64,000 bases of DNA from an uncultured delta proteobacterium (GCA_963812015.1 CAWETI010000003.1:1984001-2048000); one strand, 5' to 3'; counted from the stretch's first letter, positions 1-64,000 are shown. The notes: generated by a model from the letters alone, not told the origin. Program-made: numbers and translations.

Positions 1-765
1 TCGTTTCACGGCCCGGGCGGCATCCATGGCTACGTTGCCGCAACCCACAATCAACACTTTCTCGCCCAGAGGCGGAAGCTGCCCCTGAGCCACCTGGCGC
101 AAAAAGGGAAGCGCCAGATGCACCCCGTCTGCGTGCATCCCGGGAACCGGCAGGCTTCGGCCTTTCTGCAAGCCGATGGCCAGCATAATAGCTTGATAGC
201 CTCGTTCGCGTAAGTCCTGGAGGGAAAAATGCTTTCCCCAGGTCTGGCCGGTGCGGAACTCTGCTCCCAAGGCTTCCAATTCTTTCAGGTCCTCCCACAC
301 CACGGCTTTGGGGAGGCGAAACTTGGGCACCACCTGCATGGGCATGCCCCCGGGCTCTGATTCCCGCTCGAAGAGCGTCACCGGATAACCCTGGAGCAGC
401 AAATCCCGTGCGGCCGCCAAGCCGGCCGGACCGCTACCGACGATGGCCACGCGCTGGGGCCGGGTCAAGGAGGCCCGCTTATAGCGGCGCCGCCGGTATT
501 CCCGGGTATGGTCCATGACAAAGCGCTTTAAGGCCCGAATGGCCAGGGGGCCTTCCACATATTGCCGCCGACAGGCATCTTCACACGGATGGGCACAGAT
601 AGAGGCGCAGACGGAAGCAATCACATTGTTCGCCGTGATCACTTCCATGGCTTCTTCATAACGGCCCTGGAAGATGAGGCCGACATAGCCCCTGGCATCG
701 GTGCCCACCGGACAGGCGGCAGTGCAGGGAGGGAGCAACTCTTCCCGACTCTTGGATTCCATCAT
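1..765 (-). CDS. GltD/SudA-like FAD-dependent Fe-S oxidoreductase, 5' part (runs off the window)
   Basis: Not in the ORF track; hand translation from ATG 765 gives MMESKSREELLPPCTAACPVGTDARGY...SICAHPCEDACRR...AIRALKRF...VAIVGSGPAGLAAA, i.e. a two-cluster Fe-S domain followed by a Rossmann motif. Confidence 0.85.
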   Translation of the reverse strand, partial: MMESKSREELLPPCTAACPVGTDARGYVGLIFQGRYEEAMEVITANNVIASVCASICAHPCEDACRRQYVEGPLAIRALKRFVMDHTREYRRRRYKRASLTRPQRVAIVGSGPAGLAAARDLLLQGYPVTLFERESEPGGMPMQVVPKFRLPKAVVWEDLKELEALGAEFRTGQTWGKHFSLQDLRERGYQAIMLAIGLQKGRSLPVPGMHADGVHLALPFLRQVAQGQLPPLGEKVLIVGCGNVAMDAARAVKR

Positions 766-998
766 CTTTCCTCGCTGATGGTGGGGGCAAGGCTAATACC
801 AGAGGATCATACCACATCCTGCCATGATTGAGATACCTCGTTCAGGTCTTCGCAGGTTTAGGCGATAGCTTATTTTATGGCCTGGCGGAATATTTTGTCC
901 GGCTGGCAACTAACTGCTAGAAAAATTACGCATTCCATTTTGCCTTGGCAAACCAAAGAGTTATAATGTCACCAAATCAGTTTAGCCGGACATTCCCT

Positions 999-2339
999 AT
1001 GACGCCTGGTCTAGCCATTCTCATCGTCGATGATGAACCCAACATCCGCAAGACCCTGTCGATGGTTTTGGAGGCAGAGGGCCATCGCGTGGTAGCCGTG
1101 AGCAATTTTAAGGACGCGGTGGCCGAATCCTCCCGCCGGTTTTTTGATATGGCCCTGGTGGATTTGCGCCTGGGAACGGAGTCGGGACTGGAATTGATCC
1201 CGGCTCTGCTGACCAATTGTCCCTGGCTGAAGATCGTGGTGATCACGGCCTACGCTTCCATCGACACGGCAGTGGAAGCCATGCGCCGGGGCGCCTTTGA
1301 CTACCTGCCCAAGCCGTTCGCCCCCGAACAGGTGATGCTGGTAATCCGCAAGATCGCCGAGGTACGAACGCTGGAGCAGCGGGTGGCAGCGCTCCAGGAA
1401 GCCCTCAACGAGGCCGCGCCGGAGGCGGATCTGAGCAGCCGGAGCGTGGCCATGCAAAAAACCCTGGCGCTGGCCCAACGGGTGGCGGACAGCGACGCCA
1501 CCCTGTTGATTCGGGGGGAAAGCGGCACGGGCAAGACCATCCTGGCCCGGGCGATCCATGCCTGGGGGCGTCGCGCCGCCAGAAATTTTAGTGTGATCTC
1601 TTGCCCTTCCTTGTCGGCGGAGCTTTTGGAGAGCGAACTGTTCGGCCATGTCAAAGGGGCCTTTACCGGGGCGCTGCGGGATCATTTGGGGCGGATTGCC
1701 GCTTGCGAGGGCGGCACCCTGTTCCTCGACGAAATCGGGGACTTACCGCTGCCGTTGCAGGCCAAGCTGTTGCGGGTGCTCCAAGAAAAAGAGTACGAAC
1801 GGGTCGGCGAGGTGGCAACCCGCAAGGCCGACGTCCGGATCATTACGGCCACCAGCGTTGATCTGGCCGCGGCGGTCAAGGCCGGCCGGTTTCGGGAAGA
1901 TCTGTTCTATCGCTTAAACGTGGTGGATATTGTAGTGCCGCCTTTGCGCGAGCGCCAAGAGGATATCCTGCCCCTGGCGGAGCGCCTGCTGGCTTTTTTG
2001 GCCCGACAGAACCATCGCCGCATCCTGGGTTTCAGCGAGGCGGCTGAAGCGGCGCTCCAACACTACCCCTGGCCCGGCAACGTCCGGGAATTGCGCAATG
2101 TCATCGAGCGGGCGGTCCTGCTGGGTACGGGTCAGACCATTGGCGTGGAGTGTATGCCGATGCACCTCACCCCGGGGCCGCTTTCGCCTCACGTGGGGGA
2201 TCCGGTGCCCCTGGAGGCCATCGAGGAATTGCATATCCGCCAGGTGCTGGCGGCCAGTAAATCTTTGGATGAGGCGGCCAGGATTCTGGGCATGGACCCG
2301 GTCACCCTCTGGCGCCGACGCAAAAAATACGGCGTGTGA
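999..2339 (+). CDS. Sigma54-dependent response regulator (REC-AAA+-HTH, AlgB-like)
   Basis: ILIVDDE receiver, [15 protein letters not shown]-terminal Fis HTH; ATG 999 preferred over the track start at 945. Confidence 0.92.
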
Positions 2340-2346
2340 CCCTCTC

Positions 2347-2391
2347 TTGCATTTTGCAATATCTGCACCAGCCATACCCTGCATCTTGAAA
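2347..2391. promoter_or_regulatory. Candidate enhancer-binding-protein sites (TTGCATTTTGCAA and CTGCATCTTGAAA)
   Basis: Dyad sequence plus a degenerate second copy about 80-120 bp upstream of a sigma54 promoter. Confidence 0.45.
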
Positions 2392-2466
2392 CCTCACCTT
2401 GCGGTTCAAGCCGCGCCGACTTATTAATTAAGTAAGTATTTTAGCCAATTAAAAATTACCGACCAT

Positions 2467-2482
2467 CGGCATGGGGATTGCA
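2467..2482 (+). promoter_or_regulatory. Sigma54 -24/-12 promoter for the kinase-kdp operon
   Basis: CGGCATGGGGATTGCA: GG at 2468 and GC at 2480, canonical 12-nt offset. Confidence 0.65.
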
Positions 2483-2506
2483 TTCTCTCCGCTAGGGAGC
2501 AATTCT

Positions 2507-4336
2507 ATGGGTATCAGAACCAAAATGGTAATTGCCTTCGCCGGCCTTTTGCTGATTGTAGCCGCGGTGGGCGTGGAGAGCATCTATACCCTCAATGAAT
2601 CAAGCAAGGCCATAGCACTCATCTTGCGAGAAAATTATGACTCGGTGGCAGCTTGTGACCATATGAAGGGGGCCCAGGAGAAACTTGATCGCCAGGCTGA
2701 GCTGTGCTTGTTAGAAGACCGGCCTGACGTCTGCCGGCAAAGCGAGCCGGTCTTGGTTGAGTTCGAGAAGAGCCTGGGAATTCAACAGGGCAACGTCACC
2801 CTTCCCGGCGAGCAGGAACTCACCGATAAGCTCACGGCTGCTTGGAAAGGCTACAGGCAAGATCTGGAAAATTTCTACAAACTGGCTGATCTAACCGCAC
2901 GTCGAGAATTATATCGCCAGCGGCTCCTGCCGCAATCCCAGGCAATCAGGGAGGGGGCTCAAAAAATCATCGATGCGAATTTAAACAATATGGTGGCCGC
3001 GGACGGCCAGGCCCAACTTCGGGTGGCTCAGACCAGAAAGGCCATGCTCTTTTTACTGTTCATCGCCATCATCATGGGCGCCGGCTTCACTCTCCTGGCG
3101 GGACCGGCGATTTTGAAACCCATTGCCAGCCTAACCCGGTCAGTCAGGGAAATCCAGAAGGGCAACCTAGATCTGGTGGTCAACGTCCACTCCCAGGACG
3201 AAATCGGGCAATTGGGCGAAGCCTTTAATCAGATGGCCACGAGCCTGCGAGAGTTCAGGCGCAGCGACCGGGCCCACCTGTTGCGCACCCAGCATTCGAC
3301 CCAACTGGCCTTGGACAGTCTGAGCGATGCCGTGGCCATTTGCAACTGTGAGGGAAAGATTGATCTGGCCAATGATGCCGCCCAGCGCCTCTTTGGGTTG
3401 GTGCCCGAATCAACGGTGGATGAGGCGGGAAATGAAAAAATCGCCCAGATGTTCGTGCGGGTCTGCCAAGAGGAGCGTTCTTTTCAGCCCAAGGGTTATG
3501 ACGCGGCGATCCAGATCTTTATGGGAGAAGAAGAGCATTTTTTCCTGCCCCAGGCTATTCCCATCTTTGATCAACCACGTCAACTCGTGGGGGTAACCCT
3601 AATGCTTACGGATGTGACGCGCTTGCGCCGTCTGGATGAGGTCAAGAACGGCTTGATTTCCACGGTCTCTCATGAGTTGAAAACGCCCCTGACCTCGATG
3701 CGCTTGGCGATTCATGTGCTCCTGAACGAAAAGCTCGGTCCTTTATCCCCCCAACAGATGGAGATTCTGGCCACGGCGCGCCAGGATAGCGATCGCCTGA
3801 ATCGGGTTATTGAAGATCTGCTGGATATCAGCCTCATAGAGTCGGGCGGCGCTGAGATTCAGTTGGAGCCGGTCAATGTGGAAAACCTGGTCTTGCAGGT
3901 GGCGGAAAAAGTGAGATCGGCTTTCCTGGATAAGAAAATCACGCTGCACCTTGATGTGGCGGCGGATGTGCCGCAGGTGCTCATCGATCCTACCCGCTTT
4001 CAGTTGGTGTTCGATAATCTTCTCAATAACGCGCTTAAATACACGCCTTCCGGTGGTAAGGTGAGCATTGCGGCCCGCTCCAAAGATAGCATGGTTCAAT
4101 TTGTCGTGAAGGATTCCGGCATTGGTATTGCCCCGGAGTACCTGCCCCGCATCTTCGAAAAGTTCTTCCGGGTGCCGGGACAAGACCATATCGGCTCGGG
4201 CCTAGGCCTTACTATTGCTAAAGAAATCGTAGAAGCGCACCACGGCACCATTACTGTCGCCAGCCAGCCGAGAAAGGGGACTAAATTTACCTTTTCCGTA
4301 CAGGCCGTGACAGAGCGCGGAACAGAGCTAATCTGA
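2507..4336 (+). CDS. Membrane sensor histidine kinase (periplasmic four-helix, HAMP, PAS, HisKA, HATPase; KinB-like)
   Basis: Two TM segments, HAMP (DEIGQLGEAFNQM), H-box SHELKTPLT, N/G boxes; ATG 2507 follows AGGGAG RBS. Confidence 0.9.
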   Translation: MGIRTKMVIAFAGLLLIVAAVGVESIYTLNESSKAIALILRENYDSVAACDHMKGAQEKLDRQAELCLLEDRPDVCRQSEPVLVEFEKSLGIQQGNVTLPGEQELTDKLTAAWKGYRQDLENFYKLADLTARRELYRQRLLPQSQAIREGAQKIIDANLNNMVAADGQAQLRVAQTRKAMLFLLFIAIIMGAGFTLLAGPAILKPIASLTRSVREIQKGNLDLVVNVHSQDEIGQLGEAFNQMATSLREFRRSDRAHLLRTQHSTQLALDSLSDAVAICNCEGKIDLANDAAQRLFGLVPESTVDEAGNEKIAQMFVRVCQEERSFQPKGYDAAIQIFMGEEEHFFLPQAIPIFDQPRQLVGVTLMLTDVTRLRRLDEVKNGLISTVSHELKTPLTSMRLAIHVLLNEKLGPLSPQQMEILATARQDSDRLNRVIEDLLDISLIESGGAEIQLEPVNVENLVLQVAEKVRSAFLDKKITLHLDVAADVPQVLIDPTRFQLVFDNLLNNALKYTPSGGKVSIAARSKDSMVQFVVKDSGIGIAPEYLPRIFEKFFRVPGQDHIGSGLGLTIAKEIVEAHHGTITVASQPRKGTKFTFSVQAVTERGTELI

Positions 4337-4367
4337 AAACTAACCAAAGCACAAGGAGTTATTGCTT

Positions 4368-4466
4368 ATGGACGTCGTCTGGATAATCATCCCCCTCATT
4401 TTCTTTGGCGTATGTCTGGCCTACGTCGGCTTCTTGGCCAAGGAGGGCAAGACATGGAAAACCTGA
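4368..4466 (+). CDS. 32-aa hydrophobic single-TM peptide upstream of kdpF
   Basis: AAGGAG RBS, MDVVWIIIPLIFFGVCLAYVGFLAKEGKTWKT*, overlaps the kdpF start. Confidence 0.6.
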   Translation: MDVVWIIIPLIFFGVCLAYVGFLAKEGKTWKT

Positions 4467-4537
4467 TCGTGGGCGGCGTGGCCATTGTTTTGATCATCTA
4501 TCTTTTTGTGGTATTGCTGCGCCCTCATAAGTTTTAA
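4454..4537 (+). CDS. kdpF: K+-transporting ATPase subunit F
   Basis: MENLIVGGVAIVLIIYLFVVLLRPHKF*, matching the KdpF YL..LLRPEKF motif; AGGAGG RBS; directly before kdpA. Confidence 0.88.
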   Translation: MENLIVGGVAIVLIIYLFVVLLRPHKF

Positions 4538-4552
4538 CCGGGAGAAACCTGT

Positions 4553-6355
4553 ATGAACGTGAATGGCTGGATACAGTTAGCTTTTTTCAGCATCCTGCTG
4601 TTGGCCCTGACGAAACCCATGGGCCTGTACCTGGTGCGGGTGCTTGATGTCAACGGGCGAACCTGCCTCGATCCGGCGTTGAAGCCGGTGGAACGCCTGA
4701 TCTATCGTGTCGCCGGGATTGATCCGGCCAAAGAGCAGGATTGGAAGGGCTATGCTATTTCCGTCCTGATCTTCAGCCTGGTCACCATGCTGTTGACTTA
4801 CCTCATCCTGCGGCTGCAAGGGGTGCTGCCCCTTAATCCCCAGGGGTTTAGTGGGGTGGCCGGTGATCTTTCCTTCAATACCGCCGCCAGTTTCACTACC
4901 AACACCAACTGGCAGAACTACAGCGGTGAAAGCACCATGTCTTATATTTCCCAGATGGTGGGGTTGGCTTCGCACAACTTCTTCTCGGCCGCGGTGGGGA
5001 TCGCCATTGCTGCGGCCCTGGTCCGGGGCATCGCCCGGGATAAGGCGGCGACCCTGGGCAACTTCTGGACTGATCTGACCCGGACCTGCCTCTATCTGCT
5101 ACTGCCTATCTGTCTGGTTTTTGCGGTGTTCCTGGTCTCCCAGGGGATGATCCAGAACTACAGCGCCTACACGACCGCCAAGGTGGTGGAACCTTATACC
5201 ACCCAGATCCCCAAAAAAGACGCCGGCGGCCAGGAGGTCAAGGACGCCCAGGGCAACACGGTCATGCAAGACGTCAAAGTCGAAACCCAGACGATTCCCC
5301 AAGGCCCCGTGGCCTCCCAGGTGGCCATCAAGATGCTGGGCACCAACGGCGGCGGCTTTTTCAACGCCAATGCCGCGCATCCCTTTGAGAACCCAACGCC
5401 GCTGTCGAATTTTATTCAGATATTATCCATCTTCTTGATACCTGCGGGCATGACCTATTACCTGGGCCGTATGGTGGGCAACCAGAAACACGGCTGGTCG
5501 GTGTGGTCCGCCATGTTCCTGCTGTTCCTGGTGGGGATCCTGGTCTGTTGGTACGCCGAGGCGCACGGTAACCCCCGCCTGACGGCCTTGGGGATCGACC
5601 AAACCTGCGGCAACCTGGAAGGCAAGGAAGTGCGGTTCGGCATCTTCAATTCTTCGCTGTTCGCCACAGTGACCACGGATGCCTCGTGCGGCGCGGTCAA
5701 CTCCATGCACGACTCCTTCACGCCGCTGGGCGGGCTGGTACCGATGTTTAATATCCAGTTGGGCGAGGTCGTCTTCGGCGGGGTGGGCGCCGGCCTCTTC
5801 GGCATGTTAGTCTTTGTCGTGCTGGCCATCTTCCTGGCCGGCCTCATGGTGGGCCGCACCCCGGAATACCTGGGAAAGAAGATCGAGTCCTTTGACGTCC
5901 AGGTGGCGGCCCTGGCCATTCTGGTGCCCATTGTGTTTCTGCTGGGCTTCAGCGCCGCGGCCGCTACGACCGAGTGGGGAGTCAAGGCCCTGAACAATGC
6001 CGGTCCTCACGGTTTCAGCGAAATGCTCTATGCCTTTACTTCGTGTATCGGCAATAATGGCAGCGCCTTTGCGGGCCTCTCGGGCAATACTCCTTGGTAT
6101 AATTTGACGCTTGGTCTGGCCACGCTCGTCGGGCGCTTCCTGCTCATCGTGCCGGTGCTGGCCCTGGCCGGGAGCCTGGGGCGCAAAAAGACCGTACCCC
6201 AAAGTGCCGGCAGTTTTCCGGTCTCCGGGCCCACCTTCACCTTTCTGCTTATCGGCACCGTAGTCATCGTCGGGGCCCTGACCTTCTTCCCGGCCCTTAG
6301 TCTCGGCCCCATTGTCGAGCACTTCTTGATGATCAACTCTAACAAACTGTTTTAA
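4553..6355 (+). CDS. kdpA: K+-transporting ATPase subunit A
   Basis: [30 protein letters not shown] and NNGSAFAG motifs. Confidence 0.97.
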
Positions 6356-6366
6356 GGACATTGACT

Positions 6367-8397
6367 ATGGCTGCCAAAATAAAAGCTCATTCGTTGTTTG
6401 ATAAGACGATACTCATACCGGCGATCTGGGATTCCTTTCGCAAACTGGCCCCGCGCCTGATGGTGCGGAACCCGGTGATGTTTGTGGCCATGGTGGGAGC
6501 AGTAGTGACCACGGCCAAGCTCTTCTATACTCCGCTCCACGGTGGGTCCTTCGGCTTTTTCGTGCAGATTGCCCTCTGGCTCTGGTTCACGGTGTTGTTC
6601 GCCAATTTTGCGGAGGCTATGGCAGAAGGCCGGGGCAAGGCCCAGGCGGCCACCCTGCGCAAGGCCCGCACCCAAACCCTGGCGAATCGGCGTCTCCCCA
6701 ATGGCGTCATCGAGACCGTGCCGGCAGAGTCCCTGCGCAAGGACGATATCTTCGTGGTCATAGCCGGGGAGGCGATCCCGGCGGATGGCGAAGTCATTCA
6801 GGGCGCCGCGACCGTGGATGAGTCGGCCATCACCGGTGAGTCCGCCCCGGTCATTCGCGAGGCCGGCGGCGACCGCAGCGCCGTGACCGGCGGCACCCGG
6901 GTGCTCTCGGATGAAATCGTGGTGCGGGTCACCGCCAACCCGGGGGAAAGTTTCATGGACCGGATGATCGGTCTCATCGAGGGGGCCAGCCGCCAGAAAA
7001 CCCCCAACGAAATCGCCCTGACCATCCTGCTGGCAGCCCTGACCATCATCTTTCTCGTGGTTATTGTAACCTTGAAACCCTTCGGGGCTTATGCCGGGGT
7101 AGCGTTTTCGGTCCCGGTCCTGGCCGCCTTGCTGGTCTGCCTGATCCCCACAACCATCGGGGGGCTGTTGAGCGCCATCGGCATTGCCGGCATTGACCGG
7201 CTGGTGCAGAAAAACGTGCTGGCCATGAGCGGCCGGGCCGCGGAGGCCGCGGGCGACGTGGACGTGCTGCTGCTGGACAAGACCGGGACCATCACCCTGG
7301 GCAATCGCCAGGCGGTGGAGTTCCTCCCCGCCCCCGGCGTGGAAGTGAAAGAACTGGCCAATGTGGCGCAACTGGCCTCCCTGGCTGATGAAACCCCTGA
7401 GGGCCGCAGCATCGTGGTGCTGGCCAAAGAACACGGCTTGCGGGGGCGGGACCTGCATGAGTTCCCCCAGGCCCGTTTCGTGCCTTTTTCGGCCAAGACC
7501 CGCATGAGCGGCCTCGATATCGACGGGGACCGCTTCCGGAAGGGGGCTGCGGATGCTGTGCGTGATTTTGTCGGCTCGTCACTGCCCAAAGAAGTGGAGG
7601 GCGAGATCGAGCGCATCGGCTTCTTGGGCGGCACGCCCCTGGTGGTGGCCAGCGCCGAAAAAGTCTTTGGCACCATTTATCTCAAAGACATTGTCAAGGG
7701 CGGTCTGCCGGACCGCTTTGAGCGCTTCCGGGCCATGGGGATCAAAACCATCATGATCACCGGCGACAATCCGCTGACCGCCGCGGCCATCGCCAAAGAG
7801 GCGGGGGTGGATGATTTCCTGGCCGAAGCCAAGCCCGAAGACAAGCTGGCCCTGATTCGCCGCCAGCAGGCGGCCGGACACCTGGTGGCCATGACCGGAG
7901 ATGGGACCAACGACGCGCCGGCGCTGGCCCAGGCCGACGTGGGGGTGGCCATGAATACCGGCACCCAGGCGGCCAAAGAGGCCGGCAACATGGTGGACCT
8001 GGATTCGAACCCGACCAAGCTCATCGAGGTCGTGGAAATCGGCAAACAGTTGCTCATGACCCGGGGAGCCCTGACTACCTTCAGCGTGGCCAACGATGTG
8101 GCCAAATACTTTGCCATCATCCCCGCCATGTTGATGGCGACCTTTCCGCAAATTGCCCCGTTCAATATCATGAAACTGGCGTCGCCGGAAAGCGCCATCC
8201 TCAGCGCGGTGATCTTCAACGCCCTGATTATCATTGCCCTGGTGCCCCTGGCCCTAAAAGGCATCAAGTTCCGGCCGTTAGGGGCGGTGGCGATCCTGCG
8301 GCGTAACTTGCTAATCTATGGTCTGGGCGGGGTGGTGGCGCCGTTCATCGGCATTAAGCTCATCGACTTGATTATCGTAGCCTTTCGACTGGTTTAA
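6367..8397 (+). CDS. kdpB: K+-transporting P-type ATPase subunit B
   Basis: [21 protein letters not shown]. Confidence 0.97.
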
Positions 8398-8421
8398 GTT
8401 TTCTTGTAAGGGGAATGAATA

Positions 8422-9030
8422 ATGAATGCTCAGGAACTGTTACAGGAAGTCAAAATGTCGGTGCTGGTCACGGTGGTCCTGGTAATCTTGTTATGCGGGG
8501 TTTACCCCCTGGTGGTGTGGGGCATTGCCCAAATAGCTTTTCCAAGTCAAGCCAACGGCTCTTTGGTGGCACGACAGGGTCAGGTTGTGGGCAGCGCCCT
8601 CATTGCCCAAAATTTTACCAGCCCGCAGTATTTCCACCCGCGACCCTCGGCTGCGGGCGACGTCAGCTATGACGGCACCAGCTCCGGCGGCAGCAACCTA
8701 GGGCCCCTGTCTCAAAAGCTCGTGGATCAAATAAAGGAACGCCTGGCCGCGTATCGGGCAGAAAACCATCTGGCCCCCAATATTCCCATCCCGGCGGATG
8801 CCGTAACCGCCTCCGGAAGCGGCCTGGACCCCCACATCAGCCTGAAAAATGCGGAGATCCAGGCAGCCCGGGTGGCAATCGCCCGGGGACTAAACCTGGA
8901 CCAGGTCGCTCAACTCATTGAGACCTGTATTGACGGCCCTGGCCTGGGTTTCCTGGGTGAGCCGGGGGTCAATGTACTCAGGGCCAACCTGGCCCTGGAC
9001 GCGCTGGCGAGTGGGTCCCATGGCGGATGA
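8422..9030 (+). CDS. kdpC: K+-transporting ATPase subunit C
   Basis: YFHPRPSAAG, SGGSNLGP, TASGSGLDPHIS. Confidence 0.96.
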   Translation: MNAQELLQEVKMSVLVTVVLVILLCGVYPLVVWGIAQIAFPSQANGSLVARQGQVVGSALIAQNFTSPQYFHPRPSAAGDVSYDGTSSGGSNLGPLSQKLVDQIKERLAAYRAENHLAPNIPIPADAVTASGSGLDPHISLKNAEIQAARVAIARGLNLDQVAQLIETCIDGPGLGFLGEPGVNVLRANLALDALASGSHGG

Positions 9031-10171
9031 TAAAGCCCTCAGCTTCCTGCGCCTGATCCGCCGCTCCCAACGCGGGAAGCTGAAGGTCTATCTGGGGTAC
9101 GGGGCGGGGGTGGGAAAAACCTGGCAGATGCTCAAGGAAGGGCAGCGCCTGGCAAAAGAGGGTGTCGATGTGGTCGTGGGCCTGGTGGAGACCCATGGCC
9201 GGGAAGAAACGGCCCAACTCATCGAGGGTCTGGAAGTCGTTCCCCGCCGGCAGGTGCAGTATCGCGGCATCACCATCGAGGAGATGGACCTGGAAGCGGT
9301 CCTGGCCCGTCGGCCCGAAGTCGCCCTGGTGGACGAACTGGCCCACACCAATGTACCCGGGAGTAAAAACGTCAAACGCTACCAAGATATCCAGGATCTG
9401 CTGGCCGCGGGCATTCACGTCATCAGCACCCTCAACGTCCAGCATCTCGAAAGCCTCTATGATACCGTGGAGGCCCAGATCGGGGTGAAAGTCCATGAGC
9501 GGGTCCCTGATTCCGTCATGGCCGAGGCCGATGAGATCGTCAACGTGGATTTGGCCCCGGAGGATTTGCAGCAGCGGCTTAGGGAGGGCAAGATTTACCC
9601 GCATGAGCGGATCTCCACGGCCTTGGAGAACTTTTTTACGCGCGCCAACCTCAATCAACTGCGGGAGTTGACGCTCCGGGAACTTGCTTCCCAGATCGAC
9701 CTCAAACGCCGGGGTGAACCTGACGAGGAACAGGATACCGCCCCGGATCAGGTCATGGTATGCCTGAGCTCCCGCGGCCCCAACAGCGCCGCCCTGTTAC
9801 GCTATGGCTCCCGGCTGGCCGGCCGTCTGAACCGGAACTGGTATGCGGTCTATGTGCAGACGTCCCGGGAAGAGCCTACCACCATCGACGCGACCACCCA
9901 ACGCCAGCTTTCAGATACCTTGACGCTGGCCAAGCAATTAGGCGCCCAGGTCTTTCCTTACAAGGGTGAGGATGTGGTGGCGACCATTTTGCACTTTGCC
10001 AGGGAATACCGGGTAGGACACATCGTGATCGGCAAACCGGGCCCGCTACCCGCCTGGAGACGCTGGCTTGGAGGGAAAACTATTGTGGAGCAATTAATCC
10101 ACCACGCCCATGGCGTCACCATTGTCGTAGTGGATACCGGTTCAAAACCGGAAAAGGAAGCATCTCAATAG
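9020..10171 (+). CDS. kdpD: KdpD N-terminal sensor plus USP domain, without transmembrane or kinase domains
   Basis: GKLKVYLGYGAGVGKT, DELAHTN, USP domain, then stop; ATG 9020 overlaps the kdpC end. Confidence 0.88.
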   Translation: MADDKALSFLRLIRRSQRGKLKVYLGYGAGVGKTWQMLKEGQRLAKEGVDVVVGLVETHGREETAQLIEGLEVVPRRQVQYRGITIEEMDLEAVLARRPEVALVDELAHTNVPGSKNVKRYQDIQDLLAAGIHVISTLNVQHLESLYDTVEAQIGVKVHERVPDSVMAEADEIVNVDLAPEDLQQRLREGKIYPHERISTALENFFTRANLNQLRELTLRELASQIDLKRRGEPDEEQDTAPDQVMVCLSSRGPNSAALLRYGSRLAGRLNRNWYAVYVQTSREEPTTIDATTQRQLSDTLTLAKQLGAQVFPYKGEDVVATILHFAREYRVGHIVIGKPGPLPAWRRWLGGKTIVEQLIHHAHGVTIVVVDTGSKPEKEASQ

Positions 10172-10242
10172 AGGGTAAAATGGTTTTTCTTAGCAGGCCT
10201 ATTGCATAGATCAAGAAGAGAGAAAATACCAGATCACCGCTA

Positions 10243-10882
10243 GGGTCTGTAAATAATTCTGTGTAAATGGTAATCAAAACACAGGAGGATTTACAGGTGA
10301 CGATCGACGATGAAATCATTCAGCAGCTCCAGGAAGACCTCAAGGAGTGCAAGTATATAGATGATCTCTTGGGGAAAGATGGAGCCATTAAGAAACTCAT
10401 CAAGAAGACCGTCGAGCGTATGCTGGACGCCGAACTGACCGAACGTCTGGGTTATGAGAAGCATTCCCCTTCAGGAAAGGGGGCCGGCAACAGCCGCAAT
10501 GGTTCCAGCGCCAAGACTTTAATGATGACGCTTTAAGGAAACTGTCGTATCTGTCGTACCGGGCGATAGACCCAAAATGGACGATGCCACTGCGCAACTG
10601 GCCGTTTATTATCTCGTAATTTTCGATTATGTTTGAGGGGAGGTTAGGGATGGCCTTGACGTAACTCGGTCAGCTTTTCGAGCCAGAGCCGAAGGAGCGC
10701 TTCTCTCGCCGGCGCCTGCCTACACATTAGCAGGAGCCAGGCCAGGCAGTCAAGGCCGAGCGCAGCGAGCCGTAGGGTTAGCCTTGACAGGCTGCCGGCT
10801 CATGCTATTTTCTCAAGGTAGAGGCGAGAGAGGAAATTCAAAACTCAGAAAAACCCATTTACACAAAAAATCTTACAGTCTC
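10243..10882 (+). mobile_element. Internally deleted IS256-family element with both terminal inverted repeats
   Basis: Left IR GGGTCTGTAAATAATTCTGTGTAAATGG and right IR CCATTTACACAAAAAATCTTACAGTCTC; transposase N-terminus (LDAELTERLGYEKH...NSRNG) joined to a C-terminal remnant (KWTMPLRNW...FSIMFEGRL). Confidence 0.82.
10267..10640 (+). pseudogene. IS256 transposase remnant (catalytic core deleted)
   Basis: 89-aa N-terminal ORF followed by a broken C-terminal fragment. Confidence 0.8.
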
Positions 10883-11066
10883 CCTTGACCGGATAATCTT
10901 CTTTGATTGGCGACATTAGTTTGTTCACCCGGCCATTCTCATAGACCACCACGGTTTCCACCAGGGCTGCCACGTCCTCGGGATCATGGGTTATGAGTAT
11001 GACCGGGATGGTAAACCGCTCTTTAATCTTCAAGAGTGCCTGGCGCATCTTGGCCCGCAGCAGGGT
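10845..11066 (-). pseudogene. 3' remnant of a ModC/CysA-like ABC ATPase
   Basis: LLRAKMRQALLKIKERFTIPVILITHDPEDVAALVETVVVYENGRV is the post-Walker-B/H-loop segment; no Walker A present. Confidence 0.65.
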
Positions 11067-12729
11067 CCTCTTGGATGAAAATCCCTTGGGCCCCGTCTAA
11101 ACGATACAGTCGATCAACGGCGAGGGCCGGATGGCGCTCATGGGTGAGAATCAAAATGGTTGCGGTACTTTTGCAAGCGTTGATGACCTCGGCAAGGAGT
11201 TTGCGTGCCCTGTCGTCGAGGTTTGACCATGGTTCATCGAGGATCATGATCGGCGATTCTCTCAAGAGCAGCCTGGCAATGCAAATCCGCTGCCTCTCAC
11301 CAGTGCTGGCCCCGATGCCGCGCGGGTCCATTACGGTTTCAATGCCCTGAGGCAAACGCGCCACAAAGTCCTTTAACTGGGCGCGTTCAAGGGCCTGGAA
11401 AATCTGTCGGTCACTCGCGTCCGGCTGCGCGATAAGGAGGTTGCCTCTCAGCGTCTCCTGGAAGATAAAGTAATTCTGGGTGACAACCCCAACTTTCCTC
11501 CGCAGCTCGGTGCGTGAAATCCGCCGGATGTCGATCCCGCCGATGGAGATGACTCCTTCCTGGGGTGCATAAAGGCGGAGGAGCAAATTGATGAGAGTGG
11601 ATTTGCCGCTTCCACTTTCGCCGCCAATGACGGTGACGGCATGGGCGGGAATGAGCAGGTGCGCCCGGTTGTAGAGCTGCCGCCCTCCCGGGTAACCGAA
11701 GGTTAGACTGGATAACTCGATGGCGACGGATTGGCTTGGCAGAGTTTCCGTGGGGTGGCTCTCTTCCGCCTCAGGGGCTTCAGCGAGAAATCCGGCCAGA
11801 TGTCGAATCCCGGTAAATTCGGTCTGCACGGTGGCCACCAACCTGGTGAGTTGGGTGACCGACATCTGCAAGAGGGTGGCATAAAAGAAAAAAAGCAAAA
11901 AAGGCTCGAGACCCATCTTACCGCGGGCGATGAGGTAATAGGCCAGGGCCACCAACCCTAAGCCGCCCAGTTGGGTGAGAAGCTCAATACCGGGGGAAAA
12001 CACCGAGAGCACCGCCCCGGCTCGTACAGAAAGCTTCTTCAGTCCGGTGGTGTGCTTCTGGAAATGTGCCGCTTGCTGCCTCTCGGCAGCCAGTACCTTG
12101 ACGGTGTCGATCCCCTGAATGGTTTCGTCGAAGACCCGCTGTATTTCGCTCCACGTGGCCCGCTGAGCCCTGGCATAAAAACCCATAATTCGGTTGAGGA
12201 CGGTCACGAGTATCGCGGTGATGCCCACGATGCCAAGGGCCGCAAGGGTAAGCGAGGCTGGGCAGAAATAAAAGAGCACGGCCGTCACCGCCAGAGCGGT
12301 GATGAGTTCGCGCCCGACACCGGGAAGAAAATCAGCGAAGAACCGCTGGGCCTGCGCAATATCACTGGTGAACTTGGTGAAAAATTCGCCGGCAGATTGC
12401 TTCTGGAAATAGAACAAGGGCAGGTGGCTTGCCTTATCGAAAAAATCGGTTTGAAGCTGCTTGAGCAGGTTGAAAGAAAAGACGGTGCCAGTATACCCGC
12501 TAATCCCTTGCAGCACTGCGATGGCCAGGAAGATCAGGGCTAGTTGCTCGAGCAAGGGCAGCCCCGAGGTCCAAAGATTGGCGTATTGGCCATTGATGGC
12601 AAGGCTTACCAGCTGTTGATAGTAGCGCGGCTGCAGCGCCATGAGCACCCCGCAGCCGAGCTGCACGATAACTAAGAGCGCCAAAGGGAAGCGATAGCGT
12701 GAGATGACGCCAGTTATCCAGGATCTCAT
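11023..12729 (-). CDS. ABC exporter (fused TMD plus ATPase), probable RiPP exporter
   Basis: Multi-TM N-terminus, GESGSGKST, degenerate signature ASTGERQR, ILDEP; ATGA overlap with the upstream rSAM gene; no C39 peptidase domain. Confidence 0.9.
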   Translation of the reverse strand: MRSWITGVISRYRFPLALLVIVQLGCGVLMALQPRYYQQLVSLAINGQYANLWTSGLPLLEQLALIFLAIAVLQGISGYTGTVFSFNLLKQLQTDFFDKASHLPLFYFQKQSAGEFFTKFTSDIAQAQRFFADFLPGVGRELITALAVTAVLFYFCPASLTLAALGIVGITAILVTVLNRIMGFYARAQRATWSEIQRVFDETIQGIDTVKVLAAERQQAAHFQKHTTGLKKLSVRAGAVLSVFSPGIELLTQLGGLGLVALAYYLIARGKMGLEPFLLFFFYATLLQMSVTQLTRLVATVQTEFTGIRHLAGFLAEAPEAEESHPTETLPSQSVAIELSSLTFGYPGGRQLYNRAHLLIPAHAVTVIGGESGSGKSTLINLLLRLYAPQEGVISIGGIDIRRISRTELRRKVGVVTQNYFIFQETLRGNLLIAQPDASDRQIFQALERAQLKDFVARLPQGIETVMDPRGIGASTGERQRICIARLLLRESPIMILDEPWSNLDDRARKLLAEVINACKSTATILILTHERHPALAVDRLYRLDGAQGIFIQEDPAAGQDAPGTLED

Positions 12730-13835
12730 GGCTCTGGGTTGGCGTGGGACTTTCTGTGCAGGTCTGCCAGGGCTCGATGGATTCTTGCAAATATGAGCTG
12801 ATAATCTTTGCAGAAAGGGTCCTTGGCCATATGGTCACCACAAAACACCAAGGCGTTGAGGGGGCACCCGCCGTGGCAGATTGACCAGTGCATACAGGTG
12901 TGACAGGCTGAAAGCGTCTCGGCTCGCCGCCGAATATCTTCACAAAAAGGTGAAGCCATCAATTCCTGGATTTCACGGTCGTGGATATTACCTAAGGGGT
13001 GGGTCTCAAACCGGCTGCACAGCACGGCATCCCCGGAGGGTTTCACTCCCAGGTGCGACCCGACACAGGTGCCTTGCTGCTGGCATTCGTAAGGCACACC
13101 ACCAAGAATTGCCTCCAGGTACAGGTCCAGAGGCGACACTGTGACCCGCTGGCGTTCCGTACTGGCCCATTCGTCGAATAAGCGGCAAAGAAATGAGCCA
13201 TATTCCCCTGGCTGAAGCAAGGATGGTGTAGAGCTCTCTGGGTTGCTTCCCGGAATCATCGGGTTAACGCGGAAACCGTACCCGAGGCCCTGAAAGTACT
13301 GGTAGATTTCCTGCTCCTGACCCAGGCTCCGCCGGCTAACGACCGCGTTGAACCCCGCTGACACGCCCTGTTCTTCCAAAAGGCGAACTTTCCCCAAAAC
13401 CGCCGCGTGGCTTCCCTGCCCATCTGCACCGATTCGCATCGAGTCGTGCAAGACTTGGGGGCCGTCGAGGCTAATACCAATCTGGAACTCGTGGTCACGG
13501 AAAAAGGCACAAAAGTCATAATCGAGGAGCAGGCTGTTGGTCTGGAGATAATGATGGAATCTCAGGTCCGAGGCAAGCCCGTCAAGAATTTTCATCGCCG
13601 CCCTGAAGAACCCGAGGCCCGCCAGGAGGGGTTCTCCCCCGTGCCAGAGGATATGGATTTCCCTGAACCCATGGCGCTCGGCATAGCGGGCCGTTTTTTC
13701 CAAAGCCGTCTGCAGCGTCTGCCGGCTCATGACGCCGGTCCCGGCACCGTCCGAATAGCAATATCGGCAGCTTAGATTGCAGCGCTTCACCGGCTCCAGG
13801 ATAAGGGTGAAGGCGTCGTTGGCATCAACCGGCAT
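12726..13835 (-). CDS. Radical SAM/SPASM peptide maturase 2 (anSME-like)
   Basis: CNLSCRYC, WHGGEPLL, SPASM cysteines (ECQQQGTC...C...CHTCMHWSICHGGCP...DPFC). Confidence 0.9.
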   Translation of the reverse strand: MPVDANDAFTLILEPVKRCNLSCRYCYSDGAGTGVMSRQTLQTALEKTARYAERHGFREIHILWHGGEPLLAGLGFFRAAMKILDGLASDLRFHHYLQTNSLLLDYDFCAFFRDHEFQIGISLDGPQVLHDSMRIGADGQGSHAAVLGKVRLLEEQGVSAGFNAVVSRRSLGQEQEIYQYFQGLGYGFRVNPMIPGSNPESSTPSLLQPGEYGSFLCRLFDEWASTERQRVTVSPLDLYLEAILGGVPYECQQQGTCVGSHLGVKPSGDAVLCSRFETHPLGNIHDREIQELMASPFCEDIRRRAETLSACHTCMHWSICHGGCPLNALVFCGDHMAKDPFCKDYQLIFARIHRALADLHRKSHANPEP

Positions 13836-15090
13836 TGGCGAGCTCCCGCCGGACGGCTTCCCGCAGGTGGTGACGGAAAGTCCTCAATCCCTCACAGAAG
13901 TACGTCTCCCCCCGGACCTCATCCCAAGCGGGGGGGAGAACGGCGTCGGCCCAGCGGTTGTCAGGCAGCCCCTCTGAGCGGGCGCGGAGCAGCATAGCAT
14001 TGTATTTCATGCAGGTGAAACACCCCCCGCCACACTGCTGGCCCCATTCACAGCCTCCACAGGCCATGTGTTTCCCGGACCGCCGAATCCTCTGCTTAAT
14101 CTTTTCCCACAGGACGGCCTTGTTCGTTAAAATGGTAGCCAGAGAATCCTGGTGGATATCTCCCAGGGCCGTCTGCTCATCATTCACCCATTGGTCACAG
14201 CTGAACACCCTGCCATTGGGGGCAAAAATAAGGCGCCGGAAGTCGCACCGTTTCTTGTGGAATGGGTCGCCCAGCTTGATTTCCGGCTGCAGGACCATCT
14301 TGACTTCTTGCCGCAATTCTTTGAAATCCACCTGCCCCTCCTGGTCCCAGAACCAGAGATCAAACAATTCGATCAGAAACCGTCCCACTTCTTCCGGCAG
14401 TGGGGCAAGGTCTGACAACCCTGAAACCTCGCCGGCCTCCGGGATCAGGTCCAGCCAGCGCACATCATAGATGTCCAGCTGGACCTCTGCTCTCAATTTC
14501 TTGAAGAATTCAAACAGGTCGAAAGCGCGGTCGATGCTCGCCCGGGTAACCACGGCAATCACTGCCACGCGGTCTGCCATGGCGTGACGGCGGTAATGTT
14601 CAATGCCACGCAGGGTGGCATCAAAAGACCCGGCGCGCGAGCCTGGAGAGCACCGGTACCGATCGTGAATCTCCTTGGGCCCATCGAGGCTGAAGCCCAC
14701 CTGAAATTGATATTCGCCGAGCAATCGAGCCATATCCTCGCTCATGAGGGTCCCGTTGGTCTGAATCCGGTTTTCAAAAGAAAGCTCAGGATACTGAGCC
14801 TCGAGACGGATGATGGCGCGAAAAAAATCGCTGCCCGCCAGCAGGGGCTCGCCGCCGTGCCAGTAGATCTGCATTACCTTGGTGAGAGGATCAACGGTCA
14901 GATTATGGGCGATGACGCGGCGCAGAATCGTCTCAACCGTAGAGAGGGCGATAATACCCCCGGAATGCTCCTGGAAGCAATACCCACACGCCAGGTTGCA
15001 GTTCCGAGTTACCTGGATTTGGGGCACCACCGGTAGACGTTTTTCCCAATCGGGACCGCATGGTTGTATAAGGGAGAGATTTTCCGTCAT
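13825..15090 (-). CDS. Radical SAM/SPASM peptide maturase 1 (anSME-like)
   Basis: CNLACGYC, WHGGEPLL, QTNG, SLDGP, SPASM cysteines (RC...FSC...CGGCEWGQQCGGGCFTC...YFC). Confidence 0.9.
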   Translation of the reverse strand: MTENLSLIQPCGPDWEKRLPVVPQIQVTRNCNLACGYCFQEHSGGIIALSTVETILRRVIAHNLTVDPLTKVMQIYWHGGEPLLAGSDFFRAIIRLEAQYPELSFENRIQTNGTLMSEDMARLLGEYQFQVGFSLDGPKEIHDRYRCSPGSRAGSFDATLRGIEHYRRHAMADRVAVIAVVTRASIDRAFDLFEFFKKLRAEVQLDIYDVRWLDLIPEAGEVSGLSDLAPLPEEVGRFLIELFDLWFWDQEGQVDFKELRQEVKMVLQPEIKLGDPFHKKRCDFRRLIFAPNGRVFSCDQWVNDEQTALGDIHQDSLATILTNKAVLWEKIKQRIRRSGKHMACGGCEWGQQCGGGCFTCMKYNAMLLRARSEGLPDNRWADAVLPPAWDEVRGETYFCEGLRTFRHHLREAVRRELANAG

Positions 15091-15182
15091 GGAAATGCAC
15101 AGGAATTTGAGGCACTGGACGTATTCTACAGTTTGGGAAAGTCTAATGCCAGGTGAGTTGCGTGATCAAAATACTGCACACT

Positions 15183-15288
15183 AGAGGCCTTTCAAAACTC
15201 TGAGCGAAGCGAAGAATCTAAATTTTCAAATACATAGACCTTTCGCTGCGCTCAGGGTGAGAGAAAAAAAGCGGTTTTGCAATGATTG
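15183..15288. repeat. Palindromic miniature element, copy 1 (partly truncated)
   Basis: TTTCAAAAC...CTGAGCGAAGCGAAG...TTTCGCTGCGCTCAG...GGTTTTGCAA; related copies at 24178 and 43723. Confidence 0.7.
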
Positions 15289-15294
15289 CTAATA

Positions 15295-15480
15295 TCACGT
15301 CCACCAATTGAACCAGTTGTGCCAGTTGGACCAGTTGTGCCAATTCCTCCAGTTGCGCCAATTCCCCCAGTTGCCCCAGAATGGGAATCCTACCCGCCTC
15401 TTCTTTTCCTGGCGGATTTCCTCCAGGAGTTCACGGAGGATCTTGTTCTTAACTTTTGTACCTTGAAGAATCCCAGCCAT
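15295..15480 (-). CDS. Putative RiPP precursor peptide, 61 aa, with a (WxN)8-WWT core
   Basis: GAGGAGG RBS before ATG 15480; MAGILQGTKVKNKILRELLEEIRQEKKRRVGFPF-WGNWGNWRNWRNWHNWSNWHNWFNWWT*; directly upstream of two rSAM/SPASM genes and an exporter. Confidence 0.85.
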   Translation of the reverse strand: MAGILQGTKVKNKILRELLEEIRQEKKRRVGFPFWGNWGNWRNWRNWHNWSNWHNWFNWWT

Positions 15481-15697
15481 GGCGTCCTCCTCACTATCTC
15501 GATCTCGGCGGAAAGGCATTTCCGTAAGTTAGGTAGTTGATTCCTTCCGGTCCTTTGATAGAGTGCCCCGGGACATTACAGGTCGCTTCCAGTTTTTGCG
15601 GAGCGTTTTTAAAATTGGCATCCGTGGTTATTCCCGGATTAGGCACCGCAATTTTCTTGGCTCTCGATTTTATCGGGTTATTCTTTCTCCCTGGATT

Positions 15698-16162
15698 CTA
15701 TTTAACAATTGGGATACATACCTTTGGCATACATTTCATGCGCCAGCGCTCCATGGCCACCAGATAATTACCTTGCTGGACCGGGCTCATTTGGGCCAAT
15801 TCCTCGTTCAGCTGATTCCTAAAAGAAGCAAACAACTTAGCCTGCGCGGCCGTGTAAGCCTTTACCAGATCTTTGACCTTCGCCTCGTCAGGCTTGGGCG
15901 CTGCTAAGGCGGCCTGCAAATCCTCCCAAGATTTCTTCGATTCGTCGACGATATCTCCGCGCATTGACGAATATTTTGCTTCCAACGCTTCAACCGCCTT
16001 TTCTTTATCCGGGGCAACCTTCAATTCTTTGAGCGTCTGCGCTTTATAGTCCTTGAGCTGTTTCCCCAGCTCCTCATCCGTCTGACCCAGGGCGGGAACC
16101 ACCAGCAGAAAGCTCAAGATGGTGGAGAGTGCCCCCAGTTTGAAAATGAGCTTACCTTTCAT
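15698..16162 (-). CDS. Periplasmic Spy/CpxP/ZraP-like helical protein
   Basis: Signal peptide (MKGKLIFK...VVPALG), helical body with LAAPKPDEAKVKDLV and LAQMSPVQQ (LTxxQ-like); AGGAGG RBS before ATG 16162. Confidence 0.7.
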   Translation of the reverse strand: MKGKLIFKLGALSTILSFLLVVPALGQTDEELGKQLKDYKAQTLKELKVAPDKEKAVEALEAKYSSMRGDIVDESKKSWEDLQAALAAPKPDEAKVKDLVKAYTAAQAKLFASFRNQLNEELAQMSPVQQGNYLVAMERWRMKCMPKVCIPIVK

Positions 16163-16932
16163 TTTATCCTCCTTTTGAAAAGATGCTGGGCATATAGTGT
16201 GCTGCACTTAGCGTACTTGAAAGGTTGCTGGTGGCAGTGGCACCTGCTTTATCCTGACGCCCTGCCTTGCCCTTACCCCGCCGCCAATCCTTGCGGTCCG
16301 TCTGTTCCCTTCCAGGTAGGATATCTATTTAAAGCACAAACTTGGTAAAGCCGTCAAGTAAATTATGGGGAAATTTCTTGCATCAGGGGCGAGAGTGTAA
16401 TCCCGGACTTTGGGTTTCCAGGGGAAAAATCTTCAGGATAGAGCGGTTGACGTGGCAGACGGTTTGGCGAATAGTGGACGCCAGGAGGATTAGGTTCGGG
16501 GCCGTCAGGCAGGGGCAGACAATTTGCCGCGGGCAATTGCAATGAATGTCTTGACCCTTCATCTAGCGAAGTTAAGAACTTCGCATATCCAGATCATCTC
16601 TAGCCCGAGATTATGCAGCAACCTTGGCCTCCGCAATCCAAAGAAGGTTTTTGGGACCTCTTGCCCAGAAAACATCCCCCAAAGTTTCTGTTCTTGAAGC
16701 CGAATTCTCTCGTCGACCCCATGATAGCAAAAGTTTCCTTGAAAAAATCGATAGCCATATCTGTCTCCCAGGGAAGCGATTTCTGTACAAGTTTTGTACA
16801 AAATGCCTTCCCTGGATAAATTATAATATATTGTTATTATTTGTAAATATCCGGGGGGAAATGGGGCTTTCGAATGGCTAAAAAGGGCCCCTGAAGTGCA
16901 GCAGCCATCAACCTCTGGGCAGGGACTCTTTT

Positions 16933-16977
16933 ATGGCATTCAAGGGGTCAGAGGTTCAAGTCCCCTCAGCTCCACCA
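16933..16977 (+). other. 3' half of tRNA-Ala(GGC): candidate att site (island boundary)
   Basis: ATGGCATTCAAGGGGTCAGAGGTTCAAGTCCCCTCAGCTCCACCA has anticodon loop, T-arm and CCA end, but no D-arm or 5' acceptor strand. Confidence 0.8.
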
Positions 16978-16995
16978 GATTTTAGAAAGAATTAT

Positions 16996-17036
16996 GAGGG
17001 GTTGGCAATCGAGCGGTTGTCGGCCCCTTTTCCTTT
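16996..17036 (+). terminator. Intrinsic terminator after the tRNA fragment
   Basis: GAGGGGTTGGCAATC-GAGC-GGTTGTCGGCCCCTTTT hairpin with T tract. Confidence 0.65.
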
Positions 17037-17155
17037 TGGGTCCATGTATAGCTTTTCTGTACCACGGGGCGAAATTGTTGGAGAATTAAGGAGTTCCGTG
17101 ATAAGGCGGGTAGTCTCGGTTGACGTGCATATGGAGAGGGCGGGCTTTTTAAGCC

Positions 17156-17184
17156 TTGACAAGAAAATATGGCAGAGCTATATT
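17156..17184 (+). promoter_or_regulatory. Sigma70 promoter of the ArsR gene
   Basis: TTGACA-17 nt-TATATT. Confidence 0.6.
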
Positions 17185-17191
17185 AATTGCA

Positions 17192-17602
17192 ATGGTTCGC
17201 AATAATGAAAAAAAGGGGCGACAGGGCCCCATCCAAAGTTCTCCAGCCGAGGCGGAGCTTTGGGAGATGCAGGCCGATATTTGCCAGACCCTGGCCAATC
17301 CCAAGAGACTGCAGATTATCAATCTGTTAAAAGAACAAGAACTTTCTGTGGGCGCGATGGTGAAGGCCATGGGAGTGGCCAAGGCGAATTTATCCCAGCA
17401 TCTGAGCGTGATGCGACAAAAAGGTATTTTGGCGACCCGCCGAGAGGGCACCACTATCTACTATCGGCTATCCATCCCTTATATCACCGAAGCCTGCGCG
17501 ATCATGCGCGAGGTACTGCTGGAAGTGCTGAGCGGCAGGGGCAAGTTTAGCCAGAGTTTTCTGAGTGCCGCAAACCAAGCGGAGGACGTGAAAGTTAAGT
17601 AA
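17192..17602 (+). CDS. ArsR/SmtB-family transcriptional regulator
   Basis: CQTLANPKRLQII, NLSQHLSVMR, RREGTTIYYRL; start uncertain (17192 or 17267). Confidence 0.88.
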   Translation: MVRNNEKKGRQGPIQSSPAEAELWEMQADICQTLANPKRLQIINLLKEQELSVGAMVKAMGVAKANLSQHLSVMRQKGILATRREGTTIYYRLSIPYITEACAIMREVLLEVLSGRGKFSQSFLSAANQAEDVKVK

Positions 17603-17684
17603 GTTCAGCCATGGGACCGATTTTTTTTGCCTCTTTTGTTGCATTATTTCTAATTAATTAAATAATCTGAGTGGAGTTGATTGC

Positions 17685-18461
17685 ATGGCACCAAAAGCTT
17701 ACCAAACCGTAATTAACCGGGCTTTGATCCTTGAACCGATGCATGGTGCAATCATCGTGGACCGCAAGGAAAGAAAAGCGCAGGCGGCGCGGTTCCAAAA
17801 GACCCGCCGGATTAAACAGCTCTTTATGGGGACGGCGTTTCTGATCCTCCTGGCCGCAGGGTGGTTATACCCCCTGATCGGCTATTTTATCCCGGTTTGC
17901 ATGGTCCTGGGCATTGGCATGGCCGCCTTCCAGGGGAGGTCATGGTGTAACTGGCTCTGTCCCCGGGGCTCTTTTGAGGACACCTGGCTGGCCAAAATCA
18001 GCCGCGGCCGACCAATTCCCCAAGTCTTTCGCTCAACCCGCCTGCGCGTCGTGGTCATGACCTTCCTGATGGGGATGTTGACCTGGCAAATTCTTCGGTT
18101 GTGGCCGACCCCCTGGGCTATCGGCGGTTTTTTCGTCCTGCTGCTCTCCATTACCACTGCGGTGGGAGTAGGTTTAGGCATTATCTTTCACCAGCGGACC
18201 TGGTGTTATATCTGTCCCATCGGCACCATGTCAAACTGGGTGGGGAAAAACCGGCGTCCGCTGACCGTAGCCGTGGAAAGATGTACGCAATGTAACCTAT
18301 GTGCCCAAAAATGCCCCATGCAGCTTTCCCCCGCGGCAATTAAGGGGCAGTCATCCATGCAGCACGGGGGTGACTGTCTCAAGTGCAGGGTCTGCGTGGA
18401 GAGCTGCCCCAAGGCGGCTCTGGCTTTTCAAAGGGGATCCCTCGGCCGTGAAGCCGCCTGA
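17685..18461 (+). CDS. Membrane-bound 4Fe-4S binding protein (NapH/YccM-like)
   Basis: TM helices, WCNWLCPRG and WCYICPIG motifs, two C-terminal CxxCxxCxxxCP. Confidence 0.85.
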   Translation: MAPKAYQTVINRALILEPMHGAIIVDRKERKAQAARFQKTRRIKQLFMGTAFLILLAAGWLYPLIGYFIPVCMVLGIGMAAFQGRSWCNWLCPRGSFEDTWLAKISRGRPIPQVFRSTRLRVVVMTFLMGMLTWQILRLWPTPWAIGGFFVLLLSITTAVGVGLGIIFHQRTWCYICPIGTMSNWVGKNRRPLTVAVERCTQCNLCAQKCPMQLSPAAIKGQSSMQHGGDCLKCRVCVESCPKAALAFQRGSLGREAA

Positions 18462-18538
18462 AGCGGGTTTGGGGTGGCAGGTGAGAAAAATTTACCGTAT
18501 TACGCAAAACTTTGACTTTATTGAGATATTGAGTGTAT

Positions 18539-20167
18539 ATGAATAATAGTTCATATCCCGGTGGTCGACGCCAACGAGACCGACCGGAAGCAGCCATTCA
18601 GGTGGAGAGCGAGGGCACCATAGCAGAACAATACAGCCTCTTCAGGAAAATATTCGACTACCTGCCCGATCCGGTGCTGGTGCTGAACCTTGATTATATC
18701 GTCGAGGAAGTGAATCAAACCTTCCTCAGCCGTTTCCAGAAAAATGTTGAGGAGGTGATCGGCAAACGCTGTTACGAAGTCTGTCGTCAGTTGGAGGGGC
18801 CCTGCGACCAGCAGGGATTGGTCTGCCCTCTGCCGCAAGTCATCGAAAAGTGCAAGACTAGCTGGGTCATGCAGTGCTATCCGGGTCCCGACGGCGCGAT
18901 GCGCTACGAGGAGATCACCATGTCGCCCTTGTGTCCGCCGGAAGGTAACAGGAAAAGGGTGATCGAGGTCATTAAGGACGTCACTGCCCGCCAGCAACTG
19001 CGAGGCGCCCTGCACAACTCTGAGGCAAAGACCCTCCAGCTTCTCAGGCAGGCCACCCAGGGGAAGGCCTTCCTGGAGACGATTGTCAACGGCATTGAGG
19101 ATCACATGATGGTGATCGACCTCGATTACCGTATCATTGAGGTCAACCGGGCTTTGCTCGAGATGGTGGGGTTAAAACGGGAAGACGTGGTGGGCAAACA
19201 CTGTTATGAGGTATCGCACCATCTGGAGAAGCCGTGCGCCAGTCCTGATCACCCGTGCCCCTTGAAAGACGCGGTGGCCACCCGTAAGGCGGCCTCCGTC
19301 ACCCATGTGCACTTCGACAAGGACAACCGGGAACATTACATTCACGTGGTCTGTCACCCATTGTTTGACGAGCACGGAGTGGTCCACCGAGTGATTGACT
19401 TGTCCCGGGACATCACCGAGGAAATCGCTGATCGCACCCGGATGCTGCACGATGATAAAATGACTTCTTTGGGGAAATTGTCCGCCAGCGTGGTGCATGA
19501 AATCAACAATCCGCTGACCGGCATCCTCAACTTCACCAAATTGATGCAACGCACGCTGAAAAATTGGGCCCCCCGTGAGGCCGGATTGGGGCAGATACAC
19601 AATTATCTCAAGATGATTTATAATGAAACGTCTCGGGTCAGCAAAACGGTGTCCAACCTGCTGGCCTTTTCCCGGAAGACCAAGCCGGAATTCAAACCGA
19701 TGGATCTCAATGGCCTGCTGGCCGAAACGGTATCACTAACCGAGTACCAGATGCGGCTGCAGGGCATCACGGTGGAACGCCAATTGGCTTCGGATCTGCT
19801 CCCGGTCATGGGAGATCAGGGATGGATGAAACAAGCTTTATTGAATCTCGTGTTGAATGCCATAGACGCCATGCCGAAGGGTGGAACTCTGACCTTGACG
19901 ACCAACAATTCCCGAGGCCGACAGGTGGTGATGAAGGTTGCCGACACGGGAGTGGGTATCCCCAAGGATTATTTTTCCCAGATATTTGAACCCTTCTATA
20001 CCACCAAAAAGGCCGGCTCCGGGGTGGGGCTGGGGCTCGCCGTGGTATACGGAATCGTCCGGGACCACAAGGGCAGCATCAAAGTGGATAGCGTCGTGGG
20101 GCAGGGGACCTCATTCACTATCAGTCTGCCAGCCTTTAAACCGGGAGAAGAGCGTGCTGCCACATAA
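18539..20167 (+). CDS. Cytoplasmic histidine kinase with two Cys/His-rich PAS domains (NtrB-like)
   Basis: GKxCYEV...PC...CPL twice, HEINNPL, N/G boxes; start uncertain. Confidence 0.9.
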   Translation: MNNSSYPGGRRQRDRPEAAIQVESEGTIAEQYSLFRKIFDYLPDPVLVLNLDYIVEEVNQTFLSRFQKNVEEVIGKRCYEVCRQLEGPCDQQGLVCPLPQVIEKCKTSWVMQCYPGPDGAMRYEEITMSPLCPPEGNRKRVIEVIKDVTARQQLRGALHNSEAKTLQLLRQATQGKAFLETIVNGIEDHMMVIDLDYRIIEVNRALLEMVGLKREDVVGKHCYEVSHHLEKPCASPDHPCPLKDAVATRKAASVTHVHFDKDNREHYIHVVCHPLFDEHGVVHRVIDLSRDITEEIADRTRMLHDDKMTSLGKLSASVVHEINNPLTGILNFTKLMQRTLKNWAPREAGLGQIHNYLKMIYNETSRVSKTVSNLLAFSRKTKPEFKPMDLNGLLAETVSLTEYQMRLQGITVERQLASDLLPVMGDQGWMKQALLNLVLNAIDAMPKGGTLTLTTNNSRGRQVVMKVADTGVGIPKDYFSQIFEPFYTTKKAGSGVGLGLAVVYGIVRDHKGSIKVDSVVGQGTSFTISLPAFKPGEERAAT

Positions 20168-21503
20168 AAAGATTAAAATCCTGGTGGTGGATGACGAGCT
20201 CAGCATCCGCGAATCTTTATGCGGCTGGCTGCAGCAGGACGGCTATCAGGTGGAAACCGCGGCCGATGGGCCGGCGGCTCTATCCAGGACTCAGGACCAA
20301 CACTATGACATCATGCTCATCGATGTCAAAATGCCCGAGATGGACGGCCTCACCCTGCTCAAGAAATTGAAGGAAGGCGATCCCGACACGACCATAGTTA
20401 TGATGACGGCCCACGGCGATATCCATGACGCGGTGGAGGCCATGAAGCTGGGCGCCTATGATTATCTGCTCAAGCCCTTCGAGCTGGAGGAACTGAGCTT
20501 TACCATCGAGAAGCTGGTCAAGATGCAGACCCTGGCGATGGAGAATCTGATCTTAAAAGACCGGGTGGCGTCCATGACGCGCTTTGAAAACCTGGTGGGC
20601 CTGTCTCCGTCCATGCTCAAGCTGTTCGAGGCCATTGTCGATGTGGCCAAAAGCGATGCCACCGTCTTGATCACCGGGGAAACCGGCACCGGCAAAGAAC
20701 TGGTGGCCCGGGCCATTCATGCACAGAGTCCGCGGTGTTATGCACCCTTTATTGCCATCAACTGCGGGGCCTTCACGGAACACCTCCTGGAAAGCGAACT
20801 CTTCGGTCATGAAAAAGGGGCCTTCACGGACGCCAAATATACCAAAAAAGGCCGGCTGGAAATGGCGCATGCCGGGACCCTCTTCCTCGATGAAGTGGGT
20901 GACATCTCCATGAAGATGCAGATTGATCTGCTCAGGGTCCTGGAGACCCGGGAATTCACCCGGGTGGGAGGAACCGTGTCGTTGCATAGCGACTTTCGGG
21001 TCATCGCCGCCACCAACCAGGACCTCCAGGAAGCCATTCGGGCAAAAACCTTTCGGCAGGATTTATTTTACCGCCTGAACGTCATCCACATCCAGGTGCC
21101 GCCCCTACGGGAACGGCCGGAAGATATCCCGCTGCTGGCCCAGCATTTCATGAGACGCTATGCCACCGAGACCAACAAAAAAATTGACTCCATCCATCCG
21201 GAGGCCCTGGAAGCGATGCGTCGGTATCCCTGGCCGGGGAATGTCAGGGAACTGGAAAACGCCATAGAACGGGCGGTGGTGGTGGGAAAAGGCCGTCAGA
21301 TCAAACTGAGCGACCTGCCCTTTGTTATGCCTGCCGGCGGGGCGGCAGAAGTGGGAGAGTTATCCCTGGAGGAGATGGAGCGCCAACACATCGCCCGGAT
21401 ACTGACCGCAGAGGGCGGCAACTTGTCCAACGTCGCCAAGGTTCTCCGCATCAACCGCTCCACGCTCTACCATAAAATTAAGAAATATGGCCTGGCGCCT
21501 TAA
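20154..21503 (+). CDS. Sigma54-dependent response regulator (NtrC/AtoC-like)
   Basis: ILVVDDE, GETGTGKE, GAFTDA, HTH; GTG 20154 overlaps the kinase stop. Confidence 0.92.
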   Translation: MLPHKKIKILVVDDELSIRESLCGWLQQDGYQVETAADGPAALSRTQDQHYDIMLIDVKMPEMDGLTLLKKLKEGDPDTTIVMMTAHGDIHDAVEAMKLGAYDYLLKPFELEELSFTIEKLVKMQTLAMENLILKDRVASMTRFENLVGLSPSMLKLFEAIVDVAKSDATVLITGETGTGKELVARAIHAQSPRCYAPFIAINCGAFTEHLLESELFGHEKGAFTDAKYTKKGRLEMAHAGTLFLDEVGDISMKMQIDLLRVLETREFTRVGGTVSLHSDFRVIAATNQDLQEAIRAKTFRQDLFYRLNVIHIQVPPLRERPEDIPLLAQHFMRRYATETNKKIDSIHPEALEAMRRYPWPGNVRELENAIERAVVVGKGRQIKLSDLPFVMPAGGAAEVGELSLEEMERQHIARILTAEGGNLSNVAKVLRINRSTLYHKIKKYGLAP

Positions 21504-21548
21504 AAACGGACAGCCAAGCGGCCTTGCGGCCCGATCACCTAGGACAAT

Positions 21549-22187
21549 ATGGCATATCGTCCGTTTTTAGGCCTGGTGGCCTTGGGTCCGGTCGATCCCG
21601 AGATCCTGAGGCGTTTGCGCATCGCCATCGCCAAATTTTTTCTTCTACCGGTGCGAGTGCTCCGCCCCCAACCCTTGCCCCCGCCAACCTACCACGCGGT
21701 GCGTTGCCAGTACCATTCCACCCAGCTTCTGGAATACTTATTGGCCGAAGATACTTCAGGGGCTTTCCGCATATTAGGGGTTACCGCGATGGACCTCTAT
21801 ATCCCGATCTTCACCTTCGTGTTTGGAGAAGCCCAATTGGATGGGAAGGCCGCGATCATCTCAATGTTTCGGCCTCGCGGGGGGGCTGACCACCCCCTGC
21901 CGCCAAGGTCGGTCTTGTTAAAACGTCTCATCAAGTTGAGCCTGCATGAATTGGGGCATACCTTCGGCCTGGGTCATTGCCGGGAGGAAGCCTGTCTCAT
22001 GGGTTTTTCCGCCAACCTCGAAGACTTGGACCAAAGGAATTTGGCATTTTGTAAGTATTGCCAGGTGCTTCTGGCTGACTACTTCCGGGACAAGGGACTG
22101 ATCCCCGGATTTAAACGGTATGAAGAAACTCCTGCACCAGGCGCTCCCATCCCAGTTGCGGATAGTGGCCATAGACGTCGTCGATGA
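21549..22187 (+). CDS. Archaemetzincin-family Zn metalloprotease (M54)
   Basis: FVFGEAQL, HELGHTFGLGHC, CLM Met-turn, FCKYC. Confidence 0.88.
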   Translation: MAYRPFLGLVALGPVDPEILRRLRIAIAKFFLLPVRVLRPQPLPPPTYHAVRCQYHSTQLLEYLLAEDTSGAFRILGVTAMDLYIPIFTFVFGEAQLDGKAAIISMFRPRGGADHPLPPRSVLLKRLIKLSLHELGHTFGLGHCREEACLMGFSANLEDLDQRNLAFCKYCQVLLADYFRDKGLIPGFKRYEETPAPGAPIPVADSGHRRRR

Positions 22188-22938
22188 TCGTTCCCCCGGA
22201 GGGGAGAGTGACCCCCGCCGAGGATTCCAGCATCCCCAGAAGCCGGTTCGACTCATTTTCTATCCAGGTGATATTGCGCTGGCCAAAGAGCATATGCTCC
22301 AGATCCGGTTTCAAATTGGTGGGGGTGACCACCATCAGCCAGCCCTCGCCGTAGGGGTCGTCATGGACCAGACTTGGTGTTTGCCGGACTTTGGGATTCA
22401 CTACCTCGATGACGCCGGTTATCGGTGAGAGAACCTTGGCTTTTTTCCCCTGGCGGGCCAAGACCAGCCCAACCGTGTCAAGATGAGCTTTTTCCCCCAG
22501 GTGGGGCAGCTTCATCTCGTCGGCGGGACCAAGAATCTTCTGAGAAAAGTCGTCCAGCCCGATACGCACCCGGCCGGCACTCTCCAGGGCCGCCCAGGCA
22601 TGACCCCGGTGCAAGTAGCGAGAAGGTTCCACCCTAAAGCCGAAAACTTCCTGACCCTGGGCTTTATCTGGACAAACAAAGCATTCCAGTTGATCTTCCA
22701 GAAGTTGATCGAAGGACCGCTGCCGCTGCTTTTGTTTGAAGTGATAGATGCCGCCGCGATCGCCTGTGAGCGGTTCGCCCGCTTGCCGCATGGCCTGGTT
22801 TTGGGCGGCAGCTGCGGTCATAGCCTGGTCGAATTCGCAGTTCGCACAATCAAAACAATGATTGCAAATCTTGAAATCGACCACCCCAGCTTCCATCCAG
22901 ATGCAGGGCCTTTTTCCTTCAGTGGCGTTCTTTATCAT
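22111..22938 (-). CDS. Glycine cleavage H-like protein with Cys-rich N-terminal domain
   Basis: CIWMEAGVVDFKICNHCFDCANCEFD, then HAWA...VRIGLDDFSQK...SPITGVIEVVN...DDPYGEGWL. Confidence 0.85.
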   Translation of the reverse strand: MIKNATEGKRPCIWMEAGVVDFKICNHCFDCANCEFDQAMTAAAAQNQAMRQAGEPLTGDRGGIYHFKQKQRQRSFDQLLEDQLECFVCPDKAQGQEVFGFRVEPSRYLHRGHAWAALESAGRVRIGLDDFSQKILGPADEMKLPHLGEKAHLDTVGLVLARQGKKAKVLSPITGVIEVVNPKVRQTPSLVHDDPYGEGWLMVVTPTNLKPDLEHMLFGQRNITWIENESNRLLGMLESSAGVTLPSGGTIIDDVYGHYPQLGWERLVQEFLHTV

Positions 22939-23013
22939 GGGCTTGCTTCCCCAATAGGGCCAGAAGGACGAGGCCTTTTGCTCCGGCAGCCGCGTCCTCC
23001 CCGCCGATCACGT

Positions 23014-23625
23014 TCATGATCTTTTCTTCCAGCTCTTGGTTAAATTCTTTAAGAAAAACTCCTGCGCCAGACGTCGCCAGCCATACTCGGCGAAAACCTC
23101 AGCAACCAATTCGCCGCCGGTGGGTAAAGTGTGCTGTGTGTTATCGAGGTTAATCAACCGCTGGGACTCCTGCTCGATCCAGGCGGCATTGGCCTCCCCA
23201 TAAGACAAATTCTCCAGATTCTGTTTGAGATTGCATGGCTTGACCATGAAGAGCCACCCTTCTCCATAGGGATCGTCATGGATCAGTCCAGGCTGCTGCT
23301 TAACCTTGGGGTTGACGGCCTCGATGGTGCCGTCCACCGGCGCCAGGATGGAGGCTTTGCGCCCCTCTCTGAGCAGCGCCATGCAAACATGTCCCTGATA
23401 ATACACCTTGCCGATCTCGGGTAATTTCAGTTCGTCAGCTGGCCCCAAGATTTTCTGAGAAAAGTCATCCACGCCAACCCGCACCTGTCCGTCTTCGGGT
23501 ACTGCCCAGGCGTGGCCCGGGTGCAGGTAAAAGATGCTGGTAGGCACCTGGAAGCCATAGACTTTTACCATATGAGGTGTCTGGGCTTCTTGCCGACCTT
23601 TCTCTCCCTTATCTTGCTGAGACAT
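23014..23625 (-). CDS. Glycine cleavage H-like protein
   Basis: HPGHAWA, VRVGVDDFSQK, APVDGTIEAVN, DDPYGEGWLF. Confidence 0.85.
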   Translation of the reverse strand: MSQQDKGEKGRQEAQTPHMVKVYGFQVPTSIFYLHPGHAWAVPEDGQVRVGVDDFSQKILGPADELKLPEIGKVYYQGHVCMALLREGRKASILAPVDGTIEAVNPKVKQQPGLIHDDPYGEGWLFMVKPCNLKQNLENLSYGEANAAWIEQESQRLINLDNTQHTLPTGGELVAEVFAEYGWRRLAQEFFLKNLTKSWKKRS

Positions 23626-23690
23626 GACCGGTCCCTCCTTTTCTTATCCAACTCCTGAACTCATAAATTATTGGACTTGCCTTACCACAA

Positions 23691-23706
23691 AGCAAAGGGT
23701 GTGCCA
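23691..23706 (-). promoter_or_regulatory. Sigma54 -24/-12 promoter (leftward gcvH-like pair)
   Basis: TGGCACACCCTTTGCT on the minus strand. Confidence 0.8.
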
Positions 23707-23803
23707 GTTTTGGCCTAATGATATATCTATAAGGAATCACTAATAATTTAAATCATCTCTCTCTTCATCCTGGAAATTATCCAAGGACCTGGGGTTAACT
23801 TTA

Positions 23804-23886
23804 TGTGGAATAATCCAACAAGCACTCCTGACGATTTAATTAACCTATTAATATTTGTAAGGAATTTATTGTTGGATTATTAAACA
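23804..23886. promoter_or_regulatory. Two TGT-N11-ACA enhancer-like sites
   Basis: TGTGGAATAATCCAACA (23804) and TGTTGGATTATTAAACA (23870). Confidence 0.6.
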
Positions 23887-24090
23887 ATGATTTTGGGGTA
23901 CGGGACAGAATTGACCGAGAACCCGACGGATATAATCCGGGTCGGCTCTCATACCAGAGGAGGCGAGGGAGAGAATGCATCTGCTTCAAGAGGGCGTCCG
24001 GGGTGTCGTAAAAATAACGAGGTCACGGCCGATCTCGTGTCATGTCCCGGGAGGATCTTACAATTTCCGGCTTTCATTCTCGGAGGCTGT

Positions 24091-24119
24091 TGTAGAGGCG
24101 GTTCGCGAACCGCCCCTAC
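24091..24119. repeat. GTAG-type REP-like palindrome
   Basis: TGTAGAGGCGGTTCGCGAACCGCCCCTAC. Confidence 0.6.
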
Positions 24120-24177
24120 GAGAACCTCACCAACATGGGAAAATATTTTTGAAAGATATATCTGGGACCCAACACTA

Positions 24178-24308
24178 TAAGCCATTTCAAAACCTGCTCT
24201 TTGGTCATCCTGAACGGAGTGAAGGATCTCGCCTTATTAAACATACGAGATTCTTGGCTACGCTCAGAATGACAATTCTCTATCAATCCAGGTTTTAAAA
24301 TAGCTTCT
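24178..24308. repeat. Palindromic miniature element, copy 2
   Basis: AAGCCATTTCAAAACC...GTCATCCTGAACGGAGTGAAGGATCTCG...CGAGATTCTTGGCTACGCTCAGAATGAC...GGTTTTAAAATAGCTT. Confidence 0.72.
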
Positions 24309-24633
24309 CGATTGATCTCGCGGCAACCGAAAACGGCTTCGCCTTTTCTTCCTTGGGACCACCGTAATCCCGACGCAGTGGAAGAAAGTCTGCTTCGCAC
24401 TATCCCAAGCTGACAAGACATGATCCACCGTCTACCCAGGGCCAAACCATCTCCGCCCTGTGCTCCTCCCGATAATCTACTCGGCCGCATAACGCTTCCC
24501 GCCGCCCTCCGGCCCGTCATTCTCCCATACTTAAAGATAAATCAGCTTTTGGGGCCCAGATTATATCCATCCATGATTTGAAAGCCATGCCAAATCAGGT
24601 CATTGTCGATTCCGCCACAGCAGGAAAGACTAT

Positions 24634-24715
24634 TGTTGAATAATCCAACAATATTTTCCCTTTATATATTAAGAGGTTAATTCGTGTGAGCGGTTATTTG
24701 TTGCATTATTATACA
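24634..24715. promoter_or_regulatory. Two TGT-N11-ACA enhancer-like sites
   Basis: TGTTGAATAATCCAACA (24634) and TGTTGCATTATTATACA (24699). Confidence 0.6.
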
Positions 24716-24811
24716 TAAGCTCAGGCCCAGTGGCGGGGGGAAGTCCAGCAGTTGGTGCAGGGTCTATTTTTTTAATAGTTTATTCAATGAGTTAAATAAT
24801 CTTTCCTGAAC

Positions 24812-24827
24812 TGGCACAGCCTTTGCT
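24812..24827 (+). promoter_or_regulatory. Sigma54 -24/-12 promoter (gcvH-like-hdr operon)
   Basis: TGGCACAGCCTTTGCT. Confidence 0.8.
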
Positions 24828-24881
24828 TTACGGTAAGGCAAGTTCGATTATGAACTATTTGTCATGAAGGAGAGATCGACT

Positions 24882-25826
24882 ATGTCTCAGCACAATAAGG
24901 GAGAAAAAGGTCAGCGGGAGGGCACTACACCTCCGCAAAAACCTCAGATGGCGGAAGTCTTTGGCTTTAAGGTGCCCATCAGCACCTATTATTTGCACCG
25001 GGGCCACGCCTGGGCAGTGGTGGAAAACGCAGACCAGGTGCGGGTGGGCGTGGATGACTTTTCCCAGAAGGTTTTGGGTCCGGCCGACCAGCTCAAGTTA
25101 CCCGATGTCGGCAAAATTTATTATCAGGATCACATCTGCATGGCCCTGTCCAGGCAAGGACACAAAGCCCCCTTTCTGTCGCCGGTGGATGGGGTGATCG
25201 AGGCCGTGAACCCCAAGGTTCGCAAAAGGCCGAGCTTGGTCCACGACGATCCCTATCAGGAAGGCTGGCTCTTCATGGTCAAGCCCTCAAATCTCCAGCC
25301 CAATTTGGACAACTTGCTCTTTGGCGAGGGCAACCTCGCCTGGATCGATCAAGAGGCTCACCGCTTACTGAATTTCATGGATGCCGCGGTGGGCGCCACC
25401 CTCCCGTCCGGCGGCGCCATAATCGATGATGTCTACGGTCATTATCCCGATTTAGGCTGGCGGCCTCTGGTCCAGGATTTTCTCCTCCCCATCTTGGGAA
25501 AAAGCTGGAGGAAACGGTCTGAGGCAGCCCGAAGGGCGACGGAGGAGGATCCGGAAGAACTGCTGACGCAAAGGCGGGAAGTCTTTCGGATACTGAACCG
25601 CACCGCCGAAGACAAGGAGTTTTCATCAGCCTTGAGGGATATGGAGATCGAGGCCCTGGAAACCTATAAGCTCTCCCCCGCGGCAGAAAGCGCCATCCTG
25701 TCGGGCGATTTGAAATGGCTCAATGAGCACATTGGCGAGCTTACCCAGAAACAGCTCATGTTTGTTCTTTCTTGTCTGCTTCCCGCCGCGTTGGCTCGAG
25801 GCAGCCAGGAACAGCCGGTGCGGTAA
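24882..25826 (+). CDS. Glycine cleavage H-like protein with extra C-terminal helical domain
   Basis: Paralog of 23014-23625 (MSQHNKGEKG start, HAWA, DDFSQK, DDPY) plus about 95 extra residues. Confidence 0.85.
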   Translation: MSQHNKGEKGQREGTTPPQKPQMAEVFGFKVPISTYYLHRGHAWAVVENADQVRVGVDDFSQKVLGPADQLKLPDVGKIYYQDHICMALSRQGHKAPFLSPVDGVIEAVNPKVRKRPSLVHDDPYQEGWLFMVKPSNLQPNLDNLLFGEGNLAWIDQEAHRLLNFMDAAVGATLPSGGAIIDDVYGHYPDLGWRPLVQDFLLPILGKSWRKRSEAARRATEEDPEELLTQRREVFRILNRTAEDKEFSSALRDMEIEALETYKLSPAAESAILSGDLKWLNEHIGELTQKQLMFVLSCLLPAALARGSQEQPVR

Positions 25827-26033
25827 AGACCTGGCCACCTTACCGCGGCTCTGACGCACCAGCAACCGCTGCCGGAATGGGCAGTGGAGATCAACAACAA
25901 AGGTCCTGGTGATGGGAGGCGTAGCGGTGGCCTGGAGCTTGGAGCCCCGGCTGCAGCACTTCTCTTAACTTCCTTAGCGTTGCGGCTGCTTTTTAGCCAC
26001 TCTAACGGACAAACCGAGAGGAGAGAGGCGATT

Positions 26034-29000
26034 ATGGCGACACCCCATTCCGTAAATGAAGTCCGAGGGTCGGTCATGGTAGTTGGCGGCGGCATCGCCG
26101 GCATGCAAGCCGCGCTGGACGCAGCCAACTCAGGCTTTTATGTCCATCTTGTGGAGAAAGGACCCAGCATCGGCGGCACTATGGCGCAGATCGACAAGAC
26201 CTTTCCCACCAACGACTGCGCCATGTGAATTATCTCTCCGAAGCTGGTCGAGGTCGGCCGGCACATCAATATCCAGTTGCACACCCTCACCGAACTGCAG
26301 GATATTACCGGCGAGGAAGGCAATTTCACCGTCTCCCTGAGAAAGCAACCCCGCTATGTAGACGCTTCCAAGTGCACCGGCTGCGGCGACTGTGCCCGGG
26401 CCTGCCCGGTCAGCGCGCCGGACGAGTTTAATCTGGGACTGAGTGATTGTCGAGCCATTTATCGTTCCTATCCCCAGGCCATTCCCGCCACCTTTGCCAT
26501 CAAAAAGTTTGACCGGGCTCCGTGCGTGCGCGCCTGTCCGGCCAACGTCAATGCGCAGGGGTATATCCAGTTGATCAAAGCGGGGAAATACGCGGAAGCC
26601 CTCAGTCTCATCATGGAAAACCTGCCCCTGCCCGGCACCCTGGGGCGAATCTGCCCCCATCCGTGCGAAAGCAATTGCCGGCGGCAGGACATTGATGAAC
26701 CCATCTCCATCTGCGCCTTGAAGCGATTCGTCGCGGACCAGGTGGATTGGGAAACCCTGCCGGTCCCGGAAATCGACAAGCGGGATGAAGAGGTGGCCAT
26801 CATCGGTTCGGGGCCGGGCGGCCTGAGCTGCGCCTACCATCTGGCGCTGATGGGTTACCGGCCGGTGATCTTTGAGGCCGCGGCGGAGCCCGGCGGCTGG
26901 CTGCGCTACGGGGTGCCGGAATACCGGCTGCCCCGGGAAGTTTTACAGCGGGAAATCACCTACATCCAGCGGCTGGGGGTGGATATCCGCTGCAACTCGC
27001 CCATCACCCCGGAGCGCACCGTCAGCGATCTCATCGTCCGGGACGGCTATCCCGCGGTCTTTATGAGTGTCGGCTGCCAGGAATCCGTCCACATCCGGGT
27101 GCCCGGCATCGAGACCGAGGGCGTCGTCTGGGCGGCGGACTATTTGAAAGAGGTGGCCGCCACGGGTATCGCCCCCACCGCCGGGAAGCAAGTGGTGGTC
27201 GTCGGCGGCGGCAACGTAGGCATCGACGCGGCCCGCATCGCCCTCAGAAAGGGCGCCTCCCGGGTGACCATCGTCTGCCTGGAAAGCCGCGACGAGATGC
27301 CGGCCTCGCCCTGGGAATTGGAGGAGACCGAGAAGGAAGGCATCGAAATTATGCACAGTTGGGGGGTGAAGCAGATTCTCCCCGATAACGGCAAGGTGAA
27401 GGGAGTGTGGTTGAAGGCGGTGGCCCAGCTCTTTGACGAAGAGGGCCACTTTGCCCCGAAATATTTTGAGGACCAGCTTGCCACTTTGGACGCTGATATC
27501 GTCATCATGTCCATCGGCCAGCGGTCGTCCAATTTACGCTTTCTCACCGTGGCCGACGGCATTGAGTTGACCCCCCGGGGTCTGATCAAGGCGGACCCCT
27601 ACACCCTGGCCACCACCCGCAAAGGCGTGTTCGCGGGCGGCGACGTCGTGTCCGGACCCTATATCGCCATCGCGGCCATCGCGGACGGCCGGGAGGCGGC
27701 CATCTCCATCGACCGGTATCTGCGCGGCGTGGATCTGAAGGAAGGGCGCCAGTTTCCCCTGAGGCCACTGGCCAAAGGGAAATGGAATCCGCTTCCCAAA
27801 AACCCTGCCAAGCAGGGACGGGTTTCCATGCCTACCCTCCCTCCGGAGGAGTGGGGGCAGGGCTTCCAGGAAATCTGCCTGGGCCTTACGCCCGAGGCTG
27901 CCCAGGCCGAGGCCGACCGCTGTATCAATTGCGGCGTCTGTTCCGAATGCATGGAATGCGTGGCTGCCTGTCTGCCCGGCGCGGTGGATCACCGCCAGCC
28001 GCTCCAGACCGTGGACCTGGAGGAAGTCGGCTCCATCATCCTGGCCACCGGCTTTCAGCCTTTTGACCCACGGGGCCTCACCTATCTATATGGCGTCCAC
28101 CCCAACGTGGTCACCACTCTGGAATTTGAACGTTTTTTAAGCCCTGGCGGGCCGTTCCAAGGTCATGTCCGGAGGCTGTCAGACGACCGGGAGCCCAAGA
28201 AGATCGCCTGGCTGCTCTGTGTCGGCTCCCGGAGCACCCAAGAGGGCTCCCAGGCTTACTGCTCGTCGGTCTGTTGCATGACCTCCCTCAAGCAGGCCAT
28301 TATCGCCCGGGAACATATCGGCCCCGAGTTGGATATGGCGATTTTTTATATGGACATGCGGACTCCCCGAAAAGATTTTGAGAAATACTACCACCGGGCC
28401 ATGGGCCAGGGGGCGCGCTTGATCCGTTCCCGCGTCCACAGTGTCGAAGCCCGGGGGGATAGCGGAGACCTAGAGATCACCTATGTCACCGAAGCCGGCG
28501 AAACTTTCACCGAAACCTTTGATATGGTGGTGCTGGCCACCGGTATGGTGATTTCCCCCGGGACCCGGGATTTGGCCGAAACCCTGGGGGTTGAGTTGAG
28601 CCGCTATAACTTTGTGAACCACAGTTGCTTTGAACCCGTGGCCACGTCTCGAACCGGCATCTATGCCTGCGGCGTGCTTACGGGTCCCAAAGATATCCCC
28701 CAATCGGTCCGGGAGGGCAGCGCCGCGGCGGCCGCGGCCACCCGTCAACTGGCCCCGGCCCGGGGCACCCTGCTGAAGCAGAAAGTTTACCCGCCTGAAC
28801 AGGATGTCGCCGGGGAGGAGCCCCGGGTCGGCGTTTTTGTCTGCAACTGCGGCATCAATATCGGCGGAGTGGCCGATGTGCCGGCGGTGGCGGAATTTGC
28901 CCGGGGCATTCCTGATGTGGTCTATGTGCAGGAAAATCTCTTTACCTGCTCGGAAGACGCGCAATGCCAGATGATTGAGATGATCAAGGAGCATAATCTC

Positions 29001-30500
29001 AACCGGGTGGTGGTGGCGGCCTGCAGCCCCACCACGCACCAGCCGATCTTCATGGACATGCTCCGTAACGCTGGCCTGAATAAGTATCTCTTTGAAATGG
29101 CCAACATCCGCAATCAGTGCACCTGGGTCCATCAGTACAATCGGGATGCCGCGACGAGAAAATGCCAGGATCTGGTCAATATGGCGGTAGCCAAGGCCCG
29201 GTTGCTGCAACCCCTGGACTCCCTCTCGGTGGGGGTTACCCACAAGGCCCTGGTCGTGGGGGGCGGAGTCTCGGGCATGACCACTGCCCTGGCCCTGGCG
29301 GATCAGGGCTATGGCGTCGACCTGGCGGAAGGGATCGACAGTCTGGGTGGCAATGCCCTTAAACTGCACACCACCTGGCGGGGCGAGCAGGTCAAGCCGT
29401 ATCTGCATGAACTCATCGACCGGGTCCAAAAACACGACAATATCCACGTCCACTTCGAAGCCACCGTCATCGAGGCCGGCGGCGCCGTGGGCAACTTCAC
29501 TTCACGCCTGTCCAACGGCGCCCTGATTCAGCACGGCGTGGTGGTGCTGGCCACCGGGGCTGAGCCTTATCGCCCGGAGGGGCACTATCTCTACCGGAAA
29601 AATCCCCATGTGTTTCTCTCCCTGGATATGGATAGGGAGATCGCCACCAATAGCCGGCTGATCAAGAATGCCCAAGCCGCGGCCTTCATTCAATGCGTCG
29701 GTTCCCGTATTCCGGAGCGGCCTTACTGTAGCCGGGTGTGCTGTACCAGTTCCGTGGATAACGCCCTGAAATTCAAAGAGATCAATCCGGATATGGATGT
29801 CTATATCCTGTATCGGGATATGCGGACCTATGGCGAACGGGAATTCCTCTATCAGCAGGCGCTCCAGAAAGGGGTGATCTTCATTCGCTACCAGTTGGAC
29901 GATCTGCCCCAGGTGGAGGAGGTGGACGGCAGAATCCGCATCCGGGTAACGGATCACATCCTGGGGCGGCCGATTGCATTGACGGTGGATCTGTTAACTC
30001 TGGCCACCGCCATCGTCCCCCGGGCAAATACCCATCTGGCTGAGATGTACAAAGTGGCCCTCAATGAGGAGGGGTTCTTCTCAGAGGCCCACGCCAAGAT
30101 CAGGCCGGTGGACTGCGCCACCGAAGGCATCTTTCTGGCGGGCCTCTGCCACAACCCCAAGCCCCTGGAAGATTCCATCCGGTTGGGGCTGGCCGCCGCC
30201 GCCCGGGCCTCCACGATCCTGTCCCAAGACCATCTCGAATTGAATGCCAACATCGCCACGCCAATGGATGAAAATTGCGACGGCTGCGCCTTCTGTGTGG
30301 ACGGCTGCCCGTTCCGGGCGATTACCCTGTTGGAATATATGCGAGAGGGCCAACTCAAAAAGACGGTGGAGGTCAACGAAACGCAATGTAAAGGCTGCGG
30401 TTCCTGCATGGCCACCTGTCCGAAAGAGGGGATCGCGGTGGCAGGATTTTCCTTGCAGCAGATAAATGCCCAGGTTGAGGCGGCCATCGGCTTGATTTAA
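26034..30500 (+). CDS. HdrL-type large heterodisulfide reductase A flavoprotein with inserted GltD-like NAD(P)-binding module; selenoprotein (TGA 26226-26228)
   Basis: [16 protein letters not shown]...[21 protein letters not shown] continues in frame into the 1407-aa ORF; HdrA motifs CVGSR and YCSSVCC; multiple ferredoxin motifs; hairpin after TGA. Confidence 0.9.
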
Positions 30501-30745
30501 ACAGCCGCGGCGCCACCTGAGAGATTTATTAATTGCTTTGTTTCTAAACTTCTTGATATTGATATGGACTTATGTTAATATATGCCATAGGGTCGGCTAG
30601 GAGATAAGGCAACAGCAGAGACAGACCTTATGTGCATACCTGGTTCTCGTGGAGCGAAAAATTCCCTGTCCCCCCAATCCGCCGGGAAGGCGAAGGTGCG
30701 GATCTGGCCGGGGACTAACACAGAGGCGAGGAGGAGGATGGTTTT

Positions 30746-33700
30746 ATGACTGACACCCTTTCCCCGGGGCAGAAGCAGGGCGCCGTGCTGGTGGTCGGAG
30801 GCGGCATTGCCGGGATCCAGGCGGCTCTGGATTTAGCTGATTCCGGGTTTTACGTTTATCTGGCGGAGAAAAGCGCCGGCATCGGCGGCACTATGTCGCA
30901 GTTGGACAAGACCTATCCCACCAACGACTGCGCCATGTGAATTATATCGCCCAAGCTGGTTGAGTGCGGTCGGCACTTAAACATAGAACTGTTGACGCTC
31001 ACGGAGTTGGAAAGCCTTTCCGGGGCAGCAGGCAATTTCACTGCCACTCTAAAGCAGAAGCCCCGCTACGTGGATATGGCCAAATGCATCGGCTGCGGAG
31101 TCTGCGCCGAAAAATGCCCGAAAAAGGTGGCCGATGAATACAATCTGGGGCTGGCGAAACGCAAGGCGATTTATGTCAAATACAGTCAAACCGTGCCGTT
31201 GAAGTACGCTATTGATGAGGCTAACTGCATTTATTTCAAAAAAGGCACCTGCAAGGCCTGCGAAAAACATTGCCCGGCCGGCGCCATCAAGCTTGACGAC
31301 CAGGGGGAACTCCGAACGATACAGGTCGGGGCGGTGCTCCTGGCCGCAGGCTTTCAGCCGTTTAACCCCAAAGTGTTTAATTCGTACGGTTACGGCAGGT
31401 ATCCCGGCGTGGTCACCAGCCTGGAGTTTGAACGTATTCTGAGCGCCTCCGGGCCGTTTGGGGGCCATGTGGTGCGACCGGCCGACAAGCAGGAGCCTAA
31501 ACGAATCGCCTGGCTACAGTGCGTTGGTTCCCGGGACACCAAGCCCGGCACGCATTCCTACTGTTCCGGGGTCTGCTGCATGTACGCCATTAAACAGGCG
31601 GTCATTGCCAAGGAACATTCCGGGGGCGATCTGGAAACCACCATCTTTTTCATGGACATGCGCACCCATGGCAAAGATTTCGACCGCTACTATGAGAACG
31701 CCCAGGACAAGTTCGGGGTGCGGTTTATTCGCTCCCGGGTGCACTCCCTATTGATGCCGGACCCGGAAACCAAGCAATTGGAAGTGTCCTATGTGGATGA
31801 AAACGGCGACCTGCACCAGGAAGGGTTTGATCTGGTAGTCCTGTCCGTCGGTCTGGAGGTACCGGAGGATTTTCGCGCCCTGGCCGACAAAGTGGGGGTG
31901 GAACTGGACCGTCACGGTTTCGTGGACGCCACCTCCTTTGCCCCGGTGGCCTCATCCCGGCCCGGCATCTACGTCTGCGGCGCCCTGGCCGGCCCCAAGG
32001 ATATCCCCTATTCCGTCATGGAGGCTTCGGCCGCCGCGGGTGCGGCTGCCAGCGAACTGAGTGACCAACGCTTCACCCTGGTAACCAAAAAGACCTATCC
32101 GCCGGAGCGCAATGTGGCCCAGGAACCCCCTCGCATCGGGGTCTTCGTCTGCAACTGCGGCATCAATATCGGCGGGGTCATCCGGGTCCCGGAAGTGGCG
32201 GAATATGCCCGCAGCCTGCCGCACGTGGTGCATGTGGAAGAAAACCTGTACACCTGCTCCCAAGATACCCAGGACCGGATGAACGAAATCATCGCCGAAA
32301 AGGGTCTGAACCGGGTGGTGGTGGCGGCCTGCTCACCTCGCACCCACGAGGCCCTTTTCCAGGAAACCATGAATAACGCCAGCTTGAACAAGTACCTGTT
32401 TGAGATGGCCAATATTCGCAATCAGGACTCCTGGGTGCATGCCCAGGAACCGGACGTGGCCACCGAAAAGGCGAAAGACCTGGTGCGCATGGCCGTAGCC
32501 AAAAGCGCTCTCCTCACCCCGCTGAATGAAGTGGAATTGCCCATGACCCAAACCGCCCTGATCGTCGGGGGCGGGGTCGCCGGGATGGCGAGCGCCCTTA
32601 ATCTGGCCCGGCAAGGCTATCCCGTGCATTTAGTGGAACAGGGCGGGGTGCTCGGAGGCGCGGCCAGACGACTTTTGAGCACCTATAAGGGCGAAGATGT
32701 CAAAACCTTCCTGGCCCGGTTAACTGCTGAAGTCCAGGCTGAGCCCAAAGTGGCGGTGCATCTCCATACGTCCGTGTCCGAGGTGCAAGGCTTTGTGGGT
32801 AATTTCAAGACCACGCTCCTCAGCGGGGATGCTTCCGAAATCATCGAGCACGGCGTCGCCATCCTGGCCACCGGCGCCAAAGAGTATAAGCCCCAGGAGT
32901 ATCTTTACGGCGAACACCCCGCGGTAGTGACCCAACTGGAGTTGGACGAACTTTTGCAACAGGGGGATGCCCGCCTGGATCAGGCCGAAAATTTCGCGTT
33001 TATTCAATGCGTGGGTTCCCGGGACGAAAACCATCCCTACTGCTCGAAGGTCTGTTGCACCCACTCGGTGAAAGCGGCCCTGGAGTTGAAGCGCCGCCAG
33101 CCGTACGCCAATATCACCATCCTGTACCGGGACATGCGGACGTATGGCCCCCGGGAGGATCTCTATACTGCGGCCCGTGAACAAGGGGTGCGGTTCTCCC
33201 GCTATGCCCGGCAGGACCCACCCGTGGTGACCAGCCAGGATGGCCGTCTGAGCCTGGCATTTTTCGATCCCATCCTGGGTCGCCGTCTGACTATGGACCT
33301 GGACCTGCTTTGTCTGGCGGCAGCCATCGAATCCCACCAGGATCAGAACCTGGCTCAGATGTTCCGAGTACCGCTGGATGGTGACGGCTGGTTTTTGGAA
33401 GCCCACCAGAAGCTGCGGCCGGTGGATTTCGCCAACGACGGCATCTTTCTCTGCGGCATGGCCCATTATCCCAAGCCGCTGGAAGAAAGCATTGCCCAGG
33501 CCCAGGCGGCGGCGGCCCGGGCCGCGACCTTCCTGTCCAAGGACAGCATCAAGGTGAGTGGACTGGTAGCGCGGATTACCCCTGAGTTCTGCTGCGGTTG
33601 CCAGGCCTGCGTCAATGTCTGCCCGTATCAGGCGGTGAGTTTTGACGAATCCCGGGGCGTGGCCATGGTCAATGAAGCCCTCTGCAAAGGCTGCGGCGCC

Positions 33701-33796
33701 TGTGCGGCCACCTGCCCGTGCGAGGCCCCGATGCTGATGGGATTCAATAACCGGCAATTATATGCGCAAATCAAGAACGCCTTGTCTTTTTACTGA
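30746..33796 (+). CDS. hdrA: Heterodisulfide reductase subunit A-like flavoprotein; selenoprotein (TGA 30938-30940)
   Basis: [21 protein letters not shown] in frame with the 934-aa [30 protein letters not shown] hairpin downstream. Confidence 0.9.
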
Positions 33797-33819
33797 TGCC
33801 ATAGGGAGAACTGAGGGAT

Positions 33820-34329
33820 ATGGAAAATTTTGAGCCAAAGCTTCTGGCTTTCGTGTGCAACTGGTGCGCTTACGGGGCCGCCGATCTGGCCGGCGTCAGC
33901 CGCATGCAGTATCCGGCCAATATTCGGCTGCTGCGGGTCATGTGTTCCGCCACCGTCTCGCCGCATCACATTCTGAGAGCCTTGCAGAGTGGCGCCGATG
34001 GCATCCTGGTGGCCGGGTGACACCTGGGCGACTGCCATTACCTGTACGGTAATCACATGACCCAAAAGCGGATGAGGTTCATGCAAGAATTATTAAAGGT
34101 TGTCGGCCTGGAGGGGAGATTGCGCCTGGAGTGGATTTCTTCGGCCGAAGCCAATAAATTTGTCAAAGTGGTCACCGAGTTCACGGAGCAGATTCGGAAC
34201 CTGGGCCCCAACCCTCTGGCCAAGAGTTATGGACGGCCTTTGGAGGCCCTGGAAATATCTCCGGTGTTGGGCGCCGCGACCGGTCCCAGTTGCGCCTGCG
34301 GTCACGCCGAAGCAGCCGCCCGGGCCTGA
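33820..34329 (+). CDS. mvhD: MvhD/FlpD-type [2Fe-2S] subunit; selenoprotein (TGA 34018-34020)
   Basis: FVCNWCAYGAADLAG...RVMCS...GILVAG-TGA-HLGDCHYLYGN; ATTACC/GGTAAT hairpin. Confidence 0.92.
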
Positions 34330-34354
34330 CCACCTGAGATAAAGGGTACCTGAT

Positions 34355-35164
34355 ATGAAGAATAGAGTGCGTGAATGGCTGGACACCGGCAAGGTGGATC
34401 TGTTCCTGGGTTATAAAAATGTCGATGGACATCCCTTGCCCCATGGTTTCGGTAAAGAAAATCTTCAGGAACTGGAGGCATTGATCATCAGTCCGGCTCG
34501 CTATCCCCTGGAAAAGCTGGCGGCCGAAATTCTGGCGATCAAACCGTCCCTCAAGATCGGTATCTTAGGCCGCGACTGCAACCGCCGGGCCCTGAATGTG
34601 CTGGCGGTGCATCAACAAATAACTCCCGGGCAGATTGAGGTCATGGACGTTAACTGCTGCCCTTCCCAACTCCATAAACATGCGGATTGCTCCTCGCTGC
34701 AACCCCGGACCTACGGAGACGTTAAACTGCAATTGGGCCTCGATAACAACATGTCGGTGAACCAATTGAAAGAATACGATCAAGAGACGGTGTTTTCCAA
34801 GTGGATGTATGAATTCGAGAAATGCCTGAAATGTTATGGCTGCCGGGATATTTGCCCGGTGTGTTTTTGTAAGGAATGTTCTTTGGAGCATGGGGATCTC
34901 ATCGCTTCCGGCGGCTTGCCGCCGGAAGTGCCGCTGTTCCATCTGGTCAGGGCGGTGCACATGGCCGGCCGCTGCATCGACTGCGGTTTGTGCGAAGACG
35001 CCTGCCCGGCGGATATACCTTTACGGCTGCTGTATCGCAGCGTGAACGCCATCGTCAAGGACCTGTTCGGCTACGAAACCGGGACTAGCCACGAACAGCC
35101 GCCTTTCAGCCTCCTGGGCGGCAGTCCCCCCCGGGAAGCCGAACCCCACCGGGAAGCAGTATAA
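34355..35164 (+). CDS. FdhB/FrhB-like 4Fe-4S protein
   Basis: CLKCYGCRDICPVCFCKEC and FHLVRAVHMAGRCIDCGLCEDACP. Confidence 0.82.
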   Translation: MKNRVREWLDTGKVDLFLGYKNVDGHPLPHGFGKENLQELEALIISPARYPLEKLAAEILAIKPSLKIGILGRDCNRRALNVLAVHQQITPGQIEVMDVNCCPSQLHKHADCSSLQPRTYGDVKLQLGLDNNMSVNQLKEYDQETVFSKWMYEFEKCLKCYGCRDICPVCFCKECSLEHGDLIASGGLPPEVPLFHLVRAVHMAGRCIDCGLCEDACPADIPLRLLYRSVNAIVKDLFGYETGTSHEQPPFSLLGGSPPREAEPHREAV

Positions 35165-35191
35165 CTCGGTATCGTAGCCGGGAGAAAAACC

Positions 35192-37231
35192 ATGTATAAA
35201 CTTGTTCCTTCGGTATGTTCTTATTGTGGCACGGGCTGCGGAGTGCTCTTCGAAGTGCTGGACGGCCGGCTGCTGAAAACCCTGCCGCTCAAGACCCATC
35301 CCGTGAATCAGGGAAAATTGTGCATCAAGGGCTGGAACCTGCATGAATTCGTCAACAGCGGCATGCGTCTGCAAGCCCCCCTCCTCAAGCTCAACGGACG
35401 CTTTCATGAAGTAACCTGGGACCGGGCCGTGCAATTCGCCGCAGATCAGCTGACGAGCATCATCAATCAATACGGCCCCGAGAGCGTGGGCGTGCTGGTC
35501 TCGGCCAAAATTACCAACGAAGAAAATTATCTGCTCCAGAAATTTGCCCGGGCCGTGGTCGGCACCAACCATGTCGACCACTGCGCCCGCCTCTGACACT
35601 CCTCCACGGTGGTAGGTCTTGCCGCCGCATTTGGGAGTGGGGCCATGACGAACTCCATCGCCGAAATCGAGGACGCCGCCTGTATCTTCATCATCGGCTC
35701 CAACACTTCGGCCTGCCATCCCCTCATCGCCCGCCGGGTATTTCGGGCCAAGGAGAAAGGCGCCAAACTTATCGTGGCCGACCCGCGCTCCATCCAGATG
35801 AGTCGGTTTGCGGATGTTGCGGTAAATCACCGACTGGGCACCGATGTCGCCCTGCTCAATGGCATGATGCATATCATCCTGAAAAACGGCTGGGAAGATC
35901 GGGAATACATCGCCACCCGGACCGAAGGGTTCGAGGAGCTTAAGGAGGCCGTGGCGGCCTATACACCCCAGCGTGTCCAGGAGATTTGCGGGGTTGCCCC
36001 TGACGACCTGGAAAAGATGACCGAGTTGTACGCCACGCGCCGTCCGGCCCCCATCCTCTACACCATGGGGATAACGCAGCACACCACCGGCGTGGACAAC
36101 GTCAAGACCATCTGCAACCTGGCCATGCTCACCGGCAATGTGGGGATTGCCAGCGCCGGCGTCAACCCCTTGCGCGGCCAGAACAACGTTCAGGGCGCCT
36201 GCGATATGGGTGGGTTGCCCAATGTCTTTACCGGGTATCAACCGGTAAGCAACCCCGAGGCTAATGCCAAATTCTCCCAGGCTTGGGGCCGGCCCCTGTC
36301 CGACAAGCCGGGCTATACCCTCCCGGATATGATCAATGCCATGTCCCAGGAAAAACTCAAAGCCCTCTACGTCATCGGCGAGAACCCGAAATTGAGTGAT
36401 CCCGACGCCAACCACCTCAAGCACGCCTTTAATAACCTTGAACTCCTGATCGTGCAGGATCTCTTCCTGTCGGAAACGGCTCAGGGAGCCCACGTGGTTT
36501 TCCCGGCCGCCTCCACCGCGGAAAAAGACGGCACCTACACCAATACCGAGCGCCGTTGTATGCGGATTCGCAAGGCCATCGAGCCGGTGGGCAACTGTCT
36601 CCCCGATTGGGAAATCGTCGGTAAACTTGCCACGGCCATGGGCTATCCCATGAGCTACCGCGGCCCGGAAGAGGTGTTCCAGGAGATGGCGGCCCTGACC
36701 CCGAGCTATGCCGGCATGAGCTATGAACGCCTGGGCATCGATGGGCTGCAGTGGCCTTGCCCCACTGCCGACCACCCCGGCACGACGTTTTTGCACAGGG
36801 ATAGATTCACCCGGGGACTGGGTAAGTTTCATGCGGTGAATTATCAGCAACCGGCCGAGCAGCCGGATGCCGAATATCCCTATTTTTTGACCACCGGCAG
36901 GATGTTCGCCCATTATCACACCGGCACCATGACCCGGGTGTCCCCGGCTCTGGACCGGGAACAGCCCACCGGTTATGTGGAAATCAACCCGAAAGACGCC
37001 GGCAAGCTGAAGGTTCATGAGGGAGACCTGCTGGTTATTTCTTCTCCCCGGGGCCGCATCGAAGTTCCGGCCAAACTTAGTTTGACCGTGAGACCGGGCA
37101 ACCTCTTCCTCCCCATTCATTTCGGTGAGAACCCCCCGAACGTGCTCACCAACTCCGAGGCTTTGGACCCCCTGGCCAAAATACCGGAGTTCAAAGTGAG
37201 CAAGGCCCGGGTGGAAAAATTGATGGAATAA
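35192..37231 (+). CDS. fdhF: Cytoplasmic Mo/W formate dehydrogenase alpha subunit; selenocysteine (TGA 35594-35596)
   Basis: CSYCGTGC, HVDHCARL-TGA-HSSTVVGL active-site motif, PLRGQNNVQGACDMG; no Tat signal. Confidence 0.95.
35597..35639 (+). promoter_or_regulatory. Bacterial SECIS element of the fdh alpha gene
   Basis: CACTCC...GGTGGTAGGTCTTGCCGCC...GGAGTG stem-loop directly after TGA, resembling the fdhF SECIS. Confidence 0.8.
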
Positions 37232-37393
37232 ACCCTTAATCTGAAAAGTCGTAGGATTCTCAAACGACTGACGGTCGGCAGGTGGACTGGAGCACTGATT
37301 GCACCTCAGGGGCCGGTGGAATCGACCCGGCTGCCCTGAATAACCCATAACTTGATCGAATTCCATAGGTTATAATTCTAGTTTGGAGGAAAT

Positions 37394-38728
37394 ATGGCAG
37401 AAGAGGCAGCTACAGAAGTGAGAGCAGGCCGGACGCACCGCAAAATCGGCGGCATCTCCCCCGAGATGGCGGACCGCTGTTATGCCTGTGGAACGTGCTC
37501 CGGCGGTTGTCCCGCCACCGGCCTGGTCCCCGGTTGGGACCCCCGGAAGGCGATCCGGGCTATAGTCTTGGGCCTGGAGCAGGAGGTCATCGACTCCAAG
37601 TGGCCCTGGGTTTGCACCCTGTGCGGCCGGTGCCAGTATCAGTGTCCCATGGGCATCCAGTTGCTCAAGACCTTCCGGGCCTGCCGCACCGCCCGGGATC
37701 GGGACAAAGTGCCGGGGCCGATCCACAAGGGCACCATGATGAATCTCCAGCGGGGCAACAACCTGGGGATTCCCCGTAATGACTTTCTGTTTCTCCTGGC
37801 CGAGCTGGGCGTGGAGATGGAAAACGACGAAAACCAACCCTGCCCCGGTTTCTACGTGCCGGTTGACAAAGAAGGGGCCAACGTTATCGTCACCATCAAC
37901 TCCAAAGAGCCCTTCGGCGAGCCCGACGATATGAAATTTTGGTGGCGCATCTTCTATGCCGCCCAGGAAGACTGGACCGTCTCTTCCACCAACTGGGAGG
38001 GGGTTAACTGGGCCCTGTTCTCCGGCGATGACGAGTCCATGAAGGTCCAGGTGGCCCGAATCATCGAGAATGCCCGACGAATTAAGGCAAAAACTATCTT
38101 GTACCCCGAATGAGGGCACGCCTACTATGCAACCCGGTTCGGGTTCGAAAATTGGTTTCCGGAAGTCTACAAAGAATTTAAGGTTGTCAGCGTCATGGAT
38201 CTGCTGGAGGACTACATCAAATCCGGCCGGATCAAGCTGGACGCTACCAAAATTCACCATCCCTATACGGTGCACGACCCGTGCAATTACGTGCGCAAAT
38301 CCCAGATGGCCTTTGGGCAGTCCACTGCTGAACAGTCACGCTGGATCTCCCAGCAGTGCATTGACCCCAGCCTCTTTCGGGAAATGTGCGACGATCCGAT
38401 GAACAACCTGTGCTGCGGCGCCGGCGGCGGCGCCTGGGCCATGCCTTACGAGAAAGAACGCCTGGCTTACGGCAAGATGAAGGCGGACCAGATCAAAGAC
38501 ACCGGGGCCGAGCTGGTCATCGCCCCGTGTCACAACTGCCGGGACCAGATCCTGAAGGATCTTCCCAAAGCCCATGACATGGGCAACTACAAAGAAACCA
38601 TGTACCTCTGGGAACTGGTGTCCCTGTGCCTGGATTATGAGCCCTGGAGCCAGGCAGAAATCGCCAAGGCCCACGCCGCCCGGGACGCCCAGTTTGAGCG
38701 GGACGGCATCGAGTTGGAAGAGGAATAA
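37394..38728 (+). CDS. HdrD/DsrK/TmcB-family Fe-S protein (ferredoxin plus CCG domain); probable selenoprotein (TGA 38111-38113)
   Basis: Two CxxCxxCxxxCP, ILYPE-TGA-GHAYY (ECGHA motif), HDPCN, LCCGAGGG, PCHNC, all in one frame; AACCCG/CGGGTT hairpin. Confidence 0.85.
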
Positions 38729-38767
38729 GGTTTAGCGTCAGCTCAGCCAACCATCCTTGGCTAAACC

Positions 38768-38804
38768 GGGCCCGGCAGAAGAGAATCTGCCGGGCCCCTT
38801 TTTT
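38768..38804 (+). terminator. Intrinsic terminator closing the hdr/fdh cluster
   Basis: GGGCCCGGCAGA-AGAGAA-TCTGCCGGGCCC-CTTTTTT. Confidence 0.8.
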
Positions 38805-38897
38805 GTATCGGGTTCTCTCCAGACAAGGCAGGTGATCGCGGTGCAGGGCCGGGAGAGGCTGGACAGCGTGCAGAAATTGATAGTTTTTTACAGCCGG

Positions 38898-41744
38898 TTA
38901 TGGGGTTTCGACCCCCGCCAGCAGCGCCACCGGCAGGTGCTGAAAAATCCCGGCCAGGGACAGCGCCGGCTCCAGGCCTTCGTGAGACACCCGGAGAGTG
39001 GCCCGGGTCAAAACGTTTTCCCAGACCTCGGGGGCCCCGACCGGCAGGGGCAATCCCTCTCTCCCCCACACCGTCACCCCCAGGGGCGGGGTACCGGGGG
39101 CCGCCAGCCGGCTGCACAACCGGGGCACCACCGCCAGGACCCAGGCCTCACCCCTTCTCCGGGCAAAGGCGATGATATGCCGGCGGCTGATGCCCCGACT
39201 CATCAGGGGCAGGTAATCGCCTTCCCGGAAGAGCGCCGGTTTGTCCCGGCGGAAATTGAGGGCTTTAGCGGTGACGAAAAGCTTGATGGTCCCATCCTGC
39301 CACCGGGACAGGAGCCTGCCAAAGAGCGCCCCGGGCGCTTTCGTTTCCTGGGATTTCAATTCTTTGAACAGGGCGAGGCGTTTCCGGTAGTCCACCGGCC
39401 GCCGGTTGTCGGGGTCCACCAGGCTAAAGTCCCAGGTTTCCGTGCCTTGATAAAAGTCCGGTTCCCCGGGCGCGGCGATCTTGAGCACCACCTGGGCCAG
39501 GGAATTCAGGGCCCCGTAGTAAGCCACCTGCTCCTGGAACTGTTGAAAATCTTGCAGGAATTGGTTGTCCGCGGCGGGTTCCAGGATGGCGTCCACAAAG
39601 GCCAACAGGGCTTCTTCATGGTCGTGGTTGGTGGCGATCCAGCGGGTATGCACCTTGGCCTCCCGGGCCGCCTTGATCGTATAAGCCTTCAGGCGCGCCT
39701 TGAAACCGGCCTTCTCCTCTTCCGCCAGGGGCCAGGCCCCGACCATGGTCTGATAGAGCAGCATCTCCTCGTTGGGGTCCGGCACCGGCTGCTGGTCTAC
39801 GTCGAGGAGGTGCCGCTGATTTAGGTCGCGCCACCGGGTGAGATGCGCTTCCCACTGCCGGGGCATTTCCGACAGGACGTTGAGGCGCTGGCGCACGTCC
39901 TCGCTGCGCTTGGTATCGTGGGTGGAGGTGGCGTTCAGGGTGCGGGGCCAGTTGGCCTGCCGGTCAAGATTGACGCGATGGAACTCGTCAACCGGCACCG
40001 GCCGCGCCTCGGAGCCCACTTCGTTCAAGGAGGTCAGGCAGTTGTAGACATAGAGGGCGGTGTCCTCCAAACCCTTGGCCATGATGGCTCCGGTGTACTG
40101 CTGCCAGCGCTTGACGAAGCGCAGCCAGTTCCCCCGCTTTTCCTCGGTGAAGGTGGGGAGAAATTGCAGAAAGAGTACCCGGCGGAGAAGGTCATAGGCT
40201 GCGGCGCCGGGGGCCGGGTTCCGCCGCATGGCCTCATTGATGCTGGCATCCAGGTAACGGCCTTCCCGGGGCGGGATGTCGTATTCCCGGATGTAGGTCC
40301 GGTAAATGGGCAGACAGGCGGTCACCTCTTCCAGGGCCTGGACCAGGGCCCGGTGGGAAATATCCTGGCCGTGGCGATCCTGCTCCGCCAGCATATTGAG
40401 CTCCCGCCCCAGTGACTCCACTTCCCCGCCGAACAAGGTTTCGATGCTGAGCTTCTTCTTTTCATAGACGAGATCGGGGAAACTGCCCTGAAAGCCCGTG
40501 AGCCTGGCATAGAGGGAGCCCAGGTCCCGGTGCCCGCTCTCATCCACGAAGACGCCGTTCACCAGATTGAGGAAATCATAGCCGGTGGTGCCGCAGATGG
40601 GCCAGTCTTGGGGCAGGGGCTCGTCCTGGGAGAGAATCTTCTCCACAAAAATGGGGAACCAGGGGTATCCCGCCGCGCCCACTTCCTTGGGAGTGAGGCG
40701 CTCTTTCAACCGCAAGAGATATTCCAGGGGGTCGAACAAGCCGTCGATATGGTCAATCCTCACCCCGGTCACCTTGCCTTCGCCCACCAGCTTGAAGAGC
40801 AAGGCATGGGCAGCCTCAAAGACCCGGGGGTCTTCCACCCGGATACCGATGAGCTCGTTGATGCTGAAAAATCGCCGGTAATTGATAATATCCAGGGTCA
40901 CCTGCCAGAAGGCCAGGCGATACGGCTGCTTGGCCAGGAGGGTATCCAACCGTTCAAAAGAGGCCGGGTCCCCCCGGCGGCCGTTGAATAGGCCAATATT
41001 GGTATCCAGAAACTCCTGGATTTCCGGCGAGTCCTGGTACAGGAGCCACAATCCTTTCTGGAGTTCTTCCTTTTTCCGCAGCCGTTCCTTGAGTTTTACC
41101 GAGCTGGTCAGGGTGCGGGGCGGCAGTTGTTCCAGCAGGATGATCAGGCCTTGGAGGCCGAGGACGGCGGGATGCCGCTCACCCAGTTGCCGTTCCAGGT
41201 CGTCGAGGCGGAAAGTAAGGATGTCCAGGTAAGTCTTGGGGTCCAGGGGGAAGTGATACTCATAAAAGTCAATTCTAAAGCCGTCTTTCCCCAGGCTCAG
41301 GTGGAGGTCCTGGTCTTCCAGGGCCTGGCCGAAAGGTTTTCCCAGGACCGGTAGGAGCACCCGGTCAATGAGGGTGCCTTTGGAGGGGTGCCAGTCAATA
41401 TCAAAAAATACCGCATAGGGAGACTTGGCGCCGTTCTCCAGCACGTCCATCCACCAGGGGTTGGAGGGGTCCATGGCCATGTGATTGGGCACCACGTCCA
41501 GCAACAGCCCCATGCCGTAAGCTTTGAGCTTGAGGACTAAGTGGTCGAAGGCGGCCTTGGAGCCCAACTCGGGGTTGAGTTCCAGAGGGTTGGTGACGGA
41601 GTAGCCATGGAGACTCCCCCGCCGGGCCTTAAACAGGGGGGAGGCATAAAGGGTGGTGATGCCCAGGTCCCTAAGGTAAGGCAACAGTCTCCGGGCCTCG
41701 AGAAAGCCAAAACCCTGGTGAAGTTGGAGGCGGTAGGTGGCCAT
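38898..41744 (-). CDS. treY: Malto-oligosyltrehalose synthase
   Basis: ATYRLQ, DVVPNHMA, RIDHIDGL, TSTHDTKRSEDVR, SLVDPDNRRPVDY. Confidence 0.96.
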   Translation of the reverse strand: MATYRLQLHQGFGFLEARRLLPYLRDLGITTLYASPLFKARRGSLHGYSVTNPLELNPELGSKAAFDHLVLKLKAYGMGLLLDVVPNHMAMDPSNPWWMDVLENGAKSPYAVFFDIDWHPSKGTLIDRVLLPVLGKPFGQALEDQDLHLSLGKDGFRIDFYEYHFPLDPKTYLDILTFRLDDLERQLGERHPAVLGLQGLIILLEQLPPRTLTSSVKLKERLRKKEELQKGLWLLYQDSPEIQEFLDTNIGLFNGRRGDPASFERLDTLLAKQPYRLAFWQVTLDIINYRRFFSINELIGIRVEDPRVFEAAHALLFKLVGEGKVTGVRIDHIDGLFDPLEYLLRLKERLTPKEVGAAGYPWFPIFVEKILSQDEPLPQDWPICGTTGYDFLNLVNGVFVDESGHRDLGSLYARLTGFQGSFPDLVYEKKKLSIETLFGGEVESLGRELNMLAEQDRHGQDISHRALVQALEEVTACLPIYRTYIREYDIPPREGRYLDASINEAMRRNPAPGAAAYDLLRRVLFLQFLPTFTEEKRGNWLRFVKRWQQYTGAIMAKGLEDTALYVYNCLTSLNEVGSEARPVPVDEFHRVNLDRQANWPRTLNATSTHDTKRSEDVRQRLNVLSEMPRQWEAHLTRWRDLNQRHLLDVDQQPVPDPNEEMLLYQTMVGAWPLAEEEKAGFKARLKAYTIKAAREAKVHTRWIATNHDHEEALLAFVDAILEPAADNQFLQDFQQFQEQVAYYGALNSLAQVVLKIAAPGEPDFYQGTETWDFSLVDPDNRRPVDYRKRLALFKELKSQETKAPGALFGRLLSRWQDGTIKLFVTAKALNFRRDKPALFREGDYLPLMSRGISRRHIIAFARRRGEAWVLAVVPRLCSRLAAPGTPPLGVTVWGREGLPLPVGAPEVWENVLTRATLRVSHEGLEPALSLAGIFQHLPVALLAGVETP

Positions 41745-41848
41745 GACCCTCGTTGATCATCATTCCCGGCCCGAAAAAGTCCGATAACGCTATTAGGGAA
41801 ACGGGGGGTAAACCTGCTCCCCATCGCGGGTTCAGGTAGAGCGTTCCC

Positions 41849-43696
41849 TTATTCCGGTGGCGCGGTTGTAAACAGGATCACTGCCTGCGGCGGCAGCGGC
41901 AGGGAGACCTCCCCTTCCGACCGGATGGTGAGGGGGACAGTGCTCCCAGCACCATACCAGCGCTCTTCGCCGCTGTCCAGAATTTTACGCCAGAAACCCG
42001 CCGGCAACGGCAGTTCCAGGGTCACCGGGGATTGGCCGAAGTGAAAGATGGCGCAGACCTCATCCTCCCCGGCCCAACGCCGCACCATGAGGACTTTGGG
42101 CCCCTCGAAACTCGCCACCTCCAGGTCGTCCTTGCTCAAATGGGCCAGGGCCGGGTGCTCTCGCCGCAGCCGGAGGAGCTCCCGATAGTACCCATACAGG
42201 GTCCGGTGTTTGCCCTCATGGCACAGTTCACGGTTGAGGGTGGAGCGCTTAAAAGTCTCCTCCCCCTGGGGGTCGGGGGGCTCCTCCGTCCACCCGAACC
42301 CAGCGAACTCAGCCTTACGGCCGTGCCGCACCGCCTCGATCAGGTCAGGGTCCCCGTGGCTGACGAAATATTGAAAGGGCGCGGTATCCCCGTATTCTTC
42401 CCCCATGAACAGCAAAGGAATAAAGGGAGACAGGAGCACCGCGCCGGCGGCCAGCTTCAGGGCGTCAAACGAGACCAGGCTGCTGAGGCGCTCCCCACCG
42501 AGGCGGTTGCCCACCTGGTCGTGGTTTTGGGCAAAGACCAGGAAGCGGTCGGCCGATAGGTCCCGGCAGGCGGAGCCCCGGCGGCGCTGCCGGTAGCCGG
42601 AATATTCCCCGGTATAGATGAATCCGTCGGTAAAGGCCTTGGCTAGATGCCCCACCTTGCCGTAATCCTGGTAGTAGCCCGTGGTCTCCCCGGTGAGGAG
42701 GTGATGCAGGGCATGGTGGAAGTCGTCGTTCCAGTGGACGTCCAGTCCAAAACCGCCCAACTCCGGAGCGCGGATGAAGCGGGAGTCGTTGAGGTCGGAC
42801 TCCGCCATCAGGTAGATCCGGCGGTTCAGCGTCTCGGCCCGGTCGTGCACCGTCTGGGCCAGGCCGGCCAGGAACGGCTGGGCCGATTGGTCGCTGATGC
42901 GGTCCACGGAATCCAGGCGCAGGGCGTCGATATGGAAGTCGGTGACCCAATGGAGGGCGTTTTCCAAAAAGAAGCGCCGCACCTCTTCGCTGTGGGGACC
43001 GTCAAAGTTGAGGGCTTCTCCCCAGGGGGTGCGCCTGCGGTCGGTGAAGTAGGGCCCGAAATCCCGCAGGTAGTTGCCTTCCGGGCCCAGGTGGTTGTAG
43101 ACCACGTCCAGCAGCACGGCCAGACCCCGGCGATGGCAGGCGTTCACCAGCCGCTTCAGCCCCTGGGGTCCGCCATAGCTCTGCTGCACCGCAAAGGGAT
43201 AAACGCCGTCGTAGCCCCAGTTACGGTTGCCCGGAAACTGGGCCACCGGCATGATTTCCACCGCGGTGAGGCCCAGCTCCTTGAGGTCGTCCAGATGGGG
43301 GATAACCGCGTCAAAGGTGCCGGCGGGGGTGAAGGCGCCCACGTGCAGCTCATAGATGATAAAATCTTTCAGGGACAGGCCGAACCAGCCCTGGTCTTCC
43401 CAGGGAAAGTCGGGGTCCGCCACCTGGGAGGGCCCGTGCACGTCTTCCGGCTGATGCCGGGAGGCCGGGTCTGGACGTTCTGTCTCCCCGTCGAGACGGT
43501 AGAAATAACGGCGGCCCGGCCTGACGCCGTCCACCCGCCCGTAATGATAGCCCCGGGCCCCCGGGGTCAACGGCACGTAACGGTCGCCGGGAGCCAGCAG
43601 ATGCACCTCAACCTTTGCCGCCCGGGGCGCCCAGACCAGAAAATGGCACTGTTCATTGCCCAGGTAAACGGCCCCCAGAGGCGCGGCTGAAGGCAT
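41849..43696 (-). CDS. treZ: Malto-oligosyltrehalose trehalohydrolase
   Basis: YELHVGAFT, RNWGYDGV, DVVYNHLGPEGNY, QNHDQVGNR. Confidence 0.96.
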   Translation of the reverse strand: MPSAAPLGAVYLGNEQCHFLVWAPRAAKVEVHLLAPGDRYVPLTPGARGYHYGRVDGVRPGRRYFYRLDGETERPDPASRHQPEDVHGPSQVADPDFPWEDQGWFGLSLKDFIIYELHVGAFTPAGTFDAVIPHLDDLKELGLTAVEIMPVAQFPGNRNWGYDGVYPFAVQQSYGGPQGLKRLVNACHRRGLAVLLDVVYNHLGPEGNYLRDFGPYFTDRRRTPWGEALNFDGPHSEEVRRFFLENALHWVTDFHIDALRLDSVDRISDQSAQPFLAGLAQTVHDRAETLNRRIYLMAESDLNDSRFIRAPELGGFGLDVHWNDDFHHALHHLLTGETTGYYQDYGKVGHLAKAFTDGFIYTGEYSGYRQRRRGSACRDLSADRFLVFAQNHDQVGNRLGGERLSSLVSFDALKLAAGAVLLSPFIPLLFMGEEYGDTAPFQYFVSHGDPDLIEAVRHGRKAEFAGFGWTEEPPDPQGEETFKRSTLNRELCHEGKHRTLYGYYRELLRLRREHPALAHLSKDDLEVASFEGPKVLMVRRWAGEDEVCAIFHFGQSPVTLELPLPAGFWRKILDSGEERWYGAGSTVPLTIRSEGEVSLPLPPQAVILFTTAPPE

Positions 43697-43722
43697 GATC
43701 TTCTCCTTTAGTCCTTTTCCAT

Positions 43723-43853
43723 AAGCTATTGCAAAACCGGTTTATGGTGTCACCCTGAGCGCCAGCGAAGGGTCTAGGTTATTGGAAAGAATAGATGCTT
43801 CGTTTCGCTCAGAATGACCAACTGGCGCAAAAAGAGGCTTTGAAATAGGCTCT
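43723..43853. repeat. Palindromic miniature element, copy 3
   Basis: AAGCTATTGCAAAACC...GTCACCCTGAGCGCCAGCGAAG...CTTCGTTTCGCTCAGAATGAC...GGCTTTGAAATAGGCT. Confidence 0.72.
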
Positions 43854-44174
43854 CTGGTTGATTCAAGCGGCAACCGTCTTATCTTTATGAAATATGCGGG
43901 GCAAGAGGGGGAATCAGGCTCAGGGCACCGGCCTGGTGACTTTCGCAGCAAATCATACGTCAGTCGAATACCCTTCCCCTTGCTTCGGGCCAGCCCGGCT
44001 ATCATCCCCGGCAACCGCGGACATTAATCGACAATAGGGCTTTATCCTGATTGTTACTATAAGTAAGCATTTCTTTTTATTCATCAAGATCATGTAATTA
44101 TTTCGCAGTTCCGATAAAAACTGCCTGCTACCTTGAATCTTGGGTATGGTCATAAAGGCGCCGGGGAGGTATGC

Positions 44175-45158
44175 ATGGGGCAAGAGACCTGGGGCATCGG
44201 GGTTGACCTGGGCGGCACCAAGGTAAAAGTGGCGGTGGTGGACGCCAAAGGCACAATTCACCAGGAACTCCGTCAGCCTACCAACGTTGCCGGTGGGCCG
44301 GATCGCATCATTGCGGATATTGTCGAGATGGTGCGACAGGTATGGAAACAAGGTCCGCCATCTGCCTGCGCCGGATTGGGGGTGGGGGTAGCCGGCCAGA
44401 TCACCCCGGATACGGGGGTGGTCCGGTCCTCTCCCAACCTGAACTGGCGGGAGGTGCCTTTCCGGGACCGGCTCCAGGCGACTGTGAACCTGCCGGTAGT
44501 GGTCACCAACGATGTCCGGGCCGCCACCTGGGGGGAATGGCTCCACGGCTCCGGCCAGGGGGTCGAGGACCTCATCTGCCTGTTTATCGGCACCGGGGTG
44601 GGCGGCGGGGTGGTAAGCGGCGGCCGGATGCTGTCCGGCTGCACCAACACCGCCGGGGAGCTGGGTCACATGACCACGGAGCTCAACGGCCCCCGGTGCA
44701 CCTGCGGCAACCGGGGCTGCCTCGAGGCCCTGGTCGGAGGCTGGGCCATCGCCCGCCGAGTCCGGGAGGCCATCCAGGAGGCCCCCGAGGCCGGGAAGGC
44801 CCTCCTTAAGGCCGCAGGGCTCAAGGAACCGCTGGCCCCCGAAGACGTCACCGCCAAAGTGGTGGCTGACGCCGCCCGAGCCGGCGATCCCCTGGCCCGG
44901 GTTATCGTGGATGAGGTGGCCCGGGCCCTGATCGCCGGCACGGTGAGTCTGGTCAACGCCTTTAACCCCTGCCGCCTGATCCTGGGAGGGGGAGTGATGC
45001 AGGGGCTGCCGGAACTCGTGGACCGCATCGACCGGGGCATCCGCCAATCCGCACTGAAAACCGCCAGTGAGGGGTTGCAGGTCCTGCCGGGCAAGCTGGA
45101 AAACGATGCCGGGGTGGTGGGGGCCGCCACCCTGGCCATCCGGTCTTTCGCCCCTTGA
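44175..45158 (+). CDS. ROK-family sugar kinase (glucokinase)
   Basis: GVDLGGTK, GELGH, CTCGNRGCLE. Confidence 0.9.
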   Translation: MGQETWGIGVDLGGTKVKVAVVDAKGTIHQELRQPTNVAGGPDRIIADIVEMVRQVWKQGPPSACAGLGVGVAGQITPDTGVVRSSPNLNWREVPFRDRLQATVNLPVVVTNDVRAATWGEWLHGSGQGVEDLICLFIGTGVGGGVVSGGRMLSGCTNTAGELGHMTTELNGPRCTCGNRGCLEALVGGWAIARRVREAIQEAPEAGKALLKAAGLKEPLAPEDVTAKVVADAARAGDPLARVIVDEVARALIAGTVSLVNAFNPCRLILGGGVMQGLPELVDRIDRGIRQSALKTASEGLQVLPGKLENDAGVVGAATLAIRSFAP

Positions 45159-45414
45159 GGCCAGGCTGCCGGCGGATAATTTATCCTCGATGTGCTACCC
45201 GCGGGCCTTTTCGTGACCGCGCCGGCGAATCCGTTGCCGCCTTTGGCGCAAATCTCAAACCATCAATCCGGACCCGCACCAGTCAGCTTGAAGCCAATAC
45301 TCAGGCCGGCGGAGTCACCCTCCTCCAGGGGGCGCACTGCGCACCGTGGACCAGGATCATGGCGGGCCCGGAGGCCCGCCCCACCAAGAAAGCCGGGACG
45401 AGAGGCCTGAGCGC

Positions 45415-46548
45415 TTAGCTCTGTTCTTCCAACTCCACCTTGAGGGAGAAGAAATCCAGCAGGTCTTTTAAGGTCACCACTCCCACCAGACGGCCGTGGT
45501 CCACCACCATCAGCCGGCTAATCCCGCCTTGGCTCATCATGGCCAGGGCCTTGATGGCGTCGGTCTGGGGGGAAATGGAGTTGTCCGGCGAGCAGGGGTC
45601 GGCCACTTCCCGGATGGTCTCCCGGCTCCACTCCTCCCGGGGAATTTCCTTCACCTGCCGGGTGGTGATGCAGCCCACCAGCTTTTCTCCCGCCATGACC
45701 GGGAACATTTTATAATGATACTTATAGATATAATCTTCCACCAGGTTTTCCACGGTAATGGAGTCCTGCACCGTCACCGGGTTGGCGTTCATGAAGCGGC
45801 TGACCGGTTCCCCCTCCAGGGCCTTGCGGACCAAAAGCTGCTGGTAAGACATCTGGGCGGCATTCCGCAGGAACATGCCGATGAGGAACATCCACACCCC
45901 GCCGATGACATTGCCGCCGATGAACTGTAGGACGCCCAGGAAGATGAGGCCGATGCCGAACGCGGCGCCGATGCTGGAAGAAACCCGGGTGGCCCACCGG
46001 AGGTTGTCTTTGGCGCCCCAGAGGATGGAGCGCAGCACCCGGCCGCCGTCCAGGGGGAAGGCCGGCAGGAGGTTAAAGGCCGCCAGGATGCCGTTGATAT
46101 AGGCGATATAATAGATGACCCCGATAATTGGGGTGCTCCAGCCGACGGACTGCCCCCAGCGGTAGATCAGATAAAATACCGCCCCGATGGCCATACTGGA
46201 CAGAGGACCGACTATGGCCATCATGAATTCGGCTTTGGCGGTGGGGGGCTCATCCCCCATCTCGGCCACCCCGCCGAAAATGAACAGGGTGATGCCCTTC
46301 ATGGGCATGCCGAATTTCCGGGCCACCAGGGAATGGCAGAACTCGTGGGCCACGATGGAAGCAAAGAGGCCCAGGGCCCCCACTACCCCCATAATCCAGT
46401 AGGTCTCCCGGGAGAGCTTCGGATACAGGTAGGGAAAGAGCCCCGCCGCCAAAGACCAGGTGACCAGCACCGCGATGACCAGCCAACTTAAATCGATGCG
46501 AACCTCGAACCCGAGGAGCTTAAACAGTTTCATGCGCTTGCCGAACAT
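45415..46548 (-). CDS. Site-2 protease (M50) with tandem CBS domains
   Basis: HEFCH, FNLLPAFPLDGG, C-terminal CBS pair. Confidence 0.93.
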   Translation of the reverse strand: MFGKRMKLFKLLGFEVRIDLSWLVIAVLVTWSLAAGLFPYLYPKLSRETYWIMGVVGALGLFASIVAHEFCHSLVARKFGMPMKGITLFIFGGVAEMGDEPPTAKAEFMMAIVGPLSSMAIGAVFYLIYRWGQSVGWSTPIIGVIYYIAYINGILAAFNLLPAFPLDGGRVLRSILWGAKDNLRWATRVSSSIGAAFGIGLIFLGVLQFIGGNVIGGVWMFLIGMFLRNAAQMSYQQLLVRKALEGEPVSRFMNANPVTVQDSITVENLVEDYIYKYHYKMFPVMAGEKLVGCITTRQVKEIPREEWSRETIREVADPCSPDNSISPQTDAIKALAMMSQGGISRLMVVDHGRLVGVVTLKDLLDFFSLKVELEEQS

Positions 46549-46712
46549 CTCTTATCTCCCCCTTAAACCTGACCTTGCCCCCGGGCGGCCTGAGACTGCC
46601 CCGGGATAGGCCCCGAACTTGTGCCCGATAACGTAAGCATTATCTGAGGAATTGCCAGTATAACCTTTAGGGATTGACCCGGATAAGATGGGGAAAGTGG
46701 ATGGCCTTCACT

Positions 46713-47564
46713 CTATTTCCCGCCGCCGCGCTTGAGCAGCGCCTCCAGTTCCTTCGCTTCCTGCTCCTGGCCCCGGGTTTGGTAGATGCCCAGCAAGAGG
46801 TTGCCGTTGAGCATCGCCTCGGCCTTATCGCCCCGGGCCAGGGCCACCAGGGTCAGGTCCTTGAGGGTGGCGGCAATGCCATCGGTATCCTGGAGGCGGC
46901 GGAATTCCACCAGGGCCTCCTTGAGATACATGGCGGCCCGGTCGTAGTCCGAAATGTCCAGGAAGGTGCGCCCCAGGCGCTCCAGGCGCAGGGCCCGGCC
47001 CCGCCGGTCTTTGGTCCCCGTATCGGCCATGACCGCCTGGTGGTAATAGTTCAGGGCCAGGGTGTAGTCCTTATGGGCCCGGGCCACATCCCCCAGGTGG
47101 GTCAGGGTCAAGGCCAGGAGCGGCCCCGGGGGCAGCAGCCGGGCCTGATCCAGGGCTTCCAGGTAGGTTGACTGCGCCTCCCGGAGGCGGCCCTGGGATT
47201 GATACGCCAGGCCCAGATTGTTCAGGGTCTCGCAGATGGCGGCGGGGTCGTTCAGTTCCCGGTTCACGGCCAGGGCTTCCTGGAAGTGGCGCACCGCCTG
47301 GTCAAGATTTCCCTGGGCCTGGGCGATGGCCCCCAGGTTGTTGAGGTTGGAGGCGGTGCCGGACCTGCGGTCGATGAGACGGTTATAAGCCAGGGCCTGC
47401 TCGAACTTTTCCTGGGCCAGGTTCCAGTGGCTCTGGCGGTAATACTGATACCCCGCCTCATTGAGAGAAATCGCTTCTTGTTTGAGGTCCACGCCGGTCT
47501 TGGCCGGGCCGCCGCAGCCCGCCACGATGATCAGCACCCATAGCCAGCACCACCGGTAGCTCAC
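46713..47564 (-). CDS. TPR-repeat lipoprotein
   Basis: Lipobox VAGC; repeated LNNLG...A..Y..AL. Confidence 0.85.
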   Translation of the reverse strand: MSYRWCWLWVLIIVAGCGGPAKTGVDLKQEAISLNEAGYQYYRQSHWNLAQEKFEQALAYNRLIDRRSGTASNLNNLGAIAQAQGNLDQAVRHFQEALAVNRELNDPAAICETLNNLGLAYQSQGRLREAQSTYLEALDQARLLPPGPLLALTLTHLGDVARAHKDYTLALNYYHQAVMADTGTKDRRGRALRLERLGRTFLDISDYDRAAMYLKEALVEFRRLQDTDGIAATLKDLTLVALARGDKAEAMLNGNLLLGIYQTRGQEQEAKELEALLKRGGGK

Positions 47565-47566
47565 GT

Positions 47567-48580
47567 CTAATCCTTTCCCGGTTCCGCATCCAACCGGATG
47601 GTATGCTCCTGGATTGGGGGCACGTACCGGCGCAGCAGCCAGGACCGCTGCATCGCCTTAGCCGTCGAGTCAACGTCGCCGAAGGCACCCTCCCCCCGGG
47701 TTACCAACCCCGGCAGGCCCTGCCCGGCCCGGTTCAGGTTCGTGAGGAAACCCTCCAGGTTCTTGGCCATATCCGGCAACCGGGCCGCGGCGTCCTTCAG
47801 GTCGGCGGTGGTCCGGTTGAGGTTGGCAAAGGAGGCCTGGAGCTCGGCCATGGTCTTGATGGCCTGATCCTTAAAGGCCGGGTCGTTCACCAGGGTGCCC
47901 AACAGGCCCTTGCTTTTTCCCAGGTCGTCCACAAATTTCCGCACCTGGGTCATGGTCTCGGCGGTATCCCGGTAGAGGACGGGATCATTCACCAACTGTC
48001 CCAGGCTCCCCTTGCCGGTGTTGACCTTGGAGACAATTTCCTTAAAGGAGGTGACGATTTGGCCGAATTCACTGTCCGGCTCCGACATGCGCCCGGTGAT
48101 GGACACCAGGCTGGTGAGAACTTTTTGCAAATCTTCCAGGCTGGGGGCCGCCCGGGCCAGGAGCAGGGTGATATCCAACGGCTCCACCGAGGCCACGATC
48201 CCTGCCGGCGGTATCTGCGGTTTTTTGCGGGTACCGGTGGTCAGGTCCAGGCTTTTTTCACCCAGCAAGCCCATGAAGCCGATGGTGGACCGGGAATCCT
48301 CGCGAATCCGGTCGCTGTACTTTTTCAACACCTGGAAGGTGACCACGATGTCGCCGTCTGGATTGATGGAGGTATTGAGGACATTGCCCACCGTCACCCC
48401 GGCCATATGGACCTCGGAGCCGGCCTTGAGGCCGCTGACATTCTTGAAGATGGTCCGGTACTCCACGTATTCCTGAAAGAGTCCTTCCTGTTGGGCCACG
48501 ATCAAGGCCATGACGAGGAGGGCCGCCAGGGAGGCTACGACAAAGATGCCGACGATGGTTTCATATCTGCGCGTAATCAT
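47567..48580 (-). CDS. mlaD: MCE/MlaD-family protein
   Basis: N-terminal TM, GLKAGSEVHMAGVTVG, GLLGEKSLDL, helical tail. Confidence 0.88.
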   Translation of the reverse strand: MITRRYETIVGIFVVASLAALLVMALIVAQQEGLFQEYVEYRTIFKNVSGLKAGSEVHMAGVTVGNVLNTSINPDGDIVVTFQVLKKYSDRIREDSRSTIGFMGLLGEKSLDLTTGTRKKPQIPPAGIVASVEPLDITLLLARAAPSLEDLQKVLTSLVSITGRMSEPDSEFGQIVTSFKEIVSKVNTGKGSLGQLVNDPVLYRDTAETMTQVRKFVDDLGKSKGLLGTLVNDPAFKDQAIKTMAELQASFANLNRTTADLKDAAARLPDMAKNLEGFLTNLNRAGQGLPGLVTRGEGAFGDVDSTAKAMQRSWLLRRYVPPIQEHTIRLDAEPGKD

Positions 48581-49407
48581 GGAGTCGTTTTCCCCTGAGG
48601 CTCCCGGTGGAGAAAGCGCAAGACCTCGGGATGGGACGATCGCAAAAATTCCTCATAGGTCCCTTCAAAGACCCACCGGCCTTCGTGGAGCAATACCAGC
48701 CGATCCGCCACCAGTTGGGTGAGGCGCAGGTCATGGGTGACCACGATGGAGGTGACCTCCAATGCCTGCTGGAGGCCCCGGAGCAGGCCACCGATCTCGT
48801 CCCCGGTAATGGGGTCCAGCCCGGAGGTGGGCTCGTCATAGATGATGATCTGGGGGTCCAGGGCCAGGCTGCGGGCCAGGGCGGCGCGGCGCTGCATGCC
48901 ACCGGATAGGGCGGTGGGCTCGAGGCCCTCCACCTCCGCCAGCCCCACCTGGGCCAGTTTCTCCACCACCCGGCGCTCGATCTCGGCTTCACTCCAATCG
49001 GTGTGTTGCACCATGGGGAAGGCGACGTTTTCCCCCACGGTCATGGAATCATACAGCGCCGAGCCCTGGAACAGGTAGCCGGTCTTCAGGCGCAGAGCCC
49101 GCCAATCGGCATCACTGGCAAAATTGGTGATTTCTGTGCCTTCCACGGTAATGCTGCCGGCATCCGGTATATTCAGCCCCACCAGCATGCTGGTCAACAC
49201 GGTCTTGCCCGAGCCGCTGCGGCCCAGGATCACCAGGGTCGCTCCCGGGAAAATATCCAGGTCCACCCCCTCGAGCACGGAGTTATCGCCAAAGGCCTTA
49301 GATATGCCTCGGAAGGATATCAAGGGAACTTGAGACCCCGGTTTCCGGCGGGGGGACTCCTGCGCCTTAGGGCCAGAGGAGTAGCGTAAGTTTGGTAAGA
49401 AAGACAT
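48577..49407 (-). CDS. mlaF: MlaF-like ABC ATPase
   Basis: GRSGSGKT, LSGGMQRR, YDEPTSGLDP. Confidence 0.9.
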   Translation of the reverse strand: MSFLPNLRYSSGPKAQESPRRKPGSQVPLISFRGISKAFGDNSVLEGVDLDIFPGATLVILGRSGSGKTVLTSMLVGLNIPDAGSITVEGTEITNFASDADWRALRLKTGYLFQGSALYDSMTVGENVAFPMVQHTDWSEAEIERRVVEKLAQVGLAEVEGLEPTALSGGMQRRAALARSLALDPQIIIYDEPTSGLDPITGDEIGGLLRGLQQALEVTSIVVTHDLRLTQLVADRLVLLHEGRWVFEGTYEEFLRSSHPEVLRFLHREPQGKTTP

Positions 49408-50212
49408 CGGATATCAGGATCAGTAATATCGAGGCCACCACCGAGGTTTTGGTGGCTTGGCCCACGCCAAAGGTCCCATGTTGGGTGTTATAACCATGAA
49501 AGCAAGACACCGTACCGATGATGATCCCAAAGATGGCGGTCTTGCCGATGCCCGGCAGTACATCCCTCAAGGTCAGATACTTGATGGTCAGGGTATAATA
49601 GTAGGTGGGGGTCATGCCCACCTGGGTTACGCCGATGATCATGCCTCCCAGGATGCCGATGAGATCGGCGGCCGTGGTCAGCAGGGGCATGACCAGCATG
49701 CAGGCCAGAATCCGGGTGACCACCAGGTATTTCATGGGGTTGATTGCGGAGACGGTGAGGGCGTCGATCTGGTGGGTGACCCGCATGGAACCCAGTTCCG
49801 CGCCCATTCCGGATCCCCCGCGAGATGCCAGCATTAAGCCGGCGAGCAAGGGGCCCAAGCCGCGCACAAAGGTGAAGGCCACGCTGGTGGCAATGTAATT
49901 GGCTGCGCCAAACAATTTCAAGACATTGAGGCCCTGCATGGCCAGAACCAGGCCCAGCGCAAAGGAGGCCACGGCTACCAGGGAGAAGGATTTCACCCCC
50001 AGGTGGTACATCTGGGCGATGACCTCCCGGACAAACCAGGGCGGGTAGACCAGGCTGCGGCAGCCGTCCAGGAAAAAGAGGAACAACTCCCCCATGTAAT
50101 CGATGAAAGCCAGCGTTTGATGGCCGGCCCGATAAAAAAAGCCCTCTTTCACCAGCCTCACCCCACGAGAACCTGACCAACGGGCAAGAGACGTGCGGGG
50201 CAACCTGACCAC
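49367..50212 (-). CDS. mlaE: MlaE-like ABC permease
   Basis: AELGSMRVTHQIDAL, GVGQATKTSVV; start uncertain. Confidence 0.9.
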   Translation of the reverse strand: MVRLPRTSLARWSGSRGVRLVKEGFFYRAGHQTLAFIDYMGELFLFFLDGCRSLVYPPWFVREVIAQMYHLGVKSFSLVAVASFALGLVLAMQGLNVLKLFGAANYIATSVAFTFVRGLGPLLAGLMLASRGGSGMGAELGSMRVTHQIDALTVSAINPMKYLVVTRILACMLVMPLLTTAADLIGILGGMIIGVTQVGMTPTYYYTLTIKYLTLRDVLPGIGKTAIFGIIIGTVSCFHGYNTQHGTFGVGQATKTSVVASILLILISDVFLTKLTLLLWP

Positions 50213-50415
50213 TCATGCCGCGCCTTTGCTTCCAACTGGCTAAAACTACCTAAAAAACAGGCTTGTGTCAAGGAGAAAGCCCGGGGCCGGCCCGATAACC
50301 GTCCCCTTCCCAGTAGCGGCAGGATGAATCACATTTTCGTAGCTAATTGTTATCATTTTGTTGCTAAATCTACGAAAATGGAATATACAATAGCGATTCA
50401 GCGAGAGGCGGCCCA

Positions 50416-51948
50416 TTGGCCGATAACGAGCCACCTATGAATGACCTTAACCTGCTCTACGAGATCACCGAAACCCTGGGGGCCATGGGCCCCCTGCCCC
50501 GGAGCCTGCAACGGGTACTCCAGATCCTGGCCCAGTCCATGGGGATGCGCCGGGGCACCGTCACCATCCTCAACCCCGAGACCTCGGAATTGCAAATCGA
50601 GGTGGCCCACGGCCTCACTGCCGAAGCCCGACGCCGGGGGCGCTACAAGCTGGGGGAAGGCATCACCGGCCGGGTGGTGGAGACCGGCGAGCCCGCGGTG
50701 GTCCCCCGGGTGAGCCAGGAGCCCTTGTTTTTAAACCGGACCCGCTCCCGGGGCAGCCGGGAGAAAGAAGAACTCTCTTTTTTGTGCGTGCCCATCAAGA
50801 TCAACTACAAGACTATCGGCGCCCTCTCCGTGGACAAGCTCCATCGGGACCTGGACCTGGACCGGGACCTCCGGCTGCTGACCATCATCGCCTCCATCAT
50901 CGCCCAGACGGTCAACAACCTGCTGCTCATCGACCGGGAAAAGGAACGCCTCCAGAATGAAAACCTGCAGCTCAAAGGCGAACTGCAGGAACGTTACCAG
51001 ATGGGCAATATCATCGGTACCTCCGGCCGCATGCGTCAGGTGTTCGAAATGATCGGACGGGTGGCCAAGAGCAACGCCACCATCCTGATCCGGGGCGAAT
51101 CCGGCACCGGCAAGGAGATGGTGGCCTCGGCCCTCCATTACAACAGTCTGAGGGCTGAGAGGCCTTTCATTAAGGTAAACCTGGCCGCTCTGCCGGAAAC
51201 CCTGGTGGAGAGCGAGTTGTTTGGGCACGAACGGGGCGCCTTTACCGGGGCCATGCAGCGCAAGCAAGGACGCTTCGAGCTGGCCCAGGGCGGCACGATT
51301 TTTCTCGATGAAATCGGCGACTTGAGCCTCAATGTGCAACTCAAACTCCTGCGGGTCATCCAGGAGCGGGAGTTCACCCGCCTGGGCGGCACGGCCACCT
51401 TGAAGGCCGATATCCGCCTGTTGGCCGCCACGCACCGGGACCTGGAACAGGCCGTGGCCAATGGCGTCTTCCGGGAAGACCTTTACTACCGCCTCAATGT
51501 CTTTCCCATCTACCTGCCCCCCCTCCGGGAGCGTATGGCCGACATCCCGGCCCTGTCGGAGCACTTCCTGAAAAAGTACGCCGAGGAGCACGGCAAGCCG
51601 GTGAAGCGCCTGTCGGCCCCGGCCCTGGACCTCTTCATGCAATACCCCTGGCCCGGCAACGTCCGGGAACTGGAAAATATCATCGAACGGGCGGTGCTGG
51701 TGTGCGACGAGGACACCATCCTCAGCGTCCATTTACCCCCCACCCTGCAGCGCCAGGAGCCGGGGGGCGACCGCCGGGGCCTGGCCGCCCAGATAGAACA
51801 TCTGGAGCGGGAACTCATCACCGAGGCCCTGCGCCAGACCCGGGGCAACCAGAGCCAGGCGTCCCAAATCCTGGACACCAGCCTCCGCATTCTGGGTTAC
51901 AAGATCAAGCAGTACGGCATCGAAGCCAAACGGTTCCGGGTGACTTAA
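50416..51948 (+). CDS. NifA-like GAF-AAA+-HTH sigma54 activator
   Basis: GAF with GEGITGRV/PLFLNRT/SFLCVPI, GESGTGKE, GAFTGA; start 50416 or 50437. Confidence 0.9.
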   Translation: MADNEPPMNDLNLLYEITETLGAMGPLPRSLQRVLQILAQSMGMRRGTVTILNPETSELQIEVAHGLTAEARRRGRYKLGEGITGRVVETGEPAVVPRVSQEPLFLNRTRSRGSREKEELSFLCVPIKINYKTIGALSVDKLHRDLDLDRDLRLLTIIASIIAQTVNNLLLIDREKERLQNENLQLKGELQERYQMGNIIGTSGRMRQVFEMIGRVAKSNATILIRGESGTGKEMVASALHYNSLRAERPFIKVNLAALPETLVESELFGHERGAFTGAMQRKQGRFELAQGGTIFLDEIGDLSLNVQLKLLRVIQEREFTRLGGTATLKADIRLLAATHRDLEQAVANGVFREDLYYRLNVFPIYLPPLRERMADIPALSEHFLKKYAEEHGKPVKRLSAPALDLFMQYPWPGNVRELENIIERAVLVCDEDTILSVHLPPTLQRQEPGGDRRGLAAQIEHLERELITEALRQTRGNQSQASQILDTSLRILGYKIKQYGIEAKRFRVT

Positions 51949-52222
51949 GGCCGGGAGCGGACCATGTTGGTTCCCGGGGGGGATCGCCCCCGGCAGTTCC
52001 GCCTGGGAAAAGTCCCCTCCGCGCCGAATTTCCCCTGAGCTATCGCCCTCAAGCTTAAGCCTAACCCGGGGAGCGCCTAGCGTACCGGCCCCCCGGCCTC
52101 AACCGCCATCTCCTCCCCGGGGTCTCCAACTGGACCCGCCACCCCCCAGACAAAAACTTCGCTTAATCACTGCTAATCTTACGGAGCTGGCGTTTTGCCG
52201 TCCCTGATTCGGGCGGCACTTA

Positions 52223-52267
52223 TACAAACTTGTCGGGGGTTTTTTCGCCAAAACTACAATAATGTAA
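52223..52267. promoter_or_regulatory. Two TACA-N4-TGT candidate activator sites upstream of glnA
   Basis: TACAAACTTGTC and CTACAATAATGTAA. Confidence 0.5.
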
Positions 52268-52310
52268 ACATCAGGTTAGTTAACTTTTTGATTTTCCTCA
52301 AAAAACACTC

Positions 52311-52326
52311 TGGTATAATAGTTGCT
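52311..52326 (+). promoter_or_regulatory. Sigma54 promoter of glnA
   Basis: TGGTATAATAGTTGCT, GG/GC offset 12. Confidence 0.65.
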
Positions 52327-52362
52327 ATGAATTAATAAAATTTTCTGTTCAGGAGGAATACC

Positions 52363-53700
52363 GTGCACTGCCAAACCTGCCAAACCGCAGAGGATGTTTT
52401 CCGCATTGTCCGGGATAAAGAAGTCAGTTTTATCCAGATTTGGTTCACCGACATCCTGGGAGTGTTGAAAAGTTTTTCCATTCGCCCTTCCGAACTGGAA
52501 GAGGCCATGACTGAGGGGATGGGATTTGACGGGTCCTCCATTGAGGGATTTGCCCGCATTCAAGAAAGCGACATGATCGCCAAGCCCGACCCCACCACCT
52601 TCCAGATCCTGCCCTGGCGCCCCGAGGAGAAACCCGTGGCCCGGATGTTCTGCGACATCCTACAGCCCGACGGCTCCCCCTACCCGGGCGACCCGCGTTA
52701 TGCCCTGAAGCGCATGCTGGCCAAGGCCGCGGAGAAAGGCTACACCAGTTATCTGGGACCGGAACTGGAATTCTTCTATTTCGCCGACAACACCAGCACC
52801 GAAGTCCTGGACCAGGGCGGCTATTTTGATGCCCCACCCCTGGACATGGCCAACGACCTGAGACGCCACACCATCTTCGGCCTGGAGAGCATGGGCGTGC
52901 GCATCGAGTATAGCCACCATGAAGTGGCGGCCTCCCAGCACGAAATCGACATGCGCTACGACGAAGCCATGCGTATGGCCGACAAGACCATGACCTTGAA
53001 GGCCACGGTAAAGGCCATCGCCATGGTCAACGGGGTCTATGCCACCTTTATGCCCAAGCCCATCTTCGGCATCAATGGCAGCGGCATGCACACCCACCAG
53101 TCCCTGTTCCTGGGCAACAAGAATGCTTTCCACGACGCCAATGACCAATACAACCTGTCGGCCACCGGCAAGAGCTACATCGCCGGCCTGCTGAAACATG
53201 CCCGGGAGATCACCGGCATCTGCAGCCAGTGGGTCAACTCCTACAAGCGGTTGGTGCCCGGTTACGAAGCCCCGGTGTATGTCGCCTGGTCCCGGCGGAA
53301 CCGTTCCGCCCTGGTGCGGGTGCCCATGTACAAGCCCGGCAAAGAAGCCGCCACCCGTTGCGAGTACCGCGCCCCCGATCCGGCCTGCAACCCCTACCTG
53401 GCCTTCACGGTGATGCTGGCCGCCGGACTCAAGGGCATCGAGAATAATTATGTGCTGCCCGAGCCGGTGGAAGTGGACATTTACCATCTGTCCCAAGCCG
53501 AACGCCAGAAGCTGAAGATCCAGGAGTTGCCCGGCAGCCTCATCGAAGCCGTCAACGAAGTGGAAAAGAGCGCCGTGGTCAAAGAAGCCCTGGGCGACCA
53601 TATCTTCAACAAGTTCATAGAAAACAAAAAGATCGAGTGGGACGCTTTCCGGATGCACGTGAGCGACTTCGAGATCGAGCGTTATCTGCCGATTATGTAA
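52363..53700 (+). CDS. glnA: Glutamine synthetase type I
   Basis: FDGSSIEGF, HHEVA, ATFMPKP, NGSGMHTH, NSYKRLVPGYEAP. Confidence 0.97.
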   Translation: MHCQTCQTAEDVFRIVRDKEVSFIQIWFTDILGVLKSFSIRPSELEEAMTEGMGFDGSSIEGFARIQESDMIAKPDPTTFQILPWRPEEKPVARMFCDILQPDGSPYPGDPRYALKRMLAKAAEKGYTSYLGPELEFFYFADNTSTEVLDQGGYFDAPPLDMANDLRRHTIFGLESMGVRIEYSHHEVAASQHEIDMRYDEAMRMADKTMTLKATVKAIAMVNGVYATFMPKPIFGINGSGMHTHQSLFLGNKNAFHDANDQYNLSATGKSYIAGLLKHAREITGICSQWVNSYKRLVPGYEAPVYVAWSRRNRSALVRVPMYKPGKEAATRCEYRAPDPACNPYLAFTVMLAAGLKGIENNYVLPEPVEVDIYHLSQAERQKLKIQELPGSLIEAVNEVEKSAVVKEALGDHIFNKFIENKKIEWDAFRMHVSDFEIERYLPIM

Positions 53701-53712
53701 CCGTCGCTTCAT

Positions 53713-54198
53713 TGCCCGGCGACACTACAGATCGATAGATTAATCCAGTAGGCTGCGAGGAGGGTTTCCTCCTCCAGCCTACTTGTGCGCCCAGACGATT
53801 TTGCTACATTCTTGTAGTTTTATGGCATCAGATAACATATTTGCAGTTTGCGGGAGGAATGGCATGAGGGGGCTTTTAACTCTGGCGGCATCGCCCGGCG
53901 GTCGGCGGGCCGCACGTTGGTCCTGTTGATGACCCCGCCCCTGACCTTTCTTCTCTGGCCGGCAACACGAGCAATCGCTAACCTCATCCACTAGGCGATG
54001 GGAGGTTTCCTTCTTCCAGCCCACTGGCGCGCCTAAACGCTTTTATTACAAACCTGTGGTTTTGTAACATCCGATAACAAATTTGGAGTTTGAAGGAGGA
54101 ATGACATGGGGGGGGCTCTTAACTCTGGCGACACCGCCTGGCTGTTGGTGTGCTGCTCGTTGGTCCTGATGATGACCCCGGCCCTGGCCCTCTTTTAC
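53713..54198 (+). repeat. Diverged 243-bp tandem duplication covering the amtB upstream region and first ~31 codons
   Basis: 53713-53955 aligns colinearly with 53956-54198; the first copy is frameshifted. Confidence 0.8.
53747..53784 (+). terminator. Hairpin after glnA
   Basis: AGTAGGCTGCGAGGAGG-GTTT-CCTCCTCCAGCCTACT. Confidence 0.55.
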
Positions 54199-55332
54199 GG
54201 AGGGATGGTGCGCCGGAAAAACCTGCTGTCCACCTTGACCCTGAGCTACATCTTTATGGCCCTGGCCGGAGTCCAGTGGGTCCTGTACGGCTACTCCCTG
54301 GCCTTCGGGACCGATATCGGGGGCTTGATCGGGGGGCTCAACTTTTTAGGGCTGCACGGCGTTGGGGCCCTGCCCAACCCTGATTATGCCAAAACCATCC
54401 CCCAGGGACTCTTCGCCGCCTTCCAGATGATGTTCGCGGTGATCACCCCGGCCCTGATCACCGGCGCCTTTGTGGAACGGGTGCGCTTCAAGTCCTTTTT
54501 GCTCTTCAGCCTGATCTGGATGACCCTGGTGTATGACCCCCTGGCCCACTGGGTCTGGGGCAAGGGCGGCTGGCTGGGCGCCCTGGGCGTCCTGGATTTC
54601 GCCGGCGGCACCGTGGTGCACATCGCCGCGGGCTACTCGGCCCTGGCGTTTGCCATGGTCATCGGCCCCCGGAAGGGTTTCGGCAAGATCCCCATGGAAC
54701 CCCACAATATCGCCTACACCGTTTTAGGAGCCGGGCTCCTGTGGGTGGGGTGGTTCGGGTTTAACGCCGGCAGCGCCCTGGCGGCCAACGGCGTGGCGGT
54801 CAACGCCCTCCTCACCACCAACACCTCCGCCGCGACCGCGGCCCTGGTGTGGATGGTGCTCAGCTGGCTGGATGGCCGCCCCAGCACCTTGGGTATAGCC
54901 ACCGGCATGGTGGTGGGCCTGGCGGCGGTGACCCCGGCGGCGGGTTTCGTTTCCCCCATGGCGGCCTGCTTCATCGGCGCCGTGGCCGCTCCCATCTGCT
55001 ATTATGCTATCCGGTTCCGGCAAAACCGCAACCTGGATGAGTCTATGGACGTCTGGGCCTGCCACGGCATGGCCAGCACCTGGGGCATGATCGCCACCGG
55101 GCTGTTTGCCACGGTGGAACTGAATAGCGCCGGGGCCAACGGCCTGTTCTACGGCAATCCCAAGCAACTGGGGCTCCAGTTCCTGGCGGTGGTGGTCACC
55201 ATGGCCTTCACCTTCGTGGTCACTTACGTGGTGGCCAAAGTGCTGGACATGAGTATCGGTCTGCGGGTCACCACCATGGAAGAAGAGGTGGGTCTGGACA
55301 TCAGCGCCCACGGTGAGAGATCGTACTCTTGA
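54106..55332 (+). CDS. amtB: Ammonium transporter
   Basis: LALFYGGMVR, DFAGGTVVH, WVGWFGFNAGS. Confidence 0.96.
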   Translation: MGGALNSGDTAWLLVCCSLVLMMTPALALFYGGMVRRKNLLSTLTLSYIFMALAGVQWVLYGYSLAFGTDIGGLIGGLNFLGLHGVGALPNPDYAKTIPQGLFAAFQMMFAVITPALITGAFVERVRFKSFLLFSLIWMTLVYDPLAHWVWGKGGWLGALGVLDFAGGTVVHIAAGYSALAFAMVIGPRKGFGKIPMEPHNIAYTVLGAGLLWVGWFGFNAGSALAANGVAVNALLTTNTSAATAALVWMVLSWLDGRPSTLGIATGMVVGLAAVTPAAGFVSPMAACFIGAVAAPICYYAIRFRQNRNLDESMDVWACHGMASTWGMIATGLFATVELNSAGANGLFYGNPKQLGLQFLAVVVTMAFTFVVTYVVAKVLDMSIGLRVTTMEEEVGLDISAHGERSYS

Positions 55333-55337
55333 TTCAA

Positions 55338-55406
55338 CCGCCGATGAACGCGGCTAGACGCCGATCAAGATGAGTAAGACTCTCCATCGGCGTTTATCTG
55401 CGGCTA
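55338..55406. repeat. Imperfect palindromic intergenic repeat
   Basis: ACCGCCGATGAACGCGG...ACGCCGAT / ATCGGCGTTTATCTGCGGCT. Confidence 0.45.
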
Positions 55407-55419
55407 AGAGGTTTTTGCC

Positions 55420-55806
55420 ATGCTAAAGAAAATCGAAGCCATTATTCGGGAAGACAAGCTCAACGATGTCAAGGAGGCCCTCCGGGAGATCGGCATCGTC
55501 GGCCTGAACGTCTTTGAAATCCGCGGCCACGGCCGCCAGGGCGGCATCACCCTGGTGGGCCGCTCCGGCAGCTACCAGGTAGATATGCTCATCAAGATTC
55601 AGCTCAACATCATTCTGAGCGAGGATAACCTGGAAGAGACCATCGAGACCATCCTCGACGCCGCCTCCACCGGCGAAACCGGGGACGGGCTTATCTTTGT
55701 GTTCCCGGTGGAGGAGGCCATCCGCATCCGCACCCGGGAACGGGGCCACGAAGCGGTGATGTACCCCGGGGATATCGACGAGCGCAAGCATCGCGACAAG
55801 ACTTAG
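55420..55806 (+). CDS. glnK: P-II nitrogen regulatory protein (amtB-linked)
   Basis: KKIEAIIR, GHGRQGG, TGETGDGLIFV, IRIRTRERG; Tyr51-equivalent retained. Confidence 0.9.
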   Translation: MLKKIEAIIREDKLNDVKEALREIGIVGLNVFEIRGHGRQGGITLVGRSGSYQVDMLIKIQLNIILSEDNLEETIETILDAASTGETGDGLIFVFPVEEAIRIRTRERGHEAVMYPGDIDERKHRDKT

Positions 55807-55987
55807 GCCGCCGGGGGAATACCTGCAATTAATCACGGCGGGGATTCGCTTAATTTGTTGCAAGGAGCATAGTTGAATGACATAATATTTAATTTAGAAT
55901 AATTTTTGTTTAGAGGCTGGAGGGGCCCTTTCCCTGGCCTCACCAATCCAGGGCCGGCCCTGGCCGGCCTTTTGAGGCAGACCATCT

Positions 55988-56407
55988 ATGGCAACGGAAG
56001 TGGTAGTCTTCGCCTGTCAGCAAGCCGTTCCGAACCCGGATTTTCTGAGAACCCAGTGGGGCAAGGAGAATATCCGGCTCCAGGTCCTTCCCGAACCCTG
56101 CAGCAGCAAGATCGAGGCCTTTCAGTTGCTCCGGACCCTGGCTACCCCCGCGGACTTGGTGTGGGTCATCGGCTGCGCCGAAGACCTCTGCCGCTATAAC
56201 GAAGGCAGCCACCGCCTGGGGAACCGCATCGCCTACACCCAGCGCTACCTGGAAGAGGTCGGGATGGACCCCGCCCGGGTGGGGCGCTCGGTGGTGGTTC
56301 CCGGGGACGCCCCTGGTTTGGCCGCGGTGGTGGCCGAAATCAAGGCAAAAGCCGAGGCCCTGGGACCCAGCCCGCTAAAAATATCGGGGAAAAAGGTAAA
56401 AAATTAA
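55988..56407 (+). CDS. MvhD/FlpD-like iron-sulfur protein
   Basis: VFACQQA, PCSSKI, VIGCAEDLCRYNEGS, LEEVGMDPARV. Confidence 0.8.
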   Translation: MATEVVVFACQQAVPNPDFLRTQWGKENIRLQVLPEPCSSKIEAFQLLRTLATPADLVWVIGCAEDLCRYNEGSHRLGNRIAYTQRYLEEVGMDPARVGRSVVVPGDAPGLAAVVAEIKAKAEALGPSPLKISGKKVKN

Positions 56408-56516
56408 AACGGGGCAAGCCGGGGTAAAAGGCGAATGCCTGCTTTCCTCTTCGCCTTTTCCCCCTTTCGCCGTTTTCGCCGTTTTCGCCTTTAAGGAATT
56501 TAATTCGGAGGAAGTT

Positions 56517-57935
56517 TTGCCAGAAAAATATCACATTCCGGTGCGTCGGGTGCCGCCCCGCTTCTCGCCCCCGGCCAAGACCACCATCATCGATTGGAAT
56601 GAAGGCTGCTTGCGGTGCGAGCGTTGCGTCAAACAGATCTGCCCGGTGGACGCTTACAAGAAACGGGATTTCGACCGGCGGCAGTTCGTCGACACCATTG
56701 ACGAGATGTGCCGGAGCTGCTACCGGTGTGTCCAGGGCTGCCCCCGGGAACTGGTCTTCAAGGCCCTGAACCCCCAGTACCGCCGTTTAGGCGACGACTA
56801 CTACACGCCGGAGATCATCGGCACCACCTGGTACCAGGCGGAGACCGGCAAGATCCCGGTTTCCGGCGCCGGCTACGGCGGCGTGTTCGCCGGCGAGGGC
56901 TTCGACTCCCTGTGGACCGACATGTCGGAGATCGTTCGGCCCACCCGGGACGGCATTCACGGCCGGGAGTACATCAGCACCTCCATTGACCTGGGCCGCA
57001 AGCCCATGTTTCTGGTCTTTGATGATCAGGGAGGTCTCCTGTTCGAGTCGCCGCCCCTCCTGGAACTCCCCTTGCCGGTAATCCTGGCGGAGCCGCCGGT
57101 GGGGGCGGACCCTGAACGGCTGCGGCAGATTCTCGCCGCCACGGCCCAAACCCTGGGCACCGTGGCGATCATCGCCCGGGACCGCATCTCTGCCGACCTC
57201 CTGGACGCCGCGGCCTCTCTGGTGCCGCTGTTCCCGGCCGGCAACCTGGACCTGGATGACCCACTCCTGTCCAAGGTCAGGGCCCTGTCCCTCACGGACC
57301 ACCCCAAGGTCATCAGCCAGATGGAAGCCGTCAAAAAGCGCCATCCCCACCTGATCGTCTGGATCAGGGTGCCCGCCGACCACCGGGCCTCGGATCGGGT
57401 GGCGGCCCTGGCGGTGGCGGGGGCGGAAGTCATCCACCTGGCGGCCACCGAAAAGGCCCGGGGGCTGGGCGACGCCGCCGACCTCCATCTTAAAGATTTG
57501 ATCCGCCGCGCCCACCTGAAACTTGTGGAGCACCAGCTCAGGGACGCGGTCACCCTCCTGGCCAGCGGCGGCATCGCCCTGGCGGAACACGTGGCCAAGG
57601 CCATCATCTGCGGGGCTGACGGCATCATCGCCGACATCCCTCTGCTCCTGTCCCTGGAGTGCCGCCTCTGCCGGGATTGCCAGAGCGGCGAGAAAAACCC
57701 CTGCCCCATTGAGCTGGAAAACCTCAACGTCAAGCGGGGGTCTCAGCGCATGGTGAACCTGGTGGGGGCCTGGAACAACCAGCTCTTGGAGATCCTGGGC
57801 GCCATGGGCATGCGGGAGGTGCGGCGTCTGAGGGGCGAAGTAGGCCGGGCCATGTTCAAGGAAGACCTGGATAAGGAGATCTTTGCGCCCCTGTTTGCCC
57901 GCCCCGAAGGAGAGACCCGGCGGGTAGGGGAATGA
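56517..57935 (+). CDS. Glutamate synthase-related protein (ferredoxin plus degenerate FMN-binding domain)
   Basis: Two CxxCxxC clusters, DMSEIVRPTRDGIHGRE, ASGGI..A.HVAKAI, CRLCRDC; TTG start. Confidence 0.8.
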   Translation: MPEKYHIPVRRVPPRFSPPAKTTIIDWNEGCLRCERCVKQICPVDAYKKRDFDRRQFVDTIDEMCRSCYRCVQGCPRELVFKALNPQYRRLGDDYYTPEIIGTTWYQAETGKIPVSGAGYGGVFAGEGFDSLWTDMSEIVRPTRDGIHGREYISTSIDLGRKPMFLVFDDQGGLLFESPPLLELPLPVILAEPPVGADPERLRQILAATAQTLGTVAIIARDRISADLLDAAASLVPLFPAGNLDLDDPLLSKVRALSLTDHPKVISQMEAVKKRHPHLIVWIRVPADHRASDRVAALAVAGAEVIHLAATEKARGLGDAADLHLKDLIRRAHLKLVEHQLRDAVTLLASGGIALAEHVAKAIICGADGIIADIPLLLSLECRLCRDCQSGEKNPCPIELENLNVKRGSQRMVNLVGAWNNQLLEILGAMGMREVRRLRGEVGRAMFKEDLDKEIFAPLFARPEGETRRVGE

Positions 57936-57972
57936 AGAGATTGACTCATAATTGCGAGGTGAAATTTAGGAT

Positions 57973-58048
57973 AAAATCCCCCTAAATCCCCCTTTAAGCA
58001 AGGTGGACTTTGAGCAACTCCCTCCTTTGCTAAAGGGGGGGGATTTTT
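57973..58048. repeat. CCCCCT/AAAGGGGG palindromic intergenic repeat
   Basis: AAAATCCCCCTAAATCCCCCTTTAAGCAAGG...CCTTTGCTAAAGGGGGGGATTTT. Confidence 0.5.
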
Positions 58049-58100
58049 CGACTTCCCTGAATAATGGTTAGGGAAATATTAGCTTAGGATTGATTTCGAT

Positions 58101-59654
58101 ATGGCACAACCAAAGAAAGTAATTTCCATCGAGTCCTGGGCCCCGGGCCAACCCTGGGAGCCTGTCCTCACCCCGTCCCGATTTAAGAATGCTTTGAGCA
58201 AGCACCGGGTCTATCGCGACGAAGGCAAGTGCATCAAGTGCGGCCGCTGCGTCGAGGTCTGCCCCTATGGGGTCCACGCCAAGGCCGGGAATTACCTGCG
58301 CCGCCCCAAGAGCTACCGGTGCCTGGGCACGGTTTGCCAGAACAACGATTTTTACTGTGTCAAACAGTGCCCGGTCCAGGCCCTCCGGGTCAGCATCCAC
58401 CCGGTTTACAGCACGTTGGGCGACAGCCGCTGGACCCCGGACCTGCTCTTGAGCAACTGGTGGCAGGCGGAAACCGGCGCCCTGTCCTACATCGACCTGG
58501 ACTACCGGCTGGGTGGCTCCGGCGGCGGCTTCGATAAGCTGCGCTTCCTGTTTCCCAAGGCCCGGCCCGACTTCCAGTTGAGCCACGCCGACATCTCCCT
58601 GGATGTGGAAATCAACCGCCGGGGGGACGGCCGGCCTCAGATCAAGCTGTCGGTGCCCTGGTACGGCGGCGGCATGTCCTTCGGGTCGGTTTCCATCAAC
58701 ACCATCCTGTCCCGGATCCGGGCCGCGGTCCGCTTCAACACCATGGTGAGCACCGGGGAAGGCGGCTACCCTGAGGCGCTTTACCCCTATGACCATAACA
58801 TGGTCACCCAGGTGGCCACCGGACTCTTCGGGGTCCGGGAGGAAACCATCCAGCGGGTGCGGATGGTGGAATTCAAATATGCCCAGGGAGCCAAACCCGG
58901 CCTGGGCGGCCACCTCCTGGGGGACAAAGTCACTCCCTCGGTGGCCCGCATGCGGGAATCGGTGCCGGGCAGCGCCCTGTTTTCGCCCTTCCCCTTCCAC
59001 AGCGTCTACTCGGTGGAAGACCACAAGAAGCACATCGACTGGATCAAGGAGATCAATCCCAGGGCCCTGGTGTCCGTGAAGGTCTCCACCCCCACCGACG
59101 TGGATATGGTGGCCGTGGGCAGCTACTACGCCGGCGCCCACGTGGTGCAGTTGGACGGCAGCTACGGCGGCACCGGCGCCGCCCCGGACATCGCCAAGAA
59201 GAACATCGCCATGCCGGTGGAGTATGCCATTCCCAAGGTGCATCAGTTCCTCCGGGCCGAAGGCATCCGAGAACACGTCACCCTGGTCGCCTCCGGCGGT
59301 ATCCGTAACGCCTACGACATCGCCAAGGCCATCGCCCTGGGGGCTGACGCGGTCCAGATTGGCACCGCCGACCTGGTGGCCCTGGAATGCCTGCGCTGCC
59401 ACAACTGCGAGAGCGGCCGGGGCTGCGCCCGGGGCATCGCCACCACTGATGCGGAACTGGTGGACCTGATGACCGTCCAGTGGGGGGCCGATCGCATCAG
59501 CAACCTGTACTATGCCTGGAGCTGGCAATTGAAGGAAATCCTGCGCCGCCTGGGCCTCAGAAGCATCCGGGAGCTGGTGGGCCGCACCGACACTTTGGCC
59601 CACCTGGACTACTTCGACCGCCCGGTGGACGACGATTTGCGGCGGGGGGCGTAG
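58101..59654 (+). CDS. Glutamate synthase FMN-binding subunit with N-terminal ferredoxin (archaeal GltB2-type)
   Basis: GMSFGS, TGEGG, QGAKPGLGGHL, DGSYGGTGAAP, CLRCHNCESGRGCARGIAT. Confidence 0.9.
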   Translation: MAQPKKVISIESWAPGQPWEPVLTPSRFKNALSKHRVYRDEGKCIKCGRCVEVCPYGVHAKAGNYLRRPKSYRCLGTVCQNNDFYCVKQCPVQALRVSIHPVYSTLGDSRWTPDLLLSNWWQAETGALSYIDLDYRLGGSGGGFDKLRFLFPKARPDFQLSHADISLDVEINRRGDGRPQIKLSVPWYGGGMSFGSVSINTILSRIRAAVRFNTMVSTGEGGYPEALYPYDHNMVTQVATGLFGVREETIQRVRMVEFKYAQGAKPGLGGHLLGDKVTPSVARMRESVPGSALFSPFPFHSVYSVEDHKKHIDWIKEINPRALVSVKVSTPTDVDMVAVGSYYAGAHVVQLDGSYGGTGAAPDIAKKNIAMPVEYAIPKVHQFLRAEGIREHVTLVASGGIRNAYDIAKAIALGADAVQIGTADLVALECLRCHNCESGRGCARGIATTDAELVDLMTVQWGADRISNLYYAWSWQLKEILRRLGLRSIRELVGRTDTLAHLDYFDRPVDDDLRRGA

Positions 59655-59663
59655 TAACGCGGC

Positions 59664-59723
59664 TGTAGGGGCGGACCCATGTGTCCGCCCGCATCAGGGC
59701 GCACACGCAGGTGCGCCCCTACA
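59664..59723. repeat. Inverted pair of GTAG-type REP-like elements
   Basis: TGTAGGGGCGGACCCATGTGTCCGCCC...GGGCGCACACGCAGGTGCGCCCCTACA. Confidence 0.65.
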
Positions 59724-59743
59724 TAAAAACATTGAGGATATAG

Positions 59744-62380
59744 ATGAAGTCTAACATCAATTTCAATAACCACTCGGGTCTCCAACTGCTGGACACCCGC
59801 CGGGACTTTACCTCGCCCTATCCCTCGGGCCGGGTGTATAAGGCCGATGAAGAAGGCGGCTGCGGGGTCACCGGCTTTGCCGCCAGTGTCCCGGTGGCCG
59901 GCCGCCACATCTTTCAGCCCTCGGTGCAGATGCACAACCGGGGCAACGGCAAAGGCGGCGGTATTGCCGCGGTGGGCCTGGATGCTGACACCCTGGGGGT
60001 CTCCCAGAAAATGCTGGATGATGATTACCTGATCCAGATCGCCTATCTGGACGCGGAGGTCCGGCCCACGGTGGAAGCCAGGTTCATCACCGATGTCTTC
60101 GTGGTGGATCATGCCCGGCACCAACCCACTATCGACGACTGGCGGGACTTGCCGGGTTTGATGGTCAAACCCCCGGAGGTCTGGCAATACTTTGTGCGGG
60201 TGAAGCCCCAGGTGCTGCAGCACTTCATCCAGCAACACAAGCTCTATGAGGTGCCCTGGCGCAAGGTGGAAGACGAATTCGTCGCCCAGACCTGCTACAA
60301 GCTGAACGAGGCCTATTACGCCTCCCTGGGCGAGAAGAAGGCCTTTGTGCTCTCCCAGGGGCGCAATATCATGATCCTCAAGATCGTGGGCTACGCCGAA
60401 GAGGCCGCCCTCTACTATCAACTCCTGGACTTCAAGGCCCACATCTGGATCGCCCATCAGCGCTACCCCACCCGGGGAAGGGTGTGGCACCCCGGCGGGG
60501 CCCACCCCTTCGCCGCCCTCAACACCGCCCTGGTGCACAACGGCGACTTCGCCAACTACTTTTCGGTGAGCGAATACCTGAGCCAGCGCCATTTTTATCC
60601 CCAGTTTCTCACGGACACCGAGGTGGCGGTCTTGACCTTCGACCTGTGGCACCGGCTCTACGGCTACCCCATGGAGTACGTCATCGAGTCCATGGCCCCC
60701 ACCACGGAGCGGGACTTCGACCTCCTGGACCCGGAGCGCCGGCAGATTTACCGCCATCTCCAGACCACCAACATCCACGGCTCCCCGGATGGCCCCTGGT
60801 TCTTCATCATCGCCCGCACCGATCCCGACCGGAACCGCTTTGAGCTCATCGGCATCACCGACACTTCCATGCTCCGGCCCCAGGTCTTTGCCCTGCAAGA
60901 CGGCGAGGTGCAGATCGGCCTGATCTGTTCCGAAAAGCAGGCCATCGACGCCACCCTGCAAAGCCTGGCGGCGGAGGACCCCCGGTTCTGTCCCGTGGCC
61001 GACCTCTATTGGAACGCCCGGGGGGGCAGCGCCACCGACGGCGGCTCCTTCATCTTTTCCCTGGAAGCCAACAACGGCAAGCGGGTCCTCTCCTGCCACG
61101 ACAAGTTCGGCAAGCCCAAAACCGTACCCTGGCACCAGCGGCCCTGGGACGGCACCCGGCTGGAAATTACCGTCAGCGAAGAATCGGAAATAACCCGGAT
61201 CATCAAATCCCACCTGGAGGACGCCAGCGGCCAAAAACTCTTCCAGTGGGTCAAAGGACACGTCCCCATCTGGTCTTATGCCGGTTTTCGAGAAGCCCTG
61301 GAGGTGACCGCGGCCTTGGCCAAAGCCAGCGATGGTCCCAAGGCCGCAGCCCTCAACGGCCTGACCCTGGTTTTGGACTGGCGCTACGATCCGGGGGACA
61401 AGAAGCGGAGCCATTTGCAGCAGCTGCTCATGGAGAGCCTGACCGGGATCTTTCAGGCGACCCCCCCCGTGGGCGACCCCCATCCCAGCCGCTACCGCTG
61501 GGTCGATTGGGAGACCCGGGACCGCCTTACGTCCCCGCCCCGGAAGGATGCGGTGCTGGTCCTGGATGCCGCCGGCTTTCCTCCGGAAGGGGATAGCTGC
61601 GATGCCCGCTTCCTGTGCCGGGCCTTTGAGTTGGGGTGGAGACAGTTCCTCATTTACGGCTACAAGGGCCAACGCTTCCTGGGCTGCGGCTTCGGGGCCG
61701 ACACCGATGAGGTCCGCATCGACGCCTATGGCAGCACCGGCGACTACCTGGCCTCGGGGATCGACGGCATGTCCCTCTATATCCACGGCAACGCCCAAGA
61801 CCAGTTGGGCCAGATCATGAAGCGGGGCAAGTTGGTGGTTTACGGCGACGTGGGCCAGACCTTCATGTACGGCGCCAAGGGCGGTGATGTCTACGTCATG
61901 GGCAATGCCGCCGGCCGGCCTTTCATCAACGCGGTGGGCCGCCCCCGGGCGGTGATCAACGGCACCGCCCTGGACTTCCTGGCCGAATCCTTCATGGCCG
62001 GCAACCCCCATGCCGGGGGCGGTTTTATCATCGTCAACGGTCTGGAGTTCGACACCCGGGGGCGCATCCGCCCCCAGCGCACCCCCTATCCCGGCGGCAA
62101 CCTCTTTTCCCTGGCCTCGGGGGGCGCCCTTTACATGCGGGACCCTTACCGCCAGGTGGTGGAGGAGCAGTTGAACGGCGGCGAGATCGTGCCACTGACG
62201 GCCGCGGATTGGGACCTCATCCTGCCCTACCTCCAGGAAAACGAGCGGCTCTTCGGCATCTCCATCGAAGAAGACCTGCTCACCGTGGAAGGGCGCCTGC
62301 AGGCCCCGGATCAGGTTTACCGCAAGGTCCAGTCCGTCAAGCTGGCGGTCCTCACCCAGGTGGAGGACTCCTGGGAATAG
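59744..62380 (+). CDS. Glutamate synthase amidotransferase domain fused to GXGXG domain (GltB1+GltB3-type)
   Basis: EEGG-CGV Ntn nucleophile site, AHQRYPT, AHPF, HNGD, C-terminal glycine-repeat beta-helix. Confidence 0.88.
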   Translation: MKSNINFNNHSGLQLLDTRRDFTSPYPSGRVYKADEEGGCGVTGFAASVPVAGRHIFQPSVQMHNRGNGKGGGIAAVGLDADTLGVSQKMLDDDYLIQIAYLDAEVRPTVEARFITDVFVVDHARHQPTIDDWRDLPGLMVKPPEVWQYFVRVKPQVLQHFIQQHKLYEVPWRKVEDEFVAQTCYKLNEAYYASLGEKKAFVLSQGRNIMILKIVGYAEEAALYYQLLDFKAHIWIAHQRYPTRGRVWHPGGAHPFAALNTALVHNGDFANYFSVSEYLSQRHFYPQFLTDTEVAVLTFDLWHRLYGYPMEYVIESMAPTTERDFDLLDPERRQIYRHLQTTNIHGSPDGPWFFIIARTDPDRNRFELIGITDTSMLRPQVFALQDGEVQIGLICSEKQAIDATLQSLAAEDPRFCPVADLYWNARGGSATDGGSFIFSLEANNGKRVLSCHDKFGKPKTVPWHQRPWDGTRLEITVSEESEITRIIKSHLEDASGQKLFQWVKGHVPIWSYAGFREALEVTAALAKASDGPKAAALNGLTLVLDWRYDPGDKKRSHLQQLLMESLTGIFQATPPVGDPHPSRYRWVDWETRDRLTSPPRKDAVLVLDAAGFPPEGDSCDARFLCRAFELGWRQFLIYGYKGQRFLGCGFGADTDEVRIDAYGSTGDYLASGIDGMSLYIHGNAQDQLGQIMKRGKLVVYGDVGQTFMYGAKGGDVYVMGNAAGRPFINAVGRPRAVINGTALDFLAESFMAGNPHAGGGFIIVNGLEFDTRGRIRPQRTPYPGGNLFSLASGGALYMRDPYRQVVEEQLNGGEIVPLTAADWDLILPYLQENERLFGISIEEDLLTVEGRLQAPDQVYRKVQSVKLAVLTQVEDSWE

Positions 62381-62483
62381 AAAAGCCTCACGCCAAGACG
62401 CCAAGAAAGGGCGGACCGGTGGGTCCGTCCTTCTAATGTGGCGCAGTCGCCTTCGCCTGCGCCAGACCACATTATTTAAAGAA

Positions 62484-62945
62484 ATGAAAAAATTTTTTTA
62501 TTTTATTATTATTGTTTTGATTGTGCATATCTTTGCATTACATACTGAGGGTTTTGATGTATTCAAGGAGTATGAGAAAGTAATTTGGATTAATCAACCC
62601 AAACAGGTTGGGATAGCCTACGAGGGAGGTAAAAAGCTTTTTGAATTCCCAATAGTAACTGGCGATGATGAAACTACAACTGACCCAGGAATATATGTTG
62701 TAAAATTAAAGGAAGATAATTACTATTCACACAAATACGACACGCCAATGCCTTATTCAATATTCTTCGATCTTAAAGAGCGAAAGGCGATTCATGAAGG
62801 CGAAGTGCCTCCGCCTGCTTTAAGAAAAGAATTAGCAACTCACGGATGTATCCATGTTGAACAGCCATATATCCACATGTTGTATGATTGGGCCGATGAA
62901 GAAAATACAGTTGTAGTAATTAGCGGATGGAGAACAGGTGATTAA
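62484..62945 (+). CDS. L,D-transpeptidase (YkuD-like), secreted
   Basis: Signal/TM, TPMPYSIFF, AIH...ATHGCIHV catalytic His/Cys; markedly AT-rich. Confidence 0.82.
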   Translation: MKKFFYFIIIVLIVHIFALHTEGFDVFKEYEKVIWINQPKQVGIAYEGGKKLFEFPIVTGDDETTTDPGIYVVKLKEDNYYSHKYDTPMPYSIFFDLKERKAIHEGEVPPPALRKELATHGCIHVEQPYIHMLYDWADEENTVVVISGWRTGD

Positions 62946-63271
62946 TTCACGTCAATTTATCTAGGTATTGTTCTTTTTGATGGAGAGAAATTATAGTAAA
63001 TAGCTTTTTAAAAGAATGATATAAATTTCAATAAAATGTGAAGTTAATAAAGCATAAGAAAGCTTTGCTCGGTGCCACATTCATTGCCACAATCTTTCAA
63101 TTAATAAAAATCAAATAGTAGCAAACATGGTTTCCATAATGGAACCTTCTTTCCGTGGGGTGATTCCCCAGTCTCTTGATTGAAGCAACCAAGCAAATCG
63201 AAAAATAGCTGTTCATTATTCACTTAAGGCTCCACCCCCCTCTCCCCTGCCCCCACCCCCCAAATTTCCCC

Positions 63272-63300
63272 TTGACAGCGCTATCAAGTTTGACTAATCT
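63272..63300 (+). promoter_or_regulatory. Possible sigma70 promoter
   Basis: TTGACA-17 nt-TAATCT upstream of the TauE gene. Confidence 0.45.
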
Positions 63301-63327
63301 TGTGAAAAAATTAACAAGAGGTGGGTT

Positions 63328-64000
63328 ATGCTCTTTCCCGTGTCCGGCGTGGAAGTCAACCCGTTCATTCCGCCTCTCATCGCCCTGCTCGTCTCCACCT
63401 TCACCTCCATGGGCGGGGTCTCCGGGGCCTTCCTGTTGCTGCCCTTCCAGGTATCCATCCTCAACTTCACCAGCCCGGCGGTTTCTCCCACCAACCTGGT
63501 CTTCAACATCGTGGCCATCCCTTCCGGCGTCTACCGCTTCATCCGGGAGGGCCGGATGAACTGGCCGGTGACCTGGGTGGTGATCCTGGGGACCCTGCCG
63601 GGCATCTTCGCGGGGGCCTTCATCCGGGTTAACTGGATGCTGGACCCCAAAAATTTCAAGCTCTTCGTGGGCTGTGTGCTGCTGTATATCGGCCTGCGCC
63701 TGCTCTATGAGCAGACCCCCCGGGCCAAGCGCAAGAAGGGCAAGATTTTGGAGTTCGAGGCCCGGGTGCAGGAGCGCCTCAAAAAGGTCCTGGCGGAATC
63801 GGGCCATACCACCGGCCGGGGTCTGCCCGCGGCCGCCCGGGTCAAGACCGTGAACTGGAGTTTAAGAAGGGTCAGCTATGAGTTTTTAGGGGAGACCTTC
63901 ACCTTCAACGCTCCGGCCCTGTTCATCCTGGCCCTGGTGGTGGGGCTCATCGGCGGCACCTACGGCATCGGCGGCGGGGCCATCATCGCCCCCTTCCTGG
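63328..64000 (+). CDS. Sulfite exporter TauE/SafE-family membrane protein, 5' part (runs off the window)
   Basis: Hand translation: MLFPVSGVEVNPFIPPLIALLVSTFTSMGGVSGAFLLLPFQ...GLIGGTYGIGGGAIIAPFL. Confidence 0.88.
   Translation, partial: MLFPVSGVEVNPFIPPLIALLVSTFTSMGGVSGAFLLLPFQVSILNFTSPAVSPTNLVFNIVAIPSGVYRFIREGRMNWPVTWVVILGTLPGIFAGAFIRVNWMLDPKNFKLFVGCVLLYIGLRLLYEQTPRAKRKKGKILEFEARVQERLKKVLAESGHTTGRGLPAAARVKTVNWSLRRVSYEFLGETFTFNAPALFILALVVGLIGGTYGIGGGAIIAPFL

Follow-up and report, generated by a model that had tools for sequence, protein, structure and literature searches.

What peptide could be made by a locus in which a short gene, ending in an unbroken row of W-x-N triplets, lies beside two radical SAM/SPASM enzymes and an exporter, and why would such a pathway keep two enzymes? 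We examined this question for a cassette in a window of 64,000 nucleotides (the whole stretch of DNA that was analysed) from an uncultured delta proteobacterium (GCA_963812015.1 CAWETI010000003.1:1984001-2048000). A preliminary description had placed four co-oriented genes here; their existence and coordinates stood, but it had missed both the strand, since the whole cassette and all its elements lie on the minus strand, and a fifth gene. Read 5′ to 3′, the cassette comprises a gene for a CnrX/Spy-like protein, up169 (15698..16207, likely start at 16162); the gene for a 61-amino-acid precursor (15295..15480; ATG at 15480, stop at 15297-15295), with a Shine-Dalgarno sequence, GGAGGA, read directly from the sequence 4 nt ahead of its ATG (15485..15490); a noncoding spacer with a long hairpin (15091..15294); the genes for rSAM1 (421 amino acids; 13825..15090) and rSAM2 (369 amino acids; 12726..13835); and the gene for an ABC half-transporter exporter (568 amino acids; 11023..12729). 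The overlapping stop and start codons reported earlier for the last three genes were confirmed: the rSAM1 stop and the rSAM2 start overlap by 11 nt, and the rSAM2 stop is fused with the ABC start in an ATGA (4-nt overlap), which couples the genes translationally.

The search for homologous precursors and synteny proposed in the preliminary description yielded 46 homologous precursor clusters and 79 loci with 64 unique precursor sequences, and the gene order proved to be conserved. Among the loci with a precursor homologue and enough DNA, rSAM1 was the next gene in 50 of 50, rSAM2 was present in 33 of 34 and the ABC gene in 17 of 17, and 59 of 69 had the CnrX/Spy-like gene on the 5′ side of the precursor. 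A distant subgroup retained the four-gene core at only ∼51%, 43%, and 47% identity. When compared with related loci, the syntenic block corresponds to window positions ∼11,040-16,360, and the flanks are nonsyntenic. Neither a protease gene nor a sulfatase gene is encoded within this conserved block, and at one locus of the distant subgroup (L165) eight of the nine neighboring open reading frames (ORFs) had no Pfam match, with no protease among the extra genes. Taken at the level of sequence, this conservation indicates a genuine RiPP-type cassette. Close relatives are labeled Syntrophobacterales, Syntrophales, or Deltaproteobacteria, in line with the Desulfobacterota-like host suggested earlier.

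The core of the precursor, W35..T61, consists of exactly nine in-phase triads, eight W-x-N and a final WWT. The (WxN)8 repeat noted earlier is thus present, but its spacer-free arrangement is already common: many precursors of 79 to 153 amino acids end in contiguous WxN repeats, and the adjacent enzymes tested (6/6) were GrrM/OscB. The leader, M1..V30, contains a predicted helix box, VLRELLEEIRQE, leader and core meet in an invariant FP[FY]WGNW junction, and the C-terminal WW[TN] is also conserved. An alternative 74-amino-acid reading from 15519 is present; we prefer the 61-amino-acid start because it is supported by the homologues, which agrees with the 61-amino-acid ORF with a strong ribosome-binding site (RBS) described before. 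Members of the family are 53 to 66 amino acids long, with an N terminus that is not signal-like, and the precursor has no match among Pfam and NCBIfam profiles. Its own profile, searched against 1.84 billion representatives, returned 71 matches; ∼50 of them are short peptides built in the same way. In 18 distinct 61-codon coding sequences W and N hardly vary, and the N codons show synonymous AAC/AAT changes, while the middle (x) positions are hypervariable, with up to seven residues each. This codon pattern indicates that purifying selection acts on W and N.

Both rSAM1 and rSAM2 have the features of SPASM radical SAM proteins, with Pfam Radical_SAM and SPASM domains above cutoff, CX3CX2C, the SAM-binding motif GGEP, and a 7-Cys SPASM motif. 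These are located at C31/35/38, residues 79-82, and the canonical set C282, 298, 344, 347, 353, 357, and 399 in rSAM1, and at C19/23/26 and residues 66-69 in rSAM2, which has all eight anSME-type auxiliary-cluster cysteines (C251, 257, 273, 311, 314, 320, 324, and 342). The CX3CX2C, GGEP, and SPASM cysteines are 93 to 100% conserved among 106 rSAM1 and 101 rSAM2 homologues, and an RRE domain is absent from both enzymes. The AF2 model of rSAM1 (pLDDT 89.5) matched anSME 4k37 (E 1e-20) and ChlB 9gm3 (E 4.5e-20) in Foldseek. By domain content and predicted fold, the two are anSME/ChlB-like SPASM radical SAM proteins whose nearest solved relatives are anSME and then ChlB, so that the anSME-like character seen in the preliminary description holds.

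Membership in a described cyclophane family was not borne out, since the suggested comparison with hidden Markov models (HMMs) of such families left both enzymes under every curated NCBIfam cutoff. The best families were DynA and anSME. For rSAM2 the top family was DynA (NF041298, cutoff 450), with a full-length match of 257.1 bits (E 2e-76), and rSAM1 reached 179 bits on the same model; anSME (TIGR03942, cutoff 349.45) was a top-ranking model for both, at 180.9 bits for rSAM1 and 230.6 for rSAM2. The scores of rSAM1 and rSAM2, respectively, were 119.6 and 134.1 bits on GrrM/OscB (TIGR04261, cutoff 310), 78 and 88 on XyeB (TIGR04496, cutoff 450), 93 and 122 on FxsB (TIGR04269, cutoff 370), 108 and 138 on YhhB (NF041707, cutoff 445), 101 and 128 on AmcB (NF041718, cutoff 425), and 115 and 92.5 on DarE (NF038005, cutoff 650). 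Control GrrM/OscB enzymes beside other WxN precursors scored 400 to 543 bits on TIGR04261. In a maximum-likelihood tree of 43 sequences, which left out DynA, XyeB, DarE, XncB, and ChlB references, GrrM (support 100/100), rSAM1 (100/100), and rSAM2 (95/88) formed three separate clades. The two enzymes are therefore not members of GrrM/OscB, FxsB, or XyeB, as their scores fall far short of the curated cutoffs and both branch outside the GrrM clade. The tree places rSAM1 and rSAM2 as anciently separated clades and not as a recent duplication. Across 29 loci (406 pairs), the pairwise identities of the two enzymes correlate with r = 0.99; rSAM1 and rSAM2 coevolve.

The exporter consists of ABC_membrane (residues 17-291) and ABC_tran (residues 355-501), the only Pfam domains found; a C39 peptidase domain was not found with Pfam, as expected from the peptidase-free exporter described before. 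All its NCBIfam matches were below cutoff, the best being MsbA and CydD, and models of peptidase-type bacteriocin exporters (TIGR01193 and NHLM types) gave 164 to 179 bits, far under their cutoffs. The fifth gene, up169, encodes a member of the CnrX/ZraP/CpxP/Spy family that is helical and secreted. Its likely true start, MKGKLIFKL at 16162, gives 154 amino acids with a signal peptide ending in ...VPALG|Q; it matches Pfam Metal_resist with 30.1 bits (cutoff 29.2) and NCBIfam CpxP with E 0.006, and its AF2 model is a helical bundle (pLDDT 79.2) whose top Foldseek matches are CnrX, NccX, ZraP, CpxP, and Spy, all of them weak (E 0.03-0.4). Cassette-linked copies are at least 53% identical (at least 59% in 16 of 17 genomes), and other paralogues in these genomes reach at most 56%. 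Since the Spy-like gene is missing from the distant subgroup and frameshifted in one complete genome, it is not essential.

The hairpin in the spacer between the precursor and rSAM1, CUGAGCGCAGCGAAAGG...CUUCGCUUCGCUCAG, has an RNA fold of -54.2 kcal/mol (z = -3.3) and may be an attenuator or a processing site; when spacer types were compared, the final ∼95 nt were kept in all relatives. Contigs from metatranscriptomes, in four of four runs from four studies of wetland or sediment, span the ABC, rSAM2, and rSAM1 genes at 92 to 99% likeness. These libraries may contain DNA, the contigs cannot rank genes, and the coverage of the precursor and Spy-like genes is low and not interpretable, so they give a weak hint of cassette expression. 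Separately, the single Rfam match was a subthreshold “tmRNA” at 16863-16977; ARAGORN was blank there, the 3′ part copies the 3′ half of tRNA-Ala, and we rejected the candidate.

Which chemistry might these genes encode? In the triceptide class, an aromatic-X-X precursor adjoins an RRE-less radical SAM/SPASM enzyme (PMC11499958), and the cassette, as judged here from its genes, has this composition. OscB joins Trp C7 to Asn/Asp Cβ (Nguyen et al. 2020, summarized in PMC11002830), and XncB forms a Trp C6-Asn Cβ cyclophane on WxN (PMC11002830, PMC11499958); the W-x-N core conforms to this rule of aromatic-X-X motifs with aromatic-to-Cβ bonds, as had been proposed. The product, extrapolating from these systems, would most likely be a peptide that is exported and carries three-residue cyclophanes, each joining Trp to Asn, in a row. 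The following chemical steps and their order, like the export, the leader cleavage, and the part given to the Spy-like protein, are our inference. The cassette would be a mobile five-gene RiPP unit, in which the helical leader (VLRELLEEIRQE...RRVxFP[FY]) of the precursor would bring the nine-unit core to the two RRE-less anSME/ChlB-type enzymes. One of the enzymes at least, with the DynA-like rSAM2 as the most probable candidate, would abstract a hydrogen from Cβ of each Asn and couple this carbon to the indole ring of the Trp located two positions earlier, producing up to eight or nine three-residue cyclophanes in a row. The also catalytically equipped rSAM1 could share the sites, taking for instance the WWT that ends the core or the FP[FY] junction, or add a second kind of bond. 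The ABC half-transporter would move the product across the inner membrane, a protease encoded elsewhere would cut off the leader, and a possible role of the secreted CnrX/Spy-like protein would be to bind the strongly hydrophobic product, or buffer it, once it has reached the periplasm. We consider this five-gene pathway, with triceptide chemistry, two enzymes, and export, reasonably probable as proposed. Against the cyclophane reading, both enzymes stay below cutoff for every cyclophane family and score about as high on anSME, as far as profile scores can tell. The position of both clades outside GrrM/OscB, a leader with no detectable likeness to the GrrA type, the lack of a protease gene in the conserved block, and a Spy-like gene that is dispensable also count against the pathway.

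Plain cyclophane formation leaves the need for two enzymes unexplained, because one suffices in the characterized WxN systems found in the literature searched. The two could form an obligate complex resembling TrnC/TrnD, in which both hold the precursor and one alone cross-links Trp to Asn. Their strict colocation with an 11-nt overlap, their tightly correlated evolution, and the missing RRE domain in both are consistent with such a complex, but the conservation of catalytic and cluster residues in more than 100 homologues of each argues that both do chemistry, and we consider the complex unlikely. A rather doubtful alternative is that the enzymes set two bond types on one repeat, i.e., Trp-Asn C-C cyclophanes together with ether, C-N, or Trp-Trp links between units, giving a fused or laddered polycycle similar to darobactin. 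The ancient separation of the two clades would suit such a division of labor, as would the conserved C-terminal WW[TN] and FP[FY]W junction; moreover, W and N are the sole conserved residues of each unit and leave few other targets for a second enzyme. A review credits the related enzymes DarE and DynA with C-O, C-C, and C-N links, but DarE alone makes both of its bond types, so that two enzymes would be unneeded, and the DarE scores are low. If two kinds of bond were nonetheless made on the W-x-N lattice, which we regard as a long shot, the 27-residue core would become a rigid, continuous, ladder-like polycycle of a kind not found in the literature searched. It might mimic an extended β-strand on outer membrane targets, in the way that darobactin, dynobactin, and xenorceptides, all much shorter, act on BamA, and the coinherited Spy/CnrX-like periplasmic protein would then serve self-protection. 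That the locus is no RiPP system at all, with an ORF that is a translated-looking DNA repeat and with SPASM enzymes of a housekeeping kind, such as anaerobic sulfatase-maturating ones, is very improbable, since the anSME scores, the name “anaerobic sulfatase-maturating enzyme” given to homologues by some sources, and the detection of the repeat as a 9-nt tandem DNA repeat are outweighed by the position of both enzymes under the anSME cutoff of 349, a conserved block free of sulfatase genes, and an ORF that has a strong RBS, a conserved nonrepetitive leader, and selected W and N codons and always lies immediately 5′ of the enzymes.

The cassette is patchily distributed: among 82 other species genomes of one order, 18 have it, and these all belong to one family. 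Its relatives are frequent in metagenomes from wetland and sediment; therefore, it may matter for interactions of syntrophic anaerobes. The BamA-targeting antibiotics darobactin, dynobactin, and xenorceptides belong to the three-residue cyclophane peptides, and for this reason new lineages of enzymes and precursors are sought after. A gap-free lattice of eight or nine cyclophane motifs, in which the middle residue varies freely, would lend itself naturally as a library scaffold. The two maturases, whose lineages lie outside all curated families, could bring a regiochemistry that is new or a second type of bond, and from their joint arrangement one could learn how cyclophane synthases share a repetitive substrate or pass it on. 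The conserved Spy/CnrX-like periplasmic partner is a further point of interest.

Compared with known systems, the cassette is most similar to OscA/OscB, i.e., GrrA/GrrM (TIGR04260/TIGR04261), in its C-terminal spacer-free W-x-N core and in an RRE-less SPASM enzyme adjoining the precursor. Unlike GrrA/GrrM, it has two enzymes instead of one, in separate clades and with scores of 120 to 134 bits versus the cutoff of 310, and in addition genes for an ABC exporter and a Spy-like protein, and its precursor is shorter, lacks a signal-like N terminus, and has an unalignable leader. The GrrA/OscA1 model TIGR04260 (cutoff 31 bits) found nothing in the precursor at E ≤ 0.01; hhalign aligned it with the GrrA type over 33 core columns at 98.5% probability, and as it matched the repeat core alone, with the leader unaligned, we rejected homology of the leader to GrrA/OscA. 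The DynA system is similar in that DynA is the best-scoring family of rSAM2, forms a Trp-Asn Cβ C-C bond (from Trp C6, according to a review), and yields a dynobactin that needs a transporter. It differs in its host, an enterobacterium, in the rSAM2 score under 450, and in its single 10-mer core, where the review gives Trp(i)-Asn(i+3) and a His-Tyr C-N bond in place of W-x-N with period 3, eight times. The aromatic-X-X rule and the aromatic-to-Cβ cyclophane connect the locus with XyeB/XncB, ChlB, HtkB, HaaB, and other 3-CyFE synthases; of the solved structures, ChlB ranks second in closeness. Xye clusters have a Gly-Gly leader, a protease, and an HlyD plus peptidase-ABC exporter, all of which are absent here.

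Radical SAM enzymes of the anSME type oxidize Ser or Cys and do not cross-link. Their structures (PDB 4K36-4K39) are the closest solved fold for both rSAMs, and rSAM2 shares the identical eight auxiliary-cluster cysteines; unlike anSME, the two remain below cutoff and, without a sulfatase substrate gene, have a dedicated small precursor instead. Thuricin CD resembles the cassette in using two adjacent active radical SAM enzymes, TrnC and TrnD, in one pathway, but it involves sactipeptide thioether chemistry, two precursors, and a Firmicute, so that it serves as an analogy only. The literature searched described neither this family of precursors nor a WxN cluster with two rSAMs, although the precursor lists of the JACS 2022 triceptide landscape and of Nat Chem 2020 could include the family; motif strings had 0 occurrences in the supplements of PMC10288494 and PMC11499958, and the ESM Atlas gave generic names only. 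The earlier claim of an undescribed family hence stands for the combination of leader, two maturases, and exporter, which was matched nowhere searched, but not for the spacer-free repeats. What distinguishes the cassette from its known counterparts is a short leader without detectable homology to the GrrA type, two coevolving SPASM clades, an exporter, and a Spy-like partner.

The candidate precursor is a 61-aa peptide, read from the sequence on the minus strand (ATG at 15480, end at 15295) behind a GGAGGA motif at 15490-15485 of the same strand. It is followed, also on the minus strand, by two genes with Pfam Radical_SAM and SPASM domains, rSAM1 (15090-13825, 421 aa) and rSAM2 (13835-12726, 369 aa), and by an ABC half-transporter (12729-11023, 568 aa; Pfam ABC_membrane and ABC_tran), in which Pfam found no peptidase domain. 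The rSAM1 stop and rSAM2 start overlap by 11 nt, and the rSAM2 stop forms ATGA with the ABC start. Sequence and Pfam thus confirm the preliminary description of a W-x-N reading frame, two radical SAM/SPASM genes and a peptidase-free exporter with overlapping stop and start codons. Its four genes are all present and co-oriented, but the cassette is larger than it proposed, with a fifth gene, the CnrX/Spy-like up169 (16207/16162-15698, minus strand), upstream of the precursor.

Gene order was compared by tblastn of the window proteins on 68 metagenome loci, 12 genome loci and two genome_contigs loci, counting only loci with enough DNA and excluding one duplicate as well as the locus of the window itself. 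rSAM1 lies directly downstream of the precursor in 50/50 loci, rSAM2 comes next in 33/34 (the miss is locus L167), the exporter follows rSAM2 in 17/17, and up169 is directly upstream of the precursor in 59/69. All 10 up169 misses fall in one distant subgroup, which retains the four-gene core at ∼51%, 43%, and 47% identity. The conserved block spans window positions ∼11,040-16,360, and the flanks vary among genomes (tblastx). The cassette is a real, conserved, mobile RiPP unit.

The precursor reads M-A-G...VKNKILRELLEEIRQEKKRRVGFPF, then WGN, WGN, WRN, WRN, WHN, WSN, WHN, WFN, and WWT, so that its last 27 residues divide exactly into nine in-phase triads, eight of them W-x-N and the final one WWT. 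A word-indexed search gave 46 clusters of homologues, whose alignment shows a retained nonrepetitive leader and an invariant junction, F32-P33-x-W35-G36. The precursor was present in 79 fetched loci (64 unique sequences), intact members having 5 to 10 W-x-N units. A precursor profile run against 1.84 billion representative proteins returned 71 matches at an E value of ≤0.001, about 50 of them short peptides (37 to 85 aa) built alike, with [KR]N.VL.EI..E... followed by FP[FHY]W and (x-N-W)n and, in many cases, a terminal NWW[T/N]. The FP[FY] triad and the conserved terminal WW[T/N] are both in phase with the W-x-N lattice. Despite the 9-nt period that TRF detects in the repeat, an origin of the core as a drifting DNA repeat is ruled out by the conservation of Trp and Asn and the synonymous Asn codons: among 18 distinct 61-codon coding sequences, Trp/Asn positions are 78 to 100% conserved (most 100%), Asn codons alternate between AAC and AAT, and middle positions hold up to 7 different residues. 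This pattern is purifying selection at the protein level. Two metagenome contigs, L148 and L157, carry homologues with long aberrant tails (e.g., ...SYRCNRSNRSNRC...); these tails are the repeat in another frame and therefore represent frameshifted alleles or sequencing slips inside the 9-nt repeat.

The preliminary description had pointed to HMM comparison of both enzymes with the cyclophane-forming families, and here neither reaches a cutoff; indeed, both fall under every NCBIfam cutoff. rSAM2 and rSAM1 score 257.1 and 179 bits for DynA (cutoff, 450), 230.6 and 180.9 for anSME (cutoff, 349), and 134.1 and 119.6 for GrrM/OscB (cutoff, 310). Among solved proteins, the closest to them are ChlB, a triceptide synthase, and anSME (E values of 1e-29 to 1e-33). 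The rSAM1 model (pLDDT 89.5) superposes on anSME (TM 0.72/0.82) and ChlB (0.69/0.76), and these superpositions revealed no extra RRE-like domain. Aligned to anSME, rSAM2 has 8/8 auxiliary-cluster cysteines; the seven canonical SPASM cysteines are all present in rSAM1, which lacks only the equivalent of anSME Cys255. Because the auxiliary/SPASM cysteines, CX3CX2C, and GGEP are 93 to 100% conserved (106 rSAM1 and 101 rSAM2 homologues), both enzymes look catalytically competent from sequence. In an ML tree of 43 sequences, which has flagged long branches and lacks DynA, DarE, and XyeB references, rSAM1 (100/100), rSAM2 (95/88), and GrrM/OscB (100/100) form three separate, well-supported clades; rSAM1 and rSAM2 do not group as sisters and so did not arise by a recent tandem duplication. 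Their pairwise identities correlate with an r of 0.99 (406 pairs, 29 loci), or 0.88 for the 302 close pairs only, both values being inflated by kinship; judged by these identities, the two are co-inherited. Homologues of both are publicly named "radical SAM protein," "uncharacterized protein," or occasionally "anaerobic sulfatase-maturating enzyme." Elsewhere, the window's genome has two more anSME-like SPASM radical SAM paralogues (contig C2:837957-839036 and C3:1141731-1142765), 28 to 31% identical to the cassette enzymes; the C2 paralogue has counterparts in many cassette-free genomes of the order. No second WxN precursor was found anywhere in this genome.

up169 has a signal peptide, lies narrowly above the Pfam Metal_resist cutoff (30.1 versus 29.2 bits), and is predicted to be a helical bundle (pLDDT 79), its nearest solved folds being CnrX, NccX, ZraP, CpxP, and Spy, all weak matches (E values of 0.03 to 0.4, none ≤0.001). 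These genomes hold several paralogues, of which the cluster-linked copies are the top group, mostly ≥59% identical versus ≤56% for others. Since up169 is frameshifted in locus L199 (G038:C1, ∼1182.9-1183.3 kb), a complete genome with the other cassette genes intact, we regard it as an accessory part. In G016 (C10:818-2079; genome 56% complete), rSAM1 is broken into three frames. Both cases reflect either cassette decay or assembly error.

The window's precursor-rSAM1 spacer is 204 nt with a long predicted hairpin (z = -3.3), which, speculatively, may set the precursor-to-enzyme transcript ratio. In most relatives the spacer is a highly conserved noncoding element of ∼330 nt (L129:8184-8501, L194:1167-1500, and 12 other loci) with long nested inverted repeats (CCCCTTTCCTAAAGGGGG...), in which an alignment of the 14 loci (A6) showed no conserved ORF; of the 72 pairs that RNAalifold predicts, only 7 have compensatory changes. 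The window, L124, L128, and L156 have a different spacer of about 207 to 388 nt (207 to 230 nt in 3/4) with its own hairpin.

Of 82 other species genomes in the host order, 17 have an intact rSAM1 orthologue (74 to 94% identity), and G016 brings the carriers to 18, all in one family, over five genera. A 401-genome phylum sample gave matches only in the host family (3/12 genomes plus the window's own). Since the repeat-bearing precursor may break assemblies, absence-based counts probably underestimate the cassette. G013 has a cluster-type up169 copy (C3:127364-127864, 75% identical) 141 bp from a contig end; no rSAM1 orthologue was found in that genome. The window flanks bear mobile-element scars: a Mutator/IS256-family transposase fragment (10267-10536, 89 aa), an ABC ATPase C-terminal remnant (10845-11048, 67 aa) abutting the exporter's end, and a 45-nt, 98% copy of a tRNA-Ala(GGC) 3' half (16933-16977; source, C3:∼1439245-1439320 of the same genome). 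Together with an ORF (8918-10171) that has a KdpD sensor domain but is only 417 aa long, the transposase and ATPase pieces suggest that the cassette arrived by an insertion that truncated older genes, and the tRNA copy, which lies ∼570 bp outside the cassette, resembles a scar left at an attachment site. A subthreshold Rfam tmRNA match at 16863-16977 on the plus strand (21 bits versus a gathering score of 47) was rejected, as ARAGORN calls no gene there and 16933-16977 is the tRNA copy. The genome's two tmRNA genes (C3:1901-2247 and C5:25265-25611), equal in length and with the same tag peptide, ADNYGYALAA, are probably one gene duplicated in the assembly, in keeping with an estimated contamination of 5.7%.

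Judged by analogy to DynA, OscB, and XncB, one or both of the enzymes would most likely generate an Asn C-beta radical and couple it to the Trp indole two positions earlier, repeating this along the W-x-N lattice; its DynA score makes rSAM2 the favored candidate. The other enzyme might act at specific sites, e.g., the WW[T/N] end or FP[FY] triad, form another bond type, or be a required complex partner, as TrnC/TrnD are for thuricin CD. An unlinked protease would remove the leader and the half-transporter would export the product to the periplasm. The precursor has a Pro two residues ahead of its first Trp; characterized triceptides are cleaved just ahead of the first cyclophane motif, and Pro often marks such cleavage sites (PMC12912966).

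Triceptides are defined by aromatic-X-X motifs, with ∼3,900 putative pathways mentioned (PMC11499958). According to the review PMC11002830, the cyclophanes made by OscB join Trp C7 to the C-beta of Asn/Asp, those made by XncB join Trp C6 to Arg/Asn C-beta (residues i and i+2), and the dynobactin enzyme connects Trp C6 with the Asn C-beta at i+3. Scanning one genome per species for four or more contiguous WxN codons, we found at least 123 loci, many of them simple DNA repeats read in frame. Among the matches listed, at least 30 are genuine precursors (79 to 153 aa; spacer-free WxN repeats at the C-terminal end) from Alphaproteobacteria, Acidobacteriota, Cyanobacteria, Methylococcales, and Burkholderiales. 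Each of these adjoins a single radical SAM gene 24 to 34% identical to rSAM1/rSAM2, and 6/6 tested enzymes score 400 to 543 bits for TIGR04261 (GrrM/OscB). Spacer-free WxN repeats and a poly-cyclophane Trp peptide are therefore known ideas, and the cassette's chemistry is probably, by analogy, of the known class of triceptide-like Trp-Asn cyclophanes. The preliminary claim of an undescribed family consequently stands for the combination and not for the repeats: no description of the leader, two-maturase, exporter, and Spy/CnrX-like combination was found in the literature searched or in the supplements of PMC10288494 and PMC11499958, though the supplementary precursor lists of the two primary papers on triceptides (Nat Chem 2020, JACS 2022) may include the family, and the precursor/enzyme lineage and two-enzyme architecture appear undescribed. 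Compared with GrrA, the precursor that GrrM modifies, the window precursor has a short leader that does not align to GrrA-type leaders, only 33 core columns aligning (hhalign), and whereas the other WxN precursors adjoin one radical SAM gene, the cassette has two maturases outside all curated families. What is distinct to the cassette is its own short leader, its two maturases, a dedicated peptidase-free exporter, and a Spy/CnrX-like partner.
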